A stretch of 61,441 bases of DNA, the filler included, from Hausera hauseri (Eukaryota): NCBI GenBank assembly GCA_046269625.1. It is 10 parts of 10 records of this genome, joined end to end, with 100 filler letters (N's around TTAATTAATTAA, not from the genome) between each part and the next. Parts side by side here need not be neighbours in the genome. Positions count along the whole stretch, not along the records: positions 1 to 5,990 come from JBJURY010157644.1; 9 more parts are not named here. One strand, 5' to 3'. The position numbers and the translations under genes are program-made. Below the pieces are notes generated by a model that was given only the letters and a program-made list of their open reading frames with translations, did not search any database and was not told where the DNA came from. Shown piece by piece: positions 1 through 61,441 of the stretch (positions are counted from its first letter, which is position 1; each line of letters starts with the position of its first letter).

Positions 1-101
1 CCGGGAAACAATACATAGATAAATCCGACATCAGTTCAAGAGCACGTGAAGATGTATCAGAGCATCATACACCCACGGTATTAATCTCTGGTCACCTTGG
101 A

Positions 102-1418
102 TTGAAATTCATAAAAAAGGAAATGATTTCATGTTGCGAAGTAGTGATGTTTACCACTAACTACGAAGCGTTCTTCGTCGCAGAAACGGAGATAAACGCA
201 AAAACATACAACTTGGAAACACAAGACATTCGAATCGAAGATTATCTGAAAAACCGAGATGATTTTTTCTATTATAAAGGACAAGTTGGAATAGCCGAAC
301 TATACCACAAAATGATAACGAACTATTGTAAACTGGATACGGAGATTATGAGGAAAAAGTCAGCTCTTATTTTTGCGAACCCTTAGTTAGTCTCACCGAT
401 TATTCCCATAAGAGAAGGAATTTTCGACCGAGTTACCGGTGAAGTTCTACTAACATATGAATGCGAGAAAAGACACGTACCAATTAATGTCAAGGAGAAA
501 CGATGAATACAAGAACTTCCTGTGATCTATCAGAATACTCCGCACTTAGCCATGCCCCTCACTAGAGTGTTTCTAGACACACAACCTACGATCTTAAAGG
601 ATTGCAAAGCAAGTTTGGGTGAACCAATGTTTAAGCGTAGTGAAAAAGATTGAGTTAGCTTACCCAATGGAGGTGTTACAATCATTCCTAAAAAACTAAC
701 TAAAACTAATTTAGCAAAGGGAATTACTGATGACAAGTTTCAAGATACATCTCAAAAAGGTATTTACAGGCCTAAAGAAATCGAAGCCTTTCGACAATTT
801 CTCGCTTTTCCACGACAGCGTACACACGAGTTTAACCGAGCCATGGCATCAGTAGTAGATGATACCCGATATCAGGCTAAATGGGAATCTTTATTCGGTG
901 TAGATCATTACCAGCGAGTAACCACAAAAATACTCTACAAAATATGGGAAAGATTTTTAATTTTTGGACAAGCTGCATCTGGATTCTTAGCGATTTATTT
1001 TTTGATACAGATAGTGAAGGCGGTAATTCAAGCGATTATAAATGGGTACGAAATATTTACTCTACCAGGATTTTCCTGCAAGATCTTAACCGCAATCATC
1101 ACAACATTCGGTAAAATGCTTGAAGCATACAAAGAAAATCGATGGAAAAATGACGTTGAACGCTATGTCGGCTATCATAATTATAAACGACGAGCAAGAC
1201 CTACATTTTTACTAAAACGCAAAGTTAAGAAATCAACAACACGAAGAAATGACTCCGATGATGACAAGCCTAAGGGAGGAGAAGCAATCCTCAAACAAAA
1301 TAGACATACCATGTATTCGGTAATCAAGGTACCCTTGCCCATCATGCCGCCAACGGCTCCAATATACAAAGATTACGACAGAACATCTATGGTGTCATAC
1401 AAATCGGATTTCTGTTGA
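102..1418 (+). pseudogene. Chuvirus (Jingchuvirales)-like fusion glycoprotein, C-terminal half with TM helix and cytoplasmic tail; in-frame stops
   Basis: Reading through stops in one frame gives FTTNY...GEVLLTYEC...R*IQELPVIY...P-LTRVF...C...PMF...*V...GIYRPKEIEAFRQFLAFP, followed by the hydrophobic segment FLIFGQAASGFLAIYFLIQIV. This matches the GEV-x-Y-x-C, C-x-QELPV and GIY...FP pattern of chuvirus-type G proteins. Confidence 0.75.
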
Positions 1419-1469
1419 AGACCTTTTAGCTATGAGGACCCTTACGAAAAAACAAAACAATACGGAGTA

Positions 1470-4400
1470 TTGAAGAAAATACAGATTACTAATCAACGAC
1501 TAACGGAAAATGACCGTAGGATATTGTACTGGAAGAGAATAGCTCGTAATATAGAGTCAAAATCGACAGTTTGGGGAACACAAGGAAGGAGCTCGTTCCA
1601 AAACCCAATAATACAAAAACCATTAATTAGAAACAATGCGCATAGTGTAGCAATTAACAACTTATACCCTAACGAAGAACTGAAACAGTTGACCGAGAAT
1701 ATCATTTCATCACCAGAAATAACGATAAACGGACACAAGATTTCTTCAATTATGCGACCAAAGGACGTGTCAAGTTGTTATGAAACAGTCATGGAAGGGA
1801 GACCCTTCACGAAAGTTACCAATGAAGATTGGGAAGTCTATGCCATAATCGACATCGGATCAGAGAAATTGTTTATTAAGTTAGAATCAATACCGCCGAC
1901 ACTACGAAAACAACTACAGCCAGCATCGTCGTCAGACCTAGGCAGCATAGGAGCCTTCGGGCAAGAATCCAAACCAAAATTTAAATGGAGTCCATTAGTT
2001 CAATTAATGGGTCAAATTCTTCGATATGAGTTCGCCGTAATGGACCAACTAACCGATGATGTAGTATTAGGTTGCAATATACTGAAACAATTACCCAATA
2101 TTGCAATAAACTTACAGACTGAAAAGTTACTAGAACTCGGACCAGTGAAAGGTATTAAGACAATGAAAGAGAGGAAACTAGGAGAAGTATGGATTTCCGT
2201 TGATGAAAATATTCCGCCCAGAACCGAAATGCTAATTTATGCCCAGATCCGAGAAGAGGACGAACAGCCGGTATATTTTGAGCCACAAGAAAATGTTAAT
2301 CCCAATATCATACTTAGTAACATTTTGACAAGAGTAACGACAGGAAGAGTACCAGTCAGATTAGTTAATAACGCACCAACTCCCGTAAAATTGTACGCCA
2401 ATACTACGTTGGGTCATACTTATAAGGTATGGGCAATAACAATCGAAGAAAAGCCATATAAGTATGTTGAGTTTCCACCTTACGTTGAAACTAAATTTTC
2501 ACCAGAAGCATATTGTCAATTTTACGAATTATTATGCAAATATAAGTCGATTATAGCCCAAAATGAAGAAGATATAGGCAGAGAAAAAACCTTAAGGTTA
2601 ACCATACCAATAAAAAAGAAACCTGGCTCCAACGACGAAATTGATTTGGAAGAGCAAAAGATGCCCAAATGGTATCCACCGCCTCATTCATTAAGGCCCG
2701 AAATAACAAAAGAAATAGAACGTATGTTGAAGGCTGACATAATACGACCAAGCTACCTATCTTGGTACTTGCTAATACTCATGATCAAGAAAAAGCGTAC
2801 CACTAAACATCGATTCTGTATAGATTACCGAGCTCTGAACACGCTTATGATGAAAGACTCATTCCCACTACCGTCGTAAAAGAAGCTCTATACAGATTAT
2901 CAGGAGTGAAATGGTTTACCACACTAGATTTACAATCCGGATACTGGCAAGTGCAAACTGAAGAAGACGATCGTTATAAAACAGCGTTCAAAACGCATGA
3001 CGGAGTCTATGAATTTAACGTCATGCCGTTCGGCATAACAACTGGCCCAGCTATCTTCACCAGAATGATGACTCTATGACGCATTCGCATATCTGGACGA
3101 TGTAATGATAGCATCAAGAACAGAAGAAGAACACCTAAAAGACATCGAAGATACTCTTATGCAATTGGAACAGGCATGATTAAAACGGAACCCAAAGAAA
3201 TGTAAATGGAAACAAAATGCGGTATCCTATCTTGGACATATAGTCGGGAAGGAGGGTCAAAACCAGATAAATCTCTACTAAATAATATATCGGATTGTAT
3301 ATAACCCCAAAATCAGAAAGAATTAAGACATTGGCTAGGCCTATGTGGGCTGTATGCCACTTATGTGCCAGACAATTCGAAAATAAATGCACCATTATAT
3401 CGGCTATTGAAAAAAGAAATCAAATGGAAATAACCCGCTGTGGAACAGAAAGCGTTCGATAAAATAAAGAAAATCCTAACAAGTGAACCAGTGTTGAGAT
3501 ACCCTGATTTCAATTTACCATTTATAATTAAAACAGACGCGAGTAAAGAGGGAATTGATTACGAATTGGCTCAGAAACGAGAGGACGAAGAATTGGAACA
3601 CCCAATTGCATATGGATGTCGATCGCTTAAGAAAGCTGAGAAAAACTATTCTGTCACTAAATTGGAGACACTAACTGTAAAGGAAGATTTAAGGCTCTTC
3701 AATGTTTATGTCTACGGAGAGAAAATCATTATAGTTACTGATCACAAGGCCGTTACAAGGTTAAAAGGACGGGCCAATAACCAGACATGTAGACTAAATC
3801 GGTGGATCGAGGAAATCTCCCGATGCAATATCGAATTTCAATATAAACCGGGAAGTAAACATATTGACGCAGATGCTCTATCAAGACTTAAGACAAAGAC
3901 AAGTACGATTACAACTATGAAGAAAGCCCAACTCGAGGAATTAGTAGAACGACAACGGGCCCTAACACTAAACAAAACAATTAAAATTTCTTCAGAACAA
4001 GCTAAAGACAAAGTCATCCAACAAATAGTCAAATTTGCCGAGCAAGATGAGGTACCAAATGGACGTCAGATAAAGAAACATTTACAAAGACACGGGCATA
4101 AATATTATGCATTGAATCAAGACAGTATTTTATATTACGAACGGAAGGGACGGAAACTGGTAGTTATTCCAAAGGGATTACGAACGGAAGTATTAATGGC
4201 CGAACACGATTCACATTTAGCTGGACACATGTCATGGAAGAAAACATTAGAAAAGATATTGAAAAAGTATTACTGGCCAAGTGTATATATCGATGTAAAA
4301 ATTGGGTGGACGCTTGTGAAGTCTGTGCGACAAAACAAAAGAAAGTGAAAAACTACATAGCAGAATTAAAACCGATTGACGTACCATACAGACCTATGCA

Positions 4401-5190
4401 GGCTATGTCTATGGATATAGTAGGACCTTTAACTACGACCCATAAAAATAACAAATACATTTTGACATGCGTGGACCGATTAACACATTTCGTTAAATTA
4501 ATTGCACTAACTGACCAGAAGGCAGAAACTTTAGCAGGCGCAGTAGTAAGGAAAGTTATTTGCAAAGGACCAAAAAGTCTGGGACGAATTTTTAGAAGGA
4601 ACGCAATTTGCTATAAATACTATTCCACATCCCGCCACAGGATTTACACCATTTTTTATGATGTATGGGCGCGAAGCGATATTACCCACGGACTTAGGGA
4701 TGACTCCGTATAACGCAAATCCAGAAGATTTAGAACCCAACTTCGCAGAAGTCTTGCAAATAAGGTTAAAAAATGTTGGGATATAGCGAAAAACCTCACT
4801 CTTGAGTATCAAGAGCAGTTTAAGAAACAATATGATAAGAAGGCCAAACCTCACGATTTAGAAAAAGAAAACTGGGTCTACGTGCACTATCCAGTCGCAA
4901 AGAAAGGTACGTTATTAAAACTTACTCGTACTGGACGAGGGCCTTACGAAGTTATTCGAACCACGCCAACTACTGTTTACATTAATAAAAACGGCAAAGA
5001 AGTAGTATTTATAAAAAGAGTTGTTAAAACAGAAATAAAACCAGAAAAACGTTACAATTTGCGATCTAGCTCGAATCAAGACAATAGGAAAACAAGAACA
5101 TCCTCTATGGTTAATAGGCCAATATCTTACGTACAGATAATATTAACATTATCATTATTCGCCTCTTATGTTCCCCAAACCCAAGCGTAA
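1470..5190 (+). mobile_element. pol: Degenerate Ty3/Gypsy pol: protease, dUTPase-like spacer, RT, RNase H, integrase
   Basis: Protease AIIDIGS; RT RFCIDYRALN...DSFPLP, LDLQSGYWQV, MPFG, YLDD; RNase H IKTDAS...AEKNYS...VTDHK...ADALSR; integrase H-x6-GH...C-x2-C, MDIVGP and GPY. Order PR-RT-RH-IN; several stops and frameshifts. Confidence 0.93.
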
Positions 5191-5990
5191 TGTGGGATGA
5201 TAGCGAATCTAGTTTAACAGATGTATATGGCATTAGCAAAAATGGAAGGCAAGCCAAAATTAAAGAGGAACAACAACACCTGGAAGGACGAAAAGACGTG
5301 GAAAATCTAAAAACAATGAAAGCCTATGACGCAGATTGGAAAAAGCCCTGTATTTGGTTTAAAACCAACAAAGCTACCAGAGAATATATGAAAATTCGTA
5401 TTAAGTTTACCGATCAAAATAGTGAAGGGATAAAAGATTGTGAGTTTGGATATTGAATTTATAGAAAATGTTGCGAACTAGATTTCGGCCGAACATACAG
5501 ATATACAATACTTATGTATTATTAGCCCTATGAAATCATCCGAGCGGACATACAACCTCAGATTGAAATAGTTATGCCCAAGCAATCTCTAACCGATGAC
5601 GTAAAATTATCCGACATAGTTCAAAGCACTGACCCTCAAATTAGATTATTATATGAAAATATAATTGAAGTTTCCAAGGATTTGGAACACGCATGTATCC
5701 AGATTAGAACCAAAACAAGACTAACCGAATCCTATCAGATCTGGGTCCAATTTATACCGTATGAAGAAACAAATCCGCCAGCAGAATACTGCGCTATTAG
5801 CCGATGGAACCCAAAGCCATGCTGTAAAATATCCAAAGGGTACAATTACGAAATACAATTCGACCTATATAAGGTCAGACCAAATCCGCCAAGTATATAC
5901 TTAAGAGGATATCGCTTAGGCAGACGAAATTGAAAGATCCCAATTAAAACGATGACAACGACTAGTACTACTGCAAAAATCGTCACGACG
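5107..5990 (+). pseudogene. Broken ORF(s) after integrase beginning with a signal-peptide-like segment; possible second env-like or accessory gene
   Basis: Integrase ends in RYNLRS, then MVNRPISYVQIILTLSLFASYVPQTQA (hydrophobic core, QA end), then Cys/Trp-containing fragments. No family recognised. Confidence 0.35.
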
Positions 5991-6090
5991 NNNNNNNNNN
6001 NNNNNNNNNNNNNNNNNNNNNNNNNNNNNNNNNNTTAATTAATTAANNNNNNNNNNNNNNNNNNNNNNNNNNNNNNNNNNNNNNNNNNNN
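5991..6090. other. Artificial contig-joining spacer (N44-TTAATTAATTAA-N44); the same spacer occurs at 12860-12959, 19246-19345, 24462-24561, 30512-30611, 37812-37911, 48237-48336, 53077-53176 and 57367-57466
   Basis: Nine identical 100-nt blocks whose core gives stop codons in all six frames. Adjacency across them has no biological meaning. Confidence 0.98.
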
Positions 6091-9000
6091 TCTACCTCGA
6101 CCTTGTTTGGTAAATATGGGACCAGCATAATCTATTCCTACTTTATCGAAGGCCCTTAACGGTTCTTCCAATCGAAATTCTGGAATCGGTGCCATTTGAA
6201 CTTTTACCCCCTTAGCATTATATCCTCTGCATGTCCTGCAATACGCGTTGTAACCTTTGACCAACCTCCTTAACCTGGGAATCCAGTACCTTTGTGAAAC
6301 CTCTGCTATTTGCTGATTTATTCCCCCACAAAACTTTAACTTTATATGATAGTGTTCTACGATTAATTTTGCTAATTTTCCTTTGTTGGATAGCATTACT
6401 AGGTATTTAAACTCCCACAGCAAGAATTCACTTGTTATTAACCTACTATTACGTCTAATTAGTCCATCCTCTGTAATTACGTGGTTAGCTTTTCTAATCA
6501 AACTCCTTACTTTTAGTTCTACTCCTTTTTCCAATGTTTTCAACTCTTCACGTAATTCTTTCTTTTGATCCTCCTTCAATAACAGTACTCTAGCTTTGTT
6601 GAATAACTGACTTTCATCCTCCTCATTTTGGTCGTTCGTTTGGTTGTTTTTCAATTCTTTAACTTTCATGATTATAAGTTGGCTCCATCTTGAGTTCTCT
6701 TGCTCTGTTTTCTCAAAGATAGTTCGTTCAGACGAAATTCTCTTTTGCAACGTTAATTTTTTCTTTTCTTTATCGAATCCTTCTTTAATAGTCGGTTGTA
6801 TAGGCCAACTTTCCTCTGGTTGTACTAAAACTTCCGGTCCATGTCACCATAACTGGTTCTCAGCTAGTTGAATTATTGTGGAACCCCTAGTTAAAACGTC
6901 TGCAGGGTTAATTTTCGTCGGAATATACCTCCACTGGGCTCCTTTTGACTTTTCTTGAATATAACTAATCCTATTCGCTACGAAAGTTTTGTATAGTTTT
7001 CAATGTTGTCTCACCCAGTGTAGTACGCCCATACTGTCGCTCCAATAACATAACTTCTTGTTGTCGTACTTTAGTGCAGTCGAAATCTTCTGTCCTACTT
7101 TTACTCCTGTCACCTCAGCTAGTAACTCTAATCGCGGTACTGAAACCACCTTTGTTGGCGATATTTTACTTTTCGCTACTACTATGTTGCTGGTTCTTCT
7201 ATCCCCTATAGTGACCAAGTAAACAACGGCTCCATAGGCATCTTTGGACGCATCACAGAATATATGTATTTCATATGGTGACTGAGCGGCTATTAGTACA
7301 CGTCTTATTCAAACTTTATCTAAATCTTGTTGTTCCGATACCCATTCTTTCGCCTTTTGATTAAGTGGTCTGGGAGTTGTTTGTCCCAATCTGCGCCATG
7401 CATCCACATCTCTTGTATAATCAACTTCCTTTTCATTAAGTAACTACTGAGAAACCCTAATGAATCAAATATTCTAGCTACTGAGCTCAAAAATTTTCTT
7501 TTTGTAGTAATTTCCTCTGATTGGACTCTTTTATCAAAGGTGAATACATCACTATTAGCATTCTATTTCATACCTAGCGTTTTTGTCTTCATCTCCTCAT
7601 CTACAATCTGATAACATGCAGATCTTTCATCTTCCGGTATGATTTCTCGCAATCTCTCGGAATTTGAGACCCATTTTCTCGCTGACATGCTGGCCTGACT
7701 CCCCAACCATTTTATATCACGGTACATCTTTACTGCCTCCTCTTCTGTTCTAACAGACACCAAGCTGTCATACATGTACGTCGCGTTTTTAACAACCCAT
7801 GCCGCTTCAGGTACACGCTCTGTGTGTTTTTTGGAGTTTACACGACTTACTAATTGTGCTAAGTATGGTGATGTATTTAATCCAAATACTAATCTTTGAA
7901 ATTCATAGACTTTCTCGCTATTTCCTTCCTTCCAAAGAAATCTTAAGTATTTTTGGTCTTCCTGTGCAACCCTAATTTGTAGAAACATTTTTGTAATGTC
8001 ACATACCATAGCAATTTCATATTTTCTAAACCTGATTAATATATCTACTAAGCCTAACTGCAACTTTGGTCCTTGGTGGATCATGTCATTCAAACTAATA
8101 CTCATACTTTTTGATGCTGCATCAAACACTATTCTAATTTTTGTTGTTTCTGCATCTCTTCTTACGACCGGAAAATGTGGTCAAATCCACCCCGTTGTAT
8201 TGGTTTTCAGTTCGTCTGTGACGTTCTTGATATACACCTTCCTTTCGTGCTCGTCTATTTGGTTCTGGTACCCCTCCTTCAAGTTCAAATCCTTTTCTAG
8301 TTTGTTCTCTAGCAACAATAACCGTCTCCTAGCAATTCTGTTGTTATCCGGCAACTCTTGTGGGTCTTTCTTCCATGGAATTTTGACTTCGTACCTGTGA
8401 TTAACGTACCTCATATCTCCCTTAGATCTCTATATTATTCCATCTTCTTCCTCTGTCCACTGTTGGTTCTTTTCGAACATATCTTCTAGTCTCCATAACC
8501 GCTCTAAATCATCCTTTAATTCTTCTCCACTTGAGAAGAAACATTTAATAAAGTTGGTTCGCTTCTGCAATGATCTCGTTGTTGATATTGGTCCGATACA
8601 GGTCCACCCTAGTGGTGTTAATCGAGCTACAGGTTCTCCTTCCTTCCCGGATATTTCTCTAATCGCTCGGTGAAGGTGACTATAATTTACTCCTATTAAA
8701 CCATCAACCTTCCCTGGCTTTATCACATTTGGAAAAGGTATCCCCTTTAAATGGTTCCATTTGTTTCTCTATATATTCCAATTGGTCGCGCTTAAATTAC
8801 CTACAACATTTTCGGTTGTCAGTGCTGAGATCTTCACTTTTAACTTTCTATTTAGACTATAGAGGTGAAATTCGATTCTTGCTGCGCTTCTCCTCTTCTT
8901 CTTACCACCTAAGACCTCTACCGATATCGATTATGGCTCCTGTTCTAACCGAAACCTTTCTGCTACTGAAGTACTAATGTAACTGTCAGTGCTAGCATCA

Positions 9001-9281
9001 TCTAGTAAAACATTGATCTTTTCTTCATACTCCCCGTTGCAAACAATCACCGGTATTGTCCTCAACGACACTTCATCTTTCTCTTCTGTGCTATGTCTTC
9101 CTGTTACATAACTCTTGTTTTGATCTTTCTTAAATTTTTCTGATTCATTTGAACTTCTGTCGCTTCCACTTTGTGAGGATTCTCGTAACTTGTCCGGTTT
9201 AATGCTATGTGACGTATGACTTCGATTACTAGTTCATCCAACTTGCTTTTCGCTCTTCTGCGAGAATGATTCTGTAGTTTC

Positions 9282-9434
9282 ATGCGCGAACTGACATTTA
9301 TCGCCGTTTCTGCAATTTTCCTGTTGATAATATTTGCATAGCTTGTTTCTGTTTTCCTTCTTTTCTTCCTTACTTTCGTATGAATATTTACATTTCTTCC
9401 CGAAAGTGCAATTCCCTTTTGCGAACTCCCAACA
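9282..9434 (-). other. Tandem CCCH-type zinc fingers in BEL/Pao Gag
   Basis: Manual translation gives CWEFAKGNCTFGKKCKYSY and CKYYQQENCRNGDKCQFAH (C-x7-C-x5-C-x3-H). The first finger has Tyr at the His position. Confidence 0.85.
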
Positions 9435-10545
9435 CGCTCCTTTAGTAATTGGGAACTTCTTGACCCCAGTAAAGTGACTGTAATGCTGATTTACCCTTTT
9501 TCTTCTGTACCCTGACTTTAGCGGTGCTCGTGGCCTTGGAAATGTTTATAATCATTAGTTTTCGCATATTCTCGCTCTCTTTTCTCTAATACATCTATTC
9601 CATGCGCGGATTCCTCTGATACACGGTGAATATGGGCATCTTCTTCCAACCAATATTTTAATTCGCTTATAACTTCTTCTTTACAGTAACTTCGCCGGTA
9701 CCTTTCCCATTGACTTATTAATGTCTCCGGTAACTTCTCTAGTATAATTTTATATAGTAGCCCACTATCAAGGTCATTCTCTTTGTTTAGGTTTCTAAGT
9801 CGCACAACAACGGCTTCCAATAATGATACTAAGTTGTCTATCTGCTTGACATTATTCAGCTTTACTTTCTCGAACTTTCGAATTTCATCTATCAACGCAG
9901 CGAAATTTCTTTGCTTTCCACCATAACACCTTTCGAGTTTCTGCAGTACTGTTTCGTACGATGTTTCGCTGATCCCAAAATTTGCCACTAACTTCTTTGC
10001 TTCACCACTAAGACAAACCTCTAATTTTATCTGCTTTTCTACTGCTGATACTGGAGTTCGATGTACACAAACTTCAAACGTTTGCCTCCATTTTTCGTAA
10101 TCAGCTACGTGTCCACTAAATTTTGGCAATTCTACACTACTAAAGCGAGGACACAAATTATCTGTAACTGAAGTCTCCGTGGTTTTTTGTCGACTTCTTT
10201 CCTGTTCGCTCCGATTAGCGGCTATACACCGTAATCCTGCCACTGCATCGGCATTTAGTTGACTTAGGACCTCTCTAGTTCGTCATTTCTGTTTTGTAGT
10301 TTCGCCATGATTTGGAGCTCCAATATTTCCGACACTGTTTGTTCATACGTGTCACAAAATTCGTCGTAGGTCTTTCGAAGTTCTTCCCCTGAATTATCCA
10401 CGTATAATTTCCCGTGCATATTTTCTAATTGTGACTTCAATTTGTCCTTCATCAGAAATCTCGTCTCGAATTCTTTTGTTAATCGCTTTGTGTTTTCTGA
10501 ACTAGCCTTAAGTTTTTTCTCATAATTTTTGCTGGAGAGTTTGCT

Positions 10546-10767
10546 TCCTCCTTTAAGACTAAGGACTAGATGCACAGTAGCTCCATGCGTGAGATTCTCC
10601 ACGTCTTCATCGGTCATTATTCTCCTTTCTCGATAGAATAACCTCAGTAAATCCGCTGGTATTTTCGATTTTATTTTTATTTCGGTAAGCAACTCGTTTA
10701 AAGATTTGACTTTCTCTAAGTTTATTTCCATTAACGTACCTTCTCTTAATTTTATAAATAGCTGTTT
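10546..10767 (-). other. Ubiquitin-like domain at the N-terminus of BEL/Pao Gag
   Basis: The 74 aa KQLFIK...IPADLLRLFY...ATVHLVLSLKGG aligns colinearly with ubiquitin MQIFVK...IPPDQQRLIF...STLHLVLRLRGG. Confidence 0.88.
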
Positions 10768-11769
10768 AAGATTTCTATTTGTTGTCGTAGTTCCCTCAAA
10801 TTTCTCTGACAATTTGGGAAGCGTGATTTAAATTTTCTATCTTCTTGATTATGCCCTCTTCTCCTAGCCTATATCATTCTTTTCCTCCTTATGTTCTTTT
10901 GAATAACGTATGTCTCTTCTTCTCATTATTTTATTATTTAGCCGGGTTCCTTCTAGATCCATGGCCACTATACATTAAATCGAAAGGGACTCTGCACCAG
11001 ACGTCCAAGGCAGCATCATCAACACGGAACTCAAACTATTTTCCCATTTGTTTACTCTTATTTGGCTAGCTGGGTTCACGGTTTGGTTTTTGCCGCAAAC
11101 AAATGAAAAAACTTTAAACCATTCAAAGAGGAAGATCCGAACACAAGGAAGGTGGAAGGATACCTCGAAAGAACAAAGAGCCGTGATCGCTACTTGCATA
11201 TCAGGGTGCAGAGCAGCAACCACGCTCTGCTACCATATGATGATGAATCTATATAGATATTATTTCGCGTAAGTACCTCAAGATCGAATATATCCCCTGT
11301 TAAGTAAATCTTTCTTTCCATGACACCATTATTCCTGTCAGATCTCGAGGTGCCATTGATGATTTCCGCGAACTCACATATCCCTAAACCCATCTCGATT
11401 CCCATAAGGCCCAATTCCCAGGTCCGTTTCTCTTTTATTACCCCTTTTATTTTCGACTTTGATCCCACAAAATACGATCCATAAAGTCGATTGAATTCCC
11501 CAAAAGTGTTTATCATTATATAAAAATATAAAAAAACATTTAATTGCATATAAAAAAGACATTTACGTTACTTTTTGCACTATACATGGCCATTTTTATC
11601 GGAGTGCCCCTCTCCGGGGAAATATATCCACCTTTAAAAACTAAATTCCATACAAGCACACCGATTTTATCAATCATTCTGACAACAGAGCCCAGTCTGA
11701 CATTCAGTAACCCAGAATAACAATAACGAGAACTAACAATAATATTTAAATAACACTGGAATACCTTCA

Positions 11770-12300
11770 ACAGAAATGTGCATGATTTATAACCCGGTTT
11801 TGCAAACTTTTTTCTAGTATTCACTGCACCAGAATGAGTACCATATTTGAGAAGAACAAAATCTCGATACCAATTAGATTTCATATCCCCACTACCAATC
11901 TTAGCAGCAAAAATAACAACTTCTTTTAAACAATCTGTATATTCTCTAAGACCAAGCATAATTTCCTCCCTATTTTTATCACTCGGTATCTTTGCTACAA
12001 ACAAATGAAGATCTGGAGTAGACCGATGCACTCTTATTCTTTTTCTAGGTCGGATTTTTTTGTTGTCCAACATATCTCTGCATTTTATAGCATACTCTTT
12101 TATCTTGTACATAACAAGTGCAAATCTTCTCTTTCTTATTACTTTTGACGAATACACATAATACGTTTCAAGCATAAGTGACAATCCATAAGTGCAATTT
12201 TCTCAAATCATTTTCAATAAGTTTCATGGAAAGATTTGGTAAAAATTCACTCCAATCTGGTGGTGGATCATAATGAATTTTCTTTGATTTGAAAATGCAT
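11770..12300 (-). pseudogene. Diverged hnRNP Q/R (SYNCRIP)/A1CF-family RRM gene fragment
   Basis: KIHYDPPPDW; FALVMY...LDNKKIRPRKRIRVHRS; LFVAKIPSDKNREEI...YTDCLKEVVIF...RDFVLLKYGTHSGA parallels hnRNP R RRM1-RRM2 (LFVGSIPKSKTKE...RGFCFLEYEDHKTA). Frameshifted. Confidence 0.65.
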
Positions 12301-14179
12301 GATTTGGAAAGTAAATTAGTTGATTGGGACAGAGATAGTGATTGAAGGTTTCTTTGCTTTTCTCGATTGGAATCCTCTACATTTCTTGGTGAGATTCTAC
12401 ACACATTCTCCAATTTCTTCTGCATTGACTGGTATATAAATTATGGCAAATTTCACAACGTTTAGCATAAAATTTGACTTTTCCCAACTTGTCCGTAACA
12501 GGACTTTTAAAACAGTCATTTGAAATTTGTAATTCATTTTTTTTCAATAATTTATCAATTTATTATTCAAAATGCATAATTTTAAATGATTTATAAGCAA
12601 TACATATCTTCAGCTTTATAATTAGACATATGTTAACATCCATGTTGACCTGGTTCTATCCTTTCTTCATTTATATGGGAATACAGTACACAGCAAACAA
12701 AAAAGTCTATACAGACAGGCACTTGAGAGATTGAAAGAAATAGGTCAGAAATATAAAGTGGGCAATAGAACAAATGGAATAGAAATTGGCACTGCATGGA
12801 TTCAATCCATCATCCCTACAACACTGATACAATGTCACTGTACACTGCCAACATGCTATNNNNNNNNNNNNNNNNNNNNNNNNNNNNNNNNNNNNNNNNN
12901 NNNTTAATTAATTAANNNNNNNNNNNNNNNNNNNNNNNNNNNNNNNNNNNNNNNNNNNNGAAGACAATTTGGAAAGCATAGAAACAAAGCAAACAAATAA
13001 AAATGGATGTATTTTACAGCTAAGAAATGCTGCATGTAGGCAGTATCGTAAATGTCTGGTTTTTTTTAGCGCCTGCAATGTCATCAAATGATAAAAAATA
13101 AGGGGAGAAACTATTTTGTTTACTACAAGCCCTGAAACTTTTGTGCTTGTATATTTATTCTTTACACATTTTAAAAATGTACCAGCTCTTGGAGTCTGCA
13201 CACGATCAGGTGTGAAATTTTGACAGTTAGGATGCGTTTTGGAGTAAACTCGGACAAGAGGTTTTAAATATGAAAGGTTACAGGTAGTTCAATGTCTGGC
13301 GATGATTGCATTCTGTTTTTACACTTGTTAAAGCCAGCCCTCGTTACCTTTTTAATTACCTGAGGCAAGGTGGAGAAATAGCCGCGAAGAGTCAAAATGA
13401 TGGAAATGCTGAACGAACTTTTTTTGTTTTTTTTTTTTTTTAAATCGTTTTTTCAAAAGCTAGTTTAAAGTTGCTATATTGATAACTGTAAACTTTAATC
13501 TAAATAATTGGTTACTTTATGATCGTTGATTTTAGCAATCATTTTGTTTGTGCCAAACCAGAGCACATCTAAACAAAGCAGTGCTGACACGAAACATCCT
13601 CTACACTAAGGCAACATGCTACAGAGAGGACTGTCATGTAAAGATTGAAAGGCAGACATTATCAAACAAATGTGTAAAGGCATCATCACGAACCAGGAGA
13701 TGAACGGTTTCACATCCTTCGACAATGATTTCGACACCTCTTCAGATTTCATGACACTCTACCGGTGATCCGGAGTCACATCCCGCCGCACTGAAGGGTG
13801 TAATTCTCTGTGATGTCCTGACACAGGCGGCAGAGTAATTAAAGATTTAGCTTCTGCACCAGCGGCAGAGTGAGTTCATTTCCTTTGATGCCGAAATCGT
13901 AGTTGCCATTGAGCTTTCAAAAATCATACTTGACTTAATCACAATTATCATATTTTATCTATGACAGAATCATATCACATTTATAAAGCTACGTTATTAA
14001 AATATTTCAGACAAATCGCAGGAGCCCTCGTTATAATGGCACAGTCTTTATCAAACATCTACAGCACGAAATGAAAAAAAACAGAAAACTCTTAATAAAT
14101 GAAACAATTATAAATTAAAATACGAATACATGAAAGTATTTTAATGATAGAACTCAAAGAGACTAGAAATATGCTTCTA

Positions 14180-15450
14180 TTATGGACAAGATGGGCTCAG
14201 ATTCACAAAGAAACTATAAACACTTATTTTCCCACAGTCACGTGACACCGTTCTTTCCGATAGTTGAATTATCCTTGATGTCAAAGACTTCTCTAAGCAC
14301 GTACAAACTAGATTCTTGCTTCCAGTCAAGTCCAACTGATTCAAGTTTTGGAGCGAAGTTAGGGTCAGTGGCAGACGAGTTATTTTTGTACTTTCCATAT
14401 TTAGAATGATAACACGGGACAGACCTTGGAAAGCACGAGCTGAAATTGTAACAATTGGGTTATTATTTAAATTTATGGATGTTAAATTAGAATCCAATGG
14501 GAAACTGTCATTTCTTATTTCTGTTATAAGATTATATCCCAGATCAAGGTCTCGTATCCACGGAGGAAAATCTGCTGCATGGATAACTTTTGATAACATT
14601 AGAAGTCAGCAGCATTGCTGAAATGACTGAGATGTTGAAATAAATATGGGGGATGGACGGAAGCAGGTTGTTGCTGAGGTCCAAAAAGTCCAAACCAGGA
14701 GGTAGACCTCCGGAATAAGGGTCAGAAATTCGATTGTGCGACAGACTGATGCTTCCAATCTTCGTCAGAAATGATACATTTGGAATTGAGGTCAAATGGT
14801 TGCCGACTAGATCAATACTTGTCAAGGTCGTTTCATAGGGACGCAAATTGTTGCTTAGGGCCCGCGCGTCGTAGAGGCTGTTGTTAGTTAGCGTTAATGA
14901 GTACAGCTGATTGGACACGGGTAACCAAGTTATATTAGAGATTCTGTCGTTCAGAAACTGAACATACTGAAGCACGCGAAGATCAGTTACTGCCTTTGGG
15001 ATTTCCGTTAGTCTACAACTGATTAGATTCAAGCCTTTCAACGTACCAGACATGGCAACAAAAGCGTTGTCTGGAATAAACGAAATCGCACTTTCTGCTA
15101 TATTTAGCTCAGAAAGATGAGTTAAATACCGAGTCCAGATTGGCCACGAAGTTAGACCAACAGCTTCTAACACAATGCTGTCTAGGGTTGAACCAAGGTG
15201 TTCCATGACCTTGTCATTCCAGTCGCTAATGTTGGTGTTGTAAATATTTAAATACATGAGAGCATTTAAGTGAAGAAAAGCATCTGGAATCCTGGTCATC
15301 AAGGCGAACGAGAACATAAGACTTGTCAAAGATGTAGAGGATCCATCAAAAGCAGCGCTGTCTATGTCTTTTATTGGATTATTCATGAGGCTTAATCCTG
15401 TCATGTTTAACGGAAGACTCCCAGCTGGTATAGAAGAGATCTTGTTGTTC
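14180..15450 (-). pseudogene. Leucine-rich-repeat protein, last exon, with one frameshift near 14590
   Basis: Repeated LxxLxLxxNxI/L units and a C-terminal LRR cap (NLVCTC...C...CP). A candidate acceptor ccacag lies at about 15451-15456. Resembles gastropod multi-LRR genes. Confidence 0.8.
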
Positions 15451-15679
15451 TGTGGACGTTAATTATTAAATTACTTAAATTTTAAGTTAATTAATTCTTG
15501 GATTACATGTTAGATGTTAAATTATAAGAAAAGGAGTAAAAGATGACGCTTCAGGGTATGCCATAGGCAATCCCAGTTTCGCCAAGTCCCCTGGATTTGA
15601 TACTCCCTGTTCACAGCTCCTTCACATGTGAGGATAAATATAGTGGCCGTCTCCGTTTCACCTAATTGACAAGTGGATC

Positions 15680-15990
15680 GTCCTACTGCATGTGTTAGTG
15701 ATACTTGGATCAATGAAGATGTTTTACACGAAGCAGACGCAGAAAGAACTCTTATCAGTAAGATCAGAAAGAGACAAATATCTATGACTGACCATGTTTT
15801 ACGAGGAGAACGTCTGGAGAACTTTGTCACGGCAGGCAAAATACCAGGAAATAGAAGTAGTGGACGACAGTTTTCGTGAATGGTTCGGAAATAAGTCAAC
15901 AGCATAAATGATTTGAGACACCAAGAATCGCGAAAGATGGAGATCCATTGTGACATTCGCTTCACAGCGTGGCACCTGATGATGACAGTA
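15680..15990 (+). mobile_element. 3' fragment of an RTE-like non-LTR retrotransposon
   Basis: NEDVL...IRKRQ...HVLR...GKIPGNRSSGRQ matches the RTE ORF C-terminus, and it ends in a (TGA)n tail. Confidence 0.65.
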
Positions 15991-16269
15991 TGATAATCAA
16001 TTCAGCTGGATTGACAAAAGTGACACATCTGATAAGCTACCGTAAGTCCTTATTTTTCATACAGACGAGGCAGGACATTCCTCGACGTTTGACGTACCTA
16101 GTCCTGGGCATACTGAATACCAACTCTGGAGCTAAATTGTTGTAGATAGAACACTAGTCTGACTTCTGCCTTCTAATGTAGTTGAAGACGGAGGTGCTAT
16201 GCGGGTATGTGACACATAGCCGACCCTCGTACACGGTGCCAGGGCTGACGAGCCATAGTCAGCCAAGAT

Positions 16270-16660
16270 TCTTTTCCACGTCTTCGTCGTCGTCTATAGA
16301 CAACATTAGAGAAACCTGCCGGATAGCGGGCGGAGGCTCGAGATGGTCCCCAGTTGATCACTTCTTGGAGGCCAAGCATTGCACCAAAGCCTGGAGGACC
16401 TCGGTCCACTTCATAGACACCACCATCAACGCGGGAAAGATCAGCTACCCTCCTCCATATGCCTTCTTAGAACTGCAACAGCCCTTCTTAAGGCTCGTCA
16501 AGAAGAGCTGACGATCGGTGATGTGGAGCTCCAACAAGAACCTATTATAGTTTTTTTCTTAAGGATATTCCACTTCTGGGTTCAAGTGCTCTGGCCATGC
16601 TAGATCTGCGGCCCAGTGGCCAGAACGAAGTCCACTGTCTTCTCCATGTTCAGACTACAG
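16270..16660 (-). mobile_element. Probable degraded non-LTR retrotransposon 3' fragment
   Basis: GC-richer segment with LINE-like C-terminal peptide remnants, ending in a short (GAC/GAA)n tail on the minus strand. Confidence 0.35.
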
Positions 16661-18739
16661 CCCCATTCACTGGATTTCCCCTCCTAATTACTCCCCAAGG
16701 TTTTACATCAAATGTCTTGAGAGACAGACTGGGCACTTCTATGGTATATAATTAGGTGCTTTGGATTCCTACTTCACCACGATAATCGTGAGCAACCAGC
16801 TGCTATGGGAGACATCGAAGAGACATCTACAGTTTAATCTATGTGATAGTAATTGGCTGCCCGAACCGAAAAGCACGCGTCCTAAAAGGAAGAATAAACA
16901 GTTACAAATAACTTCACACAAAGAGAAGAAATGGCGCCGCACATAAATGAGAAGCGGAAGTATACAGAGACTAAAGACGTAGACAACAGGAACACAATAA
17001 ATTAAGGAACGTTAATTACACAAAAGGAAACGCAATTTGATTGGCCCATGCAGCAGAAAGTTCTTGCGTACACGTCGAGAAGTAACAAGAACGTAGTCTG
17101 CTAGCAACGGAGGCCTATATAAGATAACACACTCCTAACGACCGGGCAGTTGGTCTTGTGATTCCACTGAGAGCAGATGCATATCTGCTAAATTCACAGT
17201 TTTGATCTTGGCTACTAAAGAGAGCAGACATATATCTGCCAGTGCCGTTCTCAAGGACCCTTGGCCTTGAGCATCCGATGTAGACACATCGTATGTACCT
17301 GCGAAGCCGAGTAGTAAACCCTTCTGTTGAAGGTCAGCAAGCTTGAATTGAAGAAACAAGGCTTGTTTACCGATGAAAGCTTGTGAAAGCTTCAAAGGCA
17401 GAATGAACTGAAACGTACTGAAGCAGCTACATGGTCTGCAAGACACCACCAACGTCTGAATATCAACGTTGTGGCTGTGGCCATATTTATTGATCTATCC
17501 ACGGTCAGATCTTACCGACGCTCTTCGTGCATTATATTATCGTTCGAAGTCAAAGTTATATTAGTAACGGCAACGATGAGCTCATTCGTTCAGCGCAGCT
17601 AGCCAACTCGTTATTCGCTATACTAGTCGACAGGCGCCACATAAGCCATTAGTGTGCTACGGTAACGGTCTGAAGTTTCTACAGTGAGAGAATCAGCAGT
17701 ATACGAGAAGCTTGCGTGGGCAGCCGCAGAAATTGTAAGTAAACTTTGTGGTGACTTATAAACTGTAAACTTTGAGTAATTTCTGTTGGACATGGACAAG
17801 GACAATGAAGAACTGGTTTTACAAGTACAGCTGACAAACTGGTGATTGCCATACATGCATGTGGTGTGTTACTGAAACGATAATATGAATAATGAGACTT
17901 TAAACCATATCTAACGATGAACTTTGGTCGAGGGCACGGTCGCCATGACAGGAAGGAAATGTTACTCGGAAATGAAGGTCCAGGCTTAACAGACTATCGG
18001 GAAGTGATAGTTAAGTAGCTAGTTTAGTAGCTGTATGCGTGAGACAAATACGTTGTGTTGTCACCGAAATTATACCATTGCCATTGATCATTGCATGCAT
18101 TTCTATCTTGTTGTTATTTTATTAGTTAATAAAAGTTAAATTGTTACTGCCTGCTTCCGCAAATTATTATCAGTTAGGTTTACTGAGAGTTCTCTATTTT
18201 GTTGGTGTTTATTGTTGTTGCTATCGTGGTTGCCTATCACATCTACCGACGACGGAATGTCGTTTACAGGGAAACATGTGAAGATCCGATCCCACAAACC
18301 CACAATTAAAAGTCAAGCAGCAATCTATCTCAAAGATATGATTTAAAAAAAAAACAAAAAAAAAAACAGACCTATAGGTTTCTGGCCATTAATCGTAAAT
18401 ATCTCAGCACACACAGATACTTACATCCAAAAATGTAAAGCTTGGTCCAGGTGACGTATCCGTTATTAGAGGAATGTGTGCCAGGTTGAGGTTCTGACAT
18501 GAGACTTCTTCACTGCTGCACGGACATTCCTGTTGTCAGAATGTGATATTAGTTCTGTCATCGAAACATAATGATCGTAAGAGTAGTTATACTCTCTACA
18601 TACATTGTTCTGGGGAAGAGAACGGTGCCAGAGTTAGTACAAGCAATACTGATGGCGACCAAAACCCGACCGTGTTACTGTGGAAATCACTGACGCTATT
18701 CGTAATAGAAAATAAACCAACCATAAAAAAAAAACTAAA

Positions 18740-19055
18740 ATAGAGGAAAAATAAAATAGGCACATGGAATGTGAGAACACTGGACGAGGGAAAACTACAG
18801 AAGCTCACCAAATAAATAACAAGAACAAGCACAGGCAATGTCATGATGGCTTGGTGAAAATCGTATTGGAAGGTATTGTTCCTTGTACCAGAGACTAGTG
18901 AAGGATAAGACGACACTGGAAACAAGACATCAAGGAAACAGTGAATATGAACTTGTGAGAGGCGGGCGAGAAGACAAGAGACAGAGAATCTTTCAGACGG
19001 GCTGTGAATAGGGCAACGTTCTACAAAATAGAGGCCACATGATGACGACATCAAA
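18740..19055 (+). mobile_element. Internally deleted RTE-like LINE relic
   Basis: KIGTWNVRTL (APE endonuclease start) followed closely by a 3'-end-like W-x-x-DIKE peptide and a TGATGACGAC tail. Confidence 0.55.
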
Positions 19056-19345
19056 ACATTTTAGACGTGTGCGCAAACATTACTGATTCCTGATTAGGAA
19101 CTAGCATCACATCACAGAAGCTATTCCCATAGCCCCGCTCTTCGCTCTAACAGCCACCGGAGAGTAAACACATTTAAAGTCCCAGTCAAAACTTGATTTC
19201 GTGATTCATTACTGATTCACAAAGACACAGTGGAATATTGAGCTANNNNNNNNNNNNNNNNNNNNNNNNNNNNNNNNNNNNNNNNNNNNTTAATTAATTA
19301 ANNNNNNNNNNNNNNNNNNNNNNNNNNNNNNNNNNNNNNNNNNNN

Positions 19346-22090
19346 TGTAAGTTGCTATGATGTAGTCTGTGAAAAATAATTCAGAGATGTTCATGGTGTT
19401 GTTTGACGGAGTTGGAGGCAACAAATATGTCATCGATGTAAGGATGAGCAAAATCAAGGCCTGAGAGAACGGTGTCTATGTGGTGTTGAAAGGTTTGGGC
19501 TTCGTGACTTAAACCGAATGACATAAAGATGTATGCGTAAAGGCTAAGTGGAGTGATAACAGCAGTCTTTGGAATGTCATCGAGTGCAACGGGAATTTTA
19601 TGGTAGGCTTTGTGCATATCTATTGTGGAATACGTATTGGTGTTGTTAAGACTGTGCAGGATGTTTTTTATGAGCGGTAATGGGTAAGCATCCATAATTG
19701 TTAGATTGTTTACTTGACGGCAGTCGCCACGTTGTCGAAAAGTACCGCCCTTTTTTGTTACTACATGTAATGGTGAAGACCATGGTGATTTTGACCTCCG
19801 AATAATACCAGATTTTTCAAGTTCGTTAAATTCTGATTCCACGGCTTTTCATCTACGAGGATATAATGGTCTCACCTTTTGTCTGAGAGGTCTTTTATGT
19901 TGGGTGACAACGTGGTGATAAGTTGTTGATGGGGCTTAAAACTAGAGTCCTTTTTGGGTATGCGAGAACAGGAAGAAATGATGTAGGATTTGAGATTTGA
20001 ATCTACTGATAATGATTGAGGCATATTATCAGAGGAGGCGTTGACTGTGATTGGCGAAGAACGAACAACATCGTCGCCAGTAACATTCGGTTTAACGGAT
20101 TATTTTAAAATCGACTTCGATGTTTGAAATGTAATTGAGAAAATAGATAAACTACTAAATGTATCGTTATCAACAGACGAGTAATTTGCCAAATTCACAT
20201 ATGAGTTTGTAGATGAAGTGCCTGTTGAGCTGTCTGGTAGGCAATTGTTATCGTTCACGATGGAGTCTCTACGTAGCTAACAGCCATACTTGCAGTCAAC
20301 TAGCAGGTCGTGTGCGGCCAAAAAATCTGAGCCGATTATTGGCGATTTAATATTGACCACGTGGAATTTCCAGACAAACTTGCCTGGTAAGTTTGAAAAT
20401 GTAAAAATCAGTTCCGTGGTACCTGCGATTCGCAAAGATTGACAGCTGGCAGTGAAAAGCGGAGAAGAAATTGCCTTTGATGTAGGGACGAAGGACAAAG
20501 GGAGGAGTGAAAAGGCAGCTCTTGAATCAATAAGAAAATCGATATGTGGAGCATTGCTAGAAAACAGTGTAGCTTTTAACAGAAAAACTGCGGAGGAGGT
20601 ATTAAGACGGCCAGAAGATTGAGCGGTATTGCCTATGCCAGAATGTGCCGTGACATCTGGCGGCGTTTTTAGTTTTTTAAAGATTGTGGAGGAAAAGAAG
20701 ATGAATGATAAGAAGGAGGAGGAGAATAAGATGAAAAAAACTGAAGTTGCTTTTGTAATGTTTACATCCCGGAACACACGATCTGGCTACAGATTGGATT
20801 TTCTGTGATAAATACAGATAGGGCTGTCCACCGCAAAACGCCTGTCATAAAATTTACAGCGCAAGAGATATTTTTCTGCGTTTCTACAAAATTTATTGTG
20901 ATAAAAACAAATTGTTTGTCCACAAGGAGATTTAGGACGAAATGAGTGCCTGGAGAGGCTACGTTCACGCGATGCACGGGTCTCACCTCGCCGAGACATA
21001 GACAGATTACTTAGTTGGGCCGTGATGGCAGAAACTGAATGTTGTAGCGTATCGTATTGTTTTTGCATTAATTGTAGTTGCTGTGCGAAAACAGTCGTGT
21101 CTACATGCGATGGAGTATGCGTGGTTGCTGCAGCTACGGGTTGTGAGTTGTTAGTTTGTAAAATTTCGAAACTTCTATCAGCCAATAGGGCAAGTTTTTC
21201 AATCGCCGTCGAGCCGTCAAAGACAGTCAGGAGAGCTCTGATGGAAGTGGGCAAGGAGGGGAGGAAATAACGACGAATTAAGTCTGTATTGTTGGTGGGG
21301 GTAACGCCAGGAGCACTTAGCTGTGAAATAGAGGTCTGCAGAAAGTCAGAAGGCATTTGATTGCCTAAAGCATGTTCTTTAAAGTACTTCTGTATTATAT
21401 TATCAATCGATGGATCGGTAATATGAAGAACAGACTCATAAAGCATGTCATATTGTTCTGGAGAAGTAAGGATATAAGCAAGATTATTGATTTGATGTTT
21501 GATATTTGCTTTGAGAAGAAGTAACAAGCTGTTGATGCGCGAGAAAAAAATCGGTAATATGACTGGCATTAAGCCATTGTAAATGAAATTGTAGCCAAAT
21601 GCGGCTTGAATTTGTTTTATCGGGGAAGAACTCTGTGCAAGGAAGGTTAGGAAAAGCAGATTGTGCACAGTCAGCAGGGCGACGACCAAATCTTGTTTTG
21701 GAGGAACATTCAGCAGAAGAATCAGGGTCCGAACCACTCCGAATGTGAAAGTGAAGGGTGAGATGAATGATCGGAGAAGCAAAGGAAGAAAGTGAGTCAG
21801 ACGGGTGTAGCACAACCATGGTGCAACAAATAAAATTCGGAAGTGTGTAGAAAGGAGGATAGAGACATATAGAGGGTGTAAGCAATGTCCGTGTTACTAG
21901 TGTGTATGGTAGAAATATGTGTGTTATTTTTAAAAACAAAAAAGAAAGGGGTTGAAGAGTGATGCCAGAGGCATGTTGTGGCGCACGAATCAGGGACGCG
22001 CCCAGGTTTCCGACCAGATGATGTTCGGGTCGCATAGCCAAGGGGACAGTCGCCAAAACCGGTCTCTGATGTCCAGTGTTCATCGCAGAC
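19346..22090 (-). mobile_element. CsRn1-type Gypsy element copy A (Ubl-gag, PR, RT), degenerate and truncated
   Basis: Gag LIRRYFL...LALLAD and CFYHNKF/CIYH motifs; protease FLIDSRA...PIIGSDFL; RT SPWSSPLHVV, DAYPLP, YIDD. Confidence 0.9.
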
Positions 22091-22099
22091 TGTTCAGGT

Positions 22100-23465
22100 G
22101 CTCCGTATATGTCAATAGGTTTAGAGAGTCGTGGATGTTTAATTAACTGCACCTTATAATTCAAATAACCATAGAAAGAATCGGTACAATATGCATCATC
22201 TTCAATAAAAGGAATATCGTCACAACTATCGGCAATTCGTAAATGGTTTTCCGCTTCAAATAGTGCCACTGAATTCGAATAGAGATTGTCATTATCAATA
22301 ACCATATAAGCCTCTTGTTGAATTTTCTTCAATTCCGAATCCGTTTTTTTTTTCAACAGATCGCAAACTCCATCCAAATCCGAAGATCGTTCCATACTAG
22401 ATTGTGGCAGTAGAGGTAATGAAAAATAAATATTCGGTCGTGAATGCGTCGGTGCTGGTGACGGTGATGTTTTCCGAAATATGGAATTTGGCAACGTGTT
22501 ACAGTAGTCATTGTCAACCAAACTGGTTTTATCTTCGGAAAATGTTTATTTCTTTTGGAAAGTCGCGATACGTAGAGTGAGGCAACGGTATGGCTGGTTG
22601 TCATCGGTTGGTTTGATATGAAATCGTCGCAGAGATCATCGGGTATTATCGTACGAGTACAAGAATGGGCATCGGATGGAATATCCAAATCACAAATGAC
22701 TGCCAAATTGCGATTCAAAGTGGTGTTCGTATCAACCAATAATTGCCCTGTAGAGTTTTGAAGATGTTTTTTATGCATAGTTTTATCGATCAACTCTTAT
22801 TTGATTTGATATGGAGTATTAGTCGTTTGTTTATTGTTGTTTCTAATCGGCATACATAATATTTGATTTAATATGAAAAATTGGTCCGAATGCGTTTCAT
22901 AAAATTTCGATTTGTCTAATAATTCATTATGAGAAATTGTTACATTATTGTCCAATGTAAAATTTCTTTCAAAGTATTTTGAAGCAACACAAATATCGGA
23001 TGGTAAGGTTACAAATAAATAACCATTTGTGTCATTGAGTTTTCCGGTTTGGTTGTGATCAGATTCTATGGGACAATTACTCTATTTTACTACTTTATCG
23101 AAGCGATCAATAGAGGTAGTACTTTTCGTTGCTGCATTGGGCGGTACCTCGTAATCATTATCTACATTGTTTTGATTTACACACTCATGAAAAATATTTT
23201 CCACTTTTTTATTGAATGTTTGAAGCAGACTACTATATGATTTATCAACATACAAATTACGGGAGGAATTACTATTCATTGTTATTTTGTAATTACTACT
23301 ACATTTTAGATAGAGTAAATTTAAATCTGCATTGATAATATCATAAGAATTTCGCGACGTAACACACGTTAAATTATTTAATTCAAAATCATGATCGGTT
23401 TGGTTCTGTTTTTTATTTTCATTTATGCGTTTGACTTCGTCACTTGGTATTAAAATTGATTTCAT
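22100..23465 (-). pseudogene. Fragmented AT-rich hypothetical host ORF(s)
   Basis: Consecutive low-complexity ORFs (23082-23465, 22353-22793 and the N-terminal part of 21484-22521) with no recognisable domain. Confidence 0.3.
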
Positions 23466-23639
23466 TGAATTTTCAGAATAGTCGTTGGTTTTTGTATTTA
23501 GTTGTGTATTTAGTTGTGAGACTCCCGTAATCGTAAAAATAGAATGTATCGGTTGCTCTTTTTGAATTACACATTCAAAAATGAAGGGATGCCGGGAAAT
23601 ATATTACAATAACAAACAAAAATATGTCAGACTAATAAA

Positions 23640-24461
23640 ATGTATAAAATTAGAAAAGCCATGTTGGAGCATCGTAAAACCCATGATACTACTTACAAAA
23701 AGACAAAGGTCAAATGCGAACTTTGTCCTAAGGCATTTTGCAACCGTTATATCCTAGAATGTCATATCAGAGATGTTCATATGGGACAGAAGAAAAGTTA
23801 CTTGTGCTCCACATGTGGCAAGAGCTTTACAACAAAACACTCACTTGCAGAGCATACAAATGCTCACACTGGAGTAAAACCACATGTTTGTGAACACTGT
23901 GGTAAGTCATTTTCCTATGAGTCTGCATTAAGAGATCATAGGTACACACACACAAATGCCAAACACTTTTGGTGTAGCCATTGCCAGAAAGGTTTCAGTC
24001 AACGATCTGGACTGAAGATGCACATGAGGATCCATCGCCAGCACAAAATGTTCATCTGCACAGAGTGTGGTAGGGGATTTACTCAGAAACAAGCCCTTCA
24101 ACGTCATGAACGAGTCCACAAAGGTGAGAAGCCATTTGTTTGCAAACACTGTGGACGGTTTTTCACGGATGCTTCCATTATTAGGAGGCATTTGATTTTG
24201 GTGCATAAAATTCACAAAGATGCCAATAATTGGCGCGAAGATATTGTGTGCACTGTGAAAAACCAAAATGAGTATCAAGTTCAGAAAGTTGAAGATGAAA
24301 GCTCCATCTCTGAAGCAGAAAAAGAAAAAGAGGAGATTTTAAAAACTGTTGGAGTGCCGGCTCGTAATTTAAAAGGGCCAAGTCGAGCCTTTTCCAGGAC
24401 CTATCCTCGAAGAGTAGCACTTCTCGATGATGGTGGGAATGTTATAGCTCCACCTGAAATG
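23640..24461 (+). CDS. Multi-C2H2 zinc-finger protein, partial
   Basis: Six or more C-x2-C...H-x3-4-H fingers with TGVKP/KGEKP linkers. Open to the contig end; probably an internal exon. Confidence 0.93.
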
Positions 24462-25061
24462 NNNNNNNNNNNNNNNNNNNNNNNNNNNNNNNNNNNNNNN
24501 NNNNNTTAATTAATTAANNNNNNNNNNNNNNNNNNNNNNNNNNNNNNNNNNNNNNNNNNNNTTAATAAGACACGATCATAACAACGGTTAGTATATAACT
24601 TGACCAACATGCGACAAATAATTCCAAGTAATAAAGTAAGATCAAACAGACAAATTGCTATGTTTAGCTACGTCACAAATTCAATTTTCTGAACAACGAT
24701 ATCATTTATTTCAAATTTGAAAAAATCATTTAATTCAATCCATAATCAAACTAGTGCAATATGCCATAATACAAACTAAAATACAATAATAATGCGAAAC
24801 AATTTCATTCACATAATATTACAATAAAAATTCAAACTGTCGAATTGAGAAAATTGTAAAGTATCTCAAATGACAAAACACAACAAGCAAAATTACATAA
24901 TAGAAAAATTATCTAATTTGCTAAAACAACTAATTAACAGTTATTCCAAATTGCAGGAAAAATTACACTAACATAAATACTTTTTCTTTAACAATAATAT
25001 TTATAAATCTATAAAAGTAACAAAAATCGAAACAATTAAATAAACTCATACATTTGTGAAA

Positions 25062-25490
25062 TTAATCTAACGAACTCAATTGAGTCATTTGTTTCAGAAC
25101 TTTTGTTTGACTCGTTTTCCGAATTTCACCAGTAAAAAACATTTCGCCGACTACCGAATAAACTTTGTAAAAATTGAACACCAAATCAAGCTCACAAACA
25201 TTATGAAACAATTCATTCAGAACTTCAACAAAATTGTGAATATCTTCTAAGTACATTAGACTGTTGTCCATAACGTCCGCACAAATACAAAAATACAATC
25301 CTGCGTAACGGCGATAAACAATCTTGTATGTTCTAAATTCAACGAAATTCGTATGTTTGGCATCTCTTACTGTAACCAAAGCATGAACTTCTTCAATCAA
25401 TTTTTGTTTTTCTTCATCATCAAATGGCATGTACCATTTTGTTAATATTGTTTTTCCGGCTCTATTTTGTATAAGAATAAATCTAATTAT
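25062..25490 (-). pseudogene. AP2S1: AP-2 complex subunit sigma, intronless, with the expected ATG present as ATA
   Basis: [13 protein letters not shown]...KWY...[34 protein letters not shown]...[17 protein letters not shown] is nearly identical to AP2 sigma. Substitutions at normally invariant sites (KTIL for KTRL, VVGE for VVDE). Confidence 0.9.
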
Positions 25491-25498
25491 CACGCAAT

Positions 25499-28400
25499 TG
25501 TAGCAGAAAAATTTCAATAAGACCGTCTAACGGCAAAACTGTCCAAAGCCGAGAACCGGGCCGACCATTGGTCGGCACAACGATACCCCCATTGCAAGGT
25601 GGAAACTATAGAGATAAAATGAAGTAGGGAACAATTGCAAAACAGCAGTGTGGGCTACCTATGTGGTCTTAGTATGTATGAAACGCTGTATTCCTGCAGT
25701 GTTAATCTCTTTACTATAGGTACTAAATGACACGAATTTGCGCTTTTTCAGTGTCATTGAATCTGGTTGACGAGTCTGATGAGGTAAAACAATGTCGAAC
25801 TTCGTCGTTGAAGGTGATATATCATTCGGAGAGGAGGAATGGGCTGGAGGGGAAAATATAAGAGAAAAGGGAAGAAAAGTGGTAAGGGTAGTAGAAGGGG
25901 TGTTTGGAGTAGGTTCTAGTAAAAGGGTAGATGTAGGGTTTGGAATGGAGAAGGGTGCAGGAGTTGGAGGAACTGAAAGGGGAAAAAGCGGCGGAGTCAG
26001 AAAACGAATAGAAGGTTCAATTTGAGGGGCATCATCTACGAAGAAAGCAGGCTTTACGTTGTTGATATCCACCGCTAGTTCCTTACCGTCTTTTGAAATA
26101 ATGGCATTGTGAGAATGCAACTGAACGAGTTTGTAAGGCCCCAAATATCGTGGTTGAAAACCGCCCGGCGTCTGGTTCTTTAAACAGACGAACCTTGCCG
26201 AGTAAAAATCTTCCGGTAGGTACGTTTTATTTTCATTTATGATCCTGTAGAATGAATCTTTACTGACTGAGATAAAGTGATTTTGTGCCGATCGGATAGC
26301 TTCATCTGTAGGTGTATCTTTCAAGGCAGTTAACTCAAACAATGGACGTACAGGTGCTCCCAAAAGGGCTTCCGTAGATGAACAACCTGTAGAAATAGAA
26401 GGAGTGTTTCACCAACCCAGAAGAACCAACGGAAGAAGAGTAGTCCAACTGCTATTGGATTCAGTGAGAATTCTAAGTGATGTTTTTAGTGTTCGATGGA
26501 ATCTCTCTAAAAGACCATTCGATTGGGAGTGATACGGAGTTGTGTGAAAGTGTCTGATTCATAAGCGGTTGACTAGTGATTTAAACAAGTTGGAATCAAA
26601 CTGAGTACCTTGATCCGTAATAATAAACCTAGGGTATTCAAATCTGCTGATCCAAGTGCGTATAAAAACATCGGCTATTGTGTCCGTGTTAGTGCTCCGT
26701 AGAGGGACGGCTTCTAGCCATCGTGAGGAACGATCCACCATGGTCAAAATGAACTGATGGCAGTTGTCAATGGGAAGCGGTCCGACAAGATCAATATGTA
26801 CGAACTCGAAACGCGGTGTGCAAGGGAAATGGTACATTGGTGGCTTCAAATGCTTGATGATGTTAAATTTTTGGTAGGCTACACATGCCTTAGCCCACGT
26901 TTGCACATCAGAATGTATAGTCGGCCATATTGCTTGCCGGTGAAGCAAACAAAAAGTCGCCTTAGCACCAGGATGGTGCAGTGAATGTACACTGTTAAAT
27001 GACTGCTTTTGCAAGGTAGGAGCCAAGATTATTGTAGGCTGTCCCGGATTAGATTTGTCGAAAGCTACGCCGTCAATGTCCGAAGGTGGTTGGTTTTCTT
27101 GCAGCTGAGCTTGTGTGAAAATAAGCTTAAAATTAATGGAGCCAACAGATCTGGAAAGAAAATCAGCAACTAAGTTATTTACACCGTTAATGTGTTTGAT
27201 CTCAAAATTACATCAAGGACTATCGCTAGTAGTTATCGGTCGAAAGTGGAGTATCTGGTTTCAGGAGCTGTTAGTTTGCGTAAAAAGAATTCCACTGGCT
27301 GATTTTCACCTTCATGGATTTGATGAAATACGGCGCCCACAACAGTGGTGGAGGCGTCTGTCGTGAGGATCAGCTGTGCATCATGTTTGGGGAAAGCTAA
27401 TATTTCGACGGTTTTTAAACCTTCTCTTAGCTTTTCGAATTTGTTAACTAGTTCAGAGGTCCATTGTATTTGCTGGTGTTTTTTTCCACTACTGAGGTGA
27501 GCAAATAGTGCGGTAAGTTCGGAGCAGTACGGCACATACTTGTGCAAAGTGCCCAAAAAGCTCCTCATTTTTGTTGTTGTTCGATGTAGATGCACGCTTT
27601 TTATGGCTTCAACTCGATTGGGCTGAGGTGAGTGACCAAGGAAATTTATACGCTTCTAGAAAAAGTGACATTTGTCGAAATTAATCTGCGTGTTATACTG
27701 GTGTAGGCGTTGAAAGATTGATCTAAGGTGTCCTTCGTGTTGTTTGATTGAGGAAGAAACAATTAATATGTCATCGATGTAGGGGTGAGCATATGGAAAA
27801 TCTGAAAGAATAGCATCGATGTGGCTTTGAAGGGTCTGAGCGACGTTCCGTAGGCCGAATTGCATATATAAATATTCGTAATGGTCAAAAGGTGTAGTAA
27901 CGGTGGTTTTTTCGATATCTTCGGGTGCCACCGGGATTTGGTGACAAGCCTTGGCCAGGTAAATGGTTGCATAGATTTTCGTGGAATTGAGGCGATATAA
28001 TATGTCCTTTATCAAGGGTAAAGGATACGTGTCCATTATAGTCAAAGAGCTTAGCTGCCGTTAATAACCACGTGGTCGTCACGATCCATTTTTTGCACTA
28101 CATGTAAAGCAGAAGGCCATGGAGACTTTGATCGACATACAATTCGGGAACGTTCAAGGTCAGCGAATTCGGCTTCGATCGCCTGTCTGCGTCTGGGCGA
28201 AAGTGGTAGAACCTTTTGCCGAATGGGCCTTTGGTGTTGCGGAATGATGTGATGGAAAGTACTATTTTCTGGTGTGAAAGACCTATCTTTTCCAAGTACA
28301 CGAGCGCATGACTTAATAAGGTACTGCTGTAGATTTTTCGGCAATTGTGAAAGATCAGACGGAATGGTTGTGTCAAGAATAGTTGAAATGTGAAAGGTAC

Positions 28401-30511
28401 TAGGTGGCTTAACATTTGTACGATTTTTAGATAGACTGGATGTGCCGAAAAATGAATCAGAGGTCGTGATTCTATACGATGTGTGTATTATGTTGAAGAA
28501 ATCGCACTTGTCGTTGTTTAATCTTGCTTTGTTGTCAGCATCGTATTTGATTAATTTACAAAATATATTATAGTTATGAGAAATTGCTTGTTTAATAGTC
28601 GGTATTTTCAAAATAGACTTCCTTGAGCCGTTCGTTCGTGTGATGGTTGAGACACAATTTATTAGTTCGGTTTGATTTTTATTGATGGTGTTTTTTAAAC
28701 AACGATGTTTACAATCCACCAGGAGATTGTAATGTAACAAAAATTCTGACCCAAGGATGGCCGTTTGGATATATTAGACTGTAAATGTCCAATGAAATTC
28801 AGAGGAGAAATTTGGCATGGTGAAAGAAAGTGTAAAAGTTCCGGAATCATGTAAAGGTTGTTCGGAAGCTGTGAAAAGAGATTTCACTTTAGATGTAACG
28901 TTGTGGACGGGAAAGGTGAATGGTAGAAGTGATATTGTTGCACCTGTGCCGATGAGGAAGTTTATATGCTGGGGTCTCGGGGCGATGGAAGAAGCTTTTA
29001 ACGTGAACACAGAAAAGAAAATTTTTGGCTATTAGTAAGTGGAGAAATGCCATCGCCAGTGCGTGCCGAAAGCACTAGCATGGAAATTAGTTTTTTGAAA
29101 AAGGAGAAACAAAGCGGCTGTTAGAAGTGCAACCATAGATGCATCTGCGTGCATTATGTCTGAATTTTGCATGATATATGCAAATGCTGTTGTCTGTATG
29201 GTATCATTGATTATAAAATTTACACCCTAGGTGGCATTTTTGTACATTAGTATCAAACCTACCGTGGTAATAGTAAATCAATGATCGTCCATTTCAGGGT
29301 GACCGACCACGAGTCATAAAACTCTTACGGTCATGAATGAAACGTTCCACCTCGTGGAGTCAATAAAATCTCGTTCAGTTTATTTTTGATATTACTTATT
29401 GTTGTTTGTAGGGCCGCATTTTCGGTTCGTAGTTGATTTAAGTGCTATTCAAATGTAACGTTGTTGGTAGTAACGGCTGCAGAAATGACTGGTTGGGTGT
29501 GTACATTCAAAACCTCGTATGTTTTGTTTGCCAGTTCGGCCAATTTATCAGGCGTCGTCGATTCTTCCACGACAGTTAGTAAGGCTCTAATTTGTATGGG
29601 TAATGCGTTCAAGAAGTAGCGTCGCAAAAGATCGGCATTATGTTGTTTAGTCACACCAAGTGTTTGTAGTTGAACGAGTAAATTTCTAAGGAAATCTGAT
29701 AGTTTTTGCGTCTCCATAGCATTTTCGTTGAAAAACCGATGAATTATGGAGTCCATGGATGGTTCGTTAAGCTTTAAAACGGCATTGTAAAGATGGGTGT
29801 ATGAATCAGGTTGTTGGAAGATGTCTAGCAAGTCATGAACGGATGTTTTTACTGTAGTCGGTAAAAGACCAAGTAGGTTATGAGCTTTGGCTAGAGAATT
29901 AATAATACCATTAGACTGCAACCAAAAGTTTGTAAAAGCTAAGCCAGGTTTTGATGGACTTTTCATGATCGATAAAATATTCTGTGCACTGAAAAGAAGT
30001 GTTTTTGGCTGGTGGGACGGAAGGTGTATAAGTGGTGAAAGTAGATGTTGTGGTGACGGTTGAAGTGTGGTGAAAAGCAAAATGTAATGGTTTAAAGGTA
30101 GTTTTGTCAGTGGTGTCAATGGTGGGTGAAGAGCCCATGCCACCACGTATGAGCAAATGTACATGGATAACGAGATGTGGGTTTGAAGGAGACAAATTGT
30201 GAACATTGGCATTAACGAGTGATAGATTATTAAGAGTTAAATAAAAGTCCGAAAGGGCAGTAAAATATTATAAATATTTGTGTAAGTACACTGGGTCTAT
30301 ATGGTATGTTATATAGTGCGTCAGTATTTGAGAATTATTTAGTAAAAAGTAAAGCGAAAGAAGTGTCACAGACCCTAGTTGGTGATCTGATGCCGGGACA
30401 GACAATTGCGTGGGACTCACTGACATAGAACAGATGGTCTGGCAGTCGGTCACACTGTGATGTACTCAAAAAACGGAGGTGACCGAGAGTAGGTAGATTT
30501 GAGCGCATGGC
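25499..30511 (-). mobile_element. CsRn1-type Gypsy element copy B, near full length (Ubl-gag, PR, RT, RH, IN, PPT, start of 3' LTR), degenerate
   Basis: All pol domains are present as broken ORFs (FLIGTGA, YIDD, LTTDAS, YSTFDR, HIDLVGP, ITDQG, YLGPY). A G-run PPT lies at 25586-25590, followed by (C/T)GTTGTGCCG resembling the LTR start of copy D. Confidence 0.92.
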
Positions 30512-31339
30512 NNNNNNNNNNNNNNNNNNNNNNNNNNNNNNNNNNNNNNNNNNNNTTAATTAATTAANNNNNNNNNNNNNNNNNNNNNNNNNNNNNNNNN
30601 NNNNNNNNNNNTAAAAAGTAAACGAAAAGAATAAATTCCATTAATTGTTATCGAAAAATTAGTGTCTGTAATCCAGCTAAATACGGATTGACTGACTCGT
30701 CAGATTATAATATGACTTAGGAATATTTGGATCGATATGAGTTCCTGGAAATATGTGTTTCGGTTGAACAGATTTGCAGAAGGTATATCAAATCCAGCTA
30801 ATTCGGACATTGTCACGAAATTGGTTTCACTTACACACGTTTAATAAAATTGTTTAATGTAAATGTTTTTTTTTTCAACGTAATGTTTTTATATGAAATA
30901 CAATTGAATTTATTCCTGCCATTTCGACTTTTGAATTTTAATTCTCTATTGGCCATTTTGACATTACGATTTTATTTTGGAATTTGACTTGTTTTGTATA
31001 CCCGGATATTTATTCACTGAACTCTCAATTTGTGTCTGAAAAAATTTTGAAATTCATGAGGAAGCGTAAGGCGGCAGAGTTAGACTGGAATGAAGATGAC
31101 AAAAATCACGATTATTTATCAGGCGATTCTGTTTCAACGATCGGTATGGGTTTTGTTGGTGTTCATTATTTGGTAAAAAATTTTGATAAAATGTTAAATG
31201 AAGTTTTGTTCCATAAATATGATTCCAGTTTATTTTCCGTTTCTTACAAATGTTTTATTTCTTTGTATCGGGAATCGTTTCAGACTCAGTCGGAATATCT
31301 TTTACTAAGATTATTTTGTCAAAAAAATAAATGGATTCG

Positions 31340-32700
31340 ATTTGACAACAAAGAACCTGGTCTGTTGGACAATTGTTTAGTTATTCCTAGTAAAGAAGCA
31401 ACGAAGGAAGATTTGTTATTAAATCATTCGGAATCCCATATTCAATTGATTAGTGCTACTGAAACGATGACGGAAATTCAATTGACAGATTTATCGTCAC
31501 AACATGATGCCGTTTATTTTCATAATACTACTAAAACGGCAGCACCACTTGCAGCTGGGTCTATCATCGGACAATCGTGTTCGAAACGGATTTTGTTTGA
31601 TCAGACCACCGGGACACCATGCAGTGGAAACCGAAGCCTGCGGTTCTTGCATTTTTAACAACGTTGTAATTGCTGCCAAATACGCCTCTATTAATTATTC
31701 CGTTCAACGAATACTCATTGTTGATTGGGACGTCCATCATGGTCAGGCATCGCCATACAAATTCTACAATTCGTCAAAACTTATTTACATATCCATTCAT
31801 TGGTATGAGAACGGTGAATTCTGACCGAAATTTCAAGAATTATGGTTACATAGGGTCAAATGAAGGGAAAGGTTTCAATATTAACACTCCTTTAAATGAG
31901 AAAGAGATGAACAATAGCGATTTCTTGGTAATATTTCACAATTTAATTTTACCGGTGGCCTATGAGTTAAATCCAGAGTTGGTCCTGGTTTCAGCAGGGT
32001 ACGATGCTGCCACTGGTTGTCCAGAGGGATTAATAAATATACATCCGGCCTGTTATGGTCACATGACTCATAAATTGATGGATGTGGCTAAAGGCAAAGT
32101 CATTTTGGTCTTATAGGGTGGTTAGTGTTTGGATTCTTTAGCCGATAGTGTTGCGGTGTCCATAGCCACTTTACAGGATAGTACAATAGAGACCATTCAT
32201 AATTGCTGGAAATTTCTGACCTATTATTGGAAAAGTCTATCGGTCAATGTTGTGAGATTGGAAGAACTGTATCCCGATTATATTCAGAATCAGAAATTGT
32301 CAACATATAATCCCAAAAACAATGCAATGTTGCCTGTTGAAACCAGTCCATTGAAAAACGGTCTAAATCCTATTATTATCAATGAATTACGTGATTTGAA
32401 AGAAGCCAATCTTATTAACGATTATCCGAACAAAACGTGTTTTGTTTATGATTGTCGAATGGAAAATCATATGAAAGAGATGAGAAATATTCCAGAATCA
32501 CCGAGGACGACACAGAAAATATACGAGCATTCACGAGAGTGGATTGTTGCAGACTTGTAAACATTTGGAAACCAGATTGGCTACCAAGAAACAGTTAAGT
32601 CTCATTCACACTATAGATTACATCAATCGACTCCAAGAAGTCTGTAAAGACTCTGCTGATATACATCAAAATTTTGAAAATGGCTGCGATTCCATATAAG
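31340..32700 (+). pseudogene. Class IIb histone deacetylase (HDAC6-like) pseudogene
   Basis: NGFCLIRPPGHHA, CIFNNV, ILIVDWDVHHGQ, PELVLVSAGYDAA, followed by the start of a second HDAC domain (TCFVYD.RM..H...PESP). Multiple frameshifts and stops. Confidence 0.88.
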
Positions 32701-32720
32701 ATTACTGCTGGTATCCATTT

Positions 32721-34290
32721 ATGAATTCGACGAATCCAGTAACATGTTTCTTTGCATCAATCAGCCGACGAAACGCTGTTTGTATTTTCGATGCTTATAC
32801 CGGACAAGTTTCCTTGGCTACGGAATTTAGCTACCAAGAAACGTCAGAGACAATCTGTACTCACTGCGAATCAACTGCCAAGATGGAGTCTACAGAGCCA
32901 TTAAAAATGCGTATTCGTCTGCCACAGTTAGAAATTATTGAGTCTACCATAAAAAGGCATCACCAAAGCCTGCTCGTCAATTGCGCCAAAAGCCATTGGC
33001 ACCACCACCGCTACAGAAACCGAAAAAATTGCCAAGAGAAACAAATTCAATGCGCATTTTCTGTACAAGAAAAGAAAATCGCCGTAGCAGTGCAATAGTT
33101 GTATCAACAGAAGTAAAACCAAGACGCATTCGGCAGCTGCGGTCGCCAAGTAACAATAAGAAAGTCAGTCCATCGGTTGTGGAAAATCCTCCATTAATAC
33201 TAAAGCTTTCTTTGGAACGAGCACAGTCACCAAAGTCCGAGTCCCCGCTGCCGTCCAAATCGACCGGTAGCATAAAGTTACGACTTAAGCGTACTTAGAA
33301 AATACCAACTGTGACAGAGACGAAACAAGATAAAAATGCATTCGAATACAGTAAGACCCCGATAACGGTAGCACCTCCGGTGCAGCCTCGACAACGCTCC
33401 CAGCATGCTGTTTTACAGTTTAGTCCGGCTCAGTCGAGTCTCAATAATGAATCGGGTGCAGCGCACAATGAAATAAGCCGTCTTCTGCAGCGTCAGGAAC
33501 AGTGAGAACCCCTCGAGTCGACTTCGATTGATCAGGGTTGCTCGTTTTCTCAACTGCCCGATCCGTATCTAATGGTCACCGATTCCACTGTATTCATGGA
33601 TCCTCATGAGGTTGATTTGGTAGTTGTCAAGAACGCCAAGTACAAAAAAATGTGCAACGCCGCAGAAGATGCTCGAAAAGCGCCAGTAGACGTCGTGTCT
33701 GATAATATCTCCGGCGAAATTTTCGTGCCCGGTTATTACGTTGATCAGAAAAAAGCCATTTTATCTTGGCATCATTCGAGCCCATCGATGCCAATTCTAG
33801 ATCCACAGGAACCGCATTCCGATATTGGTGATGTGAACAAAGCAGCTAGCACGTTCGGTTATGGCCAGACTATATCCAACCAAAATTTCCAGCCCTACTC
33901 AGATCCACCAGACCGTGTCCAACAATCGTTGTTGTGCATGGCTGCAACATCCCAGTAGAATCAGTATACTTTCAAATCGCCGTTCTTCAAACAACAGCAG
34001 CCACAACAGGAGCAGAACTACCACTTCGTCTAGTGGAGGATACAATTACTCGTATCAGCCCACGGACCAAATAAGCCCCTCACCCGTCTGCTCCAGCTCA
34101 GCGTGTTCCATTTAACTGCAGGACTATTCGTATTTTCAAAGTGGCGCACAATAATCGGTGCAGTCTCATTCTTCTTCCGGCGATCCGTTATCATTTTCAT
34201 CAATGCCGATTGCCACCTCCAATTATGAGTCGTCCGAATCTTATGTGTCTAAATCTACCAAAAACATGGTCATCCAGTAGCAGTAAAGCA
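32721..34290 (+). pseudogene. Fragmented Pro/Ser/Gln-rich hypothetical ORF
   Basis: Chain of overlapping low-complexity ORFs with no recognised domain. Confidence 0.3.
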
Positions 34291-34299
34291 GGTAAGAAT

Positions 34300-37200
34300 T
34301 TGATTACCCCGGAATTTGGGATCCGACGCTGCGAGGCTGAGATTCCGGTCGCCCACCCTGCACCGGTGGGTCAGACGGCGCCTTTTGCTTCCGCCCCACA
34401 ACACGCTCCCGGGCACACCACCTCTTCTTATTTCTTTTTCTTTTTTCTCAACAACAAACACATTAACCCACATACAGCAACACATTTAAACACAGCTGCC
34501 ATCCATGAAATCATCTCCACTTCTCTTCACTCCTCTAATTTCTACCTTACACACAACGGATATCTAGTACCCCTCACTGGAACTCTACAATCTTCCTCAA
34601 CCCACATCTGTCTTCATATTCATTTCCGTATCCGTGGTGGCATGGATTCGTCACCCACAATTTACTCCACGGAAAACTCGTCAAACCACAGATCCCCGTC
34701 ATTCGTTTACCCAAACACAGCACTTCCAACACCCCTACACAACATACTCTCCTCACTCATTTACCCTGCACCGAATATTTCCTCGATAGCCAAAACTCTA
34801 CTCAAACTTGGCTAAAACTGCACCAATTTTTGCTCCAATCGCAAAACGTCGTCGACTCTTTAGCCAAAGCCAACGGCCTCTTTTTCCACTTACCAGCTTC
34901 CATCAAAACTAAAATCATCAATATAATCGATACCCTTCAGCAGGTGACACATATACCCAACTCTATAATGCCGTTTTCAAGCTTACTGAGCCTTCAATCG
35001 ATTCAATCATTCAAAGGTTCTTTAACGACAACGCCATGGGCCTTCAGAAGCTTTCTGAATTCTTTCGCACATCCTTGTTTCACCTCAACACCCTTGGCGT
35101 AACATCTGAGCATAGCCCAGAACTTATTCGTCGCTATTTTTGAAATGCATTACCCCTTCAAATAAGAGCTTTGCATACCGTGGTCGATGACTCCACGGCT
35201 CTGGATAAGCTAGCCGAACTGGCAGACAAAGCATATGAAGTACTGCAGTCACATGCAGCATCAACTATTTCTGCGGCATTACCAACAGACCAGCAACAAC
35301 AAAATGCAATGCTGCAGCAACAAATTGCGCAATTACGCACAGAAAATGAAATTCTGCAAAACTCAATTAGCAACATAAACGAAAAATTAAACGAATTAAC
35401 GCTGCCTCGACGGGGTTTTTCTAGGCTTGCTTCCCCTAATGTATTTAATCAACGTCAAAGACGGTCGCCTTCGCCCGCGCGGTTACCTATTTGTTATTAT
35501 TATAGCAAATTTGGCAACAATGCTCAGAAATGCTGCATCGATTGTAAATTTTATTCCCTGATTTTAATACAAGCAACATCGTTTGCATCTACCACTTAAA
35601 ATTTGGCACAAAAGCACAAAAATGCCTACCTGGCTGTATCTACAGCACACACAATAACACCAACACTAATAAACGCGCACAAAACAGTAAACCAAACTCA
35701 CCAGCTACAAAAAACTGATTTCGCCGCTGGGACACACGGCAAGTCCTAGCTAAGGCAACAACCTGCAAAAACATAGCCGACACATTTCCTTTGCTGTATT
35801 TACGTTGGAAGCAGCAATCGTCACTCCAACAAAACAAAACATTAACTTTCTTATAGACACTGGCGCAGCAATCTCTCTACTGCCACCAACACAACACATC
35901 CAACACAATTTCACCTCAAAAAAGCAACTCTTCACTGCTTCCGATGAACCTTTACAAATTTTTGGAGTTTCCACATTAACATTCACTCTTCCACATTTCA
36001 CAAATATATTTACATGGAAATTTACAGTAGCCAATTTACGCACACCTATATTGGGTTCAGACTTTCTGTCCCACTACAATTTACTTGTAGATTGCATACA
36101 ATGTTCCTTAAAGTGCGAAATAATCTTAATCAAATTAGCGGCACTTCGGTGTCCACCTCGGCGATCGCTTCCAGCAAGTCAATACTGAAGCAAACGACTT
36201 CCGATTTAAATTATTTTCATAGTCATACATTATACAGGAATTTTTACTGCGGTGAAAAATACGATATTGCCAACTGCGTGGCACCTTTTACTAATAGTAC
36301 CGCTGCCAACACCATCTTCAACACAAACATCCTGCACCAAATACCACCCAGTCACAACATTTCGCCTATAACTCATACCTCAATTGCATCTAATCACGAT
36401 ACATCAATACCATCGGATAATTTGTCATCGTTGCCTTCTGATCTACAGCAATACATTTCGTCTTCCTGCACGCGTCTTTTGCAGAAGGACAAATCATTCA
36501 TACCACCTCAATCCATCTTCCATCACATAGTAACAGCAGATCAAAGACCAATACGTCAAAAGGTCCGTCCGCTATCGCCTCGTCGCAGACGGGCAGTGGT
36601 AGCTGAGTTCCTTGAACTTGAAAAATCAGGAATAATCAGAAGATCAAAATCCCCCTGGTCTTGACCACTACATGTTGTTCCAAAAAAAGATGGCACATTT
36701 CGCCCATGCTGTGATTACCGCCAAATTAACACCATAACAACAATGGATGCCTACTCTTTACCATTAATCAACGACATTCTACACAGGCTCCATGGTTCGA
36801 CCATCTTTTCCTGCATTGATCTACACAAAGCATACCACCAAATTTTGGTGGCACCAGCAGACATTCCGAAAACGGCTGTAATTACACCTTTCGGCCTTTT
36901 TGAATACCTCATCATGCCTTTTGGACTCCCTAGCGCGTCCCACACCTTCCAAAGGCATACCGATACAGTCCTATCAGGCTTAGACTTCGCCTATCCTTAC
37001 ATCAATGATGTCTTAATCGCATCATCTTCCTCCAAACAACACTCTGAACACTTGCGTTTAATCTTCCAGCGCTTAGACCAAAACAATTTGCAAATTAACT
37101 TTTCCAAATGCTCCTTTTTTCAACATAAGGTCAATTTCCTAGGACATGTTAATAGCTTCTCCGGAAATTCACCTCAGCCAGACCGCATCACACAGCTCAA

Positions 37201-37811
37201 AAACATACAACTACCACGTACATCAAGAGAGATGCGTTCTTTCCTCGGAACCTTGCACTTTATTCATAAGTACGTTCTGCATTGTTTTACTCTAACCGCT
37301 TCATTTGAATCATTAAGCTCTGGCAAGAAGAAACAGCTTATTCAATGGACCGCCAATGTAGTCAATGCTTTCGATCGTCTCAAAGACCATTGGAAAACTA
37401 TGAAATTACTGGCTTATCCAGACTTCCATGCAGAACTTTTCTTAACCACCGACGCAGCCACGACAGCTGCAGGTGCTGTCCTCCATCAAGTTAAAAATGT
37501 ATCCCATAAACCATTGGAATTCTTTTCTCGAAAATTTACTGCACAAGAGCAGAGATACTGCACCTTTGACCGAGAGTTGCTTGCAATGGTCCTTGATGCA
37601 AAGCACTTCAAACATCTGCTAACGGCACGAACAATTACAATTCAAACGGACCACAAGCTATTGCTTCAAATTCTCACCATGAAATCGCCTTCTCCACGTC
37701 GGGCGAGGCAAATATCGTATTTGTCCATATTTACTTTTGAAATTAAGCACTTAAACGGAGTCGACAATTTAGTAGCTGACTTTTTGTCCCGATCGGTCAG
37801 CTCGATTGATT
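34300..37811 (+). mobile_element. CsRn1-type Gypsy element copy C (Ubl-gag, PR, RT, RH), truncated at the contig end
   Basis: Degenerate tRNA-Trp PBS-like TGATTACCCCG at about 34301; gag with CYYYSKF/CIYH; protease FLIDTGA; RT and RNase H in 36743-37811. Confidence 0.92.
35709..35750 (+). promoter_or_regulatory. Gag-pol -1 ribosomal frameshift signal (A AAA AAC plus H-type pseudoknot)
   Basis: AAAAAAC lies immediately before the gag stop, followed by GCCG/CGGC stem 1 and GCTGGGAC/GTCCTAGC stem 2. Equivalent sites occur in copies A, B and D. Confidence 0.75.
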
Positions 37812-38584
37812 NNNNNNNNNNNNNNNNNNNNNNNNNNNNNNNNNNNNNNNNNNNNTTAATTAATTAANNNNNNNNNNNNNNNNNNNNNNNNNNNNNNNNN
37901 NNNNNNNNNNNACAATTTGATTTTTTGGTAAATTATAGAGCTTATTGATTGCAATAATGTAACCCAGATATCAAATTAATTGAAAAGGGTAAGTGGGTTA
38001 AAATTGAAAAAACTGTTTTTTATTCAACTGTTCCCTTTGAAGAAAATTTGATAAGAAATTTATATTCGAATTTTGACCTGATTTTTCACTATATTATCAA
38101 TTCGAGTATGCTGATTCCAAATATCGTGTTTATATTTTGATTGGATAATGGAAACCGTGTCAAATTTTAAATTAATATATGCTCGAATAATAATTACGAT
38201 TGATTTATTGTTGTAAAGAAGAATAAATTATCATAATCTATGAAGTCTAGTTGTGTTAATATTTACATTAACAATACATTTTTACCACACCATGAACTCT
38301 CAATTATTAATAAATAAAAATTCTTTGGAAATATTTTATTTTGAAATTCAGTTTTGTTTAAATTTCAAATCAGTGGTTCCGGATTTCCCATTTTTATTGT
38401 ATATTTTTTACAATGCTAATACAACATTTACCAATTTCCCATTCAATCCAGGTGTATTTATTGCCTGATTTTATAATTGTGAGACCTGTTTCACAGAATT
38501 TACAATCAGAATTAATTGAAGACATTTTTATTGTATATTTTTATAAATAAAGTGTTAAGAGTAATTGTATTACCAGGATTATAG

Positions 38585-38690
38585 TGTTGTGCCGCGGACT
38601 AGGGTGCCACCACAGTTTGCTGCAGACAACTTCGGTCTTACCCATGATCCAACACACAAAATGTCAACAGATTCCACTCATATTATTACT
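38585..38690 (+). repeat. LTR fragment related to the 3' LTR of copy D (end uncertain)
   Basis: 38585-38616 matches 48198-48229 at 26 of 32 nt and starts with TG. Confidence 0.6.
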
Positions 38691-38820
38691 CTAGTGCACT
38701 ATCCGGCTTAAATTCAAATTCTTACTACTGGTGAATCAGTAGATTTTCCTACACTTTTTGAAATAGTTTGACATATAAGTCATGAGTAACGCTAAGCAGG
38801 ATAATGCGACGTAGAAAGTG

Positions 38821-39350
38821 ATGCCCCCGCTACAAGAGTGGGACATTGGGTCAAAATATAAACGAAGACAGCTACTACGGGATTTCGTTGACCAACACAA
38901 ACAAGTTTCGAATCTTTGGACGTAAACGAATTCCCGTTTAGTTGAAATTAATATACATGACCGGTACATTACTTACAGAGCAGCTCAAAGCATTATATGT
39001 TTTCTTAAATGCTCCAAGCAGTCAAAATTATTTATTAGAGTTTCTGGAACATGGAAGTATTTTAGGTATATTGGATGTGTTTTGCGTCATTCAAAGGAAA
39101 CTGATAAAAATCGTGTTGTAAAAATTTTGACATGCATTACAGATGCAGGAACAAAGTACAAGGAAGTTACTCGTAAAAGTAATGGCATAAGGGCTGTAGC
39201 CAAATGTATGGCTAAGTCCAAGTCAGAAGAAAAGAAAGTAATTCGTCGAACTTTGTTGGTAATACTTGTTGATGGAAATCCGAGGTATTTGAATGGGTTT
39301 ACAAAGGTCTTATTGGTGTTTCGACATGTAATTCTCCGAAAACGTAACAA
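38821..39350 (+). pseudogene. ARMH1 (C1orf228)-like armadillo-helical protein, N-terminal fragment
   Basis: LQEWDIGSK..RR.LLRDF; LKALYVFL.A.SSQNYLLEFLEHG; AGTKYKE...GIRAVAKCMAKSKSEE...LVDGNPRY resemble the ARMH1 N-terminus as I recall it. Stops and a frameshift are present. Confidence 0.65.
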
Positions 39351-39499
39351 TCTTGTGTATGTCTTGATTCCTCACGAGAATTCTGGACTTGGAAAGATTC
39401 GAAAAGTGACTATTATGTCATACCTTAGAGTATTTTTTATTAAATGCGAATGTGAATATCAGACAGTTGTAAATATTTCTGTAGAATATCAATGATTTT

Positions 39500-39624
39500 T
39501 GTTATTGAGTTTTAAGCTGATTTAAAAAAGAATTACCATAAAGATGATTGATTACTGAGTTTTTTTGGAATAAAGACTATTTTTTGCTCCGTAATTTATT
39601 GCATAACATTGGTGTCAGAAGTGG
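39500..39624 (+). mobile_element. Short LTR (about 109 bp) plus tRNA-Leu primer-binding site of another Gypsy relic
   Basis: TGTTAT...AATAAA...ATAACA (6-bp inverted termini, 39500-39608) followed by TGGTGTCAGAAGTGG at 39610-39624, the standard tRNA-Leu PBS. Confidence 0.7.
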
Positions 39625-40498
39625 AATTTTTATTCTGATACCCGTCATTCGGTTATTTCTCTCGTCGACAAAGAAGCCCAATCGACGTACATACAAATCG
39701 GTTGGAAAAAATCTGATGTTCTCAATTTGGTTCTCAAGTGGTTTACTCTTCGAATGAGAACTATCGATCTTCAGATTCAAACGAATTCTAATATTTTTCC
39801 TCGACCAAGACTTTCAACTGCCGTCCAAATTAAAATAGGTGGATTTTTAACATTCTCAAAAATTACGTCGCCCAATAAACTGGCAGATTCGGCATCGATT
39901 ACGTTGCTCAAACAGTGGAAATCTGTTTGTCCGAAACAAATCAAAATGGGATTTAATTTGGTTGTTCAGTTGTATTCATATTCCATTGAACTCACAGAGG
40001 ATGTTTCTGATCAAGTATCTAAAATTGTGATATTATTTATTCCAAGGCCGACTGAACAACACGAAGTTAATCTGAAAGTCAAAACTCCTAATTTATTGCC
40101 ACAAGTTTTGAAAAAAGATCACAAATTTTTATTGAAAGACATTGAGAGGGGATACTGGAGGCAAATTTTAAAAAGTAATATACTCTAACAGATACTAATT
40201 CAATCGGCAAAAAAGTTGAATCAAAACTGTTACTAAACAAATTTTTTCCAATTCCAATTTCAACCCCTGTAATTCGTGTTATGCCATCGATGGAAAAAGC
40301 CGTTCAGAATACATTCATAAATCCCGATCTCCGGTTGATGTTCCAGTTGTATCCCAACAGTCAACCATATCCGACAAATCCAGACCGGAAGACTGTTTAG
40401 TTACATCGAGTTCTTCGACTGATGTAACATATAATCAAACTACAGACAAATCGTGGAAAGAATCAAGATTTAAAGTCAATATTCCGGGGAATCGACAT

Positions 40499-43180
40499 TT
40501 GATGATGTCATCACCGCCAACTAATAAAACAAATTTTCATGGCCATGAGCCGGATCTGAATAATAAATTTCTGGGATATTTTGATTATATTGAAAATGAA
40601 TATATAGATGTTGAAATTTCCATTCAAGAAACTTTGAAGAATAACGAATTTAACCTCGAAGACAATTACTTAGTTAATGACACTGAAACAGTAGATCCCC
40701 ACCTGAAATCATTCAACACGAACGACGAGTTGGATCCCAAATCCCCGATACTATTGAGCCTTGAAAATGACTATTTCCAACGATCGAACGATTACACGGA
40801 TAAGAGTGGTCAGTCAAAGGTCTCCAAAGTACAATTTGAACTATTATGTTATGATAATTCCAACAAATTTGATGTATTCTATGATGAACTTGATTCACAA
40901 GCCACAGAAAATCCGAATAAACAAATCAAGTCCGAAACAACTTATTGTCAAATATTTTCATTGTGCCCTTTGAAGAACAAATATCAAAGAAAACCTTCAG
41001 GCTTTAAACATCTGAATATCAAGAAAACGAGTGACATTTTATCTCCTGAATCCAATACACAAGTCAGTCAAAAGACTGGAAAGTGGAAGAACTTCATGAA
41101 GAATTATATTAAATCTGTCTGAGACTGGTGAAAAAGACCGTAGAAGTTGTCGTTAAGGCGGAAAAACAAAAATCAAACTTCAAATGATTTGAAGAAGTAT
41201 GAGGAATTCGTACAGAAATTTCGTGTTAAGCCTGTGTTGTCTGATACCGACGTGTATGATTTTGATAAAGGAACATCGTGTTCAAAACTAGATGTTCCTT
41301 TAACAAGTCTAAACAAGTTTCGTCTCTTTCTACGACAAAGCAAGTTTTCTGCTAGTCTGGAACTTACAGCATCTAATTCAAAATTGTCTTGTCAGTTTCA
41401 GAGGTCAAAGGAGTTCTCGTTGAGTCAAGATATTGATAGTGTACCGACTTTCCTTAGATTTGGCAGACAGATGACTGGTACTATCATGTCTGTTGAGGTA
41501 GAAAATCCTCAATCTGGAGAGGATGTACCGTCAAGAAATTTAATGCACTACCGGAAATTATCGGATGGTGACCAAGATTACGTATTACATAGTTCGAGTA
41601 ATGTTGAAAGTATTGAAAGGGACGACACTGCATTTCACACGTTAGATCCATTTTTTATTAGTAAGATGTCATCATTTTATGAAAGTTTCAATACGAAATC
41701 CGAGAAGGAGTTTGTCACCGAATATGAACTTTCCAATAGAGCGGCATTGCACGTAAAGGACAAAACATACTGCGATGGGGATATCGAAAGAAAGATGATT
41801 AATAAACTGTTCCAGACAAAAGAATTAAGAGTTTGTGAGAGAAACTTATTTCGAGGAATAGAAAACGACGAAACTGACTTAATTAGTCGAGTTGAACGAA
41901 TTGGTTTTAAAATAGCACCACGTGAAATCTTCTACAGGGCCATGAATGACGTGAATAACGATAAAGTGTACACCGCCGAGTTAATTAAATCTAATAGAAA
42001 TAAAATCAAGGGTTCACAATTATCTCGCAAGGAAAGCTCTCGTGTCGCCAAATTCCGTCGTCCAGTGATAAAAGAATCTGTTTCACAAATTTCCAAACAT
42101 TGCAAACGACTCCCGATAATTTATTGTGGAGATTTTGTTGCCATGTGCGTTAGTCACTCCTCGTTGAATATTTATGGAAGTCGTCGATCCTTGGAATTGT
42201 GCTTACAAACGGAATCGACGAAGATCAACAACAACGAAAAGATCCAGTTCAAAATGGGACTGAAGCACGAAGAGAAACGGCGTAGAGTCAAGTCAAATGA
42301 TGTGAGTGTCAGTGAATTGAAAATAGCTGAAGTATCGGAATGTGAAGTACACCGGGAAAATGAAATGCAGTGAAGGGAGCCCCAGAATATTAAAGAGAAA
42401 TGAATATGCAATGAATGATAGTTGGAGTAAATCACTTAGTGATCTAGACATCATGAATCCGTCACCTGTAGCGCTTAGTGGCGATAATACTTCTATTTTA
42501 TCTGATGAAAGTTTGTTCATAAGTGTCGATGTTGAAAGCGACCTAAGCAAAGATGGCAAAGCAAAGAATAAATATTTTACAGATGGTTTAACGAGTATCA
42601 TCGCTGAAGTCGTTTAGAAATTCCTACGATTAGCATCAATGTACGTTGATCGAGCACATAAACAATTGAAATCATCATTCATAGCAAATCGTAGTGCCTA
42701 ATATATGGAAATTGATGCTTATGCAATGTTAGAATGTAGTCTCATTCATAGATGTCATAGACAGTACCTTGTTGTTGAAGAACAAATGGTCGAGTTCCAA
42801 TATCATGCTCTGACTGATTCGCACATACCTTTAATGTCAGCCGACCAAAATGTGCTCCATCATTCGTATTCTTATGGCTAGAACTCATTTCCCATCGATC
42901 ATTCATTTCCAAAATGCTCTATAGTACAACAGTGGAATACACACAGGAATTCTACAAGCAATTACTTTGCGATACATTCTCATTTCTACATCCGTATCTC
43001 TATAATCACCTAGAAAAACTTATTCAAATAGTTTACAAAATCGCCGACGGTACGACGTTCTTATTGTGGCACGATTTCCCTGATTTCTTCATCAATTACC
43101 GTGCATTATTATGTCGACCGATATCGGAGTCTATCATTGGAGTCTCAGAAGATTTAAAAAAGATACATAAAAAAGGTTAG
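40499..43180 (+). pseudogene. Large hypothetical host gene broken into ORFs 40499-41122, 41147-42373, 42342-42617 and 42914-43180
   Basis: Long consecutive plus-strand ORFs in AT-rich DNA with no recognised domain. Confidence 0.45.
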
Positions 43181-43448
43181 TGAATTTGTCATATTTCTGT
43201 TACACGTATGTTAATGAATCTACTAAATTATTAACATAAAATTGTATCCGAAGAATTGATTGCCTCGTATTTTCACAACAATTCACAATTTCTCCAGAAT
43301 TACTTTAATGCCAGTGGTAAACATCCCAGTATTACATCGTCGGTCGGAGACATGCCGGCTGAATTGATGCAGAAGAAATTTATTGAAAGACATTTACAAA
43401 GTTTAGGAAACAAACGTCAAACATCAACGAAACAGGACGCCTTTTCTA

Positions 43449-46400
43449 GTGTTTACCACTCAGGTCGCGCAAATCGACTGTTACATCGCAGAGATTTTGG
43501 GCGCGCCCGTGTCTTACGCATTATACTGCACACCCGACTTATGTGACAATTTCGTCCCACTTGTCTTGTTATTCGAAAATAAACGTACACAAACCTATTA
43601 CATTCACAAATCAACAACAATTGCAAAATTGTTAAGCATGTTACAACTACAAACAATTCTTGCTAATTTTCGTCTCAGCTTTAACGGACTTTTTCGACAA
43701 TCCGACATTATAACAAATTACACCGCCTCATCTGCAACACCTATACTGATTGTACACTACAGTCTGTTAGGTGGGTCCGATCCAAAAGCGTATTCTAAGG
43801 ACCAACAAGACTTTGATTACATTCCTACTATAAGTGTACCACTAAATTCACCTCTATCTCCATCGTCTACTGTAAATCTACCTTGCGTAGAATACTTCGT
43901 TGACAAACAACATTCCAGCCGGACGTGGTTGGACTTTCATGAGGCTTGGTTGAAGTCAAATAATATTGTCGACTCTTTTCTTATAGCAAACAGCTTGCTT
44001 ATATTTTTGCCTTCCAACATTACGTCACAGCTTCCAAACTTGCCGGAAATTTTCCAAAGCAGTGACCAATACAAAACACTTAACTCGATTCTAGAAATTA
44101 CGGAACCATCTCTGGATAACATTATCCACAAATATTTTAACGACAACACCATAGGCACAATGAAACCCACAGAATTTCTTCAAACCTCACTAACTCAATT
44201 GAGTACTCTTGGCGTTAATCAACCAAACAACGCCGATTTACTACGAAGATATTTTCTGCAGTCTTTACCTAGAGATATAAGGGCACTGATAACCATAGTA
44301 GAGAACACATCGTCACTACAAAAACTAGCACAACTGACTGACAAAAGCCACGAGATATTACATGCACATACAGCCCCATTAGTAGCCACTACGCTACAAA
44401 CACCAAAAACTCATCAAGCTAGCGACATAGCTAATCTGAACTCACAGATAAATTCTTTACGTTCTGAAAACGCCAACATACACTAAGCAATTTCTGCACT
44501 CACGTCAAAAATCGTAGCTTTGACCATGCCCATAAGAAATCTTTTCTATGAGAACCATAGCCGCACTTCATCTCAAAATTCAAGACATGCGAGGTCACCT
44601 ACACAATCAATGGTGTGCTACTACCACACCAAATTTAAAAACAACTCCATTAAATGCTGCTTAAGTTGCAGATTTTATGCTCCCCATTTGAAACGATCCG
44701 ACATTGTCTGTATATACCATAATAAATTCAATTCTAAAGCACAGAACTGCGTTAGAGGGTGCACCTTCGTTAAACGATCTAATCCACCACGACATATTCC
44801 TTTCAATAACATAAATCTCGTACCTCCAAAAACACAAAGCGGCCAGCTGTGTAGGCACATGCTGGCAAAGGCAAACGTTTTCATCCTAATAGCCGTATTT
44901 TTGCCCTTTTCACATTAAAAGCCTCTTTAACGTCCAAATACGATCAATCTGTCAATTTCCTTACTGACTCTGGAAGTCCAAGGTTTCATTCACTTTACCA
45001 CCATTCTCCGACATTTTCAATTGGACTTTCATCGTTGCCGACACACAATCGCCAATACTTTGGGTTGATTTCCTATCTTTCTACAACCTCCTTGTAGATT
45101 GTAGACAACGTCGGATCATCAAAAGCAGTTCAAAAAAACCGACCTCTACAAATAACCAACCGATCATGCAACCTATCTCGCCTACAAAATCGATATTAAA
45201 AGAACCACCACCCAACGCCAATAAGAACGTCATTAATACAAATATAAATAATCCAACGTTTTTGTTGCAGTCCGGTAATAAAGAAACAAAAGGCGTTGAC
45301 AACGACGATTAGGCGACTCGATTTCTAGCGTTTCTCACACTAAATCCAATCAGTACACTGCCATAAGAACAAGAGCCTTTACTACACTTAGCTAAGAAAT
45401 GCAACAATATTTAACCAAATCTTGTTTTCATACAATAAAAAAGACCCAGCATTTCGACCGGCTAAGACGACGTTTCATCATATTATCATAGAAAATCCTA
45501 GGCCCGTTAGGCAAAAACTCCGCCCACTTTTACCATTCCGTCGACAGGCAGTCCAAGCGGAATTCTTTGCACTTGAGCAAGCTGGAATAATAAAAAGATT
45601 AATCTCACCTAGGACATCACCACTCCACGTCGTTCCAGAAAAAGATGGCACATTCCGTCCATGCGGCGATTATCGCCAACTTAATAATGTCACTACCATG
45701 GATGCTTATCCTCTACATTTGATTAAAGATATATTACATACTTTACGCAAGATCACAATTTATTCGAGTACAGACCTTGAAAAAGCCTACCACCAAATAC
45801 CGGTATCACACGAAGACATTCAAAAAACGGCCATTATAACACCTTTTGGTTTTTTCGAATACGCATTCATACCGCTCGGTTTAAACAACGCAGCACAAAC
45901 TTTTCAAAGGCACATTGATTCAGTCCTTTTAGGTTTGCCATTTGTATATCCGTACATCGATGACATACTAGTCGCATCGGCATCGCCCAAACAACACGAA
46001 CAACATCTCAGACTAGTTTTCCAACGCTTGCACAACCACAATTTGCAAGTGAACTTTTCTAAGTGTTCCTTCTTTCAGTAAAAAGTCAATTTCCTTGGCC
46101 ACGTTATCACACCTGATAGTCACAGTCCAGAGCCTGATAGAATTCATCAGTTACGAAACATAGATCTACCAAAAATCACTACTGAGATGCGTAGTTTCCT
46201 TGGGACTTTACATTTTGTCAATAAATACGTCCCACAATGTGGCCAGTTAACTGCTCCTTTTTACAAATAAATAAAGGGCCGAAGAAAAAGCTCATATTGG
46301 ACACCAGAACATGTTAACTAGTTAGATGAACTCCGCGACAAGCTTAAAACGGTCGAGATTTTAGCTTACCCAAAACCTGATGCTAACCTCATTTTAACAA

Positions 46401-48236
46401 CCGACGCATCAACTACAGCAGTAGGAGCGGTTCTCCATCAAGTATCTCAAGGTACAAATGAGCCATTAGAATTCTTTTCACGTAAACTGCAGCCACAAAA
46501 ACACCGTTATTCCACCTTCCATAGAGAACTCCTGGCCATTGTTTTAGCTCTGAAACATTTCCACAGTTACTTATCGTTCCTTCCCGCACGATTCAAACGG
46601 ACCATAAGCATATCGTTCACGTAATGAACATGAAACAACCATCACTTCGACAAGAACGCCATATCTCATATCTGTCAACATTCAACTTTAAAATTCGCCA
46701 TAGTTCTGGCACGGACAATTTAATAGCCGATTTCTTATCACAGCAGTTGGTGTTATAAGTATCACACCAATATTCTCTAAGAAACAATTAATCCAAAATT
46801 CCCCTTCCGCTGAAACTCTTAAACAGTACAAATTCGTCCACAACAAATAGCATTTAATCATATCCATTCGTTACATCACCCAGGTACGAAGGCTACATTT
46901 CGCCTCCTCGAACGTCACGTAACATGGCTATCAATGAGGTCTGACGTACAGGATTGGGTTAGGAAATGTGTAGCATGCCAAAAATTCAAGGTAGCTAAGC
47001 ATCTCAGGCCATCTTTATTTCATTTTACCTGCACGTCCCGTTTCGAATCTGTACATCTAAATATCATTGGCCAATTACCTTCCGATAACGGCCACAATTC
47101 ATCTTAACAATGATGGACCAGGCGTCTCGTTGGCTTGAAGCCGTCCCATTGCGCTCCACTAATATAGATTCCATAGCCGATGCATTCATAAGAATTTAAA
47201 TTAGCTGGTTCAGTTCACCCCATTATATAATTACGGATCAAGGTCCTCAGTTTAAATCGAATCTATTCAAGTCTTTAGTTAATCGACTGGGCATAAGTCA
47301 CATACACACAACTCCATATCATCCCCAGTCAAACGGCTTATTGGAACGTTTTTACCACACCCTTAAAATCTCGCTAAACATTCTACCCGAAACGCATACG
47401 AACTGGACTACCATCCTTCCTTTCATATTACTTGGATGGCGTAACACACATTCTACTACTACTGGTTGCGCATCTGCTGAAGCACATTTTGGTACCACAT
47501 TTCGTGCACTCTTTGAACTTACCGATTTTGACAACACACCAACTGAAAAAACCATTAGTTCCGCACAAAATTATTTCATTCAGCTAAGTCAGGATTTTTT
47601 CTGCATAATAATTCATGGCGATAAAACATATTTACCAGACTCAGTATTCAACGCGAAGTTTGTGTGGATAAAAAAATCCTTCACCTTCCGGATTCCATCC
47701 AAACTACTTAGGACAATTTAAAGTTCTTAACATAAATTCACACATGGTTACAATACCAAAAACGGCAGAGAAAAACTTGCACATAGCTAACGTGAAACCC
47801 GCATTGTTTGTTAACGATACACCGGATCCCTCAGCTGAGTCCACACAAACCTTTCTTGACTCCTTCAATTCTAATGCCATTCTACCTACACGACAACCAA
47901 CTACTCTAAAACCGGCATCAACTCAAAAATCTGTACTAAACAACACACCGACTAGTTCTCAAACTACTGACACGTCAAATCAAAATATAACTTCATCCCA
48001 ATCATCTCAGCAGACGATTAAATAGCACGTTAAACAGAGCAAGACGGTTACCTTCAGCAAATATAGCAACGAACAAAATATCGATAAAACTGAACGTCTT
48101 GTCCATACAAAGATTCAATAGTTCACTTACACCGTTCTGCTTTGTCCTCTTACTTTCGTTACATTAACACAGTGCCATTTTCGTAACGGAGGGGTAGTGT
48201 GATGCCGTGGACTCGGGCGTCACCACAGTCCAATAA
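43449..48236 (+). mobile_element. CsRn1-type Gypsy element copy D, near full length, degenerate
   Basis: Ubl-gag 43449-44486, double CHCC, RT 45422-46081 (YIDD), RNase H and integrase remnants, PPT GGAGGGGTAG at 48188-48197 and LTR start TG at 48198. Confidence 0.92.
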
Positions 48237-48374
48237 NNNNNNNNNNNNNNNNNNNNNNNNNNNNNNNNNNNNNNNNNNNNTTAATTAATTAANNNNNNNN
48301 NNNNNNNNNNNNNNNNNNNNNNNNNNNNNNNNNNNNATATGCGATTTTAACAAAAATACTAATGGATCAGTACA

Positions 48375-50243
48375 ATGAACGAAATCCGTGTAGAGCGAAT
48401 AAATACGATACACAGCAACATCCATATGATTTTTCATGCTGACATTAAATTATTAAAGGCATTTAAAGAATTAGTCATAACATCATTGGAAGAGTATGTT
48501 GCATTATTTAAAGATAGACAAGAGGAATTGAGAATCAGACGACGGTATAGAGGAAGTATGTCAGAGGAAGATATAATAGAAATGAAAAAGATATGGAAAA
48601 AAATCGATGAATTTACACAATTTATTCCTAATACATCAAGACGTGCACACACTATCAAGCCACCACTCTCTAGTATTGAAATTATGGACCAATCAAACGA
48701 TATTAATAATGAAGAAATAAATATAATCGATAAACTTGCACACATTAAAATTATTCCAGATATGACTGAGATTAGTCCGAATGCTAGTGGTGAACCAGCC
48801 GGTATTGGTGGTGGTAGACAGAAACGTTCAGCCGATGATAACGTACAGACTCATGTTTTAGAAGGTGGTGAAAAAACGAATGTTGCTATTCCGTTTTATT
48901 AATGTCCAAAATATGCAAATCTTGAAGATGCTACTACAATTGCATTAACGTTCCCAGTGATATTACTTTGGAAAACAGAACAAAAACAAAATATGTGGTA
49001 TAAAATTCCTGTTGAATTTATGCATCTTTTAGCATACAATGATCCATCGCTATATCAAAAATTAGCTATGACGAAACAATGGCGAGCAGAAGGAATTGAA
49101 TTTAATATTAAACAAATTTTAAATTCATCGGCTATCGGTACTAATGATTATGTTGGAGCTCATGTTAATCAACAGGTTTCTGTTTATCAAGATTCATCAT
49201 ATTTGGTAAGTCCGGTTATGGGTAATTGTTACATGAACGGTGTTAATTATTTTGAAAAGTTTTTAGATCCAAAAACAACGGGAATTAAAGGTGGTAATAA
49301 ACCGTTTTTTTCAGCAGGTTTTCAAGATGATGGTACGGTAAAATTGGACAGAATGAGATCAGTGGACTTTACCGGTACTGAAATCCGTTGTACACATCCT
49401 TACGTAACACCGTTGGGTTGCAATAAACCGTGCAATTATAATTTTAAATGGAAGATGACCGATAGAAATTGGCGTGATAACGGTGAATGGCTATATTGGT
49501 CTGTACAGTGTGGAGCATGGCCGAGAAAAGTAGACAGCAAAATGGACGGATTATTGGATTTTAATATTAAATTATGGCCACGCGTTGACAATTGGGGATG
49601 TCGTAATGTAAATTATTTAAATAGTCGATGGCAGCCGACATCAAATACTCCATCTAAACCAGATTCTTCTCATATAATTACAAAAACTCAATTTAATTTA
49701 ACGGAAAATATTAAAGAAAAGCCAAAAAAATATATCGTTACACAAGATGCAGCACAATCAAATAACATTATAAAACAAGTTATAACAGTTGTACCAGGTG
49801 ATCAAAATACACAATTTTGGACTTTATCTAATATCGAAAATCGTAAGTTCCAAATGGAGGACTACTTTATTTTGTCAGATCGCGTTAACGACATTATTTA
49901 CAGTAATTCAATTTTAGAACCAAGTCCAGTGCCTGGTTTGTATATACGTGACACTCCAATTCTCGGAATAGATAGTAACATTTTAAATAGTACGTTTACA
50001 GCTATTTGTGATTATACTGCACACATTTCCTTTCGACTGCCGAAGTTAATACGACATCCTGTAAACTATGCAAAGGGTGCAGCACAAAGTTCTATTTACA
50101 CTTCAGCACATGACAATGTATTGCATGCATTGGGTGTCAGTGTGCCAGTTATACCTTTAGCAATAGCGAAAAATGATTCAAGTAAATTCAGGCCATATCC
50201 AATCGAAGAGGACAACATGAATTTAAATGACATTGAGTGGTAA
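48375..50243 (+). pseudogene. Parvovirus/densovirus-like capsid (VP) gene with a single in-frame stop at 48900-48902
   Basis: The two ORFs share a frame. A Gly-rich stretch (SGEPAGIGGG) precedes a beta-rich region with W-x2-IP...P-x2-YQ-x-L. It lies next to an NS1-like gene. No PLA2 motif seen. Confidence 0.55.
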
Positions 50244-50313
50244 TAATATAAATAAATGATTTTGTCGTTGTTTACATTATTTCGTTCATTAGTTAACATG
50301 GCANNNNNNNNNN

Positions 50314-51070
50314 AATATAAACGATTCCAAAGAGCACGTAAATTTGTTGTTGAACTACATAATTGATATATTCAATATCGGTGAGCCACGTGTTACGTTC
50401 CCTGAAACGTTATATGTAAATGGTGAAATTAGTCGTTGTCGTGTTATACATAATGAGCCAATACATTATGCAAATTGTAAATTCAGAAACGAAGAGTACT
50501 GTGTACTATGGCAGATTTGGTTTTCTATATTAAACAAGTTATATTCCAAAATTAATGCAATTTATTTAGTGGGAGAGTCTAATTCCGGTAAGACTTTGTT
50601 GAGTAACGTATTAACAGAAGGTTTGGAAGTTGGTGTAATAAATTGTTTCGATGAGTCGTCGCCGTTTATGCTCTATGACTGTGTGAATAAAGACGTTATC
50701 GTTTGTGAGGAATGCACGTTTACACCAAATCAAGCGCCACGATATCTACAAGTGGCCGAAAGCAACCCTTATTTGAAAACAATGGTGAAATATAAGAAAA
50801 CAAATTATTCAATTAAACGAACGCCAAATATATGGACGAGCAAAGATCTCCCGTGGTATCATTGAAGTGGATATTCTACGGAACTTCTTAATTGTGGTGT
50901 TCTTGTTGAATTTAACAATCCACAATTTAAATCTATTTTACCTTTTGGATACTTAGATTACTTTGCTCACAAAGATGAGAATGTATTTGTGCTTACACGA
51001 AAACAAATATATGATATGGTTATTTATTTATTTCATTATTACAATAATAATAAATACATAAACAAAACAA
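50314..51070 (+). pseudogene. Parvovirus NS1-like SF3 helicase fragment
   Basis: Walker A GESNSGKT, Walker B IVCEEC, B' VKYK, motif C PNIWTSK. The frame continues past the stop at 50865. Confidence 0.85.
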
Positions 51071-51074
51071 GTAT

Positions 51075-51464
51075 TTATTCATCATTGTTATCAGTAGAGT
51101 CAATGCTAATCACATCGTCACAATCACTAGTATGTTTTGATAGTTTTATATCACATTTACTATCATCATCAGAATCATGTTTTCGTTTCATCTTTTTAAT
51201 TTTAAACATCAGTTTTTGTAATGTACATTTCAAATCTGCTAATTCATTCGAAGTACTTGGTTCCGATGGTGTCGGTGCTGGTGGTGCTGTTATTGCATCA
51301 TTTGATTCATTATCATGTTTATTAATAGTTTTTAGCCATTCTGTACTGCGAACGCGTACACCGTTATATTCCAACGTAGGCTTTGGTAATGCTAATTGTA
51401 GTACTGAATATTTCGATGTTACGAAAATTGTCTCTTTAAATTCGTAAATATCGATTCGACGCAT
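51075..51464 (-). CDS. Hypothetical 129-aa protein directly downstream of the CRESS Rep
   Basis: ATG-initiated ORF with a Pro-rich linker, a short coiled-coil-like segment and an acidic tail. Confidence 0.45.
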   Translation of the reverse strand: MRRIDIYEFKETIFVTSKYSVLQLALPKPTLEYNGVRVRSTEWLKTINKHDNESNDAITAPPAPTPSEPSTSNELADLKCTLQKLMFKIKKMKRKHDSDDDSKCDIKLSKHTSDCDDVISIDSTDNNDE

Positions 51465-51472
51465 TATTGCCT

Positions 51473-52514
51473 CTATTTCATTTTCCGTATATTTGGATGG
51501 AAATAGTGTTTTAAATCCGTGTTACACATAATCTTTTTAATATTGTGTGGAATAGAACAATGTCCATACTTAATATCGATAGTAAAGTCATGCATATAAT
51601 CCAGTATGCCTCTGACAGTTAGTGGGTCAAAATTTCCTAACAGAACGTAGTCTAGTATAATTCCATCGTGGTAACCATGTTTGAATTTGCCCCAATCTTG
51701 ACGTGAATTTACCATTAATGGCCGTTGAAAGTGCGCTCTGGCAAATTCTGTTTTGCCAATGCCAGGCGGTCCTATAAAGGCAATATTTTTAACACGATTC
51801 TTTAAATTTATTAGCGGGTATCGCCAATTGTGCCTAAAAAACATTATCATCCTTAACAAATTTATTACTTGCATAGCTTTCAAACTGCTTTCGGTGATAA
51901 CAGTATTCTAACGGCATCTCTGTTTCCAAGTGAGATAAGCACTCGTCAAAACTGGATTGCGACAAGGCTTCGATTAAAATTTTTTCTTTTTTCTCTTCTC
52001 TGGCATAAGCTAATATCTGGTTATGTTTTAAATTTCCGTCTTCTTCTACATCTGCGGAATAATATTTATTTATTCGTCTACCTTCACTATTTTCTGGCCA
52101 TTTAAAAATAATATTCTCAATTCTTTTCTTTGGATCCATCACATGCTGCATTGCCGATTCCACTTTCTTTGCAAATATTATCCGTGGGAATTTACAACGA
52201 AACTTTGATTTGACTGCCGATACCTTTTTTGAATTCTTAAAATTGATATAGAGCTGGTAGTGTTCCCAGCCATTCTTACTAATTTCAAGCTGTCCGCATA
52301 CATATGTTACCTATTTTAAAATAAGTTAACAATAATTATAATTATAACAAACCTGTTTTTCGAAATACTTCAGAAAATCATCTTTATTACTTTCAAAGTA
52401 GTTACGCCCTATGGCGATACAGTAGTTGTGACTTTCTGATTGTTCATTAGGTCCTTCAGTATTGATTCCACCAATTGGTGTATTGTCGTCAGTGTCGTAG
52501 TCTAAGTCTGTCAT
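51473..52514 (-). pseudogene. rep: CRESS-DNA virus-like Rep (HUH endonuclease plus SF3 helicase), spliced, one frameshift
   Basis: Motif I-like NYCIAI; motif II GQLEISKNGWEHYQLYI; Walker A GPPGIGKT; Walker B IILD; motif C IMCN. A 42-nt GT-AG intron lies at 52311-52352. Confidence 0.85.
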
Positions 52515-53206
52515 TATAAATGATTTACATTAACAAAGTTTACTTATTTATAATATCATTGATTTATTCTTTCTCTCTCTCTCTCTCAACACCATTCCTA
52601 TTCGTCGCTTTTTCATTGGTCGCTGTGGTGTGAGCGTGGATAGGAGGCCTCGAGTAAAGAAACTCTGATTGAATATATTTACTGCCTTCGATGGCCCTAT
52701 ATTAGGTTATTTACCTACCCGCCTATTGCCTGTTAAATACACTTACAATGTATTATTTATACTCACAACATATCGTTTTATATAATTAATGTTATATGTT
52801 GCAGGTAGGTACATAATACTACTGTTGGCCCTATTTGCGATATATATTTACTTACTACATTATTATATGGTTCTATCAATACTTAATTGTATAATGATAT
52901 GAAGAGCAATATCAACAGCCATACTAACACATGGAATATTCCTATCTTTACATGTAGGTTTTTCGTGCGCATAGGTTCATACACATAATGGCGAATACTT
53001 TTTATGGTTAACAAATATAAATGGCTGACATTAACATCGATGGGTTTTCCCTGCGCAATTTGATGCAATTGGTGGANNNNNNNNNNNNNNNNNNNNNNNN
53101 NNNNNNNNNNNNNNNNNNNNTTAATTAATTAANNNNNNNNNNNNNNNNNNNNNNNNNNNNNNNNNNNNNNNNNNNNTGCTGGGGTTTACTGTAAATGGAA
53201 ACGATT

Positions 53207-54289
53207 TCAGAAACAATCATGTTGTTGTTGTTGTTGGATTTGACGGAAATGAAGAGTTAGACTGGTTGTGGGGCCGTACGGAAATTCAATAAGGTAACCC
53301 GCGTCGCATTGGATATTCACTTCAACATTGTTTATAGACGTACGTGCCACAGGTAAGTACATTGTAATATCGAGCTTCATAGTGACATTGGCGCCGGCAG
53401 TATATTTGCTGCTTTCCGGATAAATTGCACGGAGTAGCGGTACACTTACTCTACTGACCAAAATCGGTTCGGTGACGTTTCCGTAAATGTACATTTGACT
53501 TAGACCAATTTTCAGTTTGGGTTTAAGTGTTTCAATATGTGGCTCCGCCGCCGCCTCAAACGGCTATTTTTCAAAACCCAATACTATGGCCAAAGCTTTG
53601 TCCAACGAAATGTCAACAATATCCTTAGCCAGTTCAAATTTGATATACCAATTTTCATCTGACTCGAAAACTTTAAATACCGCCTTGTACTTTTGATTTG
53701 AAGAAAAGTGTTGACACAGTGTGCTACAGATTCACAATAGACACCGTCTCCAATTGATACGTATGACGTTGACACCCTTTCTGTTGTATAGGTAAATCTC
53801 ATCGTTGTCTGGTAATATACGGGCCTTAATCTTCGATCAACTACATATTCACTTTTAATATTTGTACCTTTGTACTCCGTATTTTTGAATCCAAATTTCT
53901 GCGCTCTCAAAGGACTCAAAGGTTACAGTGAATTTAAAATCTGCCATAAAATGTAAGTTTCCCCCTAAAATAAAAACACCTATCTTGCCGAATATACCGT
54001 AATTTGCTTCGGTCGTGCAAATGGCCGATTTTTCAACTGTTATTTTATTGTTAGTAAGTGCCAGAGGACGAGAATATATTTTGGTTTTAGTAACAGTCTT
54101 GCTGTACGTTATTTTCATACTACCTTTCAATGTTACCGGTGCGTAGGAAAAGTTAAATTCCGTCAGTGCAATCTCCCATTGTCCAGATAAATGCAAAGGA
54201 TTGTTCCAATCTACAACGTATTCACTGGCGGAATTGTTGGGACGAGTCGTCGGACAACTGTTGCTTAGCAACACCATGTAAATACTCAT
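53207..54289 (-). pseudogene. Polinton minor capsid (penton)-like gene, copy 1
   Basis: N-terminus MSIYMVLLSNS...NNSASEY...LHLSGQWEIALTEF; C-terminus IYGNVTEPILV...PLLR...YLPV...LHFR. Frameshifted. Confidence 0.75.
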
Positions 54290-54329
54290 GATCTCGATGA
54301 TGATGTCAATGATGATTATGCAGTTTGTT

Positions 54330-55395
54330 TATTATCGACGACGTCAAAAATGTAACGTCAAATGTGTCGTTGACCCAAACAGAAATTTAATGGGTTCCTA
54401 AAATTCATCAAGCATATACACGGAAATACTGTGCACAATATTGTGAGACAATAATAAGTATATGGGTCTAAACATATTAACGAGAACAGTTTCACCCGAT
54501 GATGTTTTGTACGTGTCAGAATCCAGTTCAATAGAAGCCAGTAGTTGTTTACGTTCTACACCAACGAGTACGGATTTGGTTAAGTTCGTTAAAATGTTGA
54601 TTCGGTGAAATGCTCCATAGAGTTGTTGTTTGTATTTCGCAACAATAAATCACCCAACAATGTTTTGATAGAATTCGAGTTTTGAAAAACTCAGATTCCG
54701 AGCCAGTAATTCATCAAAGTAAAATACGTAACATTGTCATGGAGTGTAATCGAAATATGACCATTTTCGTTTATTTCACATGTCTTTACGGCTAATGTAG
54801 CCGTTTTCTGGACGTACTCACACAATTCCAGTTCCGTTTCCAGTAATAAATTGTGTGGTATAATACATGAGCGAAAGACTGATTCTCACTTAATCCACCT
54901 TACCGCATTTATCGGATTCCGCACTGGATGAAAGGTCCAATTTTTTACCAATTATAACATGTCCACCTAGACGTAGACGTTTTGAGTGTACATTGACTGA
55001 TTGAAAACCCTATGCCTGAGCATCAGCTATAGAATTAAACTGCATTTCAATGGGATTTCGATGCAGAATTTCATACGGTAGTTTGAAAAATAAGCGTAAA
55101 CCGAGAAATTTTCTCGCGAATAATTGCGAAGAATATATCGGTTATTGTGTCGGATTATCCTTAAACGACTTGAAATAAGGTTCGTTTCTTGTCGGGTAAA
55201 GTAAATACTACTGTTCTGACGTATTGCCATTGGTGAAAATGTAAATGTGAATTCCGTCAAAACCACTTCCCATGCTTCGTGGCGTAAATTGACCGGTTGG
55301 TCCAAGTGTATGGTAAACTCTTTAGCGGTATTGTCATTTTCGTCATATTGTGATAATGATCTGTTACTCTCAAATAACAAGTAAATGCTCATCAA
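54330..55395 (-). pseudogene. Polinton minor capsid (penton)-like gene, copy 2
   Basis: MSIYLLFESN...NTAKEF...WEVVLTEF N-terminus, paralogous to copy 1; degraded C-terminus (NLTKSVLVG...LL...Y). Confidence 0.65.
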
Positions 55396-55399
55396 TCAA

Positions 55400-56418
55400 T
55401 CTGTGATGCAAAAATACAACTCGGTGCAGTGTATCCTTGCCATTTGACGAGATATTGTTTATTCGAAGCTTTGCCACATAAACGTAAAATTTCCTGAATA
55501 CGATACACATCGGGTTTCTTGGGCTGTACCTGCAGATCCTGTTCGTAGAATTTACCGCGTATTTACTCACCGTTTTCGTCCTCTAAAAGTTCATGACAGG
55601 TGTTTGTTTTGTGTTGATTGCTGAAGTGTGGGAAACCTCATCGCTCCAGTTCTGATTGAAATTATTAATGAATGGCGTCGTACTTATTTTCGAAATACCT
55701 ACGTAAGCACCGATTTTATATTTTGGGCGTTTAATTGGTCGTCTTCGTCGGTTGTTTTGATAAAGTCACATGTCCAAATCATCGATTACGTCAACCGGCC
55801 GTAATCCATTGATGCCATGATGTGTCGAATGATTAAATGCATGAATAATATCCGGCAGTACATATACTCAGTGTTTGTTGCCTTGCTTCGTAAAGAATAT
55901 ATTTAAGCGACCGCGCCATGTTCGATTAAATCGTTCAACGCGTGTAGCCATGTATTGGAAAAACACCGAGTAGTGGTTTACGCCGAACCGCTTCAAGACC
56001 GCTGAAACGTGGACGTTGAAGAATTCCTTACCCAAATCCGTTTGTAAATGCTTCGGTTGTTGTTGTTGTACTAGTGTCTGAACAGCGTCGGCAATCTCTT
56101 TACCGTATTTAGAATTCACGGCAATTGCACGTGCAAGAGGACTAAGCACATCAACGCTTGTCAGTACGTACCGATACCCATCGTCGATGCTGGCGTACGA
56201 AATTATTTCCATCAGATCCATTTGCCATACTTTATTTACACCGGCAGCACGGTATGCACGAGTTGGAAACCGCCTCCTTATCGATATGCTTAGTCTGTAT
56301 GCTAATTTTTTTACGAGACAACGTTGGGTCTGTTTCCGAGTCTGTTTGACAGTCTTTGCCAGTTTGTCGACACCAGTATACCCGACGGGATGATTCGCGT
56401 CAAACCACACGTCGCCCA
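55400..56418 (-). pseudogene. Polinton rve integrase with C-terminal chromodomain remnant
   Basis: WQMDL, VLTSVDVLS, LQTDLGKEF, VERFNRT; downstream PKYKIG and, in a shifted frame, QYLVKWQGY. Confidence 0.85.
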
Positions 56419-56566
56419 TCGTTGTCGTCGTCGGTGATGTAGGTTTTGTTAGCATTACAGCAATGAGAACGAAACGTAAATGAAAGATTCGGTAAAATGG
56501 AACAAAAAGATGAAAACCATGCACCAATATCGCCGAATCATCATATACTTACCGTCATTGTTTATA

Positions 56567-56900
56567 CTATGATGTTGTTGCAGAACCAATGAATCCACCC
56601 AGTAATGACGTGACAAGCGGTAGAATTTCACTAAGGAATCCGCCGTCTTGCTGGTACATGACCTCTCGTTTCAGTTGTTTACTACGGGCGTTGTCAAGGC
56701 CAATGAGACGTTTCCGATACTTCAGTAAATTTCGCTTTCCACTACCAGTGTCAACGTGACCCACAACGATATTGTATAAAATTTCCATTAAATTGTCTAC
56801 TACAAATTGCGGGAATGATCGCAGCGTGTTTCGCTTATGCCTCATAGGTGCCTTGATCAAAGCAATAAAGTACGGCTGACTATGTTTAAATCTCCTTTTT
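56567..56900 (-). CDS. Small basic Polinton/adintovirus protein ending in QxGGF plus a hydrophobic tail
   Basis: EILYNIVVGHV...basic region...QQDGGFLSEILPLVTSLLGG, typical of small Polinton virion proteins with adenain-type GG cleavage sites. Confidence 0.6.
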
Positions 56901-57527
56901 GGACGTATTTATGCTGATGAGACGTAGTTGTTTATAACCGTTGCTACTGTGACGCTAATTTGCGTCTAGCTGATGCTTTTGTTGTTTGAAGCATAGAATT
57001 GATTAATCGCTTGACTGTAGCGGTTCGCCTTGATACACGTTTTGCCGGACATCCGCTTTGTAGGTTTACGTTTAACAATCGTTTTTCGAACATTCTTCAT
57101 TTTATCATAATTATGCCATTGATTTTTGAATTTGTTTATAGACCCATACACCTTTCTGATTGAAAATGTGTGTTCGTACGCGCATGTCATTGGGACACTG
57201 TTGTGTAAAGTCGATGAACACGTATCAGTGTGGCTCGGTCGTAGCATCATGATATGCATCTAGAAGTAGGCTTGATAGTGAGGAAATGCTTGTCATGCAA
57301 CATAATCATTGATAGTTTGGTCATGGGGATTTTAGAACAACATTAAATAGTGTACGTTTAGATTTCNNNNNNNNNNNNNNNNNNNNNNNNNNNNNNNNNN
57401 NNNNNNNNNNTTAATTAATTAANNNNNNNNNNNNNNNNNNNNNNNNNNNNNNNNNNNNNNNNNNNNGGTTTGTTAATGATAAATTCCTTTAGTGTTCACA
57501 TGGTTAAACCATGTGAAAAGGGGGAAT

Positions 57528-58002
57528 TGAAGAAATTTATGAGATTAGATACTGATTTTATACTTCACACACAGAGTGTATTTTTTATGATTAAACTGAG
57601 CTTGTTGAATGGATAAACTGTGAACATGTTTCCTTATATGATTCTTTTTATGTAGTTACATGCCTGGACCAAATCACAACACATAATTAGTGTTTTAAGA
57701 GCTTTCATTAAGGGATAACAGGTGACATCTGTCTGGAGGCGGGCTTCTCGTCAGAGTAGGGCGGCCTTTTACTATGACGTGCTTAGAAGGAGGAGCCCGA
57801 CCTCAGCTGACTATGTTAAATTGTACCTTCTTCCTGGTGGAAGCCAGATTTGCTCCGAATAAACTTTGGGCAACTCTCAGGGGCTCCTAGAAACCTACTA
57901 AGTATCTCCCGTTCTTACTTTCTTGCACTGTTGTACATTTTCAGCACAATTCCTGCACTCGTCCTGGTAAACGAACACGACTAATTATTTTATTTCTCTT
58001 CA
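57528..58002 (+). repeat. Retroviral LTR (about 475 bp)
   Basis: TGAAGA...TCTTCA inverted termini, AATAAA near 57858, PPT upstream and PBS downstream. Confidence 0.85.
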
Positions 58003-58004
58003 GT

Positions 58005-58022
58005 TGGTGACACCCGAACGTG
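58005..58022 (+). promoter_or_regulatory. Primer-binding site, imperfect tRNA-Trp-like
   Basis: TGGTGACACCCGAACGTG versus the Trp PBS TGGTGACCCCGACGTG (two extra nt), 2 nt after the LTR CA. Confidence 0.55.
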
Positions 58023-58787
58023 CCAGGAACTTGCAAGCAGGACGTAGCGTCGTAACCCCGCGTCTCGACGAAAGGGCGACGGCCCGGTCTTCGGCTCAGG
58101 GGGAACCCCGCATCGTCATCGCAGTACGACTCAGGCGCCATTAAAAAGAGGTAAGCGATTTTAAAATTGCTAGATACCTCCAGATAAATTTAATTTGAGA
58201 AGTCTGTGCTGACGAGGGGGGGGGCTGCCTTGTCTGAGACGGGCCTAGCAGACCCTGCGTTAGCAGGTTAGCTTAGGCTAGCGTTAAAACTAGCCTCCAC
58301 GCGGTACATAAAAAAGCGAAAATAGGTTTAATTAAAGTAAAAATCGAATTTTTGCGTCGTGTGCGCAGTGCATTAAAGATAGCTCTCCCTTTTGTGAGGC
58401 GGCGGAGGATATAGAGTACGTTTTGTGATAAACAAGCATGCAATAAATCCATACAGCCTTATGAATGGTCGGTGACGCTGAATGAGCGCTATAAGTATTA
58501 AATTGACTTTAATATTTAATAAATCCATTATAAGAGTTTCTGTGACTGGTCGGAGAAAGCCCAGGAGTACGCATCTAGGTCTGGTTGATTTTCACGCTAT
58601 TTAGAGCGTTGAAAGATATTATATTAATATCTTAATTCCAGTGAGATTAGCGGAAAAGAGTCCTGGTCCCGAGAAAAAAGGGTTTTTGTTTTGTAAATTG
58701 GCTGGTCTGTGTGAGCTGACGGGCTCTAAGCATTAATAATTAGATAATTATTAATACAAGGAAAATTTCCAGTAATTTACAAAAAGG

Positions 58788-58841
58788 TTTATTTTATTTT
58801 ATTTTATTTTATTTTATTTTATTTTATTTTATTTTATTTTA
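58788..58841 (+). repeat. (TTTTA)n microsatellite in the ERV leader
   Basis: About 11 perfect units. Confidence 0.95.
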
Positions 58842-59381
58842 GGTTGCTTATTGTTTCTCTTTGGGGTTTCCTTCTGTGTGGGCTGGTTTTTCCTACGAAT
58901 CCAGGCATATTTAAGCTGAGAAATGAGGATCACACTGTCATAAATGACTTTGTGAGGAGTACATTTCTATAACAGCTGTCGATTCGTAGCAGTGTGGGTT
59001 TTTGTGGTTGGGTTCTAGTTAATAATCACTAGGATATTAGGGTCACTCATACAGCTCCTGATTTAAAAGCGTTCAGGAATCCCTGGGCAGAATTCTAAAA
59101 GAGGATTCTGTTTAGGAAAAGTTTTTGATCGTGGCATTTACGCCAATCAGAGCTGTAAGGGGGACGTGTGTACCCTTATAATCTGTTATATATATTAATA
59201 AACACAACCATAAATATATTATAATTCTTTGTATAGAACCTTACATAAGGAGCAGTGCGTAGACATTTTGTGAGTCTGAAAGGAGTCAGAAAAGAGAAGA
59301 GGTCATTCTGTTTAAAGATAAATGGTATTGGCTTGTCTGTGTGTGTATAATTTGATAAAATAGTTGGCTAGCAATTTCAAA

Positions 59382-61441
59382 ATGGCTGATAAGTTTTTTA
59401 AAGATTGTCACGACTGCAAAGATGGCTCCCTAGGTTCGGTGCTGTTATTAACTTGGGAGATTTTAAGTGAGGAACTTGAGTCTAAAAATTTAAAGAAAGA
59501 GAGAGAAAGGTTTCATGATATGACAGAAGCATTGTTGAAGGACAAGCTTTTTGCTCAGATAACTATGGCTGCACCAAGAGAAACAGCGATAAACAAAATC
59601 ACAGACGAATTAGAGCTGAAGTGGAGATTAGCATTACAATCTCAGGAGGGAAAGATGATCAAGGGTCAGGACGCAAACGATAGAGAGAGTATTTTTAAGT
59701 ACTGGAAGAGATTATTTAAGATCATGAAGGAGGTAATCAGGAGCACCCAAAGCCAGACTGACACTGTGACGGTGATTTCAGAAACTACACAAGGACACAC
59801 TGACGAAAACACTTTATCTGTTGTTGTCAAAGACGCTGATCCGACTGTAAAATCTGACGTGCAGAATCCTTATCTAGAAGCGACAGAGCTGCTATCAGAA
59901 GTCAGCAGACAGATGCCACTAACAGAGAACAGCCAGGGTCAGACTACTGATGAAGGTGTTAACGCTACAGCCATGAGTGAAGCATACTTTATAAACAGAA
60001 AGACTGATGACGGCGCATGCATTGTTATCAAAGGCTTGGTTCAGATTGATCCACAGGATAATGATGCAGCCAGGCAGACAATCATGAGATTTGTTGGAGG
60101 ACACAGAGACTCTCGTGACATCAGTGGGCAGTCTGAAAAAAGCGAGCAGGGAACAGAGGTAGAATTTGGTGCTGCGGCAACAGCAGCACCTGCTGGACAT
60201 CTGCAGGTTAGCACTCACACAGGGTTTAACAGCATGCCACACAGGACCAGATTTCAGGCACCGCACACACCTCATACACAGATTCCAGCATGGCCGGACC
60301 GTCCTAGAGATTATATGACACCTGCCCCAAATGTATACTCATGCATGGACAGTAACAGTTATGGAATGTATCCATTGTTGACCGCTACAGCTGACCAGGG
60401 ACCGCGGACAATTACTTATAAACCGTTTAATGTCCAAGATACACAGCTAATTAAAGGCATGTTACCCCTGATTGAGGTAGGAGGGGCAACTTGGATTAAG
60501 GCTTTTTTACAGGTTTGTTCAGGAATTGTCCCATGTTTAGGCGACTTTAGAAAGATTTTCTCGGCTTGTACATCTATGGATGATTTACGGAGGATAGAGG
60601 CTTACACCATCACGACCAATCTCCCTGATGAAACGTTGTTAGAACGGTGTGTGCAGGTTCTTTGGCCTAGAATTAGAGAAGTTTACCCAGTGGAGTTGGA
60701 TGCAACTGAGCTGCATTCCATTCCACCCTTAGAAGGTGAAAGAGGCACAGCTTATTTGGCAAGGGTCAGACAGCTGTGGGAGGCAAAAATTGGACTGGAC
60801 CCCATCGGGGATCAGGCCACTTTGATTTTGTTTAAAACAGCAGTGGTGAGCTCTCAGTCAGAAAAAGTGAGACAGGAGTTGAGTCGGGTTGTCGGTTTAG
60901 CAAAGTTACCTTATCCTCTGTGGGCAGACCAAATAATACACAATATTGACCGTGAATTAAAAGAGCAAACTTCAGATGCAAAAGAGATGAGGTCCCTTGA
61001 AGCCCAACTAGCTAAGGCTAAGCTAAAAGATCTCAGAGACAAGGTGAATCAAGCTAAACAGGAAGTTGGACAGGTACCCCAAATGGTAGTGATGTCACAG
61101 CCAGGACCCCCGTCAGGACCGCAGCCAGTGTATGTAATGCCCTCTGGTGGTGGAGGAAATGTAGGCCAGGGTCAGAGTTCACAACACTATAACAGAAACT
61201 TTAAAGGAGGGGAGTTTAGAGGCAAGCGTAGAAATAAACTGGGGAGAAAGTTTAAATACAACACCAGTGCTTGTTACATTTGTGGACAATTTGGACATTG
61301 GACAAAGGGGTGTCCCCATAATGGTGAAAGACCCCAACAGGTGCAGGGCCCAGTGTACCCACACACAACATACCCACCAACACAGATGCAGACTAACCCA
61401 ACACATAATCAGGGGCAGACCTGGGGCACAGGTCAGGGTGG
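59382..61441 (+). CDS. gag: Fish-type endogenous retrovirus Gag, intact and running off the window end (absent from the ORF track)
   Basis: Manual translation is open for about 686 codons from ATG 59382. Capsid-like YKPF...LP...GGATWI...LGDFR, a coiled coil, and the zinc knuckle CYICGQFGHWTKGC. Confidence 0.9.
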   Translation, partial: MADKFFKDCHDCKDGSLGSVLLLTWEILSEELESKNLKKERERFHDMTEALLKDKLFAQITMAAPRETAINKITDELELKWRLALQSQEGKMIKGQDANDRESIFKYWKRLFKIMKEVIRSTQSQTDTVTVISETTQGHTDENTLSVVVKDADPTVKSDVQNPYLEATELLSEVSRQMPLTENSQGQTTDEGVNATAMSEAYFINRKTDDGACIVIKGLVQIDPQDNDAARQTIMRFVGGHRDSRDISGQSEKSEQGTEVEFGAAATAAPAGHLQVSTHTGFNSMPHRTRFQAPHTPHTQIPAWPDRPRDYMTPAPNVYSCMDSNSYGMYPLLTATADQGPRTITYKPFNVQDTQLIKGMLPLIEVGGATWIKAFLQVCSGIVPCLGDFRKIFSACTSMDDLRRIEAYTITTNLPDETLLERCVQVLWPRIREVYPVELDATELHSIPPLEGERGTAYLARVRQLWEAKIGLDPIGDQATLILFKTAVVSSQSEKVRQELSRVVGLAKLPYPLWADQIIHNIDRELKEQTSDAKEMRSLEAQLAKAKLKDLRDKVNQAKQEVGQVPQMVVMSQPGPPSGPQPVYVMPSGGGGNVGQGQSSQHYNRNFKGGEFRGKRRNKLGRKFKYNTSACYICGQFGHWTKGCPHNGERPQQVQGPVYPHTTYPPTQMQTNPTHNQGQTWGTGQG

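What the first reader, a model, noticed from the sequence alone, without database searches (positions are those of the whole stretch)
102..2110. Chuvirus-like glycoprotein sits upstream of and in frame with the protease, with no recognisable gag between them
Seen: ORFs 102-386, 843-1418 and 1470-2879 share one frame, broken only by point stops (two at expected Cys/Trp codons). The order is G ectodomain, TM, basic tail, protease, RT. Known: env genes normally lie 3' of pol, and chuviral G captures are described mainly from BEL/Pao elements. Inference: an env-pol (or gag-env-pol) polyprotein order in a Gypsy element, which raises a membrane-topology question because Pol would hang on the cytoplasmic side of the glycoprotein.
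Basis: partly seen in the sequence, partly recalled or inferred. Interest (0 to 1): 0.72.

Follow-up and report, generated by a model that had tools for sequence, protein, structure and literature searches.

The report
Retrotransposon polyprotein with two membrane proteins
This is a decayed copy of a large virus-like jumping gene, probably from a flatworm, that encodes its envelope protein between capsid and enzymes in one reading frame (an order already in print) and also carries after the integrase a second membrane protein, predicted to have fibronectin-like domains, that likely serves as a separate cell-attachment protein.

Summary
Observation confirmed; the gene order is known. Window 3-2879 reads glycoprotein (PF24664, E 1e-38), TM, tail, protease, RT in one frame. 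Its four stops are nearly private (0/24, 1/25, 2/25, 1/27 other copies). About 40 other contigs share the junction and one reads 996 aa through it unbroken, so it is no misassembly. Other copies put LTR, PBS, gag and a ~1,200-aa insert upstream in the same frame. This is the GAG-ENV-POL Ty3/gypsy type of Chary & Hayashi (nematodes, bryozoans, flatworms); this scan noted it twice before in other genomes. The host is probably a flatworm. What I did not find in print: integrase runs in frame into a second signal peptide, three predicted FN3-like beta-sandwiches, a stalk and a TM anchor (window 5125-5990). It is under purifying selection (dN/dS 0.19-0.24). All 9 public relatives that extend past integrase have the second signal segment; 8 have the full layout. 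Likely mechanism: one ~4,000-aa polyprotein crosses the ER membrane four times, with Pol in a cytosolic loop between a gB-type fusogen and a probable attachment protein. Topology and function are inferred, not tested.

The parts
3..953 (+). C-terminal half of a chuvirus-like (HSV/gB-type) glycoprotein ectodomain; three point stops; N-terminal half lies off the contig
   Evidence: PF24664 E 1.2e-38; copy L020 holds signal peptide plus N-half, E 1.6e-31; dN/dS 0.15
954..1046 (+). TM1, predicted membrane anchor of the glycoprotein
   Evidence: hydropathy peak, same segment in the relatives
1047..1796 (+). basic tail and spacer joining G to protease in frame; one point stop at 1416-1418; no gag features
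   Evidence: L006 and L017 read through without a stop; dN/dS 0.24
1797..2093 (+). aspartyl protease (active-site motif at 1845-1862, degenerate in this copy)
   Evidence: RVP E 1e-4 at residues 306-404 of L017, placed by offset
2094..3433 (+). PR-RT linker and reverse transcriptase; private frame shift near 2870 and further lesions; YLDD at 3090-3101
   Evidence: RVT_1 E 1e-37 in L017; best PDB match Ty3 RT, E 2e-76
3443..3820 (+). RNase H (Ty3/gypsy type)
   Evidence: PF17919 E 6e-29, PF17917 E 8e-27
4166..4953 (+). integrase: H2C2 finger, core with a ~180-bp deletion at ~4564, GPY motif at 4939-4953; several frames in this copy
   Evidence: PF17921 E 4e-12, rve E 5e-5; gap against other copies
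5125..5187 (+). SP2: second signal-peptide-like segment, in frame with the integrase C-terminus
   Evidence: ORF 4714-5190; read-through in 9 copies
5188..5990 (+). ectodomain of the second membrane protein (first two of three predicted FN3-like domains, broken); third domain, stalk and TM2 lie off the contig
   Evidence: alignment A2; model and fold searches on copy L046; dN/dS 0.19

Best explanation
The window is an internal piece of a decayed, multi-copy Ty3/gypsy LTR element (about 16 kb by overlap offsets) whose family reads gag, a long insert, a gB-type envelope, protease, RT, RNase H, integrase and a second membrane protein in one frame, and the product is likely one ~4,000-aa polyprotein that crosses the ER membrane four times. 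Shown: gene order, single frame, LTR/PBS/PPT, selection on every part, and the same layout in intact public relatives. Inferred: Gag and the insert stay cytosolic; an internal signal (SP1) sends G into the lumen; TM1 stops transfer, so tail-PR-RT-RH-IN forms a cytosolic loop; SP2 sends the FN3-like ectodomain into the lumen; TM2 anchors it. Signal peptidase would cut after SP1 and SP2, as in flavi- and alphavirus polyproteins (established knowledge, recalled). That leaves Gag and Pol membrane-tethered until the element's protease frees them, which would gather capsid, enzymes and both surface proteins at one membrane for budding. Most speculative step: the FN3-like protein is the attachment (receptor or adhesion) partner of the class III fusogen.
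For: Frame: no shared stop or shift from gag to RT. All four major frame breaks of reference copy L025 are compensated in 11/11, 11/11, 7/7 and 16/16 other copies, and its in-frame stops are shared by 1/11, 0/9 and 1/14; one region (2880-3060) shows mixed indels. Unbroken ORFs span insert-SP1-G (6 of 15 copies), TM-PR (2 of 19), PR-RT (2 of 17), RH-IN (4 of 11) and IN-SP2 (9 of 17 motif hits, some spurious). Single-ORF public relatives of 2.3-4.1 kaa have G before PR. Four hydrophobic segments lie in the same order in P0003, 5, 7, 8, 10, 11 and 54, and SP1 and SP2 have a basic or neutral N-side. N-glycosylation sequons in the second ectodomain: 46 seen against 26 expected from composition, 8 proteins. 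Two independent low-confidence models each give three beta-sandwiches whose top Foldseek hits are FN3 arrays, E 3e-7 and 3e-8; VIA Z 8.4, rmsd 2.5 A over 82 residues to fibronectin EDB. An HMM built from relatives' units scores this family's third domain 19.8 bits against a shuffle maximum of 6.7. dN/dS is 0.19-0.24 in the second protein and 0.10-0.15 in RT, PR and G. G proteins of this layout form one clade apart from 45 stand-alone Gs (SH-aLRT 99, quick tree), with subgroups matching the RT tree.
Against: No RNA or protein data. Model pLDDT is only 51 and 47; VIA Z for this family's own domains is 7.0-7.9, inside the range the tool calls common, with cytokine-receptor and other Ig-like sandwiches tied. 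Pfam finds no fn3 match in any of 17 rows, and the A2-versus-P0020 profile match is weak (probability 1%, E 0.05). P0062 has SP2 but its tail does not match the unit HMM. Sequons are also above expectation in Pol (110 vs 82) and below it in G (15 vs 26), and charge bias around TM1 is not clear-cut, so that test is not clean. TM1 hydropathy is modest (1.8) and an amphipathic stretch follows it, so a hairpin is possible. A single polyprotein gives equal amounts of Gag, Env and Pol, which a capsid does not need; how Gag excess is made is unexplained. This family sits on long branches in both trees.
Confidence: 0.62

Rival explanations
1. Same polyprotein and topology, but the FN3-like membrane protein is not for entry: it stays on the host cell as a decoy receptor, superinfection block, adhesion or immune modulator.
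For: The fold resembles cytokine-receptor and adhesion ectodomains. The element carries other host-manipulation cargo such as a C3HC4 RING ORF. Stand-alone gB-type env genes elsewhere appear to do without such a partner (PMC13524379, sections read mention none).
Against: It is made in fixed step with the fusogen and Pol, is kept across RT divergence of 42-47% identity, and its first domain varies between subfamilies (37% identity in L008), as attachment proteins often do (inference; decoys vary too).
Confidence: 0.22
2. The single frame is real DNA architecture, but the proteins are made from spliced or internally started mRNAs (Gag, Gag-Pol skipping env, Env alone), so the four-pass polyprotein is minor or absent.
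For: It would solve the stoichiometry problem; spliced env mRNAs are usual in retroviruses and insect errantiviruses (recalled).
Against: No shared stop after gag, after the G tail or after integrase in any copy set or in intact relatives; separate mRNAs would normally let such stops arise. SP1 and SP2 are internal.
Confidence: 0.14
3. The G-protease junction is a deletion between tandem copies or a misassembly.
For: The assembly is fragmented and mixed; tandem copies exist (L045).
Against: TM-to-protease spacing is 266-301 codons in all 19 copies tested; copies are 80-86% identical, so not one collapsed locus. In tandem copy L045 the LTR and gag follow the 3' accessory region, not G. Gag lies upstream of G in copies and in intact public proteins.
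Confidence: 0.02

Closest known systems
GAG-ENV-POL errantiviruses with HSV/gB-type ENV (Chary & Hayashi, eLife 2026, PMC13524379), esp. Platyhelminthes: Schmidtea Smed_errantivirus_1-6, Macrostomum Mlig_2, Prostheceraeus Pcro_1-2
   Same: Ty3/gypsy pol, gB/chuvirus-like env, env between gag and pol, probable flatworm host. Domain-I motifs of the six Smed Gs match this clade's public proteins at 8-11 of 12 residues.
   Different: The text I saw (abstract, section 5 part 1, section 6 part 1, sections 8 and 22, word searches, rows of supplements 1 and 2) has 0 hits for 'fibronectin', 'polyprotein', 'accessory' or 'fused' and describes no post-integrase membrane protein or topology. Their ORF files on GitHub and the figures were not seen.
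Nematode ERVs of Sacco et al. 2022 (J Gen Virol 103:1739; not held; seen only as cited in PMC13524379, otherwise recalled)
   Same: Continuous gag-env-pro-pol frame in a metavirus with an RNA-virus-like glycoprotein (recalled).
   Different: Host here is probably a flatworm; as I recall, their extra ORFs are a small protein or a helicase, not an in-frame FN3-like membrane protein. Not checked against the text.
Anakin BEL/Pao elements with chuviral G (Dezordi et al.; PMC7642597 search listing, PMC10084718 passages)
   Same: Glycoprotein of the same Pfam family.
   Different: BEL/Pao backbone; this element has Ty3/gypsy RT, RNase H and integrase, and its G falls outside the stand-alone G groups sampled (unnamed rows).
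Flavivirus, alphavirus and hepacivirus polyproteins (recalled; works-like only)
   Same: Internal signal sequences and stop-transfer anchors alternate cytosolic and lumenal parts of one polyprotein.
   Different: No homology claimed; here the cytosolic loop is a retroelement Pol.

Membership tests
Ty3/gypsy (Metaviridae) | LTRs with TG...CA ends at both ends of the element | tested here: met
   5' and 3' contigs share an LTR of about 720-760 bp, TGT...ACA; U3 poorly conserved. No single contig holds both LTRs.
Ty3/gypsy (Metaviridae) | PBS after the 5' LTR and PPT before the 3' LTR | tested here: met
   TGGCGACC-type PBS 2 nt after the LTR; GGGAG-rich tract before the 3' LTR; 464 exact hits of a PBS 15-mer, 0 for the reversed control. 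Matching tRNA not found in 10 loci.
Ty3/gypsy (Metaviridae) | PR-RT-RH-IN order with Ty3-type RT, RNase H and H2C2/GPY integrase | tested here: met
   (Ty3 RT E 2e-76, against 4e-30 for MLV)
Ty3/gypsy (Metaviridae) | Gag with capsid and CCHC knuckle | tested here: met
   zf-CCHC E 3e-6; capsid part matches relatives' Gag at up to E 7e-19 and P0006 (weak Ty3_capsid hit) at 1e-12; no direct Pfam capsid hit
Ty3/gypsy (Metaviridae) | Target-site duplication | not tested
   no contig spans a whole element
GAG-ENV-POL HSV/gB errantiviruses | gag, env, pol in that order | tested here: met
GAG-ENV-POL HSV/gB errantiviruses | env of chuvirus/gB type between a signal peptide and a TM | tested here: met
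   PF24664 over cut-off in both halves; SP1 and TM1
GAG-ENV-POL HSV/gB errantiviruses | class III five-domain fold and cysteine-bridge type | not tested
   both fold jobs went to the second protein; PDB sequence search with G gave 0 hits
GAG-ENV-POL HSV/gB errantiviruses | placement among the published elements in the RT tree | not testable with these tools
   their RT sequences are not held; only G motif likeness was tested
GAG-ENV-POL HSV/gB errantiviruses | host in Nematoda, Bryozoa or Platyhelminthes | tested here: inconclusive
   mixed assembly with at least 7 mitochondrial types; one has the flatworm/echinoderm code and degraded copies in the assembly; Hox genes look spiralian (signatures recalled)
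Nematode ERVs (Sacco 2022) | continuous gag-env-pro-pol ORF (definition recalled) | tested here: met
Nematode ERVs (Sacco 2022) | chromadorean nematode host | tested here: inconclusive
   no cuticle-collagen hit, but the control rang nowhere; other markers point away from nematodes
Anakin (BEL/Pao with chuviral G) | BEL/Pao backbone | tested here: not met
   Ty3-type RT/RH/IN; no DUF1759 or Peptidase_A17 hit, whereas DUF1759 is found in the BEL element of the next stretch
FN3 domain superfamily (second protein) | seven-strand beta-sandwich of about 90 aa in tandem | tested here: met
   two low-confidence models; Foldseek top hits all FN3 arrays; VIA Z 7.0-9.3
FN3 domain superfamily (second protein) | sequence match to Pfam fn3 | tested here: inconclusive
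   no match in 17 rows or in whole relatives

The most novel reading that the evidence does not exclude
A lineage of flatworm-type Ty3/gypsy elements encodes a two-component entry machine, a class III gB-like fusogen plus a separate FN3-array attachment protein, on either side of Pol in one four-pass polyprotein: a retroelement built like a flavivirus polyprotein with a herpes-like split of binding and fusion.
Probability: 0.35. Interest if true: 0.78.

Novelty: new variant of a known kind. Interest (0 to 1): 0.52.

Why it matters
The added anatomy matters in two ways. First, SP2 after integrase is best read as a re-entry signal, which fits Pol being a cytosolic loop and makes the open topology question of gag-env-pol elements testable. 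Second, how gB-type retroelement envelopes find a cell is unknown; herpes gB needs partner proteins (recalled). A conserved, selected, FN3-like type I membrane protein in the same polyprotein is a concrete candidate for that partner, and related multi-copy elements are listed for the laboratory planarian Schmidtea mediterranea (45 and 215 copies for two of them), where it can be looked for.

Tried and rejected
Tandem-deletion or misassembly: rejected. Programmed read-through or frame shift between gag, env and pol: no shared lesion. A very short 27-bp LTR after the G-rich tract near the LTR end: rejected, since the true PPT and TGT start lie ~620 bp further 5'. BEL/Pao identity: rejected. ESM Atlas gave no result for the second protein, so that look-alike search is open. 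PDB sequence search with G: 0 hits. Pfam on the insert and on most of the 3' accessory ORF: nothing over cut-off apart from RING. Primer tRNA not found. Arthropod-cuticle and nematode-collagen searches were uninformative. Literature: four searches joining retrotransposon or gypsy terms with 'fibronectin type III' or topology terms gave 0, 23 (only PMC13524379 relevant among the 15 listed), 0 and 0 papers; 'fibronectin' is absent from PMC13524379, its preprint and PMC5408684; this scan's notes gave nothing. Sacco 2022 is not held, and figures, bioRxiv supplements and the authors' GitHub ORF files could not be seen; any of these may mention the post-integrase protein. The G tree is the quick tree (careful search unfinished) on 45 of 64 stand-alone proteins.
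Full report
1. Observation. Window 1-5990 is the whole of contig G000:C157644. Frame +3 from 3 to 2879 has four internal stops, left as X. Residues 25-383 match PF24664, the Monjiviricetes (chuvirus-type) fusion glycoprotein, at E 1.2e-38. A hydrophobic anchor at 954-1046, a basic tail, a protease and the start of RT follow in the same frame. RNase H and integrase lie further on, in other frames because of lesions. No capsid or knuckle lies between anchor and protease.

2. Not an artefact. A search of the genome scored 40 of 6,077 candidates and gave 47 matches, most at 80-87% identity, many spanning the junction. In 28 other copies the window's four stops are shared by 0/24, 1/25, 2/25 and 1/27; no other stop is shared by more than 4 copies, and the only near-universal difference is the window's own frame shift near 2870. 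TM-to-protease spacing is 266-301 codons in 19 of 19 copies tested, and 2 read through with no stop. Copy L017 has one 996-aa ORF from the G C-terminus through TM, protease, RT and RNase H. A PBS 15-mer occurs 464 times exactly (control 0), so the family is large.

3. What lies upstream. Contigs that reach further 5' (L025/L031, L011, L012, L042 and others) show an LTR of about 720-760 bp, a PBS, a leader of about 310 nt, a Gag with capsid-like region and CCHC knuckle, an insert of roughly 1,200 aa, and then a signal segment followed by the start of G. The capsid region matches the Gag of relatives at up to E 7e-19. The frame breaks in reference copy L025 are private (11/11, 11/11, 7/7, 16/16 other copies compensate; one region has mixed indels), and its in-frame stops are shared by 1/11, 0/9 and 1/14. 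Gag begins about 5.5 kb before window base 1. So the order is gag-insert-env-pol in one frame.

4. Integrase continues in frame into a second signal-like segment at 5125-5187 (unbroken in 9 copies). In copy L046 this is followed by about 380 aa of ectodomain with a Thr-rich linker, a TM and a short basic tail. AlphaFold on 17 rows from this genome (pLDDT 51) gives three beta-sandwiches; Foldseek's best PDB hits are fibronectin, contactin and gp130 FN3 arrays (E 3e-7), and VIA gives Z 7.0-7.9, which is middling. After its stop come a separate accessory ORF ending in a C3HC4 RING (E 3e-8 in L046), a PPT and the 3' LTR. By overlap offsets, not assembly, the element is about 16 kb and the main frame about 4,070 codons.

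5. Relatives. Database searches returned single-ORF proteins with G ahead of protease: P0003-P0011 and P0054, 56, 57, 62, 63, 67, 68, 70. Nine extend well past integrase, and all 9 have the second signal segment. Eight have ectodomain plus a clear TM; P0062 has a different tail. P0007/P0008 and P0009/P0010 are close pairs, so this is about seven lineages. A profile from relatives' repeat units alone scores this family's third domain at 19.8 bits (shuffle maximum 6.7 of about 300) and does not score G or integrase controls. An independent model of P0010's ectodomain (3 rows, pLDDT 47, third domain 64-83) again hits FN3 arrays (E 3e-8; Z 8.4, rmsd 2.5 A, 82 residues). RT identity between this family and the relatives is 41-47%, so the layout is old. 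G proteins of this layout group together against 45 stand-alone Gs (SH-aLRT 99, quick tree), and subgroups agree with the RT tree; this family is a long branch in both.

6. Selection. Pairwise dN/dS among copies is 0.14 (capsid), 0.18-0.21 (insert), 0.13-0.15 (G), 0.24 (TM and tail), 0.10-0.15 (PR, RT, RH-IN), 0.19-0.24 (second protein) and 0.12 (3' ORF), with dS about 0.5-0.7 in the main frame (pairs are not independent). The family diversified while both membrane proteins were being maintained. All copies seen are now broken.

7. Host. The assembly is mixed: at least seven mitochondrial types, which by recalled likeness include two bivalve-like, one fish and several arthropod-like. One 14-kb mitochondrial contig reads AAA as Asn at 2 of 2 invariant sites (flatworm/echinoderm code) and has degraded copies at 87-89% identity elsewhere in the assembly. 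Hox genes carry Lox5, Lox2/4 and Post2-like signatures (recalled). A flatworm host is probable, not shown. Earlier notes on this genome said the same and prompted the check.

8. Mechanism. See Best explanation. Shown: order, frame, conservation, selection. Inferred: four membrane crossings, signal-peptidase cuts after SP1 and SP2, Pol as a cytosolic loop released by the protease. Speculative: attachment role of the FN3-like protein. Unexplained: how Gag excess is obtained, and what the insert does.

9. Known versus new. Chary & Hayashi (PMC13524379; abstract, section 5 part 1, section 6 part 1, sections 8 and 22, passages, and rows of supplements 1 and 2 read) report GAG-ENV-POL Ty3/gypsy elements with HSV/gB env in Nematoda, Bryozoa and Platyhelminthes, and cite Sacco et al. 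2022 (not held; recalled as a continuous gag-env-pro-pol ORF). Motifs of the Schmidtea Gs match this clade. The order is therefore known. The post-integrase FN3-like membrane protein was not found in the searches listed under Tried and rejected, but the library is partial and key files were unseen.

10. Verdict. A real feature and a new variant of a known kind. Interest 0.52: low for the order itself, raised by the conserved second membrane protein.

Noticed in passing
L045 (G000:C277841) 1-1540: Tandem arrangement: 3' accessory region, PPT, one LTR, PBS and gag of the next copy.
   Followed up: partly
L008:4982-5563, L004:1-363: A subfamily carries a much diverged first domain of the second membrane protein (37% identity in L008) while SP2 and integrase stay alike: possible domain exchange or fast evolution.
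   Followed up: no
L046:938-3452 (-), L043:5635-7860: Separate 3' accessory ORF of about 800 aa ending in a C3HC4 RING, under purifying selection (dN/dS 0.12); no other Pfam match.
   Followed up: partly
L034-L045 LTRs: U3 is AT-rich and barely alignable between copies, while a TATA box, a short palindromic motif and the last ~310 bp are conserved.
   Followed up: no
L025:3204-4637 (-), residues ~150-290: Part of the gag-env insert is shared with relatives (E 2e-7 to P0011); the insert of P0003 has a weak ubiquitin-like hit (E 4e-5).
   Followed up: partly
P0003, P0004, P0006, P0007-P0011: Relatives carry two to four aspartyl-protease-like domains, some after integrase, plus ankyrin repeats (P0003, P0006) and a weak Bcl-2-like hit just before SP1 (P0006).
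   Followed up: no
L044 ~2608: Copy with an internal deletion of about 2 kb joining the G tail region to RNase H.
   Followed up: no
window 10264-10827 (-): BEL/Pao element with a ubiquitin-like domain (E 1e-4, under cut-off) just ahead of its DUF1759 Gag.
   Followed up: no
window 14547-15458 (-): Leucine-rich-repeat ORF (LRR_8 E 6e-18) in another stretch of the pack.
   Followed up: no
L098 (G000:C273997), L099 (G000:C650963): GC-rich, bacterial-looking cox1 pieces inside contigs with AT-rich flanks: chimeric contigs or inserted DNA.
   Followed up: no
L053-L059, L096-L100: The assembly holds at least seven different animal mitochondrial types, so host calls for any element in it need care.
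   Followed up: partly

What the first reader, a model, noticed from the sequence alone, without database searches (positions are those of the whole stretch)
10264..10812. Independent ubiquitin-Gag fusion in a BEL/Pao element: convergence across two LTR superfamilies
Seen: a 74-aa domain clearly colinear with ubiquitin (QLFIK / IPADLLRLFY / TVHLVLSLKGG) is followed in frame by SKLSS and the helical Gag N-terminus. It is much closer to true ubiquitin than the Gypsy Ubls are and shares no obvious sequence with them beyond the fold pattern. Inference: two separate captures ended in the same position with the cleavable GG retained, again exposing Ser. That points to a general advantage such as host-DUB processing, a translation or folding boost, or escape from Gag degradation. 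Whether both element types come from the same host cannot be determined from concatenated contigs.
Basis: partly seen in the sequence, partly recalled or inferred. Interest (0 to 1): 0.85.

Follow-up and report, generated by a model that had tools for sequence, protein, structure and literature searches.

The report
Ubiquitin-headed Gag in BEL/Pao retrotransposons
A decayed BEL/Pao retrotransposon copy carries a diverged ubiquitin-like domain at the front of its capsid (Gag) gene, and database relatives show that a whole branch of these elements has ubiquitin fused to Gag, which I found described in no paper.

Summary
ORF 10812-10264 encodes a ubiquitin homologue (aa 17-89, ending LKGG) fused in frame to Ser and a 93-aa helical segment.

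It is part of the element:
- It lies between an initiator-tRNA-Met primer-binding site (11235-11218) and the DUF1759 Gag core.
- It is multi-copy in the one public run that holds the sequence.

It is not a one-off. Among the 150 nearest DUF1759 representatives out of 1.84 billion proteins, six carry ubiquitin or its C-terminal tail in the same ORF as Gag. The junctions read LRLRGG|S, LRLRGG|S, LKLRGG|G, LRLKGG|M, KLKGG|S and a degenerate RLKEG|N.

On a Gag-only tree, the window, those six and two N-terminally cut rows form one clade. None of the other 47 rows of that tree has ubiquitin, and neither do the rest of the 150. This fits one old capture inherited within a BEL/Pao branch.

Caveats:
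- This copy is dead. It has no ATG before the Ubl, the DUF1759 core is in another frame, and pol has 9 stops and 2 frame changes.
- Cleavage by host deubiquitinases is inferred, not shown.
- The claimed convergence with Gypsy elements lies outside this piece and was not tested.
- Nine literature searches found no prior description.

The parts
11218..11235 (-). Primer-binding site complementary to the 3' end of initiator tRNA-Met. It is preceded by ...CATCA + TA, a possible LTR end at 11238.
   Evidence: TGGTAGCAGAGC occurs once in the window against 0.02 expected by chance. The 18-mer matches 16/18 of the tRNAMet(i) PBS printed in PMC1797187.
10813..11217 (-). Leader between the PBS and ORF1. 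An in-frame TAA stop lies at 10830-10828, and there is no ATG in frame before the Ubl.
   Evidence: Sequence read. Copies in run X1 differ by small length changes at 10789-10808 and at 10826 and 10860.
10546..10764 (-). Ubiquitin-like domain, ORF1 aa 17-89, ending LSLKGG. The GG codons are 10551-10546.
   Evidence: It aligns with the ubiquitin domains of P0051 and P0086.
10267..10545 (-). Ser90 followed by the helical Gag N-terminal linker (aa 90-182), in frame with the Ubl. TAA stop at 10266-10264.
   Evidence: Helices 105-136 and 142-172 at pLDDT 86-93. Colinear with the linker of relatives, e.g. YEQTVSEILELQ against P0002 YEKTFSEILEEL.
10267..10282 (-). The only overlap of the ORF1 frame and the DUF1759 frame, so the frame break between Ubl-linker and Gag core lies here. 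I saw no slippery heptamer by eye.
   Evidence: Relatives P0002, P0051, P0086, P0046, P0148 and P0068 are continuous across the equivalent region.
9689..10120 (-). DUF1759 Gag core. The frame is open over 10282-9521, with its stop at 9520-9518.
   Evidence: PF03564 E 4.6e-21. There are 3137 homologues at E<=1e-3 in the representative library.
9282..9443 (-). Two CCCH zinc fingers in the nucleocapsid position, in a third frame.
   Evidence: zf-CCCH_4 E 4.1e-16 with 2 stretches. Frames mapped by tblastn.
8265..9071 (-). Protease region (DUF1758-like), interrupted by in-frame stops whose codons start at 8933, 8771 and 8432.
   Evidence: tblastn of P0046 aa 519-786 and of P0002 aa 405-705. Stops listed.
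7695..8039 (-). Reverse transcriptase domain.
   Evidence: RVT_1 E 1.1e-10.
7033..7200 (-). The 'Pao retrotransposon peptidase' (Peptidase_A17) region, which lies after a frame change near 7353-7383.
   Evidence: PF05380 E 5.4e-11. Frames.
6214..6378 (-). Integrase zinc-binding domain. The element is cut by the edge of the piece at 6091.
   Evidence: Integrase_H2C2 E 2.5e-7.
11238..12670 (-). Moderately repeated stretch upstream of the PBS. It may be the 5' LTR or another repeat, and it holds an RRM-like ORF. The 5' boundary of the element is not resolved.
   Evidence: Summed depth is 54-643 here, against 2.35 in the last bin. RRM hit. No second LTR is available in the piece.

Best explanation
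The ORF is the 5' end of the gag gene of a BEL/Pao (Belpaoviridae) LTR retrotransposon lying on the minus strand. Its first module is a ubiquitin-derived domain fused directly to Gag.

The module is inherited, not copy-specific. One branch of BEL/Pao elements encodes Ub(76 aa)-GG-[S/G/M]-helical linker (about 110-135 aa)-DUF1759 capsid-like core in one reading frame. The window's lineage keeps the fold and the GG but has drifted to about 29% identity with ubiquitin.

Most likely mechanism (inferred): the precursor is translated from the ubiquitin's own start. Host deubiquitinases cut after GG, as they do for polyubiquitin and ubiquitin-ribosomal-protein fusions. This releases a free Ub(l) and a Gag with a defined, non-destabilising N-terminal residue. 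Before cleavage the ubiquitin acts as a cis folding or yield enhancer.

The window copy itself is dead. It has no start codon, a frame break before DUF1759, two further frame changes and nine stops in pol.

My confidence is about 0.9 that ubiquitin is an inherited Gag module of a BEL/Pao clade, and about 0.55 for deubiquitinase cleavage as its mode of action.
For: Shown:
- Ubiquitin homology is colinear over residues 2-76 with GG at the end.
- The element identity and gene order are PBS - Ubl - linker - DUF1759 - CCCH fingers - protease - RT - A17 - integrase.
- The Ubl therefore lies inside the element, downstream of the PBS.
- Run X1 lays 2998 contigs on 6900-12859. The Ubl bins have summed depth of about 1400-1575, against 2.35 in the unique end bin. 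All 7-8 contigs crossing 10560 and 10606 agree with each other.
- Of the 150 nearest DUF1759 representatives, four carry PF00240 upstream of DUF1759 in one ORF: P0051 (E 4e-28), P0086 (3.5e-22), P0046 (3.8e-11) and P0148 (6.9e-7).
- P0051's domain scores 119 bits against ubiquitin residues 1-76.
- P0068 and P0002 begin inside the ubiquitin C-terminus.
- P0002 is the second-closest relative (41% identity over the match). It reads KLKGGS-linker-DUF1759 in one frame, and its linker aligns with the window's.
- No other member has ubiquitin. This was checked with Pfam on the 78 members whose DUF1759 match starts at least 70 aa in and with a local HMM on all 150.
- On a Gag-only careful tree, the 7 Ub-bearing rows plus 2 N-terminally cut rows form one clade. 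Support is UFBoot 90 / SH-aLRT 69, the clade appears in 88% of bootstrap trees, and 0 of 500 label shuffles do as well. A 134-row quick tree gave SH-aLRT 95.
- By eye, several element ubiquitins share the same departures from canonical ubiquitin: Q40H in three, L67I in four, P19S in three.

Inferred for cleavage:
- The C-terminal tail is kept (LRLRGG twice, LKLRGG, LRLKGG, LSLKGG, KLKGG).
- The next residue is never Pro.
- The model has a disordered stretch straight after GG.
- N-terminal ubiquitin fusions are cleaved co-translationally unless Pro follows (my knowledge of the ubiquitin-fusion literature).
Against: - In this copy the Ubl-linker ORF is out of frame with DUF1759 and lacks an ATG.
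- In run X1, the 12 of 24 length-difference rows that were shown include none at 10264-10285. I therefore cannot say whether this break is private to the copy or shared by the family.
- The Ubl bins are covered by fewer contigs and less depth than the neighbouring linker and DUF1759 bins. One contig skips 10366-10804, but it has only 25 nt on its shorter side, which is weak.
- The window's Ubl misses the Pfam gathering score.
- It has lost several ubiquitin residues: R72 (Ser), R74 (Lys), L8 (Arg), I44 (Phe), K48 (Arg) and K63 (His). Recognition by ubiquitin-specific hydrolases is therefore not assured.
- P0148 has a degenerate RLKEG tail.
- All relatives are unnamed ORFs on short metagenome contigs (1.5-4.4 kb) or a bare UniParc entry, with no organism, no LTRs seen and no expression data.
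- Clade support is moderate, and two long-branch rows (P0140, P0097) move between trees.
Confidence: 0.75

Rival explanations
1. The ubiquitin stays attached to Gag and works in cis as a signal. It could recruit ubiquitin-binding machinery (ESCRT, proteasome shuttles, p97) for particle trafficking or release, or act as a built-in degradation tag that limits Gag levels.
For: Ubiquitin fused artificially to retroviral Gag can substitute for late-domain function in budding (PMC2958808, found). P0051 keeps a near-canonical ubiquitin (80% identical by eye, 6 of 7 lysines, I44/H68 kept). That fits a need to be recognised as real ubiquitin.
Against: A free-standing GG followed by Ser, Gly or Met is the normal substrate of cellular deubiquitinases. 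Natural uncleaved UBL domains usually lack the GG. The window lineage has changed L8 and I44 of the main recognition patch. No env gene is visible, though the piece is cut in the integrase.
Confidence: 0.2
2. Ubiquitin was captured several times independently by different BEL/Pao elements, for example by template switching onto abundant polyubiquitin mRNA. On this reading the window's Ubl is its own event.
For: Identity to canonical ubiquitin ranges widely: 80% in P0051, 58% in P0086, 29% in the window (by eye). That could reflect captures of different ages. Ubiquitin mRNA is abundant.
Against: Ub-bearing Gags form one clade on a tree built without the ubiquitin columns. The fusion point, the linker and its length are homologous across members. 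Element ubiquitins share derived residues. The residue after GG is not the Met, Ile or Ala that follows GG in host ubiquitin genes, except in P0068.
Confidence: 0.1
3. Chance juxtaposition or an artefact: the element inserted next to a host ubiquitin-like exon, or the contig is chimeric.
For: This copy has no start codon, and its Ubl ORF is not in frame with DUF1759.
Against: The Ubl lies downstream of the PBS and is in frame with a linker homologous to other elements' Gag N-termini. The stretch is multi-copy in run X1. Six independent database proteins show the same architecture.
Confidence: 0.03

Closest known systems
Ordinary BEL/Pao (Belpaoviridae) Gag with a DUF1759 core
   Same: It has the DUF1759 core, a helical N-terminal region, the protease-RT-A17-integrase order and a tRNA PBS.
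   Different: None of the other 47 rows of the 57-row tree, or of the 126 rows outside the clade in the 134-row tree, has ubiquitin. None of the large DUF1759 clusters that the ESM Atlas search returned lists PF00240 among its common families. This branch adds ubiquitin at the extreme N-terminus. The window/P0002 sub-branch also has CCCH fingers instead of CCHC.
Cellular ubiquitin-fusion precursors (polyubiquitin, Ub-eL40/UBA52, Ub-eS31/RPS27A; FUBI-eS30)
   Same: An N-terminal ubiquitin ending in GG is fused head-to-tail to an unrelated protein. ORF1 aligns with such fusion chains across and beyond the junction. From my own knowledge, processing by deubiquitinases and a chaperone-like effect on the partner are established for these.
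   Different: The partner here is a retrotransposon capsid protein. The gene is carried by a mobile element. The window's Ubl is far more diverged than any host ubiquitin.
Host-ubiquitin insertions in cytopathic pestiviruses (BVDV), placed directly before NS3
   Same: A replicating genetic element captured a host ubiquitin coding sequence directly upstream of one of its proteins, so that host ubiquitin hydrolases create that protein's N-terminus.
   Different: Those are sporadic, strain-level recombinants of an RNA virus. Here the fusion is inherited by a whole branch of LTR retrotransposons and sits at the start of the polyprotein.
Engineered ubiquitin-Gag fusions that replace retroviral late domains (PMC2958808)
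   Same: Ubiquitin linked in cis to Gag is functional in particle release.
   Different: Those are artificial, in retroviruses, and the ubiquitin is designed to stay attached. Nothing here shows budding or attachment.
Ddi1/Ddi2 (UBL - helical domain - retropepsin-like protease; PMC7072860)
   Same: An N-terminal ubiquitin-like domain is followed by a helical region in a protein lineage with a retroelement-type aspartic protease.
   Different: Those are host genes with no Gag/DUF1759, RT or integrase. To my knowledge their UBL is not a cleavable GG-ended ubiquitin. No homology beyond the UBL fold was tested here.

Membership tests
Ubiquitin family (PF00240) | Sequence match to the family profile at or above the curated cut-off | tested here: not met
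   The window Ubl scores 22.4 bits against a 25.4-bit cut-off, at E 1.1e-4 and covering profile positions 1-71 of 72. Clade relatives pass easily: 97, 78, 43 and 29 bits.
Ubiquitin family (PF00240) | Beta-grasp fold | tested here: met
   The AlphaFold2 model with a 9-row alignment has pLDDT 85-92 over aa 17-86. Foldseek matches ubiquitin with target-normalised TM-score 0.82 and rmsd 2.1 A. The alignment contains ubiquitin-bearing relatives, so this is not fully independent evidence.
Ubiquitin family (PF00240) | Colinearity with residues 1-76 and a C-terminal Gly-Gly | tested here: met
   aa 17-89 align with ubiquitin residues 2-76 with one 2-residue gap, and GG falls on G75-G76.
BEL/Pao (Belpaoviridae) LTR retrotransposon | DUF1759 Gag plus pol in the order protease, RT, A17 region, integrase | tested here: met
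   Pfam hits. tblastn maps long BEL/Pao polyproteins colinearly over 10228-6091.
BEL/Pao (Belpaoviridae) LTR retrotransposon | Two LTRs with a tRNA primer-binding site next to the 5' LTR | tested here: inconclusive
   A PBS for tRNAiMet was found. The piece ends inside the integrase, so no LTR pair can be seen. The 5' boundary is inferred only from depth.
Ub-Gag BEL/Pao branch defined in this report | Ubiquitin, helical linker and DUF1759 in one reading frame | tested here: not met
   It is met in P0051, P0086, P0046, P0148, P0068 and P0002. In the window copy the Ubl and linker share a frame, but DUF1759 is shifted. I read this as decay of this copy. Placement in the branch rests on the Gag tree.
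Deubiquitinase-processed ubiquitin-fusion precursors | GG followed by a non-proline residue | tested here: met
   The residue after GG is Ser in the window, P0002, P0051 and P0086, Gly in P0046 and Met in P0068.
Deubiquitinase-processed ubiquitin-fusion precursors | Actual cleavage after G76 | not testable with these tools
   It needs expression of the protein and protein chemistry.

The most novel reading that the evidence does not exclude
A whole branch of BEL/Pao retrotransposons has long carried its own ubiquitin gene segment at the start of gag. It uses the host's deubiquitinases as an extra maturation enzyme to create the Gag N-terminus. In some lineages, including the window's, the module has since evolved into a private ubiquitin-like pro-domain that keeps only the fold and the GG. 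That would be a lineage-wide retroelement counterpart of the sporadic ubiquitin captures of pestiviruses. It would also be a natural example of the UBL-helical-retropepsin layout seen in Ddi1-type host proteins.
Probability: 0.45. Interest if true: 0.75.

Novelty: new variant of a known kind. Interest (0 to 1): 0.68.

Why it matters
LTR retrotransposons rarely fix extra host-derived domains, and each case shows which host pathway the element depends on.

- A ubiquitin placed exactly at the Gag N-terminus, with its cleavage site kept over a divergence at which the capsid core is only 21-41% identical between most members, suggests that host ubiquitin processing has been built into Gag production.
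- This can be tested with simple expression experiments on natural intact ORFs.
- It gives a clean marker for a BEL/Pao sub-lineage.
- It provides a natural series of ubiquitins at about 80%, 58% and 29% identity to the canonical protein, evolving under element-level rather than host-level constraint.
That comparison remains to be made.

Tried and rejected
Searches that found nothing useful:
- The search for homologous proteins with ORF1 and with ORF2 returned nothing. The word index and the length window are limiting.
- With alignment A1 it returned only the input proteins plus one distant polyprotein.
- With P0086 it returned only L001, an unrelated Ubl fused to an AT-rich 515-aa ORF.
- Three viral-contig scans with A1, P0046 and P0002 found nothing.
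- Rfam at gathering threshold found nothing in the piece.
- The repeat finder found no LTR pair, as expected for a truncated piece.
- Nine paper searches for ubiquitin combined with BEL/Pao, DUF1759, Belpaoviridae, gag or retrotransposon gave no report of a ubiquitin-Gag retrotransposon. One candidate, PMC11640988, was irrelevant. Subscription literature is not covered.

I could not read the DNA around P0001, P0002, P0051 or P0086.

Weak or failed analyses:
- Single-sequence AlphaFold2 of ORF1 failed at pLDDT 40.
- ESM Atlas look-alikes of ORF1 were weak Ubl clusters with scores of 0.87 or lower.
- For P0086, the DUF1759 clusters the Atlas search returned list no ubiquitin among their common families.

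Readings considered and set aside:
- Programmed -1 frameshifting between ORF1 and ORF2. The 16-nt overlap has no slippery heptamer by eye, relatives are continuous there, and the copy has two more frame changes and nine stops.
- P0140 as a Ub-less clade member starting 'MSKL'. Its long branch moves between trees, so I draw no conclusion from it.

Not done:
- I did not type canonical ubiquitin into a script, so identities to ubiquitin are counted by eye from the printed alignments.
ORF1 and ORF2 were always searched apart.
Full report
**What is in the sequence.** The finding lies on the minus strand. ORF 10812..10264(-) is 182 codons. Residues 17-89 align end to end with ubiquitin residues 2-76, with one two-residue gap, and the last two residues (Gly88-Gly89) fall on ubiquitin G75-G76. 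Mono-ubiquitin chains score 23-27 bits (E about 3e-5 to 6e-4) and ubiquitin-fusion chains up to about 32 bits. NEDD8 scores about the same as mono-ubiquitin. Pfam's ubiquitin model is matched over profile positions 1-71 of 72 at E 1.1e-4, which at 22.4 bits is just under the 25.4-bit curated cut-off. By eye, identity to ubiquitin is about 21/73 (29%). Every hydrophobic-core position is kept hydrophobic. Several surface residues are changed: L8 to Arg, I44 to Phe, K48 to Arg, K63 to His, R72 to Ser and R74 to Lys.

A single-sequence AlphaFold2 run failed (pLDDT 40). With a nine-row alignment the model has a beta-grasp fold at pLDDT 85-92 for residues 17-86, a disordered stretch at 87-103 straight after GG, and two long helices at 105-136 and 142-172. 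Foldseek places the fold on ubiquitin with target-normalised TM-score 0.82 and rmsd 2.1 A over 73 residues. The alignment held ubiquitin-bearing relatives, so this supports the homology but does not test it independently. Ser90 and a 93-residue helical segment follow in frame. From the piece's base composition, 188 stop-free codons would occur by chance about 2e-7 of the time.

**What surrounds it.** The piece is a BEL/Pao element on the minus strand. The features, in order, are:
- DUF1759 Gag core at 10120-9689 (E 4.6e-21).
- Two CCCH zinc fingers at 9443-9282.
- A DUF1758-like protease region.
- RVT_1 at 8039-7695.
- The Peptidase_A17 region at 7200-7033.
- The integrase zinc-binding domain at 6378-6214, after which the piece ends.

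Upstream of ORF1, at 11235-11218, lies TGGTAGCAGAGCGTGGTT. Its first 12 bases occur once in the window against 0.02 expected by chance. The 18-mer matches 16 of 18 bases of the primer-binding site for initiator tRNA-Met printed in PMC1797187. The order is therefore PBS - about 400-nt leader - Ubl - helical linker - DUF1759 and onwards, which places the Ubl inside the element. No LTR pair can be seen because the 3' part is missing.

**State of this copy.** It is dead.
- There is no in-frame ATG before the Ubl. A stop sits at 10830-10828, and the first ATG is Met28, inside the domain.
- ORF1 stops at 10266-10264. The DUF1759 frame is a different one, open from 10282, so the two frames overlap only at 10282-10267. 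I saw no slippery heptamer there.
- tblastn against long BEL/Pao polyproteins shows two further frame changes, near 9520-9434 and near 7383-7353.
- The pol frames hold nine in-frame stops, while ORF1 and ORF2 (443 codons) hold none. At the pol rate that absence has probability about 0.03. This is suggestive only.

**Other copies.** The one public run that holds the sequence is X1 (coded organism A, kept as Logan contigs). It lays 2998 contigs on 6900-12859 at 80% identity or more, 211 of them at 99% or more. Summed depth is about 1400-1575 over the Ubl bins, about 3900-11600 over the linker and DUF1759 bins, and 2.35 in the last, apparently unique bin. At 10560 and 10606, all 7-8 contigs that cross agree with each other against the window. 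The Ubl stretch is therefore multi-copy, though covered by fewer contigs than the conserved Gag core.

Single-base length differences among copies are listed near the two pol frame changes: at 9496 in 44% of the depth, and at 7353-7356 in 10-27%. None of the 12 rows shown lies at 10264-10285, and 12 further rows were not shown. I cannot tell whether the ORF1/ORF2 break is private to this copy. One contig skips 10366-10804, but it has only 25 nt on its shorter side, which the tool itself flags as weak.

**Relatives elsewhere.** Word-indexed protein searches found nothing. A full HMMER scan of 1.84 billion representatives with the DUF1759 ORF found 3137 homologues. Among the best 150:
- P0051 has ubiquitin at 80-151 (E 4.4e-28; 119 bits to ubiquitin 1-76) and DUF1759 at 286-423.
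- P0086 has ubiquitin at 19-90 (E 3.5e-22) and DUF1759 at 229-373.
- P0046 has an N-terminally cut ubiquitin, DUF1759 and DUF1758.
- P0148 has a degraded ubiquitin (E 6.9e-7) and DUF1759.
- P0068 begins inside the ubiquitin C-terminus (...LLLRLKGG-M).
- P0002, the second-closest relative (41% identity over the match), begins MAFKLKGG-S and then runs through a linker and DUF1759 in one frame.

The window's linker aligns with theirs, for example YEQTVSEILELQ against YEKTFSEILEEL. The junctions read LRLRGG|S (twice), LKLRGG|G, LRLKGG|M, KLKGG|S, the window's LSLKGG|S, and a degenerate RLKEG|N. No other member carries ubiquitin. This was checked with Pfam on the 78 members whose DUF1759 match starts at least 70 residues in and with a local ubiquitin HMM on all 150. 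The DUF1759 clusters that the ESM Atlas search returned list no ubiquitin among their common families. The relatives come from JGI and ENA metagenome contigs of 1.5-4.4 kb and one UniParc entry, with no organism names.

**One capture or many.** Trees were built from the DUF1759 region only.
- The 134-row quick tree puts the window, P0001, P0002, P0018, P0051, P0086, P0046 and long-branch P0140 in one starred clade (SH-aLRT 95). The other 126 rows lie outside it. This tree left out the 17 of the 150 hits whose match to the query was shorter than 150 residues.
- The 57-row careful tree adds P0148 and P0068. Its 47 outgroup rows were picked by hand across the clades of the first tree.
- In the careful tree, the seven Ub-bearing rows plus P0001 and P0018 form exactly one clade. 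P0001 and P0018 have ORFs that start too late to show an N-terminus.
- Support for that clade is UFBoot 90 / SH-aLRT 69. It appears in 88% of bootstrap trees, and 0 of 500 label shuffles do as well.
- P0140 and P0097 have long branches and move between trees. P0097 has no ubiquitin.

By eye, the element ubiquitins share identical departures from canonical ubiquitin: Q40H in P0051, P0086 and P0148; L67I in four; P19S in three. Between the non-window members, the ubiquitin domain is 34-57% identical, against 21-41% for DUF1759 in the same pairs. The window's Ubl is the outlier at 18-27%. Together this favours one capture at the base of a BEL/Pao branch, followed by inheritance. The ubiquitin is conserved at least as well as the capsid core in most lineages and relaxed in the window's.

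**How it probably works.** Shown: an N-terminal ubiquitin ending in GG is fused to Gag through a non-proline residue, and in the model a flexible stretch follows the GG. From established knowledge of ubiquitin fusions (polyubiquitin, Ub-eL40, Ub-eS31), such precursors are cut after G76 by cellular deubiquitinases during or soon after translation unless Pro follows, and the ubiquitin raises the yield of its partner. Ser, Gly and Met are not destabilising N-terminal residues in the Arg/N-degron pathway. I therefore infer that the element makes Ub-Gag, that the host cuts it, and that mature Gag starts at the residue after GG. I put this at about 0.55.

The main rival is that the ubiquitin stays on Gag as a cis signal. 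Engineered ubiquitin-Gag fusions can replace retroviral late domains (PMC2958808). I put this at about 0.2. The window lineage has lost R72, L8 and I44 but kept the fold and GG. That fits a pro-domain role better than a role as conjugatable ubiquitin.

**Comparison and novelty.** The nearest known things are:
- Ordinary Ub-less BEL/Pao Gag.
- Cellular ubiquitin-fusion genes.
- The sporadic host-ubiquitin insertions before NS3 in cytopathic pestiviruses (my own knowledge).
- Engineered Ub-Gag fusions.
- Ddi1-type UBL-helical-retropepsin proteins (PMC7072860).

None of these is a lineage-wide, naturally encoded ubiquitin at the Gag N-terminus of a retrotransposon. Nine full-text searches found no such report. 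The library lacks most subscription journals, so I cannot exclude a prior description. I rate it a new variant of a known kind.

**Limits.** The DNA around the relatives, their hosts and their LTRs could not be examined. ORF1 and ORF2 were searched separately throughout.

Noticed in passing
window 9282-9443 (-): The nucleocapsid position of this Gag holds two CCCH (C-x8-C-x5-C-x3-H type) zinc fingers (zf-CCCH_4, E 4e-16). The closest long relative, P0002, has the same. Other Ub-clade members (P0046, P0086) have the usual CCHC knuckle. This may be a second host-like module swapped into this sub-lineage.
   Followed up: partly
window 11543-12184 (-): A 214-codon open frame upstream of the PBS has an hnRNP-R/Q/A1CF-type RRM (PDB 2dis_A, E 3.7e-4; Pfam RRM_1, E 0.017). 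The stretch 11278-12670 is moderately repeated in run X1. It is unclear whether this is the LTR, another repeat or a host gene fragment.
   Followed up: partly
window 11079-11277: Summed contig depth in run X1 peaks at 22948 over the PBS and the start of the leader, far above the rest of the element. Twenty contigs break off at 11200. The PBS is followed by a complementary GCAGAGC...GCTCTGC hairpin. This may be a leader shared with other families or a derived short repeat.
   Followed up: no
window 9518-10812 versus 6091-9434 (-): The two gag frames (443 codons) have no internal stop, while pol has 9 stops in 1125 codons (probability about 0.03 at equal rates). Depth in X1 is also higher over gag than over pol. 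This hints at gag-only derivatives or at selection on gag.
   Followed up: partly
protein P0140 (ENA contig of 6.5 kb): This DUF1759 protein starts 'MSKL...', at the position where the window's Gag would begin after GG ('SKLSS'), and it has no ubiquitin. It has a long branch, and its placement inside or outside the Ub clade changes between trees.
   Followed up: partly
protein P0002, residues 920-993: The closest long relative continues after its protease region into a CFAP58-type coiled coil (E 1.7e-18) instead of an RT. It is either a truncated element fused to host sequence or a chimeric ORF call.
   Followed up: no
L001 240-1787 (+) (JAEEGL016063698.1): An AT-rich metagenome contig encodes an unrelated 515-aa ORF whose N-terminus is a ubiquitin-like domain without a GG tail (...LQLALKKRVY). 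It is not a BEL/Pao element.
   Followed up: no
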